A stretch of 63,856 nt of DNA, filler included, from Craspedostauros australis (taxonomy: Eukaryota), in the NCBI GenBank assembly GCA_030167865.1. It is 13 parts of 13 records of this genome, joined end to end, with 100 filler letters (N's around TTAATTAATTAA, not from the genome) between each part and the next. Parts side by side here need not be neighbours in the genome. Positions count along the whole stretch, not along the records: positions 21,932 to 53,420 come from JALAGF010000540.1; 12 more parts are not named here. One strand, 5' to 3'. This document shows, piece after piece, positions 1-63,856 of the stretch. The notes beneath the pieces were generated by a model, which saw nothing but the letters and a program-made list of their open reading frames with translations, was not told the DNA's origin and did not search any database. The stretch's first letter is position 1. The number at the start of each line of letters is the position of its first letter. The position numbers and the translations under genes are program-made.

Positions 1-10400: not shown

Positions 10401-12400
10401 AGGTAATACAACCCAAAGCTGTCACATCAAATCGTGATTAGCCCTCGTATTATGACTAATGACCGCTCTGCGGATCGAATGAGACACCTCCGACATCTTG
10501 ATGATGACTTCAAGACAGAAGGTTTGCAGTATGGACACTCAGTGGGGGCCTATCCACCACGGGCGAGTACGACGACCTTATCCTGTCACCTAAAATCCTG
10601 CAATACCTCTTGGATTATGGTTAATTAGCTTGCCGCGCATCTATTGCGACCCCTCCCACTTCGTAGTTCCGCCTACAGGACAATCTAGATGTCATATTGT
10701 CAAATAGTGGCTACACGCAAGTACGACGAATCTTAATATGTCACCTCAAATCCTGCATTCCCTCTTGGTTTATGACCAATTAACACGCTGCGGATCGATT
10801 GAGACTACTCCCACTTCTTGGTGATGGAAACACAAACCATGGTTCACAACATGGACACTCAGTGAGAGCGCATTCGCCACGGGCAAGTACGACAACCTTA
10901 AACCGTCACCTCAATTCCACGCATTTCTTTCGTATTATGGCTAATCAGCACGCGGCGGATCGATCGCGACCCCTCCTACTGCGTAATTCCGCCTACAAGA
11001 CATTCCAGCCTTCATTTGGTGGCTATAGGGAGGTAACACGACCTGAATATGACACCTCAATTCCACGCATTTCCTCTTGGATTATGGGTAATTTGCGCGC
11101 CGCGGATCGAATGCGACCCCTCCCACATCGTAGTTCCGCCTACAAGACAATCCAGCTGTCATTTTGTTGCATATAGGGAGGTACTATGACCCAAAGTTGT
11201 CACATCATATCCATGATTAGGTCTCAGACTATGCCTAATGACCGCTCTGCGGATCGAATGCGCCAGCTCCGACATCTTGATGATGACTTCAAGACAGTAG
11301 GTTTACAGTATGGACACTCGGTGGGGGCGTATTCACCACGGGCTAGTACGACGACCTTATCCTGTCACCTCAAATCCTCCAATACCTCTTGTAGTATGGT
11401 TAATTAGCACGCCGCGCATCGAATTCGACCCCTCCCACTTCGTAATTCCGCCTACAGGACAATCTAGGTGTCATGTTGTCATATAGTGGGTACAGGCACG
11501 TACAACGACCTGAATATGACACCTCAATTCCACGCATTTCCTCTTGGATTATGGGTAATTTGCGCGCCGCGGATCGAATGCGACCCCTCCCACATCGTAG
11601 TTCCGCCTACAAGACAATCCAGCTGTCATTTTGTTGCATATAGGGAGGTAATACGACCCAAAGTTGTCACCTCAAATCGTGATTATCCCCCGGATTATGA
11701 CTATTGACCACTCTACGGATCGAATGCGACTACTCCCACTTCTTGTTGATGACTTGAAGACAGAAGGTTTACAGTATGGACACTCAGTGGGGGCGTATTC
11801 ACCACGGGCAAGTACGACGACCTTATCCTGTCACCTCAAGTCCTGCAATACCTCTTGGTTTATGGTTAATTAGATCGCGGCGGATCTATTGCGACCCCTC
11901 CCACTTTGTAGTTCCGCCTACAGGACAATCTAGGTGTCATGTTGTCACATAGTGGGTACAGGCGAGTACAACGATCTCAATATGGCACCTCAATTCCACG
12001 CATTTCCTCTTGGGTTATGGCTAATTGGCACGCTGCGGATCGAATACGACCTCTCCCACATCGTAGTTCCGTCTACAGGACAATCCAGCCTCCATTTGGT
12101 GGCTGTAGGGAGGTAATACGACCTAAATACATCACCTCAATTCCACGCGTTTCTTTCATATTATTGCTAATTGGCCAACTGCGCATCGATTGCGACACCT
12201 CCCACTTCTTAACGACGCCCACAGCAAAATCCAGGTTGGACTGTGAAAACCACTTGCAGCACGATGCATGACAACAGGATTGGAAAATCGCGATTTGACC
12301 ACGTAATATGGTTGATGAGCGCAGTGCGGATCGATCGCGCCATCTCCGACATCGTAATGACGTCTCGAAGCGATGCTTTCAGTGTGGAGTGTCGGTAGGG
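7500..12400. repeat. Complex satellite of about 32 monomers of ~146/154/165 bp, arranged in ~456-467-bp three-monomer higher-order repeats
   Basis: Anchor GCGGATCGA(A/T)TGCGAC recurs every ~146-165 bp; the long monomer type (..TATGGACACTCAGTGGGGGCGTATTCACCACGGG..) is anchored at 9090, 9557, 10013, 10470, 11249 and 11715. Confidence 0.93.
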
Positions 12401-12824
12401 GCGCACAAACCAAAGAAATCATAGCTTGGACAGCCGAAAAGACATGATCAAAGGCCACGTAGTGGGTAATCCTTACATGGCGCATCTACCAGTGTGATTA
12501 ATGAGGTCTAAAGACGTCAACTGTGACATTTGGGTATGGTCCCACCGACACTCCACGCTCCGAACTACGTCGCTACAGCCTCAGGAATGGTGATTGCTTT
12601 CAGTTTGACGTGACAGGATGGCTAAGTCGACCACGGCGGATCCAACCAAGCACCTCCCATCCGTATCTGAGCACATAGGATAAAAGTAGGAGACACCCTA
12701 ACCTTATTACAGACCCCCAAACAACGTGTGGGAGGCCACAGGGTGGGCCCCCAGTGGTCCAGGCAGGCACTACAGTCTTTCCTGACCTCTATCCAGGCGT
12801 ATGGATAACATATATGGTTAGTAC

Positions 12825-12840
12825 AAACCCTAACCCTAAC
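12825..12840. repeat. Short telomere-type (CCCTAA)n seed
   Basis: AAACCCTAACCCTAAC directly abuts the 74-bp array. Confidence 0.55.
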
Positions 12841-13262
12841 AATGAATGTGGACGTCTGCTTCATTCGGTGTGGATGGCATGCTGTGTGATGGCATGGATG
12901 GCAATGGCTGCTCCAATGAATGTGGACGTCTGCTTCATTCAGTGTGGATGGCATGCTGTGTGATGGCATGGATGGTGATGGCTGCTCCAATGAATGTGGA
13001 CGTCTGCTTCATTCGGTGTGGATGGCATGNNNNNNNNNNNNNNNNNNNNNNNNNNNNNNNNNNNNNNNNNNNNNNNNNNNNNNNNNNNNGTGTGGATGGC
13101 ATGCTGTGTGATGGCATGGATGGCGATGGCTGCTCCAATGAATGTGGACGTCTGCTTCATTCGGTGTGGATGGCATGATGTGTGATGGCATGGATGGTGA
13201 TGGCTGCTCCAATGAATGTGGACGTCTGCTTCATTCGGTGTGGATGGCATGCTGTGTGATGG
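12841..13262. repeat. 74-bp tandem repeat running to the contig end
   Basis: AATGAATGTGGACGTCTGCTTCATTCGGTGTGGATGGCATGCTGTGTGATGGCATGGATGG... at 12841, 12915, 12989 and onward. Confidence 0.92.
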
Positions 13263-13909
13263 NNNNNNNNNNNNNNNNNNNNNNNNNNNNNNNNNNNNNN
13301 NNNNNNTTAATTAATTAANNNNNNNNNNNNNNNNNNNNNNNNNNNNNNNNNNNNNNNNNNNNTTTGCGTCAGGACGCAAATGGAGAATTAGTGCGACAAT
13401 TTAACACGAGGGATAAATTACATCGACTTGTTGGACTCAGCGCCACGAAACTCTCTCCTTCTTGTGTGGATTTCCTTCGTGTTATTTTCTTAGCTCTTGT
13501 CTCATGTTATTTTCGCGCAGTGTTCAGTGTTCTCTGCATCAAGCACATACTCTAGAGGATGCTGTCGTTTGCAGTGATCAGGAAGATACCAACTCTAGTT
13601 TGTTGGTACCATATCAGTAATTGCACTACTATGATGCCGTAAATGTGGTGCCTTCTTTAGCTTTCCGTGTGTTCATGTCTCTTCGATTACTTATTTTTCT
13701 TCGTGTGCCAATAGGACCTGCGGTCCTTTCTGTTCTTCCTCCGCGTCATCCTGTGCCTCTCCAGGCAGCTTCACACGACATCAGTGTCTCATTCATTCCT
13801 TGCGAGGCGAGATGTGCGTCTTAGTTTGTGTCTGCATCTGTGTTGCTTCCTCCTTCCATTGGGTCCCAACCTCATTAGATGTTCCTGTTGAATCAAGATC
13901 GCCATCCAT

Positions 13910-14650
13910 GTGCTTCTCTTTCAAGCAAAGATTGCTTGCTTCATTGAGAAACATGAATGTGTTAGTACAAATGTGAATAAGATAACAACGGAGCAAGTCA
14001 TGCAGTGTTGGCATCCAGCAGCGGTCTCTGTGAGGGAGAAGGCGAATGCAGAGTGGGGAGATGACATGCTTCAGGTAGGAGGAGATCCAGATATGAGCCA
14101 AGAGATGCTCTGCCAGCTGAGGAGTTGGAGCAACATGGACAACATGGAGCCAAGAGCACCAACGCGGATCCAAGAAGCAGTCAATGCCCAACAAGTGATC
14201 GGATGGGGTATGATGGTGTGTGGGCGCTGGGCGAGGCAGTGGAGGACAATACAGGAGTCTGTGATGATGGAGGAAGAGCTCCCAATGAAGCCAGCGAACT
14301 GGAGAGGCATAGCCATTCGAGGGCTGTGGGAGGTTCGACAGAAGCCATGGGAAGCGCGCAACCGCGTGCTACATGACCAGGATGGACGCAAGCGCGCGGC
14401 AGCCCAGGAAAAGAAGTATGAGCCAGGGTGAACGAGCAATGGGCGATCGGAGGCGGAGGTATCCTGGCCACAGACCAAGCCCTCATGACGAATGTGGCGA
14501 GAGTGGAGGTGGTGAGGTGGCCAGTGGATGCTCAGAGCCGGTGAGTGAAGCATGTGCAAGCAGCATGGATAAGGGCCCAGGCAGTTGAGCAGCAACAACG
14601 TACAGCAACGCAGGAGAGAAGAGGAGTACGCCAAGGACTCACACACGCTG
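13910..14650 (+). mobile_element. Degenerate C-terminus of a non-LTR retrotransposon ORF2 (Ambal-like diatom LINE)
   Basis: Q..IGW....GRW...W...Q ... W....I..LW......WEARN..LH Trp-rich signature; frame disrupted after 14431. Confidence 0.65.
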
Positions 14651-15622
14651 TGAGAGTGCAGTGACGAGAAATGGGTCTGCGCAAACAACGGTTATACGGG
14701 GCCTTGGGAGGAAGGGCGAACAAGCAACAATATGGAGCATGGATCAGTGCATGAGGTTCGTGAAAGAGCATAGCGGGCGCAAGTCGGATGCCCAGTGCGG
14801 TATGTTTGATGGCCCACGGTGCTGACAAATCGTGGTAGGCTAGGCAGTGAGAGACACAGGGAAGTCGTTTCAGCGCAATCGGCCCTAGGCTCGTTGTAGG
14901 CGGCCAACACTAACACCTTCAAGGTGACTTTGTACGCGGAGGACATTCAGTGACTTATTACTGTTCTTATTAACGTGAATAAGAAGATGTACATATTTGA
15001 TAGCAGGACGGCAATCAGATTCATCCAGATTCTGGCAACAAATATGGCTGCCAAGAATGCAGTCACCACCCCACACATTAGTTTCTGCCAACCAAAGGGG
15101 GCTCATTTGACAATGGTGCGGATGCGCACACCGGCAAACATGATATGCTTCTCTTGTATGTATGCCTCATGTGGTCTTAGAACTGAACTCCGCACAGGAA
15201 GGACATTCATGCCTTCGATGGTGTGAGCTCTTGCCTGTGACCCTGTTTGCGGCAGGGATGCGCTGAGTGTTGGAAGTCCAAAGCTGGTAAGCACAAGTGT
15301 GAGGACAAATGAAGGAGCATCCCTTTTGATTTGAAGCGATACGGAATGAACGAGAGCCTTGTACTTGCGTGACAAACAAGTTGTTGATGGTCAATGTACA
15401 GAGGCGAATCGTCGTGCCGAAGACACGAAGTGTGTGCTTCAACCAACTCCACAGACAGCATGGAGCTGATGGGTGACTGGAAGCACTCTTTGAACACAGA
15501 AGTATCAAACATAGGCAGCCAANNNNNNNNNNNNNNNNNNNNNNNNNNNNNNNNNNNNNNNNNNNNTTAATTAATTAANNNNNNNNNNNNNNNNNNNNNN
15601 NNNNNNNNNNNNNNNNNNNNNN

Positions 15623-16833
15623 GGCATTTTCTTCGACCACCTCGACTAAAACTATTTGTTCGCGCTCACTTTTTCCCCCCCTCATATCGTTTTTTCCGAT
15701 TTCTCAATGTCCTGGCATGCCCTCCTGCTTACTATGGCTCAATGCTTCTCCTGGATGCATTGAGCCACTTGCATCTCATCACAGTTCTTCGTATACATAC
15801 GTTCATTGCATGCTTATCCANNNNNNNNNNNNNNNNNNNNNNNNNNNNNNNNNNNNNNNNNNNNNNNNNNNNNNNNNNNNNNNNNNNNNNNNNNNNNNNN
15901 NNNNNNNNNNNNNNNNNNNNNNNNNNNNNNNNNNNNNNNNNNNNNNNNNNNNNNNNNNNNNNNNNNNNATCTCGACCCATTCCCATGGCTGTACTTTCCT
16001 TGTTGAGCTGCTGCGCGCGTCCGCGGTCGTTGTGGAGTTGTCTCCGAGCGCGTCTGCCGTCTCTGTGGAGCTGGTGCATCGGTGTTTTGCACCACCCCCA
16101 CTTGGTACATCGCCTTCACTTGCCTTCCCTTGCCGCCCACTCCAACACAGTGGAGGGCCTGCTTCATGAGGGGAGCTTTGTTTTTGTGGCCCAGCGTTTC
16201 GAGCTTTCCAGCCTTGCCCCAAACCAACTTCATGAACCACAATTGTAACATGAGAGACGTGAGGTTGTGGTCAAGCTTGTGCATCCACTGTGAAGTGGTG
16301 ATTCCTGCCTGGAAACTGGATGGATGGTCAGGCTCCTGCTCGATCTCCTTCATCGCCAGGGCAACCAATCTCTCCACAACCTTCTCTCGTGGCATTTTTG
16401 TCACATTGGTGTTGGGGAGACGATCTTTGAGGTCTTTCTTGAGGGAGGCGTCGCTGACAGCCACGAATCGCCGTCGAACCTTGTCGTCATCAGCAAGGAT
16501 GGTGCGGAGCATTTTGCATCGTGTGGCTTTGCTTCGCTGGGCCTTGCTGCGGTAAAACATAACCATGAGTTCGATGAAGTCTTTGTCTGAGAAGGTGTCC
16601 TCTTCAGGGGGATCGTCGCGGAGAGAGGAGAGAAGTGCAGTTTCAACATGACAGGAATTGAAGGTGGGAGATGTGAGTTTGGAGTATAAATCAAGTGCGC
16701 GCAATCTCGCCTTTTCTGCTCGCAATGCTTGAAGGTACTTCGCCTTCCAACCAAGCACGTCATATCCCAAGTAGCGGCCAATGCACTCCCATGCAGGTTG
16801 ATTGAATATGGTGGCGTTGTCAGCATTGCACCA
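15623..16833 (-). mobile_element. Degenerate DNA-transposon-like element encoding a possible YqaJ/PD-(D/E)xK nuclease region, copy 1
   Basis: WFMK...LGHKN(K/E)APL...YQVGVV, then frameshifted ADA...WVE; near-identical copy at 52811-53420. Confidence 0.5.
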
Positions 16834-17694
16834 NNNNNNNNNNNNNNNNNNNNNNNNNNNNNNNNNNNNNNNNNNNNTTAATTAATTAANNNNNNNNNNN
16901 NNNNNNNNNNNNNNNNNNNNNNNNNNNNNNNNNTGTGATCGTACTACTAGCAACATCGTGAGAAGACGTAATTCACAACACGGGCTATCGCGGTGTTTTT
17001 GTTCATTGACTTTTGCAACTCATCTTCACGCAGTAACACGCACATTTGTCGTGTTGTCTCCGTGTTAATTTCATCTGCAATTGCATGAGATCATGTCATG
17101 CCTCTATCATGCTCACAGTTCCAAGAAGACAATCTTGTGAGCTCAACAGCATTCCAACTACCATACGAATAACACAGTAAACCAACACTCTCCTCACCAA
17201 CAACAACGACTTGATCACTCTACGTTCTCGGTGCGGTATCTTCAAACCCATCTACGATTACGTTCTAACAGGAACCTTGATGACATTGTTGGTTGCAGGG
17301 GTATCAAACCTTGTTTTGGCACTTGGTGTCCTGGGTGTGCATTGTGCATGGTCCCTGGCCACTGCCGCAATACTGGTGGCAGGATGAAGAGGTGCGGCTG
17401 CAAGGAACCATGCCCAATGCCTCCTACCTCCTCTTCTTGTTCCCGTTCCGCTGCTGCTGGAGTTGTCATGCCCTCTGTTGCGGATCGAATCGGTGCTGCT
17501 GATCCTGGTGCAATCAAGGATCCTGGTGCTGCCAAAGATATTGGGATTTGTACCAGCCAAGGTGCACAGTTCATGCTGGAACCATGTGGCACTGAAGACC
17601 ACTCTATCAGCACAAAACCGAATAGTGCTAAGTACGTTACTCCTGTAGCCCCCACTATCTATAAATTTCACTTGTGTTTGGTTCAGCAATCGCA

Positions 17695-17765
17695 TTGCCT
17701 GTAGCTCAACGGTAGAGCACCAGTAATTCTCACTGAGGTTCCGGGTTCGAATCCCGGCATGGTAC
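17695..17765 (+). pseudogene. tRNA-like sequence (pseudo-tRNA or SINE head)
   Basis: A box TAGCTCAACGGTAGAGC; T arm CCGGG-TTCGAAT-CCCGG; imperfect acceptor stem; non-canonical anticodon loop AATTCTC. Confidence 0.75.
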
Positions 17766-18849
17766 TTTGCTTTTGCTCTCCCCTCGTGAGTTTTTCGATA
17801 GTGCTCTAATACACTCCAACACCCAACTGACCGCAGGGGTCGTGGTTGGATGCGCTGTACCCCAGACTTTGCCTGATGAAAGAGACCATGAGAATCAAAG
17901 CTGATCATGCTTGACCTTGTGGAATGGCATGCAGTGCCTGGAAGCAGCAAATGGTGACTCTTGCAGCTGTGGTTGCCAACAAGGCAATCTATCAATGGAA
18001 GCGGGCCTTCCAATGAGTTGAGAGAGTATGTCATCTTGTCTTGTTGTCATTGGCGTACCAACTGGAGGACAATGCTGCTACTACTGTGGCTGGTGCTTTG
18101 GTTGATGCATCATCCTTGATCTTGGTGGTGATAGTGATAGGTGTGATTGATCCACAGGTCATCAATGTGTGGAGCAGGCAATGGCGCTGATTGACGATGG
18201 TGGAAATGTTGGCGCTGTTGCAGTTTCCAGTGTTTCGAACTTGAACCACAGGACTGTCATGTTGTGTTTGATCAGACTGATTTGTGATGTGGATGGTGCA
18301 GCCCCAGGAGTGGCAGAGGCGGTGGCAGAGGCGGCTACTGGAAGTGGTCCATTGGTGCGCAGCTGGCATTCGCCTGGCACATTGTATACGATTGGAAGCT
18401 GCTGCACACTGCATGAGGTTGCCTGTATGTATGGTGCAGTTGACTGGAATGAATTGATCAAAAGGGCTGGAGCAGTGCCTCCACGATTGGCAGTGAGTAT
18501 CGGCTGGGTCCACACAACTAATGTGTTTTCCATCAATGACTCCTCCATGTTGATACCTCTGGAATTGCTTCGAACTCATCCTGCAGGTGGTACCTTCACC
18601 AAGAATGAGACTCTGACAAGAGTCACCCTTTGAATCTGGTATCCACACTGTGTGCCCAGTCCTGTGGTTGTCGAGATGTACATGTGAGTATATGTCAAGA
18701 TGTACGTGTATATGTGCATCGTTCACCCGCTATTCTCTCATACGCACTTNNNNNNNNNNNNNNNNNNNNNNNNNNNNNNNNNNNNNNNNNNNNTTAATTA
18801 ATTAANNNNNNNNNNNNNNNNNNNNNNNNNNNNNNNNNNNNNNNNNNNN

Positions 18850-19986
18850 CTGCACGGATCACTGCTGGAGTTTCTTTCTCAAGAACAAGAGTGATCAACC
18901 AGGATACATCAAACAATTCGTCCAGACAATCAAATCACAGACTGGTGATCAACAAATCATCTTCCGAGGAGACAACAGCGGAGAGAACAAATCCATGCAA
19001 GATATTCTCATCGATACAGGACTGAACGTGAAATTCGAATTCACGGCATCGAACACGCCGCAACAGAACGGTAGAGTAGAACGCAAGTTCGCGTACCTCT
19101 ACACCAAGATCTGCTCCATGCTCAATGGAGCACAACTCGACGAAGAGTACAGGCACGGCCTGTGGGCAGCAGCTGCGAGCACTGCCACCGCCATCGCCAA
19201 CATCACCGTAGCGAAGAATCAGAAGGAGTCACCACATCGACAATTCTTTGGCAACGATCCACCATATGCGGATGCACTCCGTACATTTGGAGAGGTGGGT
19301 GTTGTGAAGACCACCTATGGCGGGATCACCGCCAAGCTCAAGAATAGAAGAGAAGAGATGGTGTTCATCGGATATGCACACCAACACGCATCAGGGGTCT
19401 ACAACATGTACAGACCATCAACCAAGTCACTGATCTGTTCACGTGACATCAAATGGCTCAACCAATCATACGGACAATTCCGCGGCTGGGCACCAGCACC
19501 GAACATATCCAACAAAGTAGGAACAACGGACGCAGACGGCTTCACAACCATTGGACGGAAGGGAGCAATGCCAAGGACGGCAACACGTCGAACATCAGAA
19601 GCAAAGAGAGTATCTTTCGCTGACAGCAACAGGTACTACATCCTATCGGACAGCAACGATGCGGATGATGAGAACGATGGAGCAGTAACCCAACTAATCC
19701 ATAACAACGACGAAGATCGGAGCGAATCCAATCATGAGGATGACAAGATCACACCATCCGGCGACGAAGCTGACGATGACACAGGCATCATTCCTCCAAA
19801 CACACCAGCCAGGTCTACACATGACACACCATCCAGACCTCCACCGAGCAAACCAAGCAAATGTGACATAGCCAGAAAGGAGAGAATCCAACGTCACGAA
19901 TTACGAGGCAGGAAGGGAGAAGCTAATCCCAAGCCAACTACAGGGAAGAGTATTCCCAGAGCTCTGCGTGAGCTCGCAGACTTCAA
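18850..19986 (+). mobile_element. Ty1/copia integrase (rve) fragment
   Basis: WSFFLKNKSD, RGDNSGEN, TPQQNGRVERKF, LRTFGE...KLKNR...FIGY, SRDIKWLN. Confidence 0.92.
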
Positions 19987-20086
19987 NNNNNNNNNNNNNN
20001 NNNNNNNNNNNNNNNNNNNNNNNNNNNNNNTTAATTAATTAANNNNNNNNNNNNNNNNNNNNNNNNNNNNNNNNNNNNNNNNNNNN

Positions 20087-21000
<914 letters not shown>

Positions 21001-21410
21001 TGAGTGTGGGGGCCACCAATCAGCAGTGTACTAGTACCGTTACTGTATTCTATTCTACCATACTATGAGAGTTAAAGTGTCCGTCCATCATGACACTGTC
21101 ATACTTCGAGTATGCTTGTCAAGGATACTCTCGTGAGCCCAAGCGCGTGATTGTCCCTTGTCCGCGTACAACACCGAAGGACTGTTTTTTCGTGTCTTTC
21201 GATCTATCGTAGTGTGCGAGGATCTATGTTATGCAAGTGCGGTATCTATCTATGGTTGGACTGATGGATGAGAGAGTGCGTGAGTGGTCGTCGTGATTTC
21301 TGTTGTTCCGCCATCGCCACCAAACTCTTGAGGATGATGTGTATTCTATCCCACTCGGCAGTCGCAGCCGCTTGGACAGCAGGTATGACCTCATTCGCTC
21401 GCAGAAGAGC

Positions 21411-21831
21411 TCACACCTGCTCCTGCTCTTCATCCATGGAATCGTTGCGATCGTCCTTCGATGGATCGGTCTGATCCAAACCGTAGTAGTCCGCCGGGAC
21501 GCTCTCCGGAGTGCTGCGCATCTTGAAGTCCAAGTACGCAGGCAGAAAGTTCAATCCCAACGTCAGCATCGTCGCGGATGGGGCGCGTGGGGCAGCCATG
21601 CCCGCAGGTGCGTACGCCACCTGGACCATGATCTGGAGCGTGATGACCATCAGCCATTGCACGAACAGCGTTGCCTGGAACATGTGGTTGTCCTTGCCGT
21701 TCCACAATCCGAATCCACGGGCAAAACCGAAGATGGCATTGAGCACTTGCACCAACCCGACGGCGATGGCAATCTCTGGGAAGTTGATGAAGTACATGGC
21801 GACAGCGACTGGGCCATTCTCAAGAGGTCCG
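21411..21831 (-). CDS. Multi-pass membrane protein, C-terminal fragment, unknown function
   Basis: Three hydrophobic helices, coding-like GC3, ends LPAYLDFKMRSTPESVPADYY plus an acidic tail. Confidence 0.7.
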
Positions 21832-22998
21832 NNNNNNNNNNNNNNNNNNNNNNNNNNNNNNNNNNNNNNNNNNNNTTAATTAATTAANNNNNNNNNNNNN
21901 NNNNNNNNNNNNNNNNNNNNNNNNNNNNNNNGCGAAGGGGGACATTCAGGTGGACGTCGAGGGGGACATTCAGTCACGTGTATTCGGATGCAACACGCGC
22001 AGCCATGCCGGCGCGGAGAAGAGCGGGCTGGCGCGTGACGTTATATGTGGGTAATATGGTACTTTCATAGGCCCAAATTGGAATATCGATGATACCACAA
22101 ATACGCGTAACTCTGCCAGTTCGGTGAGACACGGATAGTGAGCACATGGCCATGCCGGCGCGTTTCTCGACTGGCTGGCGCGCGTCATAGGCCTAAAACA
22201 TTATAGGTCTATCTAAGTACCTTCTCGTTTGGGCCTACTGGGGACAATTTACCGTGCGCCCCAGATCGCGATGCGTTGATGCCGAGTTCGCTTTTTGGAT
22301 TGGGATTCATGTGACTCACGATTGATCCATACCGTTGACGTACGGACTTAAAAGTGCCAATTGAAACGGAACAATCATTTGGACGGAATCATCTAAGAGG
22401 TACCGACAACAGACTCTGGTATACTGCGATGCGAGTCCACCAACATCTGAGAAATCTAACAAACGAGCAGAGCAGAGCAGAGCAGAAGGGCTCACACATC
22501 ACAAAGAACACGAAGAAGCAACGAATTCAGATAGAGAAGCAACAGAATCGCACTCTATCACTGATGGTGCGACCATATTGATGTTCATCTGAACTTAGGG
22601 ATGTTCGACAGATTGAAGTTGTTCTTCATCGCACTCCACTTTCCGTCATGTCGCCTATCCTCGACGCAACGATGGGGCAACCCTAAATAAAGGATAGCAA
22701 GGGAAAGCACAAGCGAAGACGGCTTCTCTCTCTCTCTCTTTCTCTGTATGATCGCACCGATCGCGATCAACCAGAAATTAGGCACTTTGTAACGATTCTG
22801 CATCATTCTAGAGGCTGTCTGAGCAATATGGCTGCGATGCTGAATCAACGATGCAATAGTGCACCATGTGTAGAAGGTAATCTCGATGATCGAAGCGTGA
22901 ATCTCGGTGATTGTGAGGTCGTTTGTGCAAAGATCACTATTTGTTGTCATAAAATCGAAACCCAAACACTGAGCATCAAGCACCAAGCACCAAGCAAC

Positions 22999-24144
22999 AT
23001 GAATCTCACCCAGACCGTTATGAACGCATCGATGGGATGCGTGAACCCCATCGTCGACGGACGGCTTACGGGGACCAGTTGTGGCGAAGGACACGCCGAC
23101 TTTGGATTTGAAGAAGGCACAGCATGGACTGGCTACGAGGATGGCCCTGAAGCACCACCGCCACCGCTCTTCGATGTCATCATCGGACCCTTTGGCTGGG
23201 CAGTGCTCATCGTCGTCTCGATGACCCTGTCCCTGATGATCTTCAACAACTGTGATCTCAATATCCCCCCGACCAAGCTTACACGTCTGCTCGGCATCAT
23301 CAGCCTCGCCTACAGCATGTTCGCTTCAATCCCGTTCCTGAACTACCTCCGGACCGGGAAGAGCGCGGCCGCTTCGGTGCCAAACAATGGCGACAGCGTC
23401 CGAATCCACATCCATGCATTCGTCATGGTGGTGTGGCTTGTGATCCAAACATTCCTCATCACGACTGCGATCTGCGGGAGGTATCGCCTTCACAAGCGCA
23501 TCGGGCGGTATGCCCTCAATGTGCAACTCCCGCTTACAGCATTGGAGAATATGCTGAACGCCGGGATCCTTTTCCTGCCCAAACTGGCGGGCCTGGCACA
23601 GGCCCATCGTTGGCCTCAGGTGACCACACATCCTTCGGCGTGGCAGGCACTCATCTACGCCTTGCCATATTCCGCCGCTCTCTTGACGCCAGAATTAATC
23701 CTCGTCTATGGATACCTGGCCACCAACATTTACGAGAAGGTGGAGGGACGTGAGCTCCGCCAGCTGCAGAAGAACCTGCATGCCTACTATATGACGAATG
23801 CCATCCTCACTATCATGTCCACCGGCAGCATCAGGCATATCTTCGAGGTTGTGTACGAGAGCAGTGGATGCCCACGATCGTTGCATGAGGCGATCTCCGC
23901 CTACGTCCAGCACAATAGCGGCCAACTTCAAGCGATTCTATACCCAATCTTCATGTCGCTGATTGCGGCGACTTTGCCACTGAAGGTCCGCGTCGGGCCA
24001 GCGAGAGTTCCTGGCGTCGTCTTCGGATATTACGTCTTCGTGATGAACGCGTATGCCATGGTCGTGACATCGGCTCTATTCGGCTTCCCTCTTGTCTTCC
24101 GCTGCAATCCACATGGTGTTGAGGCATTGCTCGCAGGGGCCTAG
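22999..24144 (+). CDS. Polytopic membrane protein with DUF2306/cytochrome-b-like His motifs
   Basis: About 8 predicted TM segments; IHIHAF...W..IQTFLI...LHKRIGRY and LHAYYM. ORF is open from 22828, so the start is uncertain. Confidence 0.65.
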   Translation: MNLTQTVMNASMGCVNPIVDGRLTGTSCGEGHADFGFEEGTAWTGYEDGPEAPPPPLFDVIIGPFGWAVLIVVSMTLSLMIFNNCDLNIPPTKLTRLLGIISLAYSMFASIPFLNYLRTGKSAAASVPNNGDSVRIHIHAFVMVVWLVIQTFLITTAICGRYRLHKRIGRYALNVQLPLTALENMLNAGILFLPKLAGLAQAHRWPQVTTHPSAWQALIYALPYSAALLTPELILVYGYLATNIYEKVEGRELRQLQKNLHAYYMTNAILTIMSTGSIRHIFEVVYESSGCPRSLHEAISAYVQHNSGQLQAILYPIFMSLIAATLPLKVRVGPARVPGVVFGYYVFVMNAYAMVVTSALFGFPLVFRCNPHGVEALLAGA

Positions 24145-24910
24145 CGAGAAGGTACACGACAGTAGCGCTCTGTCGGCGCCCTGTTGGCACGTGTCGGTAG
24201 CGCCGTTGGCCGCACGCTTCAAGCCGCGACCTGGAGGTCTCGCAGACGAGAGCAGGAAGAGAGGGAGAGAGAGAAAGAACGAGTGTCAACGGTCAGCAGA
24301 GATGGCACAGTAGAGGTGGTACCAGTAGTAGATCACAAACTTTAGCAAAGGTATCATGCTCAGCACGTGCTCTATCAAGTGTTGCAGATGCGCGTACGCC
24401 ATCGAGCATTGTGTGGCCATCGTTGTGAAAGAGTTTGGAGGATGATCGCAAGCGACAAGATGACCGAAGGAAGCAAAGCCCGATGGTTCGCACAAACACA
24501 AAAACGCGATCAAAGCTGATTTGGCGTGACTGTGCTGGTGTTGTTGCGGCTTCCAGATCAGTTCCACGCTGTTCTCTTCGTCCGCGCTCCGTTTGATCAG
24601 TGCGACTATGAGCGCTGATCACAGTCGCTGGCATCGACAGGATTCGATGCGGTTTTTCGAATGCGACATCAAGTTGACACACGCATGCATTGGTCTTGAG
24701 GGTAATAGTACTGTACTATAACGGTTATCAGATCGTGTAGACATGTCACAGGACGCCTTGGGCTCCTATGCCCGTGTTCGCATGGTGACCCTGTCTTAGC
24801 CGTTTTACATGTATCCCTGTTTGACATCATCCTCAGACTCGCCGAAGTGGTCCACATACCCAACACTATTTTAGAGAGCGCTCTCTCTAGAAAATATTCA
24901 GACTGCGAAC

Positions 24911-26710
24911 CTACGCTATGGACCGCTGGAGCTTGCTCACAAAAGCAATGCCATCCGCATCGTCGATCGATGTCACCAGGACTAGTGCGGCGTCGAGCAT
25001 CATTTTTGCGGATTTGTTCCTCCGCTCACCGTGGTGGTACAGCATGAAGGTCTGTGTCAGCATGGAACGACATTGGGATGATGCTTCCGCGAACAGCTCC
25101 TGGTGGTCATCAAGCCCGCCCTTCTCGGCTTCCGTCTTGACGGCATCGATCGTGGTCAGCCATGCCCTCAGAACGGCGTCAACGACAATTGCGTTCGGCC
25201 TCCATTCCTCGTCGCCTGAAAGCACATGATTCTCCACCATCCGTTGGAATAGAACTGAAGATGCGGGTCCTGCATTGACGAGGCACTTGCTGTTGGCGTA
25301 GGCATTGATGACGGTAGAATATGAAATCACGCTTGGCTTCACGTGGTTGTTGTTTTGCACGAAGTACTGTTCCTCCATCCACTCCAAGATGTCGTTCGCC
25401 TTTTCCGCGTAGTTGGAATCATCCGAGCTTGCAGATGACGATTCTGCTGTGACGGGACTCCCCGGAGTCGCATGCCCATCCTCGGAATTATCGGCTGCCT
25501 CATGGATGATGTCGGTCGACGGTTTCCCTGCGATCTTTGCGAATGCGTTCATGCAGGAATTATAGACGAAGGTGTTGGGCCGAACGGATTCGTACCCCAG
25601 CTGGTATAGCGACGCCATCCGTTGCAGCATCTGGATGGCCTGTTCGACGGATGCCGGATCCTGCTCGTGGGCGTATGCGTTGATGATGGCACCGAATGAC
25701 ACGGCATTCGGCTGCATGTCACGGTCACCCTCAGTGTGCAGCTGTTCCATTTCATTAAGCAGCGCAACAGCCTTGCCCGCGCAGTTTGGCTGGCGTGATC
25801 GTGCGACGACGTTGATCACCATGTTGTATGCTCGGGCCGTGGGCTTGAACTCTTCGATCGGCCTCTCCTCATACTTCTGCTGCAACAGTCGCAGGACTTC
25901 AATCGCCCGCTCTCCGGCATCAGATCGTTGGCATCGATTCCAGGCAGATAGCACAGCATAGAACGCAAAAGCGTTGGGTGTTAACTCCTTGTACCCGATC
26001 TCTCCCGACAGCTCGAGCATCCGTTCCAGAAGCTCTTGCGCCTTCTCCGGAGCATCGGGGCGCGAACAGCGGGACCATGCGTTCAGCACAGCGGTGCAGG
26101 ACACCGCATTCGGTTGCACCAGCTGGGATTTGACATCGCTCTCATGGTGCTTGCCGCGGTACTTGCCATCGTGGTTGGGCGTGATGGCAGCGACCAGCCC
26201 TGTTTCGACGGCTCGCTGGTACGCATCCAATGCCTCGTCCAGCATCTTTTGGACTTTCGGCGCCGTTTTCCTGTCGTACGCCTTGCTCAGTTGATTCAGT
26301 TTGCCGTTGAAGTCCAGCGTTGCGCGATTCACGTATTCTTTTTGATTACGCCCGTGATTGTTGCTTCGATGACGAGAATCGGAGGATGACGCGGGACTCT
26401 GATGACTGTGATTGTTCTTGTGTTTGTTCTGGTGGTTGCGTCGTTCCGGATGTTGCCGCCTGTCGGTCTTCTCAGCGTTTTGTCTCTGCACGGACGCGTG
26501 CAGCGGTGAAGTGCGGCGCTGGAATCCGCCGTGATGCAGGTGATGCGAATGGCTGTCGACGACAGCATCATCTGTCGTGATTGGTCGGCTGCGGATTTGG
26601 CCCACGCTGGATGGTTCGGCGATGGAACGGTGGGCAACAAATCCTTGGGATGTCGCGCAAAGCATCAGTATCGCGATCAGCGCGAACGTTGTTTGATTCA
26701 TCAATTTCAT
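24911..26710 (-). CDS. Pentatricopeptide repeat (PPR) protein, probably plastid-targeted
   Basis: Repeated P(N/T/S)..(S/A/V)Y..(V/I)INA(W/Y) units; signal peptide ending SQG|FVAH. Confidence 0.88.
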   Translation of the reverse strand: MKLMNQTTFALIAILMLCATSQGFVAHRSIAEPSSVGQIRSRPITTDDAVVDSHSHHLHHGGFQRRTSPLHASVQRQNAEKTDRRQHPERRNHQNKHKNNHSHQSPASSSDSRHRSNNHGRNQKEYVNRATLDFNGKLNQLSKAYDRKTAPKVQKMLDEALDAYQRAVETGLVAAITPNHDGKYRGKHHESDVKSQLVQPNAVSCTAVLNAWSRCSRPDAPEKAQELLERMLELSGEIGYKELTPNAFAFYAVLSAWNRCQRSDAGERAIEVLRLLQQKYEERPIEEFKPTARAYNMVINVVARSRQPNCAGKAVALLNEMEQLHTEGDRDMQPNAVSFGAIINAYAHEQDPASVEQAIQMLQRMASLYQLGYESVRPNTFVYNSCMNAFAKIAGKPSTDIIHEAADNSEDGHATPGSPVTAESSSASSDDSNYAEKANDILEWMEEQYFVQNNNHVKPSVISYSTVINAYANSKCLVNAGPASSVLFQRMVENHVLSGDEEWRPNAIVVDAVLRAWLTTIDAVKTEAEKGGLDDHQELFAEASSQCRSMLTQTFMLYHHGERRNKSAKMMLDAALVLVTSIDDADGIAFVSKLQRSIA

Positions 26711-27051
26711 CTTTGGGGGAGTAGGGATGCCGTGTGGAATTGTGGTGGTGAGCACTTTTGCTCGTATTAGTATGTATCCGATGTTGCCAGCCCTCCTTCG
26801 CTTGAGCCTCTGTTGCTGTGTTGCGAAACGAGCACGGGCTGCGAGTTGGGTGGTCTGTGATGTGTTGTTCTTGTCTGCGCGGATTGAAAGCAACCAGGTG
26901 GTTTCGTTTTTGGAGATGTGTTGCTCGGAATTTGAGTTTGTTGGTTGTCCTCTGCTTTTGTTTTTTAGTGTACGATACAAAATGTACTATGGAGAATATG
27001 TCTTCTCATGGTGGTATCAATGAATGATATTATTGAAAAGGTACCTCTAGT

Positions 27052-29814
27052 TTAGGCTACTTGATCCGGCACAGGTCCGGCCCTGTGGGTTGCCCATCGC
27101 ATTGAAATCACAGGGTGTTTCGACACAATGCTCTTTGCGCGCTTTGTGGCGGCGCGATCTTTGTTGTCAGGGAAGATGAAACGACAGGACATGATGCTGT
27201 TGGTGGGGTCATGTTTCGATTTGTGCGATTCGTCGTGATCGTCGCCGTCGCCGTCGATGCGAATGATCGAAACCTGGCGGCTCCTGTTGGCATCATGATT
27301 GTCGGCGCTGTCGCCATTACCATTGCCACCGCCGTCGCCATGTGCGTGCTTGTCCACGAGCACAATCTTCGCGTGCACAAGCTCCATCGCCTTGTTGAGC
27401 AGGACCGGCGACACCGCCGCATCCAGAGCCGCGTAGACGATTTGATCCGAAGTCAACGGGCGACTGGACCAGTTGCTGGTCTGCTGTGCCTTGTTGAGCA
27501 CCTTGTTGTTCAAAAGAAACTGGCAGACCCGACCGAGCGAGGAGATGTGCACGCGAGCCTTCCGCGTGCGTCGCTTCGCCATCGCATTGCGAACAACCGT
27601 GGAGACTTCGATGACGGCGCTGTAGTGCTGGAATCCTGTCATGTGCGGAAAGCTGGAGGCTAGACGTTGTAGATCGCCGAATAGCTGGAAGCCCACCTTG
27701 ACCACTGCTTCGGAGGAAAAGAGTCGTGCCAAGGCATTTGACAGCATGGTCTCCGTATCGTTCATTTCGTGCGTTGGGGACAAGCATTGGCGACAAAGCA
27801 CCTGCGTGTCCAGGATGTACACCTTGTCGAGCGGGTGGAATGCCATCTGCAACACCGTCACTGGCTGCTCTTCTTCCGACGATTCCAACAGAAACGATGG
27901 CTTCCATTCGCAGTCGATGCCGATCAAAATAGGCGAGTTCGTTGCTTCTGCTGCTGTTGGGGTGGCGCACAACATGGTTTGAATGTCCTTCGCGAATGCT
28001 TGCACCGATTCCCAATCATCGACGACCTGTACCGCAGATTGTGCATCGGTCAAGATATCCGATAGCTGCAAGTATTCAATGTTGGGATCGATAGTTTTTG
28101 CATTCGTGATCCGTTGCATTGCGGATACATTTGTGGTTGGTGGTGATGCTCTGAGGTGATTATCAGATGATGCTGCCGGCGCTGCGTTGTGTAATTCGTC
28201 CGGAATAATTTGAAAGCCAAAGACCACCAAATCAAGGCTGCGTTTATCGATCCAATGTTGCAAAGAGCTGCGATTGCCGACGTTGGTTTTGGCATCCACT
28301 AGGATCAGCTTGCCAGGCTTGAGGTGCTTGAGAGCCTTGGGTCCCTCCACGTCGCCGAGTTTTTGACACAGTGTCTTGCCCGCAATGAGCTGCACCGCCA
28401 TGTCTTGGCCGTCCACACCAGATCGCCATGGCAAGTCAAATGAATCCTTCTTGGTGCCTGTTCCCATGTAGTCGGGCGGCGCCAGATCCACGAAGACGAG
28501 CCGCTTCGCCAATTGACGGACTCCGTTGATGCGACCGAACAGCGTTGTGCGGTGTGATTGCAGTGGGATTGACTGCGGCGGATCGGCTTTGTTGGAAAGA
28601 ACTTGCGCGGCGATACGAGTGTGCGGTGGTTCCAGTGGAAAGAATGGCTTTGGTGATGGTGGTGGTGGTGGTGATGACGATGTTCGTGCTGACGATGATG
28701 AATTGGAGAGCAGGTCATCACTGGGAGCTTGCTGCGCTTCAGTTGATCTGGAAGCCTTGGAGGTTGCCGTTCCACTGTTCTCGTTGCCACCACCGTCATC
28801 ATCGCTGCTGCTATCGTCGCTGTCGCTGTCGCTGCCATCACCAACGACGACATCGGCTACCTCCGTACCTTCCATACGCAGCAGAGTCTCCACGCGAATC
28901 CAGCATTGGCAGTCGGGATGACCGCCGCCGCTCACGAGCATGGTGCCTTCTGTGCACAATCCAGCATCGACGATCGTCCGTAACGCCTCAGGGGCATGAC
29001 CCAGTGGCGGGACGGACATGGGGGGAAAGCCACATTCGGATTCCACCAGATCCGAGGACAGAAGTTGCACCGAGATACGTTCATCATCGTCATTGCGTTC
29101 TAGGTGCGATTCGACCTTGCGCAGGTCGACCTTTGCACAAGAGGGAGATATGATGACTACGACGCCTTGGCTTGTGACATTGAAGAGCAGTGAATTGATG
29201 GGCGTATTGGTGATGGTGATGTCCGTTTCGTCGTTGCTGTTGTTGTCGTTGTTGTTGTCGTCTTCGTCTTCACCTTTGTCTTCTGCGTCTATATCATTAC
29301 CATGCTTGCTGTCTCCATGCCGCAAATCGAGATGGATGTTCTGCTCTCCTTCGAAGGCAGCGATGGACCCGACGATGTTTTGCAGCCGTTGAAAGCGTTG
29401 TCAACGTTGCTCGTCCTGCTTTGGATCAGCTGAAAAGGTCAACGACAGAGGGTCGATCGTCCGCGATGGCTGGCTGGGCTGGTCTGTACCCGCAGTGTTG
29501 GTATCGTGTGTATCCTGAGACAAGGAGTCTGCGCGGGGATCGCAGTCGTTGGTCGAGTGTTTGCCATCCAGCGCGGTCATTTTTGTCGTCGTCGTCGACA
29601 GTGGTGCTGATTCCGATTCCGATGCTGCCAGTTGTCGACAGAGAGGAGATCGGGATGATGCGAAGGAGTGTGTTCGTACGCGTAGTTCGAAGGAATGGAC
29701 AGACGCGATGAAACGGGGAGGTGGTGATGCTCGATGACCCGTGCTGGTGGCTCGAAAGGAGGTCGAAGCTACCAGAATTGTCCCTCCAATCGCGAACCCG
29801 ATTGTTCTCATCAT
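27052..29814 (-). CDS. YbaK-like deacylase + OB-fold + DnaQ-like 3'-5' exonuclease fusion, interrupted by an in-frame TGA at 29401-29403
   Basis: CGFPPMSVPPLGH...SGGG (YbaK); GRINGVRQLAKRLVFVDL (OB fold); IGIDCEW, KVGF..GDL..L and SNWSSRPLT.DQIVYAALDA (Exo I-III). Confidence 0.8.
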
Positions 29815-32800
29815 TGTTGTTCTTCAAGTGAACATGATTGACGCCTGCCGGAGATGTCCGCCAAGAGACGGTGATGTCGATGTTGTCCAGGCTGAGTTGT
29901 TGAAGAGGCTGGCGGATGGCCAGCCACATCCACGTCCACGTCCACATCAATGACAACGACATCAGCAAGAACACAGAACAAGAACAACGCCAGTGATGGG
30001 ATCTCCCATCAATCTTTGGAACCACGACATCATCACCAACAAGAATGAAACAAGATTCATCGGAGGTTATCGGATGAGTCCCGCTTGGAAGCGATCCCCG
30101 GAACAACCACCAAATCGCGGAACAAGGGAGCCAACAGCATTCCATCGCCGCTGATGCATCTTCCAACAAAGGCAGCGCCGGGCGGTCGGTTGGTTGCCCA
30201 TCGCGATCACCATCTTCGTCCCAATACGGTGTACTCATAGTATTGTACCTGTATAGCACGATGGTAACATTGGAGCAACACCTTTGTGTTTGCGAGCATT
30301 TTTGAATACGTCCATGCACTTCGTGTGGGTATGGACCCTGGTCGACTTGGAGAATAGATCCTATGCTATCACAACGTTAGCTCCGTAGACTGCTATACTC
30401 CCAGATTGCAATTCCACATCGTCGTGGTCTCCACACATTCCAAACACAGAAGGAGCGCCAATCTTCTCTCTCTCTCTCTCGCTGATTGGCATGCCAATGT
30501 TCTCTGTGCAGTCATTTGTGATCGCAGAGAACGAGCCAAAGAGTCGCAGCAGAATGATGACACACATCTTTTGCAATTGTTCCACGAGAGAGAGAGAGAG
30601 AGAGCAATGGCCAAAGAACGAGTGATTTGTTTCGGTAGGGAAGAGACGAAGAAGAAAGGGACGAAGACGGAAGAGGAGAACATGGTTTCACAGATTCTCG
30701 GCACTTCGTTTCAAACTTTTTCGACCGGTAACGGCACTTGGGCGGACTCGTGAGTTAGACCAAATGGGCGCCCTATTGATATATGTGTGTCGAATTTTTG
30801 GGACGGTCACATAGGGCATCCTCACTGAGTCAAAATTTCTCGCGTGTAATTGATGCATATCGAACGGACAAAGATCCGGGAATACTGGAGGAATCGACTA
30901 TTTTAGCGGGAGAGAATTTTGAATGCATAAGGTATCGCGAGCCAGCCAGATTTCCTTCCCGCAAAATTTGTCGTAATCGGGAAACGTCACATCCGCTTTT
31001 GAGGTGTTCAAGCACGACAACCTCCACAACAACGCCATGAAGCCTTGCGTAAAATGGGGGCCACAAACCATCCCGGTTGCGTGACCATCCCACATCGTTG
31101 TGTGACTGTATCGACGGGAGCCTCGCGGCAACACGACACACAACGTAAAGCCACCGCAAAGTGAGCGTGCACAGAGAGCAAAAGCACCACAGAGGTGAAG
31201 AGAAACAAGAAGGACATCAACATTGCCGTTGCTGTCGCTGTTGTTGTTGGAGATGCCATCATCATTCTCAGTGTCGCCAGCACAAACAGGAACAACAACT
31301 CCCCTGTCAAACAATTCCATCGCACGCATCGTTTCAATCGCAACACACCATACACAACAGAACCACACACACACACACCGCAGGCGTGCTCTGAGAGATC
31401 ACATTCCTGTTCAGAACGAGAGGTCAAGTGGCGAAAGACAATACTCGTGCTCTGCCATCAGTCATAACAACGGCATTGACATTGACATCCACCACACAAC
31501 AGCAGAGGCAACATCCATACCAGGAAGAGTTCCAGTGGAAGCCCAAGCAAGATTTACAAAATCGATTCTCTTCACACCTGAAGCCAACTCGAAGCAAGTT
31601 GTTCCACTTCGTGTCATAAATCATCCTCAACGACTTCACTCAACCACGGCCGCCACACTCCAACTCGCATTCCCATTCACATCCATACTCCGGACCAGTC
31701 GGCACAAGACCACAACAAGAACAGCACACAAATCAGTTCCGTCTCTGTCTCGCACCAGAACCTCCGCTTCCCGAATTGTTCTCTGCATTCCCATCCACCA
31801 ATACAGAAACAAGAGAAGCCACTACCCCGCGAGTACACCCAGCACGCATCGCTTCCAACAACCCGAAACGGCAATCGAGTGGAGCAATACCATACGCATC
31901 AAGGTGAGATTCGAAATGAAGAAGACATACCGAACGCTGGTTGTTGTGTCGCTCTTTGCAGATCTGTCTCTCGGAATCCTTCGCATCTCTCTTGATGCCG
32001 ATGATCACTCCGATGCGTGCTCGCATCGCATCAGCCTCATGGACACGTGCATCTGAATCTGCAGCTGCATCTGCAGCTGGTGTCTCTCGGAAGCGCCGTC
32101 ATGGTGCGGAGGGATCTCCATGGTCCAGCCATCCATGCATATTGTCAGCTATACATATTGCTGCCAGTATTGATGAGATGCCGCTTACCACGGCGTCTCT
32201 CAATGGTACCACTTTATGCAATGCTATGCCATGTGATGCGGTGCGATCCTTGGCAAGCCTCGCTGCGCAAGTGGTTGCGTGATGCAGCAAACGGAGATGC
32301 CTCGGTGGCGCAGATGGTCCACGGCGACAGGCACCCAGACCGAGGTGCATGGTCGTCTCAGACGGACAAAAACCGAGATCACGAACCTCGTGCTGGCGAG
32401 ATCCACGAACATGGGCAACAAGACTGGGTCCACGCACAATTATGCGTCTGGAGCATGTCAATGATACAATTTGCACGTGCAACAGCCGACCGCTGGGGTC
32501 AGGGACTGAGATCAGAACCATCTCTGTGATCGATTTCGGCCTCGTCCTCGTGCCTCCTGTGGCCGTTCTTCCACTTCACTTCCTGCAGATCGTGTCACAC
32601 AAATCCCTTCTGAATCTGTTTGACTTGAAACCGACCAACCATCTCACACCACGCTCGTGCCATACCTGCCATTTACGGCCACCCTCTGCCATAATCGCTG
32701 CAACATACCGCACACGTGCTCATGTCCTTTGTCCGCTTCTCTCAATCTTTTCCGTCGACAATACCCTCGTGCATTGATCTTGGTGCACCGCAACTGCCCA

Positions 32801-33113
32801 CACATCTTCACCACCCCACCACCCCGCCACACCCGTAACTTCGCATTGTGTGCAACCCGCCACTCGATTTGGGAAGCGCAGCGCACATCGACCAACCGAA
32901 GCGCAGCACACCAAATCGTTTCTCTCACACAGAAAGAATCCTTTCCGCATACGACCAACAGTAGCAGCCAACCACCTGCACACGTCTCCCACCTTGTCCA
33001 ACCCAACGACGGAACCAGTCCACAGTCTCCTCATTATTTTGACAGATTCAAACTGAATTGACCTCACCATTCGATCAGCAAGCAACTGCAGAAGCAACAA
33101 ACAAACATTCGCC

Positions 33114-34680
33114 ATGACGGACACCATCACAGACAACAGCATGAAGGCGGACAAAAGTTGCGCACAACCCACACTCACGGTGCGTGCGCTCTTCGGAAGA
33201 CCATTGGAGTACGCTGCCGAATCATTCGATGACTTCTGGTGGCGCGATCTCCCATCCTACGCTCAGAAACAGGCCACGATCCTCGGATACACCGAGGCCA
33301 CTTGGAACAAGGAAGATGACGAAGACGACTCCGATGCTCCCGAGATCATGGCGAGAGCTTGGAAAGATCTCACCGCAGAGCAGAAAAGCGCCAAGCTCTA
33401 CTTCGGCTGGGATTGGGACGCAGATGAGAGCGACGACGAGAGCGACGATGAAAGCCTTGACGCAGAAGCCAAGGCCGACGAGATCTCCGATGACTGCTTG
33501 GGCCGAGTCCGCAGACACGCCAGTGACTTCATTCCGAAAAGGGGCCTCCAAGGAGACAACCAGGAGTTCTGGAACACACTCGGAGAGGTCGAGGGTCGCG
33601 ATGTGCTCATTCAGACCGTCGAGGCTTACGAGGCCTTGCTCAGCCACGGTTCTTTCGGCAAGTACCTGACCACGCATTACACCAAAAAGATGGGAGGCCT
33701 CGTTGAGACCGACGTGGACACTGACAGCGATTCCGACTGCGGCAGCAGCTGCAGCACCAGCGTCAGCAACAAGAACGTTGCTCAAACCGACATCACCAAG
33801 CAACGCGGCTACCTCCATCACCCCACATTCGGCGAGCAGGTCATAGTCGAAGGCTTGGATTCGCCCGATATCTGCGTCGGTGACATCTTCGAGGTCTCCA
33901 AGGATGGGCTCAAGCTCCAGGTGTCATCTCCACGCGTCGCCTGCGCCTATGTCGATAAGAAGCACAGATCGGCGTTTGGAGCCAAGGGTATTCGTCGGCA
34001 CAGCATGGTCGAAGGGCACGCCGGATTCTTCGTCCGTGTCCTGCGCGCTGGAAGTGTAAGTACTCTGCTCAACTCTGCTCTATTTGATCTCATCTTGCCT
34101 TGTGTGTGGTTGGTCTAAACACGTGCTCTGCCCTGTTTCTCCAACTTACTCACGCTCCCACCATTTTCTCTCCTCTTCTCTCTCTGTGACTCTTTACTAC
34201 GCACGCATCCATTCTTAATACTGTTATCTGAAACTGCAGCTCCGTGATGGCGATGTGCTGCATCGGACGGAAAACCCACGCCCCAAGTTCACTCTCGCCT
34301 ACCTTGCCAAGTCCATGTATGGAGAGGGCAGCATCATCGCCGCCTTGTCCAACAGGGTGGACTGGAAGCGCAGCGTTGAGGAACTCGAGGAGATCATCAA
34401 CATCGAAGAACTCGCCGAGTACGAATGGAAGGATCCAGCACGCAAAGCGTTGAAGAAAATTCAGCAGAAGGGCAGCAAGGCCACAGGAGCAACGAAGGCG
34501 ACATCCAGCAGGATGCAACTGAGACAACCATGGAGTGGCCGATCGCTGTCAAGGCCGGTCGATTTGGGAGCCTTCTTCCAGAGACTACGGTTCTTGGGTG
34601 CAATGTGGCACCTGTTCCTGCAATTCATCGCGCCATTCACAAAGGTCGTTACTGCATCTGCGAGGAACGGCGCGCCATGA
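33114..34680 (+). CDS. MOSC/YiiM-like protein, 2 exons (33114-34055, 34240-34680)
   Basis: FGEQ..VEG...ICVGDIF...LQVSSPRVAC...GFFVRVLRAGS|LRDGDVL; intron GTAAGT...CTGCAG at 34056-34239 joins the exons in frame. Confidence 0.88.
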
Positions 34681-35120
34681 AACCAGCATTGATTCGCAAT
34701 GCATGGAATGATCATCCACAAACCGGATGCGCGCGCAACATATCTTTGGGACCGTGCACTCTGTAAATCGTCGCGAAGCGCGCCCAGAAAGCCGCTGCGG
34801 CCCTCCACCCGTGCGTGCCTGCGCAACTTGCATGGCACAACAACCAAGCATCCCAATCTTGCGGGATCATCACACATCTTTCCTACTTGTCCACATGTTT
34901 AACGTAATTAGATTGTCCATTGAATGAAAACACGTAGCCGTAGCTCTTGTTGTTCTCCCGCTGGGGGTACTGGCAACTGATTCTCCTTCGCATTTGCACG
35001 ACTATTTTTATACCATGTCACTATATCTTCGTTAGCATTCTTGGATCATTCGAACCGAGTCGAATGCCGCGATTCACTCTATCCATTATGGTAGCACAAT
35101 CACAATTACAATCACAACAT

Positions 35121-36827
35121 TCACTGGCGGCTGTCCGCACTCGCGCTGGAGTCATCCACGAACTCCGACAGCCGCTCCCGATGCATGGCATCGACCATCT
35201 CTCGCGGAATGTACTTGACGAGCTCCGCAACAGGCGTCGGCGCCGAGACAGAAAACAAGCCGCAGATGACCCCGATCTTGCGCTTCGTGCGCACATCCAA
35301 ACAGGGCTGGATGCACCGCGACCACAGCCAGAAGTAGGATTTGGGAATGGGCACGAGGACGCACTGATGCAACCGTTCCGGAAAGATCTGGGTCAGCAAC
35401 GAGATGCCTTCGCGCAACGTGGACACGAGCTTCAAAGCGTGGCAGTTCCTCCAGCCTTGGCCGGGACGCAGATCGACGAGGAGGGATATCTTGGTGGCGG
35501 CATCGTGCTGGTGTTGCTCGAAGTAGAGATGGAGGTAGTAGGCCAGGGCGAGGGAGTACGTGGAAGGCTCGGCGAGGGTGTCGTCCAGGATGGCGGGTAG
35601 GATGAGGAACACGGCCGTACCGTCGGCGTCTTGGATGAGGCTGTTGCAGCGCAACGTGTGACGAATGAGTCTTGGGACTGTGCGTGCAGCGTCGTAGCGT
35701 CGATCGTTGCGATGTCTCGCCGCGACCATCGTGGCGACGTTCCATCGTCTGGTGTCATCTTCCACGGCGTGGCCGGATGGTGGCGATTCGTTGCGTTCTT
35801 TCTCCGAGGGCTTGTGGGTGGTCTGCTGTTGTTGTTGTTGTTGTTGTTGTTGCTGAGTGACAAGTGGGTTCGTAGGAGTGAATTGGAGCTGTTCGCTTTG
35901 TGAAAGAGACTGGACGGTCTGCTGCATCTGCTGCCTCCACTGGATGGTGAAGGCGAGCTGCTTGACCGACTTGGCGACATTCCCGTTGTTGCCCCTGAGG
36001 AAGTTGAAGCGTTCCTGTTGCGGGACGAGGGAGACTGCGGTCTCGGTGGCATCCGCGTGGTCGGCATTGACGTCGGCTTCGCCATCCATGACGGTCCTCA
36101 AGTCGCTGACGAGCTGCCGATCCAGGCGAAGCAGGTCATTCTCTGTCAGCGCAACCGCATCGCTGGAGTAGCTGAAGAAGCTGCCGGATTCACCGTCGTC
36201 GCTGCTGTCACCGTCGTCGCTGTTGGTCGTTGAGACCGTGCCGTCATCAGCAGGGTCGTCCTTGCCGGTACAGAGACTGCGAGTGCGCTCCCGATGCTTT
36301 CGAAATGGCCACCTCCACAACGACTTCTTGGTGCTTCCGTCGGTCCCGCACGTGGTGGTTGTCACGGCGGTGGCTTTGCGAGGGAGGTATGTCCTCTTGC
36401 CGTTGCGATTGCGATTGCCGTTGGCGCTGTTGGTCATCGTCGCGTCTCCGCTGGTGGACTTGTTGGGTATGGTGTTGAGCTTCCAGACAAGCCATAGCAG
36501 AGCAAAGGAGAGGCAGCTGGAGAGGATGGTGCTGTGATGCTCCATCACGGTGGCCGCCGCGAATCGTCCCAGCCGATGCAAGTGTCGGGAGGCGTCCTTG
36601 AGTTGCTGTGTTGGCATGAACTTGCCGTCCTCGTACATCGGAGGTGCGGAAGTGCCAACGAACGGTTCTCTGTCCAGAATTACTCCGTCTTGTGGGGACA
36701 TTTCGTGGTGTGGGCGTTGTTGTTGGCTTGTTCGGTTTTCTTGGCCTTGTTGGCCTTGTTGGCGTTTTTGCTTTTGTGTCTGTTGTGTTGGAACGGCCTC
36801 GTTTGGGTTCTTCGTCGTGGCCGTCAA
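35121..36827 (-). CDS. CRAL-TRIO/Sec14-like lipid-binding protein with an N-terminal TM helix
   Basis: RFNFLRG....V.K...L..TIQWR; LLVDLRPGQGW; FPERLHQCVLVPIP..W...PCLD.RT..KI. First in-frame ATG is at 36701. Confidence 0.8.
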   Translation of the reverse strand: MTATTKNPNEAVPTQQTQKQKRQQGQQGQENRTSQQQRPHHEMSPQDGVILDREPFVGTSAPPMYEDGKFMPTQQLKDASRHLHRLGRFAAATVMEHHSTILSSCLSFALLWLVWKLNTIPNKSTSGDATMTNSANGNRNRNGKRTYLPRKATAVTTTTCGTDGSTKKSLWRWPFRKHRERTRSLCTGKDDPADDGTVSTTNSDDGDSSDDGESGSFFSYSSDAVALTENDLLRLDRQLVSDLRTVMDGEADVNADHADATETAVSLVPQQERFNFLRGNNGNVAKSVKQLAFTIQWRQQMQQTVQSLSQSEQLQFTPTNPLVTQQQQQQQQQQQTTHKPSEKERNESPPSGHAVEDDTRRWNVATMVAARHRNDRRYDAARTVPRLIRHTLRCNSLIQDADGTAVFLILPAILDDTLAEPSTYSLALAYYLHLYFEQHQHDAATKISLLVDLRPGQGWRNCHALKLVSTLREGISLLTQIFPERLHQCVLVPIPKSYFWLWSRCIQPCLDVRTKRKIGVICGLFSVSAPTPVAELVKYIPREMVDAMHRERLSEFVDDSSASADSRQ

Positions 36828-37567
36828 TTGCGGCTTTCACTTGTCAAGGAAGCTTTCAGCGGGTGTTGTCAACAGAGAGCAAACCCCTCGTGGAGTGCAA
36901 TGGCTTGCAGTTAGTAATGTGTATAATGCAATAGTACTTTGGATAGAGTATGTTGAGTAGTATAACAGCTTTGGTGTCAACGATCCTGTGTGGAGTGGAG
37001 CAATGCAAATTTGTGCTGTTCACAAAGGAGAGGTACCAATACCGCCACGGCAGACATGCCGCGGATGAAGTTGCCGCCTTCCGTTGTGTTTTGTTGAGAG
37101 CGTGTTCTGCTCTTTGGCGAGGAACGCCTCCTTTCACGCCCCATGAAGTCGTGTCATTCTCGTGTCTTCCAGTGATGCCTCCAATTCGCACACAACGCAA
37201 ACACGAAGAAGGAACAATCGAGAGTTCGTTCACACACGTTCGTTGGAACGCAAAGGGTGAAGCCTTTTCGTGTTCTCATTGGCACACGCGAGCCTTGAGG
37301 TGTTTATGGATGGGTGTTCGCATACCGCGCGGTCGGCCAAGCGTGTTTCGCAACTCGTGATCCGCCGTGATGTCAACAGAATCTCCTTTGGTCGTGATCG
37401 GTGCCGTCTTCGCATTCGACCAACTTGACTGAATCTTCGCTCCTTGTGCAAAAACAAGACAGAATCCGCAAAGCGAATCCACAAAGCGAATCCTTCCCAC
37501 TTGGAGACGACAACGAACAAAACGATACAACAGAAACACGAGGAGGGACAACGACGAATGCGGCAGC

Positions 37568-37598
<31 letters not shown>

Positions 37599-37765
37599 GC
37601 ACTCACACAAGAAGGGAAGAATCAAGATCGAACACTCCACAGAAAATAGCAACCGAGAGGACGAGAATACGTGCGGGAAGGGACGCCGCAACTCCAACAC
37701 AAAGACAAAATCAAACTGAACAAAGGAACGTACGACTACAATAGCAAGGAACTAAGCAAGAGAGG

Positions 37766-40453
37766 ATGAGTCAGGATCACTTCGTTCCTTTGTTGGACGG
37801 CGATGAAAGGGATCGAGCTCGAGCATTCGAGAATGGCAATGGCAATGGCAATAGCAACAGCAATGCTCAAAACGGAGGGGATCCGCTTCGATGGCGGAAT
37901 GACTCGAGCGGGGTTCTGAATCCAGATTTTGGGTCTCGCGCTGCGCATGCGCCAAGCAGGCACCACCACAACCACAATCACAACCATGACACCAACAGCT
38001 CCAATCTGGACTCGCAGGAGATCCCCCACTCCTTGGTCTCCTTCGGCTTCCTGCCAAAGCAGCAGCAGGATCGGCAGCATCTGGAACGATCGCTCATGGG
38101 CATACAGATCCTCCTGTGCGTCCTCACCTGCATCTGCTCCTTCTTCTCGGATGCTCTGGCGATTCCCATCTTCCAGTACGGCTTTCTCACCTTCCTGCTC
38201 ACTTGCGTCTGCGTGGGATTCGGCAAGTACATCATCTTCGAGCTCATCGACTCCTTCGCGTATGATGACCATCCCTATGAGCATGACGAAAGATCCAGGG
38301 ATGCTCCCAGCGTGGGTAACATGGACATCATGATGGTCGTCACGCACACGCAGGTCAGATCAAGCGCAGGTGCCAACACAGCCAACACTAACCGCAACAG
38401 CAACGGCTCGGTCGATGGTGTTGGTCACATCGATGGCGATGGTGGGAACACAGGTCAAACCAACTCCCGAATTGATGCTGTCAACCAAAACGACACCACC
38501 AACGAAAATGAAAATGGAGCTTTGATGGGATTGGGGGTGAGAGTGGGAACTCGAGGTGCGGATGGAGACGATGGCAACAATCACGACGACAACAGCAACG
38601 ACAACCAGCAACGGTTCAACGTCATGCAACGTACGGCGCCCAAACAAGCGCGTGAAATGTCGATGATACGTTTCTTTCTCTCCTTCATCGTGCCCATATC
38701 ACTCTCCCGTGCCATCCCAGCCATGGACTACTTCCAGTTCAACATACCCACGAAAACGGCCTACATGATCACTGCAGCCATCAGCCTCGCCTTGATCACG
38801 GTCGTCGTATCCTTCGTGGGCTACGTCCAGTTCATGGTGTGGAACAACATCACCCTGCAGCGGCAAAGAACGGTGGCGGCTGCATCGGCGTCGACATCAG
38901 CAACCAACGTCCTCCTGCGACCGCAATTCAATTCAAACAGCAATGTCAACGGCAACGGCAATAAAGACATCATATGGATGCCAACTTTCACGCAGATGCT
39001 TGCTTCGACTCTCGTCTTCCCGATTGGACTCACTGCCCTCTATCAGCTCATTTTCAAGTATTCGCCAATCGGCGCTGTCGGCAGCCCGGCGATGAGTTCG
39101 GGAATTGGCGGCATGGACCCAATCTCGTTGCAACTATCCAGCATCGCCGGTCAGATCGGTGTAGTCTTTTGGATGGGATGGATGGCATCCTGCGCTGCTG
39201 CGATCATCATCCTGGAGATCATGCAGCGCATGATATCGTCTGTTCTGGAAAGGACAACTTCGACGGCACCGACACCGACAGCGGTGGCAATGAGATCTTT
39301 CAGACTGAAGCATCAGCTGCAGTCCAAGCAGAGAACGTTCGTCATTTTCATTGCTTGCCTGGCCCTTCTCGCGCACATGTTCGGCAGTCTGCGATACATC
39401 CAGTACACCAACACCCATCCAGTCGTCGCTTCCATCTTCAACACCAACGGCATCCAGATGTGGCACGAGGCCACTGCGCCCATTCTGCAGGTCTCGTGTC
39501 TGTTGCCAACCGTCTTCAAAGCTAACCAGGATCCGTCCATGGTGTCCTCCCTGATCGAACGCACCAACGAACGGCTGCGGGCAGGCGACGATCTGATCAT
39601 GTGGTCCGAGATTGCCGTCGATCAATACGTCGATCCCACTGCGTTTGATTGGCCAACGACCACCAATCCTGGTGCAGTTGTTGCGATTGCATTCCTTGAG
39701 GAGGCTGACTCCTCCTCCAGTTATTACAATTCCATGGCCATCTTTCAAAATGGCACGCTGCTCGGACGGTACAACAAGAATCATCCCGTGCCCGTCATCG
39801 AAGCCAACGTGATTGCTAGCAACACCCCGCCACCCGTGATACCCATCCAATGGACGCCCAAAATGACTCAGGGTGACGAATCCTTCATCCCGGATGCCAG
39901 CACCTTCCTTGCAACGGATATCGAAACCAACGGCAGGATCATGCCGCGAACCAACGTTGCGCTCAACGTCACCATGGCGATTTGCTTCGACTTTGATTTT
40001 CCCAACTTCATCCGTGATCAGGCCGCCGACGTCGACCTCATGATCGGCCCCAGCGAGTACTGGGGGTCTTTGGGGTGGAATATCTGGGGCGACAACACGT
40101 ACCGTGCCGTCGAGAATGGCATGACGTTGTTCAAATGCTCCAACGATGGCATCTCCGGTGCTGTCAATCCATCCGGCAAGATCCTTTCCGCCAAACCCAC
40201 CATCCAAGGCGAGACCTACACGACCACCATCTCCGTGCAGAAGGGCATTTCCACTATCTACGCCAACCTTGGGGGGCATTTCTTCGGTTGGGTCTGCCTG
40301 GTGATGTATCCAATGATCGCGCTGACCATTCTGGGTTGGTCGATACGTTTGCATCGGCAGGAATTGAGACAGCATGCGCTGCAGCAGCAGCGGCAGCTGA
40401 TTCGCCAGAATGATTTGTTGTTGTCGCCGAGTGCACCTGATGACGATGATTGA
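37766..40453 (+). CDS. Apolipoprotein N-acyltransferase (Lnt)-like membrane nitrilase-fold protein
   Basis: Multi-TM N-terminus; E-K-C triad in IMWSE, YNKNHPVP and ICFDFDFP; YRAVENG...GISGAVNPSG; C-terminal TM helix. Confidence 0.85.
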   Translation: MSQDHFVPLLDGDERDRARAFENGNGNGNSNSNAQNGGDPLRWRNDSSGVLNPDFGSRAAHAPSRHHHNHNHNHDTNSSNLDSQEIPHSLVSFGFLPKQQQDRQHLERSLMGIQILLCVLTCICSFFSDALAIPIFQYGFLTFLLTCVCVGFGKYIIFELIDSFAYDDHPYEHDERSRDAPSVGNMDIMMVVTHTQVRSSAGANTANTNRNSNGSVDGVGHIDGDGGNTGQTNSRIDAVNQNDTTNENENGALMGLGVRVGTRGADGDDGNNHDDNSNDNQQRFNVMQRTAPKQAREMSMIRFFLSFIVPISLSRAIPAMDYFQFNIPTKTAYMITAAISLALITVVVSFVGYVQFMVWNNITLQRQRTVAAASASTSATNVLLRPQFNSNSNVNGNGNKDIIWMPTFTQMLASTLVFPIGLTALYQLIFKYSPIGAVGSPAMSSGIGGMDPISLQLSSIAGQIGVVFWMGWMASCAAAIIILEIMQRMISSVLERTTSTAPTPTAVAMRSFRLKHQLQSKQRTFVIFIACLALLAHMFGSLRYIQYTNTHPVVASIFNTNGIQMWHEATAPILQVSCLLPTVFKANQDPSMVSSLIERTNERLRAGDDLIMWSEIAVDQYVDPTAFDWPTTTNPGAVVAIAFLEEADSSSSYYNSMAIFQNGTLLGRYNKNHPVPVIEANVIASNTPPPVIPIQWTPKMTQGDESFIPDASTFLATDIETNGRIMPRTNVALNVTMAICFDFDFPNFIRDQAADVDLMIGPSEYWGSLGWNIWGDNTYRAVENGMTLFKCSNDGISGAVNPSGKILSAKPTIQGETYTTTISVQKGISTIYANLGGHFFGWVCLVMYPMIALTILGWSIRLHRQELRQHALQQQRQLIRQNDLLLSPSAPDDDD

Positions 40454-40769
40454 GTATGTATCATATGGTACTTGGAGGCAAGCAGGAACATGGTTAGAGC
40501 ACGTGCGTATTGTATGAGAAACATGACACACTCCATTTGAACAACCATGATCAATGTGCGAATGATTACGGTGATGAACTTGGACATGGTAGTAGGATAA
40601 TGCCTGTGGAGTACCATGCGTGCAGATGAATACAATACAATAAAATACATTACATTTATCTATACGGATGTAGCAGCGATGTGCATTGTGCTTTGATGCC
40701 ATTCTCGTCCCTCCTCGTCATGGCAAGCTGATCACGTTCAACTCTCTCTCACACACACAACCTTTCTCT

Positions 40770-43700
40770 CTAGATGTCCATGTATCGTATCTCAGTGACT
40801 TCGATGTTCCCCTGATCGCAGTAGACTGCATTCAAGATGTGAGCTCGTTCTTCCGACGTGCTGTTCTCGCCAGGTTCCGCATGCCTGGTCTCTTCACCAT
40901 CGCCTTGACGCTGTTCCACCAGCCCTTCGCTGTTCACAGAATCCTGCGACAGATGTTGCTGCGAGTTTTTGACGGGTTCTGGTTGATAAATCGCCTTGCC
41001 CAGCTGCTGCATCGTTTGGTACGACGACTGTTTGTTCTTCGGTCGCGGCGGCGTCTTGGTGGCCTTCATGTTGGTGGATGAAGACTTGAGGCGTTGTTGT
41101 AGTTGCTGCTGCTGCTGTGATCTGGTTGGGAAGAACGGTTGGTTGGAACTGGATGTTTCTGGTGATCCGCGAGATCCCGCAGGGCGCAAGGCTGGCACGA
41201 TCCAGCTGTTGCTGTCATCGGTCTGTACTGCGGATGGTGGTTGTTTCGAGAACTTCATGGCACTGGTGTTGGTGTTGGCGGTGGCGCTGCTGTTGCTTCC
41301 TTCACTCTCGTTGCTCCTGCCGTTGTTCGCCGAAGTCCTTTTCAGCTTCTCCAGACGTTTCTTTGTGGATTGCATTGCCGCTCGTGCTCTCATTCCCGCG
41401 CGGGGGGACAACAGCAACGCCGATGCAATTATCGGCGCCGACGAGGAAGATCGTGGTGTTGCCGACAACTTGGTAGCCGCGACTGCATCTTCGCCATCGA
41501 TTTGCGTGGCGAAGGATGCGGAGAACAACCCATTGTCTTCCTCGCTGGCGGGCGAGCTGATCGATTGCATCAAGGACGCTGTCAGTCTTGCGGAGTCCCT
41601 CGCGTTCGTGGTAATGCCGGCGGTGGCTGCCGTTGTGTTCGGATCGGTGGATGTGGTTGATAATGCTTGTTCGCGTTCGTGCTCGTGTTCTTGTACTTGT
41701 TGGCTTGATGATATCACCATTTGGTTCGCTGGTGGTCCATCTGCGGCTTCGGCCTCCATCGTGGAGACAGGCGAAATCATGGTGAATAGACGGTTGCGGC
41801 TGTCCTCGCTGGATGAGAGGGTCGAGACGGCGCCGACGTCTGACAAATCGTCATCAGTGCTCTCGACGTTTTGGCGGGACGTGCCTGGCACCATGTCTGA
41901 GCTGTTGCCCTCCATCGGCTTGTCGACGGTTGCCACGGATTCGGACGATATCTCCAACGACGATGAGTTGGGGGAATGCTGCGCAATCTCAGAGCCGAGC
42001 AATTCGTCTTCGTCGTCCGTATGATCATTGTTACCTGTGTGGCGAGATGGGGTGGTGGTGGTAATGATCATGGCTTCTGGTTCTGAGGCGCCAACTGCGC
42101 TGCTACGTGCAGAACAAATCCCGCTGTGCATGGAACCCATGAGCTCGTCTTCGGAGTTGACAGGAATGGATGGCAGCGAAGTAGGTTGCTTCGCGCCGTC
42201 CGTTTTCTCGCTATCGAATAGCTTCGACTGCTGCTGCTGGTGCTCGTTACCGCCATCCTGTTCATAGTCACTTTCATCACCCTCGTCTTCGAACAGCGTA
42301 CTCAACCGCCTTCCATTGCTTGCGGATGAGTGGAAGGAACGTGATCGATCGAACGGGCTCAGTTCGTCACTTGGTGCATCTCCAGAGGAAGACGTTGAGG
42401 CCCATGAGGACGTCTGCTTCTTCTTCGTGCAGAACTCATCCGATGGACATCCGGATACTTCTAAGTCATCATGCTCATGTTCATGTTCATGCTCCTCTTC
42501 GGCTTCGTCCTTGTTGTCGTCATGCTTGTCTTCACGTCGGTGCTCATGCTCATCCACGCCATCATTGCTCCTTTGATCAGAAACTGCATCGCCATGCTGC
42601 ATATTGTTCACCTGGTCGTTTGTCTTGGCAGGTTCGTGCTCGGCTTGTTCGAACTTGGTGAGCAACGATTGGGATCGTTCGTCTTCCGGTTCCTCCTCAT
42701 TCTGCTGCGTGCGATTGCGCTTCTTCAGTGGCATCGGTGATGTGGCCTCGATGGCCTGCTCAAAGCGTTGCCGTGCCTTGGCCATGCGTTCGCGCAGACG
42801 TTGCACGTTGGCGTTGGAACTGGAGGCTACCGTGCTGCCGCTGCGCGATCGGGACAGGACCGGGATCGGCGGACCCGCGTTGTCATCAGTCTCATCCATG
42901 GGCGTGTTGCGTTGCGTGCTGGGCGTGAGCAGCGGTGAGATGGCGAAGGAGTGCTTGGGTGTCTGGTCTTCCTCTTCTTCCTTGTCTTGTCGATCAATGC
43001 CGATCACGGGGGATAAACCGAGCGTCGAATCCTGTTCGAGACTTCGCACATCTGTGAGCGTCGTGGCGCTGTTGGAGAGGAATGCGGAAGCTGGTGTCTC
43101 AACCGTACCGCCCATTGTGGAATCGTCAGGATCCACCGAAGACAATGACAATGATGTTGCCGCGCCCGACCCTGATCCTGCCGTGATAGCCGATGGCTGC
43201 GACGCGCTGTGATCGCTTTGCAGATCGATGGAAATGTCCTGATGGCGCTCCTCGGTCTCAGATGGCATGACCATGGCGTTGTAGGACGTAGAGGTGGATG
43301 CAGATGCGGATGGGGTGCTTTGCTGATTGTGCAATTCTTCGGCCTGCGTCTTGAGACGCGCCGTGAGCTGCGTTTGCTCGAGCTGCGTTGGCTCGTCGTG
43401 GAAGCGCTGGAAGGGCGCGGTGATGCCACAGAAGTTGACCGTCGAATTGATGGATGACTGCAGCTTGCTCTTGAGAATGGCAACCTCATTCCTGTGCGCT
43501 GTTTCCCTCGCGTCGTATTGCAGCATGCGTTCCTGCATATCCCGCGCGTTCTTCGTCTCCAGCACCTTCTTCTCTGCTTCCAGATGCTCGATGCGGCGAT
43601 GCAGCAGCCGGATCGTTTCGCTTTGGACGGATGATGCGCCGTCGTTGCTGGCGTTTCCGAAATTCGTGATGAGAGACGTCGAGGCGTTGCTGCTGGCCAT

Positions 43701-45293
43701 AGCGATTGATTCGCCCACATTGTTCTCCATGCTGCTTGACGGTTGGACGTGGCTGATGTCACCGTTGTTGCCCGAAGTGTTGCGCAGCGTATCCTGCTCC
43801 AACTTGCGGCGCTGTTCGACGTGGGTGGATTTGCTCTGCGCCTCCTTCAGTCGTCGTTCTGCACGTTCTCGGAGATGCCGTTCCTTCTTGAGTTCCAGTC
43901 GCAGATGCGCCTCGGTTGATCGGGCACGCAGCAGATCGTCCTGGAGTTGGCGGTACGATGCCGATGATGACGAGGTGCTGGAGATGACGCCCGACAGGAA
44001 GGTTTGCGATGCGGAGCCCTGCGTCGATGTGGGAACCGAAGATTCGCACGATGACGAGGACGACAAGGATGAAGACGAGAATGCTGATGAGGATGAGGGA
44101 GAAGATGACAGAGATGCGAGTGCCGTGGTTGGCAAGTTGTCCACGTTGTGTTTCCGCTGTTTCGTCTGCGGAGACGACACCTTCGAGTTGGACGCGGAGG
44201 AATTGGATTGCGCAAGGCTGAGCTTGGCCTTGAGCTGTTGGATCTCCTTCTCCTGCCTCTGCACCTTCTCCTTGTTGCTCTTGTTCTCCTGCAGCACGTC
44301 CGACATGACCTTGCTGAGCTTGCGCCTGTCCTTGAGATGTTCCGTGCCCATGAGGATGGTGCCTTCCGTCGCTTCCCTGAGCTTGGACTTGCAGGCCGCC
44401 AGCTCCTTCCGCAGGTTGTGGAACTGCTTGGTGGAAGCGCCCTTCTCCTGCTGCACGGTCTGCTTTGCCTTGCTGATCTCTTCCTTCGCCTTCTTGTGCT
44501 GCACCATGAGACGATCCAACCGCTCCTGCACCACCTTGTGATCCCGCTCCTTCTTCTTGTACATCGCCAGCTCCTTGCGCATGGCGAACTCCTTGCTCTG
44601 CGCGATGCGCAGCTTCGTCTCCAGTTCTGACCTTTGTGCTTTCGTCGATGCCTCCATGCGCTTCAGCTTCTGCCTCCAGGTGAGGCTCAGATGTCGCAGC
44701 TCTCCATCATGAGGAGCGCTGGCAATGCTGCGGCCGCTTCCGCTCAGGGTGCTGTGGCTGCTGGTGCTCTCATGCAGGTGCACGTCGGCTTCATCCAGCG
44801 CCGCGTGTTCTGACATGGTGTTCGTGTTGTCGTTCGTCTTGTCGTTCGTCTTGTCGTTCGTCTTGTCGTTCGTCTCAGTGTCAACGGCTGGTGTTGTGAT
44901 CGGCGCGGTACTGCTCAAGATCCCGACGTGATCAGCCTCGCCTTCTTTTGGTCTGCAATTTTGGTCGTTGCCTTTGCTATCCGCGAGACTACTGCTGTCT
45001 GTGTTGCTGCTACTGCCGCTGTGACGATCCGATTTGTGTGCCGAGCACGAGGATGATGGTCCACCCGCAACTGTTGCGATCCGGCTGCTGTTGTTGATTC
45101 TGGCTAGTCTCGCAGATCTTGTGGATCGTGTGCTATCGCTGCTGGCGCGCGAGTGCGTGGAGGATGTGTTGTTGGTTTGTATCGTCCTGTCTCCCATGAC
45201 CATGGCTATTCTTACTCCCGTCAGCTGATTTTCCTGATGTATGGTATGTTGGAGGCTGTTGGTGCTGCTGATGACTTGCACCTCTCTCGCCAA
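40770..45293 (-). CDS. Large Ser/acidic-rich, largely disordered coiled-coil protein of unknown function
   Basis: 4.5-kb uninterrupted ORF with heptad-rich segments in the N-terminal half; first ATG ~45203. Confidence 0.75.
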   Translation of the reverse strand: MAREVQVISSTNSLQHTIHQENQLTGVRIAMVMGDRTIQTNNTSSTHSRASSDSTRSTRSARLARINNSSRIATVAGGPSSSCSAHKSDRHSGSSSNTDSSSLADSKGNDQNCRPKEGEADHVGILSSTAPITTPAVDTETNDKTNDKTNDKTNDNTNTMSEHAALDEADVHLHESTSSHSTLSGSGRSIASAPHDGELRHLSLTWRQKLKRMEASTKAQRSELETKLRIAQSKEFAMRKELAMYKKKERDHKVVQERLDRLMVQHKKAKEEISKAKQTVQQEKGASTKQFHNLRKELAACKSKLREATEGTILMGTEHLKDRRKLSKVMSDVLQENKSNKEKVQRQEKEIQQLKAKLSLAQSNSSASNSKVSSPQTKQRKHNVDNLPTTALASLSSSPSSSSAFSSSSLSSSSSCESSVPTSTQGSASQTFLSGVISSTSSSSASYRQLQDDLLRARSTEAHLRLELKKERHLRERAERRLKEAQSKSTHVEQRRKLEQDTLRNTSGNNGDISHVQPSSSMENNVGESIAMASSNASTSLITNFGNASNDGASSVQSETIRLLHRRIEHLEAEKKVLETKNARDMQERMLQYDARETAHRNEVAILKSKLQSSINSTVNFCGITAPFQRFHDEPTQLEQTQLTARLKTQAEELHNQQSTPSASASTSTSYNAMVMPSETEERHQDISIDLQSDHSASQPSAITAGSGSGAATSLSLSSVDPDDSTMGGTVETPASAFLSNSATTLTDVRSLEQDSTLGLSPVIGIDRQDKEEEEDQTPKHSFAISPLLTPSTQRNTPMDETDDNAGPPIPVLSRSRSGSTVASSSNANVQRLRERMAKARQRFEQAIEATSPMPLKKRNRTQQNEEEPEDERSQSLLTKFEQAEHEPAKTNDQVNNMQHGDAVSDQRSNDGVDEHEHRREDKHDDNKDEAEEEHEHEHEHDDLEVSGCPSDEFCTKKKQTSSWASTSSSGDAPSDELSPFDRSRSFHSSASNGRRLSTLFEDEGDESDYEQDGGNEHQQQQSKLFDSEKTDGAKQPTSLPSIPVNSEDELMGSMHSGICSARSSAVGASEPEAMIITTTTPSRHTGNNDHTDDEDELLGSEIAQHSPNSSSLEISSESVATVDKPMEGNSSDMVPGTSRQNVESTDDDLSDVGAVSTLSSSEDSRNRLFTMISPVSTMEAEAADGPPANQMVISSSQQVQEHEHEREQALSTTSTDPNTTAATAGITTNARDSARLTASLMQSISSPASEEDNGLFSASFATQIDGEDAVAATKLSATPRSSSSAPIIASALLLSPRAGMRARAAMQSTKKRLEKLKRTSANNGRSNESEGSNSSATANTNTSAMKFSKQPPSAVQTDDSNSWIVPALRPAGSRGSPETSSSNQPFFPTRSQQQQQLQQRLKSSSTNMKATKTPPRPKNKQSSYQTMQQLGKAIYQPEPVKNSQQHLSQDSVNSEGLVEQRQGDGEETRHAEPGENSTSEERAHILNAVYCDQGNIEVTEIRYMDI

Positions 45294-46467
45294 CGATCAC
45301 AAGTCGCAACTCGTCCGAATAAGTGTGCAGGCTTCGTCTGGTCGTGTGTGGAGTGTTTCAATTGCTCAGCTCTGTTCTGTTCTCTCTCGCGCAACTCGTG
45401 CTCAGACTCGTGCACTGCCGCGCTCCGCCGCTCTGTGCTTGGGCTTATTGGCGTCTTCTGCGTTTCGTATAGTAGCTCGAATAGTACTATCGGCACTCTG
45501 TCGATTCAGATGCCGCGGTAGCAGGTATCCTCTGCTCTATGTATCTGGAAATACCGCGCTCTTCCGATGGATTTTGGGCGGCGTGCCACAAACACACACA
45601 AAGAGAGGCGCTCAGTGAACGGTCACAACCAAGGCGCCAAAATCTGGGTTTCCGGCCGTTGCTCGATCGGGCTCGATGTATTATATTCCTTGGGGTTGCT
45701 GATGGGTATCGTCGGTTGATGGTGATGGTTGCGACAATGGTGATTGCTTTGAGCAGCTTCTTTCTTGTTGGTTGGGTGCTTTGCTTGAGTGCTTTGCTTG
45801 AGTGTGCATTACTTTCTGGGGAATGGAATGGCGCCGATCCTGAGAGCAACCACGACAACCACGCTTCTATCCGCACAAGTGAAATGGTTGTCGAGTGGGT
45901 ACCAGTGATGATGGAGCAGCGTTTTCGTTCTTGTTTCCTCACCAACACAGGCAGGCACACGCGCGCACACACGCACGAGGCGAGAGGCAGTTGGCACCAA
46001 GATCTGGCGGATGGCGATCACTCTTTCTACGAACTCACTTTTTTCCTTTTTTTCTCGTGTGAGAGGTGTTAAGATGACATGTTCTTTGGCGACATCCGTC
46101 AAACGCCCCGCTCTTCTTCATGTGCTTGAGGAGTGTCCGTTGCATTTCGTCTCTTCAACACACGATACACCTCACTAACACATGTATATCTGTTATTCAA
46201 GTATGAATATCTATATAATTTGGTAAACTATCACTTCAGGGTTCGCCGTGCCAGCAAAAACAAATTGTAATATATTAGTATATTACCTCATACCCAAAGG
46301 TCACGAATACAAATCAAGGCAGGTATTACCGCGACTTCCAACGCATCAAGATTTCGATTCTGTTCGTCGAGATCTTGGAAAAGAGCACAACACAGGTTGT
46401 GCAACCACAACTTTTCCAATCGGAGGAACGAGAACGAGAACGAGAACGAGGACATCCATCATCGACC

Positions 46468-47064
46468 ATGCCCTCCCCCTTCGTTGGTGGAAGCGACGAT
46501 GACGTCAGTGGCGATGCTGCTCAGATTGCGATATGGATGCTGTACGGGTTCTTGGCGGTGATTCCGTACTTGGCGTACTGCCACTTTGGCCTCGATGGTC
46601 GAGGACGGTTGCAGATCCAGCTGCTCGGGCGCGGGCTGGTTGGCGCCGCCTTGGTGTACGTCGGATTTGCGCTGTACCATCACAGCTTCTCAGGGAACAG
46701 CAGCGACGGCGACAGTTTTTGCTTCACGCAGTCATGCCTGGAGATGGAGATCGCTGGGCTCTTTCTCTACGGTCCCTTCTACCCGCTTGCGATGCGATCC
46801 TTGCACGGACAGCAACGAGGTCAGCGCAAGCATGAACTGCGCCAGCGCAAATCAGCGCCCACCGCGATGGCCTGCTACTGTCTGGCGATCGGTTGGATCT
46901 TGCATCCCATGTGGGATATATTCTTGCACAGTCCAGGCAAGGCAGCAGCCCACATTGCGCCGGAGTGGTACGTCTGGTTCTGCATTGCGTTCGACATTGC
47001 CGTCGCTGCGTACCTGGTGTGGTTGGCGCGGCGAGGACGGAGTGCCGCAGACCGGCAAAGATGA
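46468..47064 (+). CDS. Small membrane protein, DUF6010-like
   Basis: L...A.VYVGFA; LAIGWILHPMWDIFLH; PEWYVWFCIAFD. Confidence 0.7.
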   Translation: MPSPFVGGSDDDVSGDAAQIAIWMLYGFLAVIPYLAYCHFGLDGRGRLQIQLLGRGLVGAALVYVGFALYHHSFSGNSSDGDSFCFTQSCLEMEIAGLFLYGPFYPLAMRSLHGQQRGQRKHELRQRKSAPTAMACYCLAIGWILHPMWDIFLHSPGKAAAHIAPEWYVWFCIAFDIAVAAYLVWLARRGRSAADRQR

Positions 47065-47483
47065 TATCAAGAGATCTCGAGAGACTGATGAAGGATCATT
47101 TACCAAAGGACACAGCAGGGAGAAAACACAAGTAGCAGAGCATCGCACCACAGCAGATGAGCGGAACAACTCAAATCGAATGATGCCAAATCAAAGTCTC
47201 TCTCTTGACAGAGAGGATGCCGCTCTATCTTTGTGTCGAGGTGCTACCATGACGTCACCATTGTGGACAACCTCGTGTTCGCAGGAACGCCGAGGAACAA
47301 TGACGCTCCATCGTCATTCAGAACACGCCTGAAAATGTTACACGCGAGGGAAAATGCACAACAAACACCCAACACACGTTGTGTTCTGTGATGTGCATCC
47401 TCAACAGCACACAAAGATCTCACAAAAGAAAGATCTCACAACAGAAAAGCAACAGAGTATCAACAGAGCAGAAAGCAGCAACG

Positions 47484-50400
47484 ATGGATCAAGAACCAGC
47501 ATGGGTGGACCCGTGCAGCGAGGAGGGCAGGAAGGCTGCCGCGGACAAGGCGAAGGCCGACACGAAGATGGAGCTGAAGTCCATGGCGGAGGCGATGGAG
47601 CCCGAGGATAGCAACTACAAGTACCGCGACCTCATCCTGCAGCTGTCCGACCTCAGGGAGAACATGCCGCAGGGATGGACCATGCGCAGCAACCCGAAGA
47701 AGGGTGAGGCGCTGTACGTCCACGAGAACGGGAAGGAGTCCTGGAAGCACCCCAACACGAAGGTCATCAACGAGCTCATGGCGGAGTACGATGCCCGCGC
47801 CAAGGCCGCGGAGGAGGCCGAACGGGTTACCGTCGCCGCTTCTCGTCCAGCATCAGCCCACGCGGTGTCCAACGATGCGGTCGCACAGGCCAAGATCAAC
47901 AAGCTGCGCAAGATGCTGCAGAAGGGTCTGCCGGAGGCCGCCGTGGCGCAACGTGCTCGCTTGGAAGGCATCGACATGGTGCTGGTCCTGCAGAAGGACG
48001 AGCCAAGCACCGTCGACGAGCCAGAGAGCAGCGTTGCAGGAGGCAAGCGCTCTCGCAGCGACTCCTTCGGTGAGACCGGCAGCCCCAACGATCCTTTCAG
48101 CAAGGTCAGCCCTCGTCTCATCAAGAAGTACAAGAACATGCTCAAGCGCGGAGTTGCGCTTGCCGCCGTGCAGCAGATGGCCTTCGTGGAGAGCCAGCTG
48201 CAGCCAAACGAGCTTCTCCAGGTCTGCGATGTACCGCAAGACGGCGATGGCACTGCCGCAGACGCCGTCGGAGAAGGCAACCTGCAGTACGCTGCCAAGA
48301 CTCTCTCGCCAACCACAATCCAAAAGGACCCCATGCGCAAGTACAAGGCCATGATCAAGTCCGGCGTCCCCGCCCTCGCAGTTGAGCAAACGGCGCTGCG
48401 TGATGGCATCGATGCCAGCGTCATCGTCAAGGAGCTGGGCGTCACGCCATCGACCGAACCTGCCAAACCTGTCTACTTCACCGCAGCCGATGATAACAAG
48501 TCCGTCGACATCCCCAAGGAGACCGATCTCAGCAAGGTCGTCATTCGCATGGTCCAGACCGTGCAACGAGCTGCTGGCACCCGCGCTGCCTCCTTCCACT
48601 ACAGCAAGCAGTCGTCGGCCGTCACCAATTCCACCATCCGCGTTAGCACCCAAACTCTCTACAACGCGCTCGGTGCTCTGCAGGGTGTGCAATGGGCCAT
48701 CGACAAGTACAATGGCACGACCACATTCAAGGACTCGTGGCTCGAAGCCAAGGCGAAACGTCAGGCCTACGCCGAGATGGCGACTTCGCTGGGACTCCCC
48801 CTCCCACCCTCGTTCCGCGATACCGTTGGCGTGGATGGATTGTCACAGCTCATTGCGCACGTGAAGGAGGTCCACGAAAAAGAACTCCGCGACATCCAAA
48901 CCAACTGCCAGGACCGCGGACTTTACGATTTTGATTCCTTGGCCTTCTTGTACACCCCTGGAAGCCGCGTGCTTGCCAAGCACGCCGGAGGTGGCGGGGT
49001 GGACATGATCTGCCAGGTGGTTTGGAACCGGTACGAGCAAGGCCGCACCATCGCTGGTCAAGTCACCAAGTACTTCCGGGTCTGTTTCCAATTCATCGTG
49101 GCCGTCAGCGGATCCCACTTCACCATTGCGGAGGTCGTCGAGGGCATCCAATCCTTCGAAGGCACGCGCTCCATCTCCACGCTCAACTTCATCCCCTTCT
49201 CCACCTTCCCTGCCGCAGAACAGGATCGTCTCATCGCCCAGTACCGTGCGCGCGGCGAGATGTACAACCGCGTGGCGACAGGAATCCCGACGTACATGGA
49301 GTACGACAAGAACGCCTTCTTCTTGAAGCGTGGTGGCGGCCTCAACATGTCCAAGACGACGAGCGGAAATTCCGCGGCTGCTGCGATGGCGACGGGTGGC
49401 CGCGTCATGATCGACACGCAGGGCGCATACGATCACGGTCACTCCATCAGCACTGGGTACGAGACCATGGTCACCGCCATCAAGCACAAGTACAAGGAGT
49501 ACAAGCTCCACTTGCGCTCCGTTAACAAGGACCAAGGTCCTGGTGCAGCGTCGTTTGGTGGCAATGCGAACAACAGCAACAACCATCATCATCATCATGA
49601 TGGCGGAACGGGCATTGCGCTCTTGGAATCCATCCCGGACGACCATATCGACCTCGTGTGGCCCGCGGTCGTTGGTTTTTCCTTCACCAGCAAGGCGTGG
49701 GGAGATGTGCTGATCGACTCCTTGTCCAGCATTCAATTTCAAGATGACATCTTCGATCGTTTGGTGCTGCCGCCCAGTCGCAAGCGCATCGTCAAGGCCC
49801 TCATCCGCAACGGCAACACGGAGTTTCAGGACGTCATCCAAGGCAAGGGCGAAGGCTCCGTATTTCTGCTGTACGGGCCGCCGGGCGTTGGGAAGACGTT
49901 GACCGCAGAGGCGGTGTGCGAAGTGTTGCACAAGCCGCTGTACTCCGTTTCGTTGGGACAGCTGGGAACGACGCCAGGCGATTTGGAAACAAATCTGGGC
50001 GAGATCCTGAACCTCTGCGCGCGTTGGGATGCCTTGATTCTGCTGGACGAGGCCGACATCTTCTTGGAGAAGCGCACCTCGACTGGTTCGTTGGAACGCA
50101 ACGCCATGGTGAGCGTCATGCTGCGCCTCGTCGAGTACTTTCAAGGCATTCTGTTCTTGACGTCCAACCGCGTCGATTCCTTGGATCCTGCCTTCCAAAC
50201 TCGCATCACCTTGGCGTTGCGCTACGACAACCTGGACCGCCCGGGACGCGCCCAGATCTGGAAGAACCTCCTTGAGAAGTCCGGTTACTCCGTGCAGGGC
50301 GGCGCTGTCGCAGCGCAGTTCGATCCCCACAGGCTGGCCGAGGCCCCTTTGAACGGACGCGAGATCAAGAACTGCATCCGCATGGGCTTGGCGATGGCGG

Positions 50401-50600
50401 CCGAAGAAGGCAAGACCTTGTCGCAGCAGCTGCTGTTGGAAACTGTCGAAACCGTGCGTGATTTGAACGAGCAGATGAACATGTCGAAGGATTACTACAA
50501 CTACGACGGGTCCGGACGTGGCAACAGCACCAAGAAGAAAAAGAAGGGCGGTCTTCGCTCATTCTTCTCTCGCAAATTCAGCCTCGGTGCAAAGGAGTAG
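47484..50600 (+). CDS. AAA+ ATPase with an N-terminal WW domain and three KY..M+K.G+P..AV.Q repeats
   Basis: PQGW...LYVH...SWKHP; Walker A GPPGVGKT; Walker B ILLDEAD; FLTSNR...DPAFQTRI; LNGREIKN. Confidence 0.88.
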   Translation: MDQEPAWVDPCSEEGRKAAADKAKADTKMELKSMAEAMEPEDSNYKYRDLILQLSDLRENMPQGWTMRSNPKKGEALYVHENGKESWKHPNTKVINELMAEYDARAKAAEEAERVTVAASRPASAHAVSNDAVAQAKINKLRKMLQKGLPEAAVAQRARLEGIDMVLVLQKDEPSTVDEPESSVAGGKRSRSDSFGETGSPNDPFSKVSPRLIKKYKNMLKRGVALAAVQQMAFVESQLQPNELLQVCDVPQDGDGTAADAVGEGNLQYAAKTLSPTTIQKDPMRKYKAMIKSGVPALAVEQTALRDGIDASVIVKELGVTPSTEPAKPVYFTAADDNKSVDIPKETDLSKVVIRMVQTVQRAAGTRAASFHYSKQSSAVTNSTIRVSTQTLYNALGALQGVQWAIDKYNGTTTFKDSWLEAKAKRQAYAEMATSLGLPLPPSFRDTVGVDGLSQLIAHVKEVHEKELRDIQTNCQDRGLYDFDSLAFLYTPGSRVLAKHAGGGGVDMICQVVWNRYEQGRTIAGQVTKYFRVCFQFIVAVSGSHFTIAEVVEGIQSFEGTRSISTLNFIPFSTFPAAEQDRLIAQYRARGEMYNRVATGIPTYMEYDKNAFFLKRGGGLNMSKTTSGNSAAAAMATGGRVMIDTQGAYDHGHSISTGYETMVTAIKHKYKEYKLHLRSVNKDQGPGAASFGGNANNSNNHHHHHDGGTGIALLESIPDDHIDLVWPAVVGFSFTSKAWGDVLIDSLSSIQFQDDIFDRLVLPPSRKRIVKALIRNGNTEFQDVIQGKGEGSVFLLYGPPGVGKTLTAEAVCEVLHKPLYSVSLGQLGTTPGDLETNLGEILNLCARWDALILLDEADIFLEKRTSTGSLERNAMVSVMLRLVEYFQGILFLTSNRVDSLDPAFQTRITLALRYDNLDRPGRAQIWKNLLEKSGYSVQGGAVAAQFDPHRLAEAPLNGREIKNCIRMGLAMAAEEGKTLSQQLLLETVETVRDLNEQMNMSKDYYNYDGSGRGNSTKKKKKGGLRSFFSRKFSLGAKE

Positions 50601-50965
50601 GTGCGTACTCGTACGAGGGCAGTGAAGCCCAAATTGAGAGCGGGAAATGAGCCGGCAGACACAAATCGACAGTAGCTTCGACGCAACAAATAATTGGGTT
50701 AGGAGTAACACGAAACATTAAGATGGCAGCAGCAGACTTGCGAGGATGGTATGCTATGCTATGATGCAATGTTCGCGTTGCTACTCGCATTGTTGCTCTT
50801 CTTTGATGCCAGCCATTCTTTTCGAAATTGTGACCAACTTGTATCGTATCTTTTATCTGCAGAGATTCGCTGCCACTGACGCAGTACAGACACCAACGTC
50901 AGAACCTTCGCAAAAATGCGTTCGTTTCTCTCGTTCGCGAACAACGCACCAACCGCATCAGATGG

Positions 50966-52618
50966 ATGAAGAGGATCGCCATTCAATCGCAACCCACTTC
51001 GCAAGAGCGACAATCCACAACCAAAACGAGCCACAGATCGAACGAGAGACCACCTTTGATGCCGATGCCCATGCCGATGCCGAATGGGAGCAGGAGAATA
51101 GGGATGGGATCCCTCATCAGCCTCACCAGCTGCTGCATTGTGTTGCTGTCGCTGTCGCTATCATCACCGTCCACGACTTTGACCAACGCATTCGTCGCGC
51201 CATCGCAGTCTTCGAGACATGCTCATCCTGCTGAGCTGCGTTCCTCCATCACGGATCCAGACAACAACAACAACAGCAACGATGATGGCGACAACCAGCT
51301 CTCCCGCCGCCAATTCGCCGAGCTCTCGGTCGCCGCTCTCGGATTGGGCGTCTCGTTCATCGGCACGCGCGAACTGAAACCCACGGATTATGGGTTGTGG
51401 GGCATCCTGCCGGTCGGCACGTACAAGCAGAAGCCGACCCTCATGGAGACGATCGTGCCGGACCGCATCTGGACCTTCGATCAGAAGTTCGGCATCCTCA
51501 ACGTGCAGGTCCCGCTGCGCATGACGGTAATCAAACTGAGCTCGGGCGGCTTGTTCGTCTACAACCCCGTCGCGGCCACGCCCGAATGCTTGGATCTGCT
51601 GCGGCCTCTCATCGAGCAGCATGGTCCCATCCGGCACATCGTCGTGGGATCCGTCGCACTGGAGCACAAGGTCTACGCCGGCGTGTTGGCTCAGAAATTC
51701 CCAAAGGCGCAGGTCTGGCTCACGCCGGGACAATACTCCTTCCCCGTCGATCTGCCCGATCCCTTCCTGGGATTCCCCGCGTCACGCACCAAGGACATCC
51801 CGTCGTCGATGGCCGACGCGCCGGCGGAATGGAAGGGCGACTTCGAATTCCAAACGTTGGGACCATTCATCAGCCGCGATGGTGCTTTCGGTGAGACGGT
51901 GTTCTTGCACAAGGACACCAAGACGCTGGTCGTGACGGACACCGTCCTCGAGGTCACGGACGAGGTGCCGAAGGTGTGCGAGGTGGATCCCACGCCGTTG
52001 CTGTACCACGCTCGCGACACCGTCACGCAAGTTTTGGAGGATACTCCGCAAGTTCGCGAGATCGGCTGGCGACGCGTGGCCTTGTTCGGCCTCTTCTTCA
52101 CCCCCAGCGCGATCGACATCAAGGATGCCGACGTGGCCTTCCAAGAGCGCCGACCGGATATCAATCCCGACTTCATCGGAATCTACCCCTGGGACTGGGT
52201 CCGGGATGACAAGGCCAGCTTCGACGCATTGAAGGGCGGTTTGCTGGTGGCGCCAATCCTGCAAACCCTCATCCTCAATCGCAACCCTATCGAGGTGCTG
52301 GATTTCGCCGACGAGGTCGCCGCATGGGACATCGGACGCATCATCCCATCACACTTCAAGAACGATCTCAAGTACAGCGGGTCCGACTACCGCAAGGCAT
52401 TTTCCTTCCTGGAGGCCAGCGGGGTTCCACCCAGCCTGCCGAAACCACTTGATGCGGATTTGCAGTTTTTGCGAGAGAGCGAAGAGGGATTGCTGGCGAG
52501 CGGCGCCATCAGCCCCGTCCCCGCGTTGCCAGGCGGCTCTGTGAGTCGGGAGGAGATCCTGAAACAGACAGTCTACCAGTGCAGAGCAGGCATCTGCGGT
52601 CAGCAGTCAAAAGTGTAG
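50966..52618 (+). CDS. DUF4336 family (metallo-beta-lactamase-like) protein, plastid-targeted
   Basis: IWTFDQ..G...V.VPLRMTVIKL..GGLFVYNPVA.T.EC, EHKV, IIPSHF; signal peptide TNA|FVAP. Confidence 0.85.
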   Translation: MKRIAIQSQPTSQERQSTTKTSHRSNERPPLMPMPMPMPNGSRRIGMGSLISLTSCCIVLLSLSLSSPSTTLTNAFVAPSQSSRHAHPAELRSSITDPDNNNNSNDDGDNQLSRRQFAELSVAALGLGVSFIGTRELKPTDYGLWGILPVGTYKQKPTLMETIVPDRIWTFDQKFGILNVQVPLRMTVIKLSSGGLFVYNPVAATPECLDLLRPLIEQHGPIRHIVVGSVALEHKVYAGVLAQKFPKAQVWLTPGQYSFPVDLPDPFLGFPASRTKDIPSSMADAPAEWKGDFEFQTLGPFISRDGAFGETVFLHKDTKTLVVTDTVLEVTDEVPKVCEVDPTPLLYHARDTVTQVLEDTPQVREIGWRRVALFGLFFTPSAIDIKDADVAFQERRPDINPDFIGIYPWDWVRDDKASFDALKGGLLVAPILQTLILNRNPIEVLDFADEVAAWDIGRIIPSHFKNDLKYSGSDYRKAFSFLEASGVPPSLPKPLDADLQFLRESEEGLLASGAISPVPALPGGSVSREEILKQTVYQCRAGICGQQSKV

Positions 52619-52692
52619 TGATTCGCACATCATCGCAGGAATAGAGTCCGTTGGGACTGCTTCGCATTCCATCATCATCAACCGATATCCAT

Positions 52693-53420
52693 GAGGAAAT
52701 TCGTCCACGATAAAAGTCCAAAATTGTCTCAGGAGACAAAGTGAATTTGAGGAGTGCCAAAATTGGTCTCCTCAGACCAAAATCAAGNAACGCGACGTTT
52801 TATCGCGATGGCATTTTCTTCGACCACCTCGACTAAAACTATTTGTTCGCGCTCACTTTTTCCCCCCCTCATATCGTTTTTCCCGATTTATCACAATGTC
52901 CTGGCATGCCCTCCTGTTTACTATGGCTCAATGCTTCTCCTGGATGCATTGAGTCACTTGCATCTCATCACAGTTCTTCGTATACATACGTTCATTGCAT
53001 GATTATCCACGTCCTCCACGCTCTTCACAGGACATGATCGTTCTGCAGCGTTCTTTCTCTTGCATCACAATGATTTGTGGCCGCACCTCTTTGCAGGAAC
53101 GATACACACGCCATATTTGATGGACGTTTGTGTGTTATTACTTTGCTATATGTTACATCTTGACCCATTCCCATGGCTGTACTTTCCTTGTTGANCAGCT
53201 GCTCACGTTCGCGGTCGTTGTGGAGTTGTCTCCGAGCGCATCCGCGGTCTCTGTGGTGCTGGTGCATTGGTGTTTCGCACCACCCCCACTTGGTACGTCG
53301 CCTTCACTTGCCTTCCCTTGCCGCCCACTCCAACAGAGTGGAGGGCCTGCTTCATGAGGGGAGCTTCGTTTTTGTGGCCCACCTTGGCGAGCTTTCCAGC
53401 CTTGCCCCGAACCAACTTCA
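52693..53420 (-). mobile_element. Copy 2 of the DNA-transposon-like element, including a probable terminus with subterminal palindromes
   Basis: Homologous to 15623-16232; palindromes TTGTCTC-AG-GAGACAA (52724) and TTGGTCT-CCTC-AGACCAA (52763). Confidence 0.55.
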
Positions 53421-53520
53421 NNNNNNNNNNNNNNNNNNNNNNNNNNNNNNNNNNNNNNNNNNNNTTAATTAATTAANNNNNNNNNNNNNNNNNNNNNNNN
53501 NNNNNNNNNNNNNNNNNNNN

Positions 53521-53965
53521 CGATCCTTTCATCAGGCATCTCCATCATGCATCTCATCATGCATATCATCATCTACATTCATGCGGTACGATTCCACAGT
53601 CATGTGTTTCTCTCTTGGTCTCCTGACACCATTTCTTACGATTGGTGTCAAGCTTGATGTCCTTTCTGAATTGTTCTAGTCCGTGAGTGGCACGTGTTTC
53701 GGTTCTCCTGATGGGGTGATCACAGACCTGCTGGTCATCGATGTTTCTCCTGTGACGTCGTTGTTTGGATTTTCTTGTTAGAGGAGGACAGGCTTGTTTT
53801 CTTGNNNNNNNNNNNNNNNNNNNNNNNNNNNNNNNNNNNNNNNNNNNNTCAACAAGACTCAAAGGTGTGATCAACAGGAGTTGATTTCAGTCGTGATTGA
53901 TAATTTTGGGAGGTGCGGCAATCATGGGTATCTTGACAAAGTCGTACCCCCGATTCCTGACAGAC
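53521..53965 (-). repeat. Inverted homologue of the 6010-6546 repeat
   Basis: Direct reverse-complement similarity. Confidence 0.85.
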
Positions 53966-54319
53966 TTATCCTTTGATATGCACAACAAAATACAATACAA
54001 AATAATACTTAACTTAGTTTGTGAAATGTTCTACATAGTCCTGCACAACCTGCTTTGTTCTCCTTGGACATGGGACACCATGATCATCTGCTGAGCTGTT
54101 GACATGGTGCAGAAAGAGACTGGTGGCAGTAGTGTTGTTTTCCTTGTTGTTTCTTGCATCATGATTCAAGTGCTTGCAGATTCAATACCACCAAAACAAG
54201 AATATAGAGGGGGAGCAGATGAACAACGGTCAGAAGCCAATGATGGCCGTTGGTGATGACAAGCAGAGAGGAGGTCCAAACACACAGGAAGGGAATAGAC
54301 CTGAAGCAAGGACGAGGCT

Positions 54320-54615
54320 GTACTATAGAGTAGGCATATGGAGGGAAGGCAGCATGTGCTGATTGAGATGTGGACAAAGCTGAACGTCCTGGTCCATGAA
54401 CAGCGGCAGACCAAGAACAAGGCATGATACAGGTCAAGGTAAGGGAGAGAGCAAAGGTTGAATTGGGGTGTACCTCCTGTGGGTAGCATGGAGCCTGCAA
54501 CCCACTCACCACTTTATGCATTCTTCTCCACATGGCTTCCATTGATCCAAAGCCAGATGAAGCACCAGCCTTGGCATGCCCACCGCCACCACGCAATCCT
54601 CAGCATTTCGTCACA
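54320..54615 (+). repeat. Dispersed repeat shared with 57785-58030, possibly a LINE 3' end
   Basis: GCATATGGAGGGAAGGCAG..TGTGCTGATTGAGA and CCAGATGAAGCA...GCAATCCTCA occur in both copies. Confidence 0.75.
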
Positions 54616-55657
54616 AGTAACTGCCTCCCCCTCTTTCTCTCCTCCATTCACGAATCCATCATGACTCAAAATATGACCAACCTGACTCACACCTCACCTT
54701 GGGAACTATATGCTCCTCAGATCCTTTCACTACAACATACCTTGATTCCCTCCATGCCAATGACTACTGCATCACTGCCATAGTCCTGACATGTATATCC
54801 AACCTGATTCAACTCAAGCAAGGGAATCCAAGAGTGCACTCCAGCCACAACCATTGCTTCATGACCACTTCCATTGAGTGTCATGACCTACACTGCAGTG
54901 TGTCTACATGTGAGGAGAGCAAGAAACTGCAATAATCGCCTGCCCTCAAGCACTGAACCAAGTACATCAGTGCAGGGTCCTATCAAGCTGTGTGACATCA
55001 TTTCTTCATCCTACTAACACTACCAACTAACTCATAATAAACAGACAAGGATTAGTTACAAAGCACTCTTCTACTCATCGTTACAGTAACAACTCTTCAA
55101 TCAGTACACCTCTCTTGAACTGCATTACACGGCTATCTCGAAGCTGGCAGATTCAGGAGGCATCCTCCACCGATTCGCGCCGACCAAGCCCGAATCCTAA
55201 CTAGTGTCTTTTGGCTTGGGTGGAGGCCAATTTTTTTGGTAACCATTGGTAACAATTGGTAACTAGTCGTATGAGTCAATTTCGCCGTAGACGCTGGTAC
55301 ATTTTGTACGTCAGTCCCACTCGAAGCGGCCCAAAAAACACCTTTTCTGCCACAAACCTCCTCGGCAAGTTCATGCCGCTCCTTTTGTTTGAGCTCTCCT
55401 TTTGTGATCATTCGCATGTGTGGCTTTTAATCACCCTCTCCAAGTTTGGCGGCGATTGGATGGGTAGTTGTCTAGATCTGCTCGTTTCTCTGGGGCCACC
55501 ACTCCATATTGTCATTCACGAATGCCAATCACCGCGATGTATCGTGGCGAATTTTGTNNNNNNNNNNNNNNNNNNNNNNNNNNNNNNNNNNNNNNNNNNN
55601 NTTAATTAATTAANNNNNNNNNNNNNNNNNNNNNNNNNNNNNNNNNNNNNNNNNNNN

Positions 55658-56254
55658 ACAGACTCCTCCCATGATGGGCTTGGTCGGTTTCTTGCCGACC
55701 TTGCCTCCTCGACCAGCTGAGGGTCCGTTCCCGCCTCCGCCGCCACCATCATCATCGCTTGGGTCGCTGTCGTCTCCGGAGTCGTCTCCGCCACCTCCAC
55801 CAAAGAGATCGTCATCATCGTCCNNNNNNNNNNNNNNNNNNNNNNNNNNNNNNNNNNNNNNNNNNNNNNNNNNNNNNNNNNNNNNNNNNNNNNNNNNNNN
55901 NNNNNNNNNNNNNNNNNNNNNNNNNNNNNNNNNNNNNNNNNNNNNNNNNNNNNNNNNNNNNNNNNNNNNNNNNNNNNNNNNNNNNNNNATGCTTCCTGGG
56001 GTCGCGGGATCCGACTTCATCAGTCCTTCGTATGCCTCCATACGTTGCTTGAGATTGGCCTCTCTTTCAGCCAGTATGGCTTGTGTTGCTTCGAGCTGGG
56101 CCTTTGCTTCGTTGAGCTGGGCCTTGTCTTGCTTCAGACGGGCCTCACGGAGATCCACTCCATCATCATCATGCTGTTGGATTTCCGTTCGATCGGTTTG
56201 TTCTACTGCTGCGGTCTCGCCGGGCAGCACCGTGTCCTTGCTGGCATTAGTCAT
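55658..56254 (-). mobile_element. N-terminus of an LTR retrotransposon gag ORF (CoDi-like)
   Basis: Coiled coil, acidic/Gly tract and KPIMGG motif; lies ~260 bp downstream of a PBS. Confidence 0.65.
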
Positions 56255-56515
56255 GCTGATTCACTTCTTGAGCGTTTGCCTTGCAGGTGGCAGATCTTGT
56301 CTGCTTGTTGTCGATATCGTTGTCGCCGCGTGCTGGGATCCAACTTCCTGGCGGAAGGTGTGCACAGGATTCTGAGCTCCGGCGATGGTTGGTGGGCTGT
56401 TTCGTGAACAGCGGTTGGTAGTCTGGACTACTCCAGCTTCTTGTTTCGCTTGGGTAGTCAGGGGTATTCGCTGCGTTGCGTTGTAGCAGAGGAAGAGTAG
56501 TTAGTGGATTCGAAG

Positions 56516-56533
56516 AACCACTCGCAGCTACCA
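56516..56533 (-). promoter_or_regulatory. Primer-binding site, probably for initiator tRNA-Met
   Basis: TGGTAGCTGCGAGTGGTT is complementary to a tRNA 3' end AACCACTCGCAGCTACCA (A1:U72-type acceptor stem). Confidence 0.75.
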
Positions 56534-56877
56534 GTTAAATTTCGTTAGTTCGCGTGTCCGAGATGTCCCCGTAGATGGAACAAATCCGGATTGGATTGTT
56601 TGTTGTTGTTGTTGTTGTTGACAATAGGGACGGACTTTGTGTTTTTGTTGCTGTGAGAAAATTGTTTGTTGCGTTGCCTTGAGCAAGCGTTCAANGTCGC
56701 AACTCGGACCGACTGATGAAGTCGTTTGGTGTCAGAGTTTACGATGGGAAGACGAGAGTGAATGCAATTGATTTGTACTGTGTTTGAAGAGTGTTTTGAG
56801 TTGTGAACTTTTGCATTTTATGATTAAGTTGATGAAGACAATGAAGATGATGATGAAGACAATGAAGAGGCAACAAT
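56534..56877 (-). mobile_element. Probable 5' LTR (truncated by the gap)
   Basis: Non-coding segment immediately upstream of the PBS; second LTR not present in this window. Confidence 0.5.
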
Positions 56878-57784
56878 NNNNNNNNNNNNNNNNNNNNNNN
56901 NNNNNNNNNNNNNNNNNNNNNTTAATTAATTAANNNNNNNNNNNNNNNNNNNNNNNNNNNNNNNNNNNNNNNNNNNNTGCTAGTAGTACGATCACACGAT
57001 TGATCGTATTCACTTGAGAAGGTCAGGGCAAGATTCGCACGTGTCACACCCAAGATCCAAGACTGTCCTGATTGGGCAGATTGGCTCATCTTGGCAAGAA
57101 ATCAATTTCCACGACATTTTTGGATCTGTGATTGAGGGAAAACGATTCTTGCGACGCGAAATGCGACACAAATCTGACACAACGGATTTTCGACCAAAAT
57201 TTCCGTTCGGAACGGAAAAGGTAAGAAAAGTGGATATTTCTGATTGGTCGACGGGTGTCGCTATTGTTAGAGATTTAGCGTGCGCTAATAGGACGGAAGC
57301 CAGAAGACTTGCAGATACTGTTCTTATCTTAAAGCAAAAGCAAAGCTCGAAGGCAGGCCCACACACGAACCAAGCAGAGTCAGAAGGGTGTGCAGTGTGT
57401 GTGGAATCCATGTCTGTAAGCTGCACTGGAATGTATTTCATGGGAAGGATGACGAGAGTATCACCAACTCTGAAGAGAGTGAACTGACCATTACAGTCTA
57501 AATTCCAGTTTAGAGACAGGTACATAATTAGTTTTCATACGTAGGACATGGTAGGAAAAAGCTGTAGAAATTTAACACGGAGGCTTTATAATGGCTCTGA
57601 CAGATCCTTTAGGGCTGGTCCACGAAGGGATAGTAAAACAAAAATTCAGTAGTTCCCAACGATAGCACTAGTAAACGATGGTACCGATTTAGTTTTCACG
57701 TTGGCCGCGGTAGGACAAACGCGTTCAAAAATTAACACGGTGTCGAGATATACGATATAATAGTGTAACTATCTCTGGGTCATG

Positions 57785-58030
57785 AAGGGATAGAGTGTGC
57801 ATATGGAGGGAAGGCAGTGTGTGCTGATTGAGACATGGACGAAGCTCAACATCCCAGGGCATGAATGGGAGCAGAACCGAGAACAAGGCAGTGTGAAAGT
57901 CAAGGCGGGGGTGAAGATCTGGATTACCCACCAACCCACAACTCTGGATTTCGACCACTGATCCACAGCCCAGATGAAGCATCATCATCACCATGCCTAC
58001 TGCTACCGCGCAATCCTCAACATCTCTTCG
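57785..58030 (+). repeat. Second copy of the 54320-54615 dispersed repeat
   Basis: Direct similarity. Confidence 0.75.
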
Positions 58031-58845
58031 CACCCAACCGCCTTGCCCACGCGAAATGTGAGTCTGTCGATCAAGGGCACGACTGGACAGCAAGCTGAAG
58101 CACGACTGGTGATTCCCAACACAATTTGCCCTTTTGCGTCCGCATGCTATACGTGTCTAGTCGTAGATTAATGCGAAAAATATAAACTTTTTAACTATAA
58201 GGTCCAGGCGTCTAATATTTCACATATATACCCTCCACAACATAATAGGATTAAATCTGTCATTGAATTAAAAATCGGCAAGAATGTACTATCGTATCCT
58301 GAATGGGGTCGTATGCGTTGGAAGAAGCAGCGCCTGGCAGTGTGATGTTGGAATTCGCGTGGATTTGTGTGTGGATTTGGTGGTGTTGTGTCATTTGTGT
58401 CATTTGTTGACTGTTCCGCCAAAAACGTCAGTATCAGGGTTGTGTGTATTGCGACAACGATCGTATTTCATGTCACCAATGCAACAGTAAAATCGGATCA
58501 AGCTCAATTCGCAGCACCTTCCATTGCGTTGATGTGACCAGGCCAGACAGGCCGCACTGTTGGTAAATGAATTGCTTGCGGCCGATTACTGCGATACTTG
58601 TATCCACTCCGCTGCTCTTTGCTTGTTTACATGGATGCCTGACTGGACTTCAATTTTGGCACCCTTTCACGACTTCACATCGCCAACTCTCTTCGCTACA
58701 CTACCAATACCATGCATATTCTAGAGAGCATGCTACACTTGCATCCCTCCACCTATTGCATTTCATCACACTGTCCCACGTCAATTCCATTGTCACCCGT
58801 ACATAGTCATGCTCTACCACCACGGCACTCTTCCAACTCAATAAC

Positions 58846-60480
58846 TCATTCATCATTGCGATACGGTTGAAACCGCGATACATCGACGAACCGTCGGTTG
58901 AGATACCACGCGCTCGTCCCGCCGCCCCGTGCATTCTCCTCGCGATGGGCTGCAAAGAGATGCGCATATTCGCGATTCCAATTCTCCACAGAGGTCCAAT
59001 CTTGCGCGTTCTTTTCCCAAATGATGTCCGTCACCATCTCGCGGTGCTGCGATGCCGCCGTGAAGGCCTCCACGTAGGCCTCGTGCAACCGCCAGGCCGT
59101 GTCCCATTCGAAGGGGAGGATGCCTGGCCAGTCGCTTGCATCTGTCGTGATTTTGCGTTCCCCGATGATCTTCAACTCCTCCAGTTCCTTCTCGACAAAA
59201 GCGATGGCCTCTTTCGAGAGAGGTGCATCGAAGCTTGCTACCACCTTGCGACTCGGATCGTTGGCATCGTAGGTGGTCCGATCGACGCTGAATTTGAGGC
59301 GGTACGTGTCACGTCCCCAGTCGCTGAGGATGAAGTTGCGGGGGTAGTTCTCGACGAAGCCGTGCGATTGGAAGATCTCCGGCGTGCCGAACCATTGGTG
59401 CTTATTGCCGCAGAGGTTGCACGCGTTGAAGGAAGTGGAGAGTGTGGTGTTCGGTCGGTTGATGTGACCCTCTGAGACCACCGCAAAGGCCTCTTTGTTG
59501 ACAAAATCGTGGGCGTTGTAATCGTTGTTGCTGTGCTGGAAGAAGTCAAAGAATGGGATCACAAGATGATTGTTGGCGCGCGATTCCACCAACATCCAGG
59601 CATGCTCGTACAGATCCCAATCGATATAGTACTCCTCATCCTCACGCAACAGCACCTTTTCGCATTGCGTGTAGAGCTTCCGGTTCATGTAGTCGTCGAA
59701 ATGGAGCGGTGCGAGGTTGTCACCCAGGATCTGTTCCAAGAGGTTCTGACCCGCCTCGGTCCACATGGACGGAAGCTGATTTCTGCGCACCGTCTGCAGG
59801 TAGCGCCCGAACGGTGTTTGCTTGCCGTGCGTATTGTTGAGCTCGTGGTACATGTACGAGACGGTCTCGCACACGTCGTGCCTGTTGGTGGGAATGAGCA
59901 TGACGACGATATCGTACGGCATGCGGAACAGAATCTCGCCGTTGCTGATTGGTCCGGTCGTGACCAGGATATGCGGCGAGTACGGATCACCAGGGATGAC
60001 GCGCAACGGCGTGATCGAGGGGTGGATGCGCCCGCCGTTGCTGTTGATCCATGAGATCATGTCTGCGATGATGCCATCCACTTCCTCCACAGTGAACTCG
60101 TGCTCCTGCTTGTTCGGCTGGCTACCTTCATTTCCGTACTCATCATCGTAGTACGCTCTTGTCCTCATCTCGACATGGCTACTTTCGCCGTCTTCATCAT
60201 CGTCGTCTTCGTCGTCTTCATCGTCTTCATTATCATCGTCGACCTCTTCAGCCACGTCGGTCGCCTCTGCAGTCTGCGGCACGCTCTCTGTCGATTCTGC
60301 CTGTGGAGCAGCAGCATCCGCATCAACGTTCGCGGCGTCTGCGGACCCTGTCCACGATGCTGGATCAGCCGCCTTGGCAGCCGCAGCAGCGTCACAACTG
60401 CGCAGTGCAATGATTGCGACAGCCACGAGAGCAAAGAGGGAGCGCATCGCTCTGCGCGGCGAAGGCCTTCTGGAGTTCAT
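58846..60480 (-). CDS. Secreted SET-domain-like (Rubisco LSMT-type) protein
   Basis: Signal peptide, acidic tract, WINSNGGRIHP, GPISNGEILFRMP, PFGRYL...LPSMW, VIPFFDFFQH, PEIFQSHGFVE. Confidence 0.75.
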   Translation of the reverse strand: MNSRRPSPRRAMRSLFALVAVAIIALRSCDAAAAAKAADPASWTGSADAANVDADAAAPQAESTESVPQTAEATDVAEEVDDDNEDDEDDEDDDDEDGESSHVEMRTRAYYDDEYGNEGSQPNKQEHEFTVEEVDGIIADMISWINSNGGRIHPSITPLRVIPGDPYSPHILVTTGPISNGEILFRMPYDIVVMLIPTNRHDVCETVSYMYHELNNTHGKQTPFGRYLQTVRRNQLPSMWTEAGQNLLEQILGDNLAPLHFDDYMNRKLYTQCEKVLLREDEEYYIDWDLYEHAWMLVESRANNHLVIPFFDFFQHSNNDYNAHDFVNKEAFAVVSEGHINRPNTTLSTSFNACNLCGNKHQWFGTPEIFQSHGFVENYPRNFILSDWGRDTYRLKFSVDRTTYDANDPSRKVVASFDAPLSKEAIAFVEKELEELKIIGERKITTDASDWPGILPFEWDTAWRLHEAYVEAFTAASQHREMVTDIIWEKNAQDWTSVENWNREYAHLFAAHREENARGGGTSAWYLNRRFVDVSRFQPYRNDE

Positions 60481-61326
60481 CGGCGTCACACGCAGGACGT
60501 CTCTGTTTTGTTGCGTTGTTCGCAGCTCTTGACGACTGTGGCAGCACAATGTATAATAGTAGGAGATCGTGTGAATAGATCGTGTGAATAGATCGAGTGA
60601 GTAGATCGTATGAGTGCGTATGTTTGTACCAATAGTATGAATGGAGCAGCCCTTTGTTTTATGTAGCACGCGTTTGCCTTCGATGCTCAATGCGTGTCTC
60701 TCTTAGCAATAGAACAGAGTATGGCACGATCCATTGGTATGGATGGTGCCAGACGGACACAGCCTCGCAGAGTGGCAGAGAACGATGCAGGATGGTGCGA
60801 TGATGTCAACGAACTGCGTTCAAGGATCCTCCATGATCGCCACAAACAAACACACACGCGACATCGTGCGAAGATTCGAAGAAATCTTTCGCCAAAAATG
60901 GCACAACGTGAACGAAGAAACGGAAACATTGGAGACTTCGCAAGTACCTAAACACCAACCTACTCACATTTTCCCGCTCGTCGTTCTCGTCCCGAGTCTT
61001 CTCCGCACACCATGCTTGTGCATCAGTGTACATAGGTGGAGTGTGTATGAGCAGAGGTTGCGATGTGTTCGCTTGTCAGGCTGTCTTGCTCGTGCGTATG
61101 GTATTATACATAGATCGTACGGGTATGCCAATTAGCTGTTGCAGGCTGCTCGCATTCTCTCGTGCCCATTCCCTTTCGGACCGTTGTCGCAGATCCAATG
61201 CAACAATAGAGGATTATTCATCACAAATCAAATGTTGCTGCTTTCTCCAGCACACACACATCATACTCGTACATAAGTACGGGAGATACAACGAATGCCG
61301 TCAGCCGAACGAATGAATTGACTGAC

Positions 61327-61431
61327 ATGCCGCCGCTGCTGTCACCACCGTCCGCCGCCCACCACGTCCAAGTCGCCGTCATCGGCGCAGGTGTGATCGG
61401 ATTGGCAATTGCGCGCGCTCTACAGCGATAA
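61327..61431 (+). pseudogene. Truncated N-terminus of an FAD-dependent oxidoreductase (L-2-hydroxyglutarate dehydrogenase-like)
   Basis: MPPLLSPPSAAHHVQVAVIGAGVIGLAIARALQR*; Rossmann GxGxxG motif followed by a stop and (CT)n. Confidence 0.65.
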
Positions 61432-61948
61432 TTTCTCTCTCTCTCTCCCTCTCTCCAGGTGGGACGAATGCTGCTGGCTTGTGTTTCGACACAGGCAAAT
61501 GGTTGGTTGGAGGATCCAACCAGAATGATGATGATGATGATGAGCACCATGTGCACGAAAGACGAGAGTCGTGGAACAACATGGCAAAAGAAGCACGATT
61601 CTCGATTTGTTGGTTGGTTTTGTTCCCGTGCGTGTTTGGGATCAACATCTGTCCTTGGACGGATACATGGATTGAGTCGAAGCGGTCGACGCCGCCAATA
61701 ACAAACGACAATGTTGGATTCTCCACCATCCCCAGAGAGCTCGTACAAAGACTACTCGCACGTGCCACCCTCCGCTCAGACGCATTCGCCATCGCCCCTT
61801 CCTTCTGCCGTCAAATGCTGAACCTTTCACGATGAATCGAATCCGTTTGTGCAAGTAGTAATAATTTGTATGAACTCTGCTAGTCAGTGAAACTAATATG
61901 AAAGTGGCTGGTTGCTGCCATTGTGCATCTTTTGATCGTTGATCAAGC

Positions 61949-62647
61949 TTACATCTTCTTCACGCGAAGCTGAGTCCCCATGTACTTCATCGTCAAGAAG
62001 AAATCGATCTTGCCCTCCGCCGCAACTTCGAACTCGTACTTCGACAAGATGCTTGGCACGACCGAGCTGAGCTCAGCAATTGCCAACGATTGGCCGGGGC
62101 AGCTGCGATTGCCCGTGGCGAATGTCACCATGCTCTTCATCATTTCCTTGGTCGGATTCTCCCATCGACCAGGTTTGAACTGCTCAGCATCTTCAAACAC
62201 CATCTCGTCGCGATGGGCCGTGATCTGCGGCAGAAACACGGCAGCACCTTTGGGGACCTTGACCTTGCGGTTCGAAAGATCGTCAAAGAAGATGAAATCG
62301 CGGCCGGTGAGACGAGCTGGACCCATCGCAGCAACAGGGATCACTCGTTGGGATTCAGTGATCACGCGCTTGAGATGGTCGCTGGATTGCGCCGGGTCAC
62401 CCTGCAACAACGACTGCTGCAGGTGCTTCATCTCGTTGGGATGCTTGGCCAGCAAGACGAGGGTGTTGGAAAGTGCGTATGCCGTTGTGTCGAAACTACC
62501 GATGATCAACAGAAGCAGTTCTGCGATCTGTTCTTGTTCTGACATGCCATGCGCGTTGGACTCGATCACCTTGATCAATGTCTTGCGCTCCGACTTGTTG
62601 GGCTTGTTGCGGTAGGCTGTCAAGACCTTCTTCGCAAAGCCTTGCAT
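61949..62647 (-). CDS. Cytochrome P450, C-terminal part (5' truncated by gap)
   Basis: I-helix GSFDTT, ExxR (ESQR), KPGRW, heme motif FATGNRSCPG. Confidence 0.93.
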   Translation of the reverse strand: MQGFAKKVLTAYRNKPNKSERKTLIKVIESNAHGMSEQEQIAELLLLIIGSFDTTAYALSNTLVLLAKHPNEMKHLQQSLLQGDPAQSSDHLKRVITESQRVIPVAAMGPARLTGRDFIFFDDLSNRKVKVPKGAAVFLPQITAHRDEMVFEDAEQFKPGRWENPTKEMMKSMVTFATGNRSCPGQSLAIAELSSVVPSILSKYEFEVAAEGKIDFFLTMKYMGTQLRVKKM

Positions 62648-62747
62648 NNNNNNNNNNNNNNNNNNNNNNNNNNNNNNNNNNNNNNNNNNNNTTAATTAAT
62701 TAANNNNNNNNNNNNNNNNNNNNNNNNNNNNNNNNNNNNNNNNNNNN

Positions 62748-63856
62748 ATCGAGCCGGATGATGTGGCCAGTGTTGTCTCGTTGCTTGACCTTCAAGCGAA
62801 TGGATCCCATTTTGGGAGAGTCCAGCTTCGTACTGTCTCCCACTTGGACGAATGACTTGATGTGCCGCACGTTGAAGAGAGCGGCGTCTGAATTGACGAT
62901 GTGACACGAAGCTCCACTGTCGGCGAGCCAGGTGTCCTTGTTGACCTTGTCCTTGTGCTTGGTGCTCAGCTCGTGGAGCTGCTCCACAGCTGCTGCAGCT
63001 GTATCGGTCATGAAATTGTCTTCGTCTTCTTCGTCGACGTGGACTCCATATTCGTTCCATGGATTCTCGTGATGTTCGTCGTCGGTCTCATCGGGTAGCT
63101 GCGCGTAGTCCGATGGAATCGTGTTGCTTCGGTGTGATCCTGTGGCTGGATCGTATGGGTGGACGTGTGATCGCTCTCGCAAGAGTACACGCATACATCC
63201 TCCAAGGATGTAATGTAAATCCGTCTCTGGGATCGTTTCCGTGTTGTCCGCTTCCAATATGCGGTTGATGACGACCGAATTGGTGAGGATCTCTTCGATT
63301 GATCCGAAGTTCTCGGATAGGATGGATCCCATCATGTTCACCCATATTGGTCTGAGCACTCCTCGTGCGGTCCCTGCGAACAGTCGCATCCCCGCTTCCA
63401 TTACTGCGTCAAAGATTAGCTGCTTTTGGATTATCAATGCTGTTGCTGTTGCGTTTGGGGTGATGCTGTGACGGAGGAGGTAGTCGGCACTGTTGGGATC
63501 CTCAATATCCGGGAAGTCGATATTCGCTGGATAGACGACACGCTCGTTTGGATTGAAGCTGTCGTCTGGATGGTCTTCAGTTTCGTCGCTGTCATCTTCA
63601 TCGAAGATGCCCGATCTGTTGTTCCCCGCCGCTGGAGGAGGCGGCGCCGCGCCGCGGTTTGTTTCGTTATCTTCATCTGCGCCGTCCTCGTCGGCGTCGT
63701 CGTCGTCGTCGTCGTCATCGCTCATGGCCTCTTCGATGTCGCTATCGTTGGCCTCGCTGTCCATCTCAGCTTCGTCGCCGTATGAACCGATCAGGTTGTG
63801 CGCGTTGAAGCAGCATTCGTAGCTCACTTCGCGTCTTGGATCCACCTCGTGGATGA
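62748..63856 (-). mobile_element. Ty1/copia gag-protease fragment, copy B (same family as 1-1801), frame intact
   Basis: WLADSGASCH; near-identical to 241-480 and 1245-1383. Confidence 0.9.

Follow-up and report, generated by a model that had tools for sequence, protein, structure and literature searches.

In the diatom-like alga Craspedostauros australis, a nuclear gene appears to encode a presequence, a ProX/YbaK-like domain of the Asn type, an OB fold and a DEDDy exonuclease in one protein. Our tentative reading, to which we assign a probability of about 45%, is that this protein acts in the plastid on the 3′ ends of RNA. Each of the domains is well known, while the joint protein is new by the literature that we searched, in which no description of a YbaK-OB-exonuclease fusion turned up. 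The fusion proteins form a conserved but uncharacterised algal family. In the main text of a study on the ochrophyte plastid proteome (PMC5462543), exonuclease, YbaK and deacylase are not mentioned; its supplements may list the family.

The gene and its in-frame TGA

The original prediction had placed three nucleic-acid-related modules in one polypeptide, encoded by an ORF at 27052-29325 of the window (the whole stretch of DNA that was analysed; 63,856 nucleotides, filler included). ORF calling in the window confirmed this ORF (757 aa, minus strand), and the three modules are indeed found in a single polypeptide (Table 1). As originally delimited, the ORF has neither an ATG start nor a targeting peptide, because an in-frame TGA had been overlooked. 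An upstream ORF (29401-29814, beginning MMRTIGFAIGGTILVASTSF...) is in frame with the main ORF, with one TGA between them. Homologue P0003 was aligned by tblastn right through the stop (29547-27073), and in the family alignment the TGA column is occupied by Arg in most homologues. No further TGA occurs across the 782 codons 3′ of the in-frame stop.

Table 1 Features of the fusion gene and of its neighbour, with positions in the window.
Feature	Position	Strand	Details and basis
Probable full coding sequence	27052..29814	(-)	920 codons + TAA, one frame, interrupted by a single TGA
Signal-peptide-like N-terminus	29755..29814	(-)	residues 1-20, ending ...LVASTS before F; sequence
Ser/Thr/Pro/Arg-rich transit-peptide-like and linker region	29404..29754	(-)	residues 21-137; sequence, alignment
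In-frame TGA	29401..29403	(-)	residue 138, between two conserved stretches
Conserved N-terminal helix segment before YbaK-like core	29317..29397	(-)	QRFQRLQNIVGSIAAFEG..., residues 140-166; module HMM, alignment
YbaK/ProX-like (tRNA_edit) domain	28849..29211	(-)	PF04073; loop motifs CGFPPMSVPPLGH and GGGH kept
AAT codon (Asn207) at conserved Lys position of YbaK/ProX enzymes	29194..29196	(-)	profile alignment to 2cx5
OB fold, nucleic-acid-binding (PF01336-like) type	28204..28656	(-)	AF2, Foldseek, VIA-align, language-model features
DEDDy 3′-5′ exonuclease domain	27370..28032	(-)	PF01612; D634, E636, D714, Y794, D798 (full-length numbering)
Conserved beta-hairpin segment after exonuclease	27064..27204	(-)	module HMM; strands 11-18 and 39-47 of model
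Neighbouring PPR gene	24911..26710	(-)	signal-peptide-like N-terminus (MKLMNQTTFALIAILMLCATSQG before F); Pfam

An intron that excises the TGA was rejected. The first AG past the TGA sits beyond the conserved QRFQRLQNIVGSIAAFEG stretch, so that splicing at that AG would remove conserved coding sequence. A variant genetic code with TGA as a sense codon was rejected as well, since three Pfam-supported ORFs in the window (MCM, CRAL_TRIO and CN_hydrolase) terminate with TGA. As assembled, the copy cannot yield a targeted protein without readthrough, because the TGA splits the presequence from the enzyme. The allele in Craspedostauros may be broken, its sequence may contain an error, or its expression may depend on readthrough; the in-frame stop makes this copy a weaker study subject.

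It is quite possible, if short of probable, that the window's copy is a recently inactivated allele or pseudogene, or that the TGA is an assembly error. Inactivation would be a CGA-to-TGA-type nonsense change at the conserved Arg, and the locus may decay while another copy works. A single TGA with conserved coding sequence on both sides fits this, as does the use of TGA as a normal stop in the window. Past the TGA, the first in-frame ATG (M103 of the ORF) is already within the YbaK-like domain. Among the 30 aligned sequences, the window's copy is the least conserved, keeping 106 of the 124 columns that are at least 90% conserved (0.855, versus 0.903 or more in the others). Its end branch is long, with 0.84 versus a median of 0.46 in one tree and 1.14 versus 0.53 in another, where it is the longest in its clade. 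The absence across the window of the SRA-like domain described below points the same way. However, the 920 codons contain a single lesion and no frameshift, and the five DEDDy residues are all in place, as are the YbaK loop motifs. Core substitutions are mostly conservative, the non-conservative ones being clustered in the hairpin beside the lost domain; on sequence grounds, the core is still constrained. Short forms in other lineages indicate that loss of the SRA-like domain is in itself no sign of decay. What is seen here would equally be expected from an error in base calling or from heterozygosity.

Inactivation of this copy is compatible with any reading of family function. The TGA, the lowest conservation and the longest end branch were counted against our best explanation, as this copy may be non-functional.

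Family members and short forms

The fusion is not due to chance: database searches gave 46 matching proteins (E-values 4.9e-157 to 6.1e-54) in which the domains follow one another in the same order. By module HMMs, the OB fold is present in all 46 homologues, the exonuclease in 45, and the YbaK-like and SRA-like domains in 43 each. An exhaustive search for YbaK plus OB resulted in 135 representatives at E≤1e-3 (72 at E≤1e-10). Among 119 newly seen relatives, 32 have the YbaK, OB, exonuclease and SRA-like modules and another 30 have YbaK, OB and exonuclease. The YbaK-OB-exonuclease core recurs widely with the Lys of the YbaK-like domain kept, and a Lys-bearing form is found in the green alga Parachlorella kessleri (P0164). 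There are Lys-bearing relatives in which a strong tRNA_edit match (E-values 1e-17 to 1e-21) is joined to the exonuclease. Other arrangements occur: P0137 combines tRNA_edit, ankyrin and exonuclease, and the distant relative P0193 consists of exonuclease, tRNA_edit and a Mut7-C RNase. Automatic database labels are either "Exonuclease mut-7", as for the Seminavis homologue, or "prolyl-tRNA editing enzyme YbaK/EbsC".

The hairpin was located in 18 loci, among them six short forms with a true stop just past it (L008, L010, L011, L014, L028 and L033). Short forms that lack the SRA-like domain arose repeatedly. L008, P0011 and P0078 form a separate short clade in the tree, while L010, L011 and L014 belong to an older one. 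A single old short-form clade that includes the window was rejected, as the window's copy stands alone in a clade of 25 long and 3 short rows.

Presequence

The N-terminus contains MMRTIGFAIGGTILVASTS followed by F and then by a stretch rich in Ser, Thr, Arg and Pro, as read by eye. At its end, the linker region has ...SLTFSADP..., a stretch that is conserved in the family. In at least 17 of the 46 homologues and also in L008, reading by eye showed a hydrophobic N-terminus with [A/S/G/C]-F after it. By eye, the N-terminus resembles that of diatom plastid-targeted proteins with their "ASAFAP" motif, a plastid-import motif named in the abstract of PMC4329603. The enzyme is probably bound for the plastid. 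The apparent organelle-type presequence, as previously proposed, is in the same frame, but the TGA cuts it off from the enzyme.

The YbaK/ProX-like domain

PF04073 (tRNA_edit) matches aa 43-150 of the ORF with 27.6 bits (cut-off 25.5; E 3.4e-6) and five homologues with 26-39.5 bits. A family profile run against PDB retrieved 2cx5 (E 2.8e-7), 1wdv (4.8e-7) and 1dbu (0.0067). The profile was needed because a single-sequence phmmer search with the YbaK region gave only chance-level matches to unrelated proteins (best E 0.052). The likeness to the YbaK/ProX deacylases (2cx5, TTHA1699; 1wdv, APE2540; 1dbu, YbaK) comprises a PF04073 match above the cut-off and a profile alignment over about 115 residues that includes the G-F-x-x-x-V-P-P-x-G-H loop. 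CGFPPMSVPPLGH is aligned with GFAIGGVPPVGH of 2cx5, so that the Gly/Pro-rich substrate loop and the later GGG motif are retained. All 30 aligned sequences share G262, F263, P269, P270 and G296-G298. The deacylases are free-standing and have a Lys in (V/I)K(S/T)L, whereas the window's domain is fused, has Asn in place of Lys and is preceded by an extra conserved helix.

In YbaK and ProXp-ala, the (V/I)-K-(S/T)-L strand contributes an essential catalytic Lys. Its replacement by Asn had been predicted and was borne out: when the profile is aligned to the solved ProX structure 2cx5, the N of "INSL" takes the place of the K in "VKSLVF". Over 166 relatives, the Lys column contains N in 70, K in 48, a gap in 43, D and E in 2 each and Q in 1, so that Asn is found in 70 of the 123 relatives with a residue there. 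Asn for Lys is, as far as the aligned relatives indicate, a clade-wide state, while the ancestral family form retained Lys. With the catalytic Lys absent, the deacylation step is doubtful in the window's protein, and the YbaK-like domain may only bind. To our knowledge, aminoacyl-tRNA 3′ ends are the sole ligands of the YbaK fold.

The exonuclease domain

PF01612 (DNA_pol_A_exo1) matches aa 460-638 of the ORF with 53.1 bits (cut-off 23.6). The five DEDDy residues, D634 and E636 (in DCEW), D714, Y794 and D798, are invariant in the alignment of 30 sequences and, in the family profile, are aligned to the motifs of the Nibbler and WRN exonucleases. Nibbler/Mut-7 is the best PDB match of the exonuclease profile (E 3.4e-13), followed by WRN (4.4e-8), EXD2 (1e-5) and RNase D (1.7e-4); the exonuclease domains of diDNase and DNA polymerase I are also among the matches. 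Nibbler is an RNA 3′ trimmer. WRN, diDNase and EXD2, the solved exonucleases that come next, have annotations as enzymes acting on DNA.

By these profile scores, the exonuclease is closest to Nibbler/Mut-7 and WRN and not to RNase D. The domain had been called RNase D-like, which holds at the superfamily level, but Nibbler/Mut-7 and WRN match better, and the RNase D equivalog TIGR01388 (rnd) remained at 15.7 bits, far below its cut-off of 298.95. The motifs KVGF..DL and SNW..RPL..Q..YAALDA are common to the window's exonuclease and Nibbler/Mut-7/EXD3 (PDB 7jw2 and 7jw6, "Exonuclease mut-7 homolog"). Nibbler/Mut-7 proteins, in contrast, lack an N-terminal YbaK-like domain, an OB fold and an organelle presequence, while Mut7-C (PF01927) was not detected by Pfam in the window's protein or in five homologues and occurs only in the distant relative P0193. 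With WRN, EXD2 and RNase D, the window's exonuclease shares the DEDDy centre, but it has no helicase, HRDC or other partner domain of these proteins; Pfam reported no HRDC domain in the window's protein.

The OB fold

The middle domain (28171-28662) was predicted by AlphaFold2, with 29 homologues, to be an OB fold (pLDDT 92). The model is a five-stranded barrel with a helix between strands 3 and 4 and can be superposed on the N-domains of aminoacyl-tRNA synthetases (aaRS). The module had been described as an OB fold of the anticodon-binding type. An OB fold of PF01336-like type it is, but the OB folds of PolC, MCM and SSB score equally.

Foldseek found 25 PDB matches at E≤1e-3, with LysRS and AsnRS chains at ranks 1-4 (E 1.6e-4 to 3.8e-4) and SSB at rank 5. 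VIA-align gave Z-scores of 9.3 for the PolC OB fold, 8.5 for AspRS (5gro; rmsd 3.0 over 95 residues), 8.2 for the MCM N-domain and 8.1 for AsnRS (2xti), which we treat as ties. By language-model features, the nearest named Atlas clusters are those of PF01336 (0.90; 177 of 256 features in common). In the ORF, the middle domain has no match to any Pfam family at E≤1, PF01336 included; PF01336 gave no match at E≤0.1 in five homologues either, and aaRS are absent from the 32 matches of the family profile against PDB.

The window's OB fold thus has its fold in common with the anticodon-binding N-domains of class IIb LysRS, AsnRS and AspRS, but sequence identity to these is only 11-21%, there is no sequence-profile match, and a synthetase core is not attached. 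Its GR..R...K.L.F.DL pattern resembles the aaRS motif.

The C-terminal hairpin and the SRA-like domain of long forms

In long-form relatives, the hairpin after the exonuclease leads into an SRA-like/DUF3427-like module, which is absent from the window's protein. That protein ends 3 residues after the hairpin, with its TAA (27052-27054) about 340 bases ahead of the start of the next gene. The SRA-like domain was not detected in any frame across the 64-kb window in tblastn searches with three long homologues. Truncation as an artefact was rejected, given the TAA at the end of the ORF and the lack of an SRA-like match in any frame.

For the SRA-like domain itself, there was no Pfam match at E≤0.1 in five homologues. 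The C-terminus of P0003 was modelled with a pLDDT of 88, and its top Foldseek matches were SauUSI, LpnPI, MspJI and SUVH5 (E 3e-3 to 3e-2, none at ≤1e-3). VIA-align gave Z-scores of 8.8 for SauUSI (residues 803-953), 7.5 for the SUVH5 SRA domain and 6.0 for UHRF1/NP95, and language-model features supported the SRA/DUF3427 assignment (0.94). All solved matches are readers of modified DNA, including AspBHI and MspJI. The likeness to the SRA/DUF3427 readers SauUSI, SUVH5, UHRF1, AspBHI and MspJI is restricted to the C-terminal domain of long-form relatives. Its partners there are an exonuclease and a YbaK-like domain, in contrast to the endonuclease, helicase or methyltransferase of known readers.

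The SRA-like domain in 43 of the 46 homologues opens up an alternative, which we consider unlikely, namely a DNA-directed exonuclease of the plastid or of another organelle. Its OB fold would bind single-stranded DNA and its WRN/EXD2-like exonuclease would resect 3′ ends, while the SRA-like domain of long forms would flip out and read a modified base. The YbaK-like domain would have degenerated into a module with a structural or regulatory task. Possible roles would be in repair, in the breakdown of DNA with or without modifications, or in controlling how organelle DNA is inherited. The C-terminal domain was matched to SRA/DUF3427 readers by three methods, and the profile matched the exonuclease domains of WRN, diDNase, EXD2 and DNA polymerase I. 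The tie of the OB fold with those of PolC, MCM, RPA and SSB is consistent with DNA, and the loss of the YbaK Lys suits a domain that no longer needs tRNA chemistry. However, a DNA substrate leaves unexplained why 43 of the 46 homologues have a YbaK-fold domain with conserved pocket loops (CGFPP..VPPLGH, GGGGHP), why Lys-bearing forms persist (48 of 166) and why YbaK has also been fused to an exonuclease with a Mut7-C RNase. The Foldseek E-values of the SRA-like domain are weak, and its repeated loss indicates that this domain is accessory to the core.

Proposed function

On sequence and structural similarity, the substrate could be tRNA or other RNA, or it could be DNA. We lean towards RNA; the nearest solved exonuclease is Nibbler, and the known ligands of the YbaK fold are aminoacyl-tRNA 3′ ends. 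Counted against RNA were the equally good OB matches to DNA-binding folds, the similarity to WRN, diDNase and EXD2, the SRA-like domain and the lost Lys.

In our preferred reading, a plastid exonuclease directed at RNA 3′ ends, the ER signal peptide and the transit-like presequence would lead to import into the plastid. There, the enzyme would attack single-stranded nucleic-acid ends from the 3′ side, most likely those of tRNA or of another RNA in the plastid. Either the single strand or the anticodon region would be held by the OB fold, and the 3′-terminal adenosine, possibly aminoacylated, would dock in the YbaK-like pocket. In Lys-bearing relatives, the amino acid would probably be removed first, because a 3′ exonuclease should be stopped by esterification of the 3′ end. 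In the Asn-type clade, the YbaK-like domain is more likely to be a sensor or binder than a deacylase.

A more specific version seems rather improbable to us. The protein would be a plastid tRNA-surveillance nuclease, in which the YbaK-like domain reads the charging state (as a deacylase with Lys, as a sensor with Asn), the OB fold holds the tRNA, the SRA-like domain inspects a modified base and the Mut-7-type exonuclease degrades. The flipping SRA-like domain of long forms may then have been turned from DNA to RNA. If true, this would amount to a pathway of "charged or hypomodified tRNA decay" in organelles, with a nuclease of a kind that has not been described. The full original prediction, one active enzyme with anticodon recognition, deacylation by YbaK and subsequent tRNA degradation or trimming, is very unlikely: domain set and order fit and Lys-bearing relatives with exonuclease exist that could work in this way, but Lys is replaced by Asn in the window's protein and in most relatives with a residue there, and anticodon reading rests on a fold likeness that DNA-binding OB folds match with equal scores.

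A tRNA-editing fold and a Mut-7-type exonuclease have been joined in at least three arrangements, in diatoms and in a green alga, which argues for a real functional coupling between aminoacyl-end handling and 3′ exonucleolysis. With tRNA as the substrate, organellar tRNA quality control would gain a new route; with DNA as the substrate, an SRA-type reader would be linked to plastid DNA turnover. The natural variant series (Lys or Asn, with or without the SRA-like domain) provides ready-made controls.

The neighbouring PPR gene

As had been predicted, a PPR gene adjoins the fusion gene; its presequence is similar. The PPR gene lies downstream on the same strand and matches PF13041, PF13812 and PF12854. 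Counted from M91 of the mechanical ORF (about 26710), the N-terminus of the PPR protein ends in ...ATSQG before F.

Gene extent and the in-frame TGA

The gene is carried by a single minus-strand frame, open from ATG to TAA, whose sole interruption is a TGA (coordinates in the table). Coding sequence is conserved on either flank. Upstream, the hydrophobic N-terminus MMRTIGFAIGGTILVASTS, followed by F, leads through a Ser/Thr/Arg/Pro-rich stretch to the family motif SLTFSADP; downstream, QRFQRLQNIVGSIAAFEG fits the family consensus RxAFERLxxTVxSLAxxxG. In an alignment of 30 sequences, the TGA falls into a mostly-Arg column. An intron spanning it was rejected, as its removal would delete conserved residues, and TGA serves as an ordinary stop codon elsewhere in the window. 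The codon is therefore an error of sequencing, a nonsense allele, the mark of a pseudogene of very recent origin, or a site of readthrough. The first in-frame ATG after it falls within the YbaK-like domain. The original prediction had placed all motifs in one ORF behind an upstream targeting-like peptide; they do share a frame, but the TGA lies between.

Features of the window and of the gene under study
Position	Strand	Feature	Remarks
27052-29814	-	Complete frame	ATG 29814 to TAA 27052
27052-29325	-	Mechanical ORF	757 aa, TTG "start"
29401-29403	-	In-frame TGA
28171-28662	-	OB region	Modelled with 29 homologues
27205-27369	-	Low-complexity insert	After exonuclease
28657-28848	-	Low-complexity insert	Between YbaK-like and OB parts
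~29212-29316	-	Low-complexity insert	Before YbaK strand
1853-4120	-	Copia-type retroelement piece
18851-19980	+	Copia-type retroelement piece
20089-20997	+	MCM helicase, C-terminal part	P-loop end, AAA-lid, MCM3-like winged helix
40773-45296	-	Open frame	1508 codons, no Pfam match at E<=1e-3
50834-52615	+	DUF4336 protein	Full-length match, E 1.5e-120; ~200 extra N-terminal residues

The three inserts are in frame, rich in Asp/Gly/Ser/Asn and found only in the window copy.

Domains of the encoded protein

As predicted, the mechanical ORF holds both a YbaK-type and an exonuclease domain above the Pfam cut-offs: PF04073 (aminoacyl-tRNA editing) at aa 43-150 with 27.6 bits (cut-off 25.5) and PF01612 (3'-5' exonuclease) at aa 460-638 with 53.1 bits. 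No Pfam domain was found between them, and NCBIfam matches were sub-threshold only (RNase D, 15.7 versus 298.95 bits; YbaK/EbsC, 14.5 versus 153.25 bits).

When the family profile was compared with solved structures, the YbaK-like part matched ProX-type 2cx5 (E 2.8e-7) and also 1wdv, with YbaK itself (1dbu) at 0.0067. The loop GF....VPP.GH is retained. The family motif INSL aligns on VKSLVF of 2cx5, so that Asn207 (numbering of the 920-codon frame) replaces the Lys, exactly as had been noticed.

The OB region gave a model with pLDDT 92 and the order beta1-3/helix/beta4-5. LysRS and AsnRS chains rank top in Foldseek (E from 1.6e-4 up; 25 matches at <=1e-3), while VIA-align scores are ties between the PolC OB (Z 9.3), the AspRS anticodon domain (8.5), MCM (8.2) and AsnRS (8.1). 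Language-model features indicate PF01336 clusters (0.90). These results confirm the proposed OB fold, and its type as PF01336-like, but do not extend to anticodon reading.

The DEDDy residues D634, E636, D714, Y794 and D798 are invariant among the 30 aligned sequences. The domain had been called RNase D-like; it is a DEDDy 3'-5' exonuclease, but its closest solved relative is Nibbler/"Exonuclease mut-7 homolog" (E 3.4e-13), followed by WRN, diDNase, EXD2 and NrnC, with RNase D further off (1.7e-4).

Family and SRA-like fourth domain

A word-indexed search retrieved 46 homologues (E 4.9e-157 to 6.1e-54, identity 33-45%), one from Seminavis robusta and another with cluster members from Bacillariaceae MAGs. 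HMMs cut from the alignment detect the OB module in 46 of 46, the exonuclease in 45, and the YbaK-like module and a fourth, C-terminal domain in 43 each. The complete exonuclease centre, the OB fold and a YbaK fold devoid of the Lys are conserved together.

The fourth domain has no Pfam match. Language-model features relate it (0.94) to DUF3427, SRA_ScoMcrA and RE_AspBHI_N clusters, and its model (pLDDT 88) matches the C-terminal domain of SauUSI (Z 8.8), the SRA domains of SUVH5, KRYPTONITE and NP95 (Z 7.5-6.0), and AspBHI, AbaSI, MspJI, LpnPI and ScoMcrA; Foldseek E-values are weak (best 2.9e-3). In long forms, a conserved hairpin precedes this domain. The window protein stops 3 residues past the hairpin, and no trace of the SRA-like domain was found within the 64-kb window.

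The hairpin was located in 18 of 80 metagenome loci. It is followed by the SRA-like domain in 12 and by a stop codon within ~25 codons in six (L008, L010, L011, L014, L028, L033), three of which (L008, L014, L028) continue for a further 1.9-3.8 kb of DNA lacking the domain. Short forms are thus real. In a 92-row tree, most belong to one old clade, and the window copy stands alone within a starred clade that comprises 25 long rows and 3 short ones. In a further tree, L008 with the relatives P0011 and P0078 forms another short clade (95% support). The SRA-like domain has therefore been lost recurrently, the YbaK-OB-exonuclease core being the constant unit. In the near-identical loci L012 (4291-4490) and L013 (5887-6083), the exonuclease is in one ORF and the hairpin with the SRA-like domain in another, ~130-200 bases away, probably owing to a short intron or frameshift.

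The window copy retains 106 of 124 columns that are at least 90% conserved in the others, the lowest value of the 30 (next, 0.903). Seven of the 18 deviations (positions 859-917) lie in the hairpin adjoining the lost domain and include non-conservative F859D, Q905M, G910H and P917D plus a two-residue deletion; the 11 in the core are mostly conservative (e.g. M to L, L to I, Y to F, D to N). Its end branch is long in two trees (0.84 versus a median of 0.46; 1.14 versus 0.53). Apart from the TGA, no lesion was found in this copy.

Breadth of the family and the Lys column

With the YbaK+OB part as query, an exhaustive HMMER search yielded 135 representatives (72 at E<=1e-10). The 119 previously unseen ones, many of which may be fragments, comprise YbaK+OB+EXO+SRA (32), YbaK+OB+EXO (30), YbaK only (26), YbaK+OB (12), OB only (8), OB+EXO+SRA (5), OB+EXO (5) and YbaK+EXO (1).

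Among 31 representatives scanned with Pfam, the pairing of tRNA_edit and exonuclease recurs many times, also in variant forms: P0137 (755 aa) has tRNA_edit, ankyrin and exonuclease, and P0193 (860 aa) exonuclease, tRNA_edit and Mut7-C RNase. In these two and in P0149 (972 aa), all metagenome proteins, a YbaK domain that bears the Lys and an exonuclease of Mut-7 type are combined in other arrangements, namely exonuclease, tRNA_edit and Mut7-C RNase, or tRNA_edit, ankyrin repeats, OB and exonuclease. A Parachlorella kessleri protein also bears the Lys. Of 166 sequences, 70 have Asn in this column, 48 Lys, 43 a gap, two each Asp and Glu, and one Gln, with at least six K/N changes on the tree. Since distant members bear Lys, this is probably the ancestral state, from which Lys disappeared on more than one occasion.

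Proposed function

A hydrophobic segment, a small residue and then Phe were read by eye at the N-terminus of the window gene, of at least 17 of the 46 homologues and of L008; the adjoining PPR gene has a similar N-terminus. These N-termini resemble the diatom "ASAFAP" pattern (PMC4329603) and may serve plastid targeting.

The product may be a plastid exonuclease directed at 3' ends. We put the probability that its substrate is RNA or tRNA at about 0.45. This is favoured because aminoacyl-tRNA ends are the only known ligands of the YbaK fold, because the fusion recurs with Mut7-C RNase, and because the closest solved exonuclease, Nibbler, is a trimmer of small RNAs. The main rival, in which the SRA-like domain as reader would guide an exonuclease acting on DNA, draws on the resemblance of the fourth domain to SRA domains and seems less likely. 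Because 3' exonucleolysis requires a free 3'-OH, a deacylase, or a pocket sensing the ester, adjoining the nuclease would be mechanistically sensible. The OB fold need not read an anticodon: PMC12021450 reports that OB folds of the Trbp111/Arc1p type attach to the CCA end and can even act as deacylases on Ala-tRNA, which offers a lead by analogy. No paper on the YbaK-OB-exonuclease fusion was found in the literature searched, and a paper on the plastid proteome of ochrophytes (PMC5462543) does not mention it in its main text.

Other content of the window

The DNA of the window is nuclear and eukaryotic, and further ORFs on it code for MCM, MOSC, CRAL/TRIO, CN-hydrolase, AAA ATPase and DUF4336 proteins and for pieces of copia-type retroelements. 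The MCM gene is partly visible because it starts directly after an N run. The copia-type pieces, with GAG-pre-integrase and retroviral polymerase SH3-like domains, are bordered by masked N runs (1523 N in the whole window).
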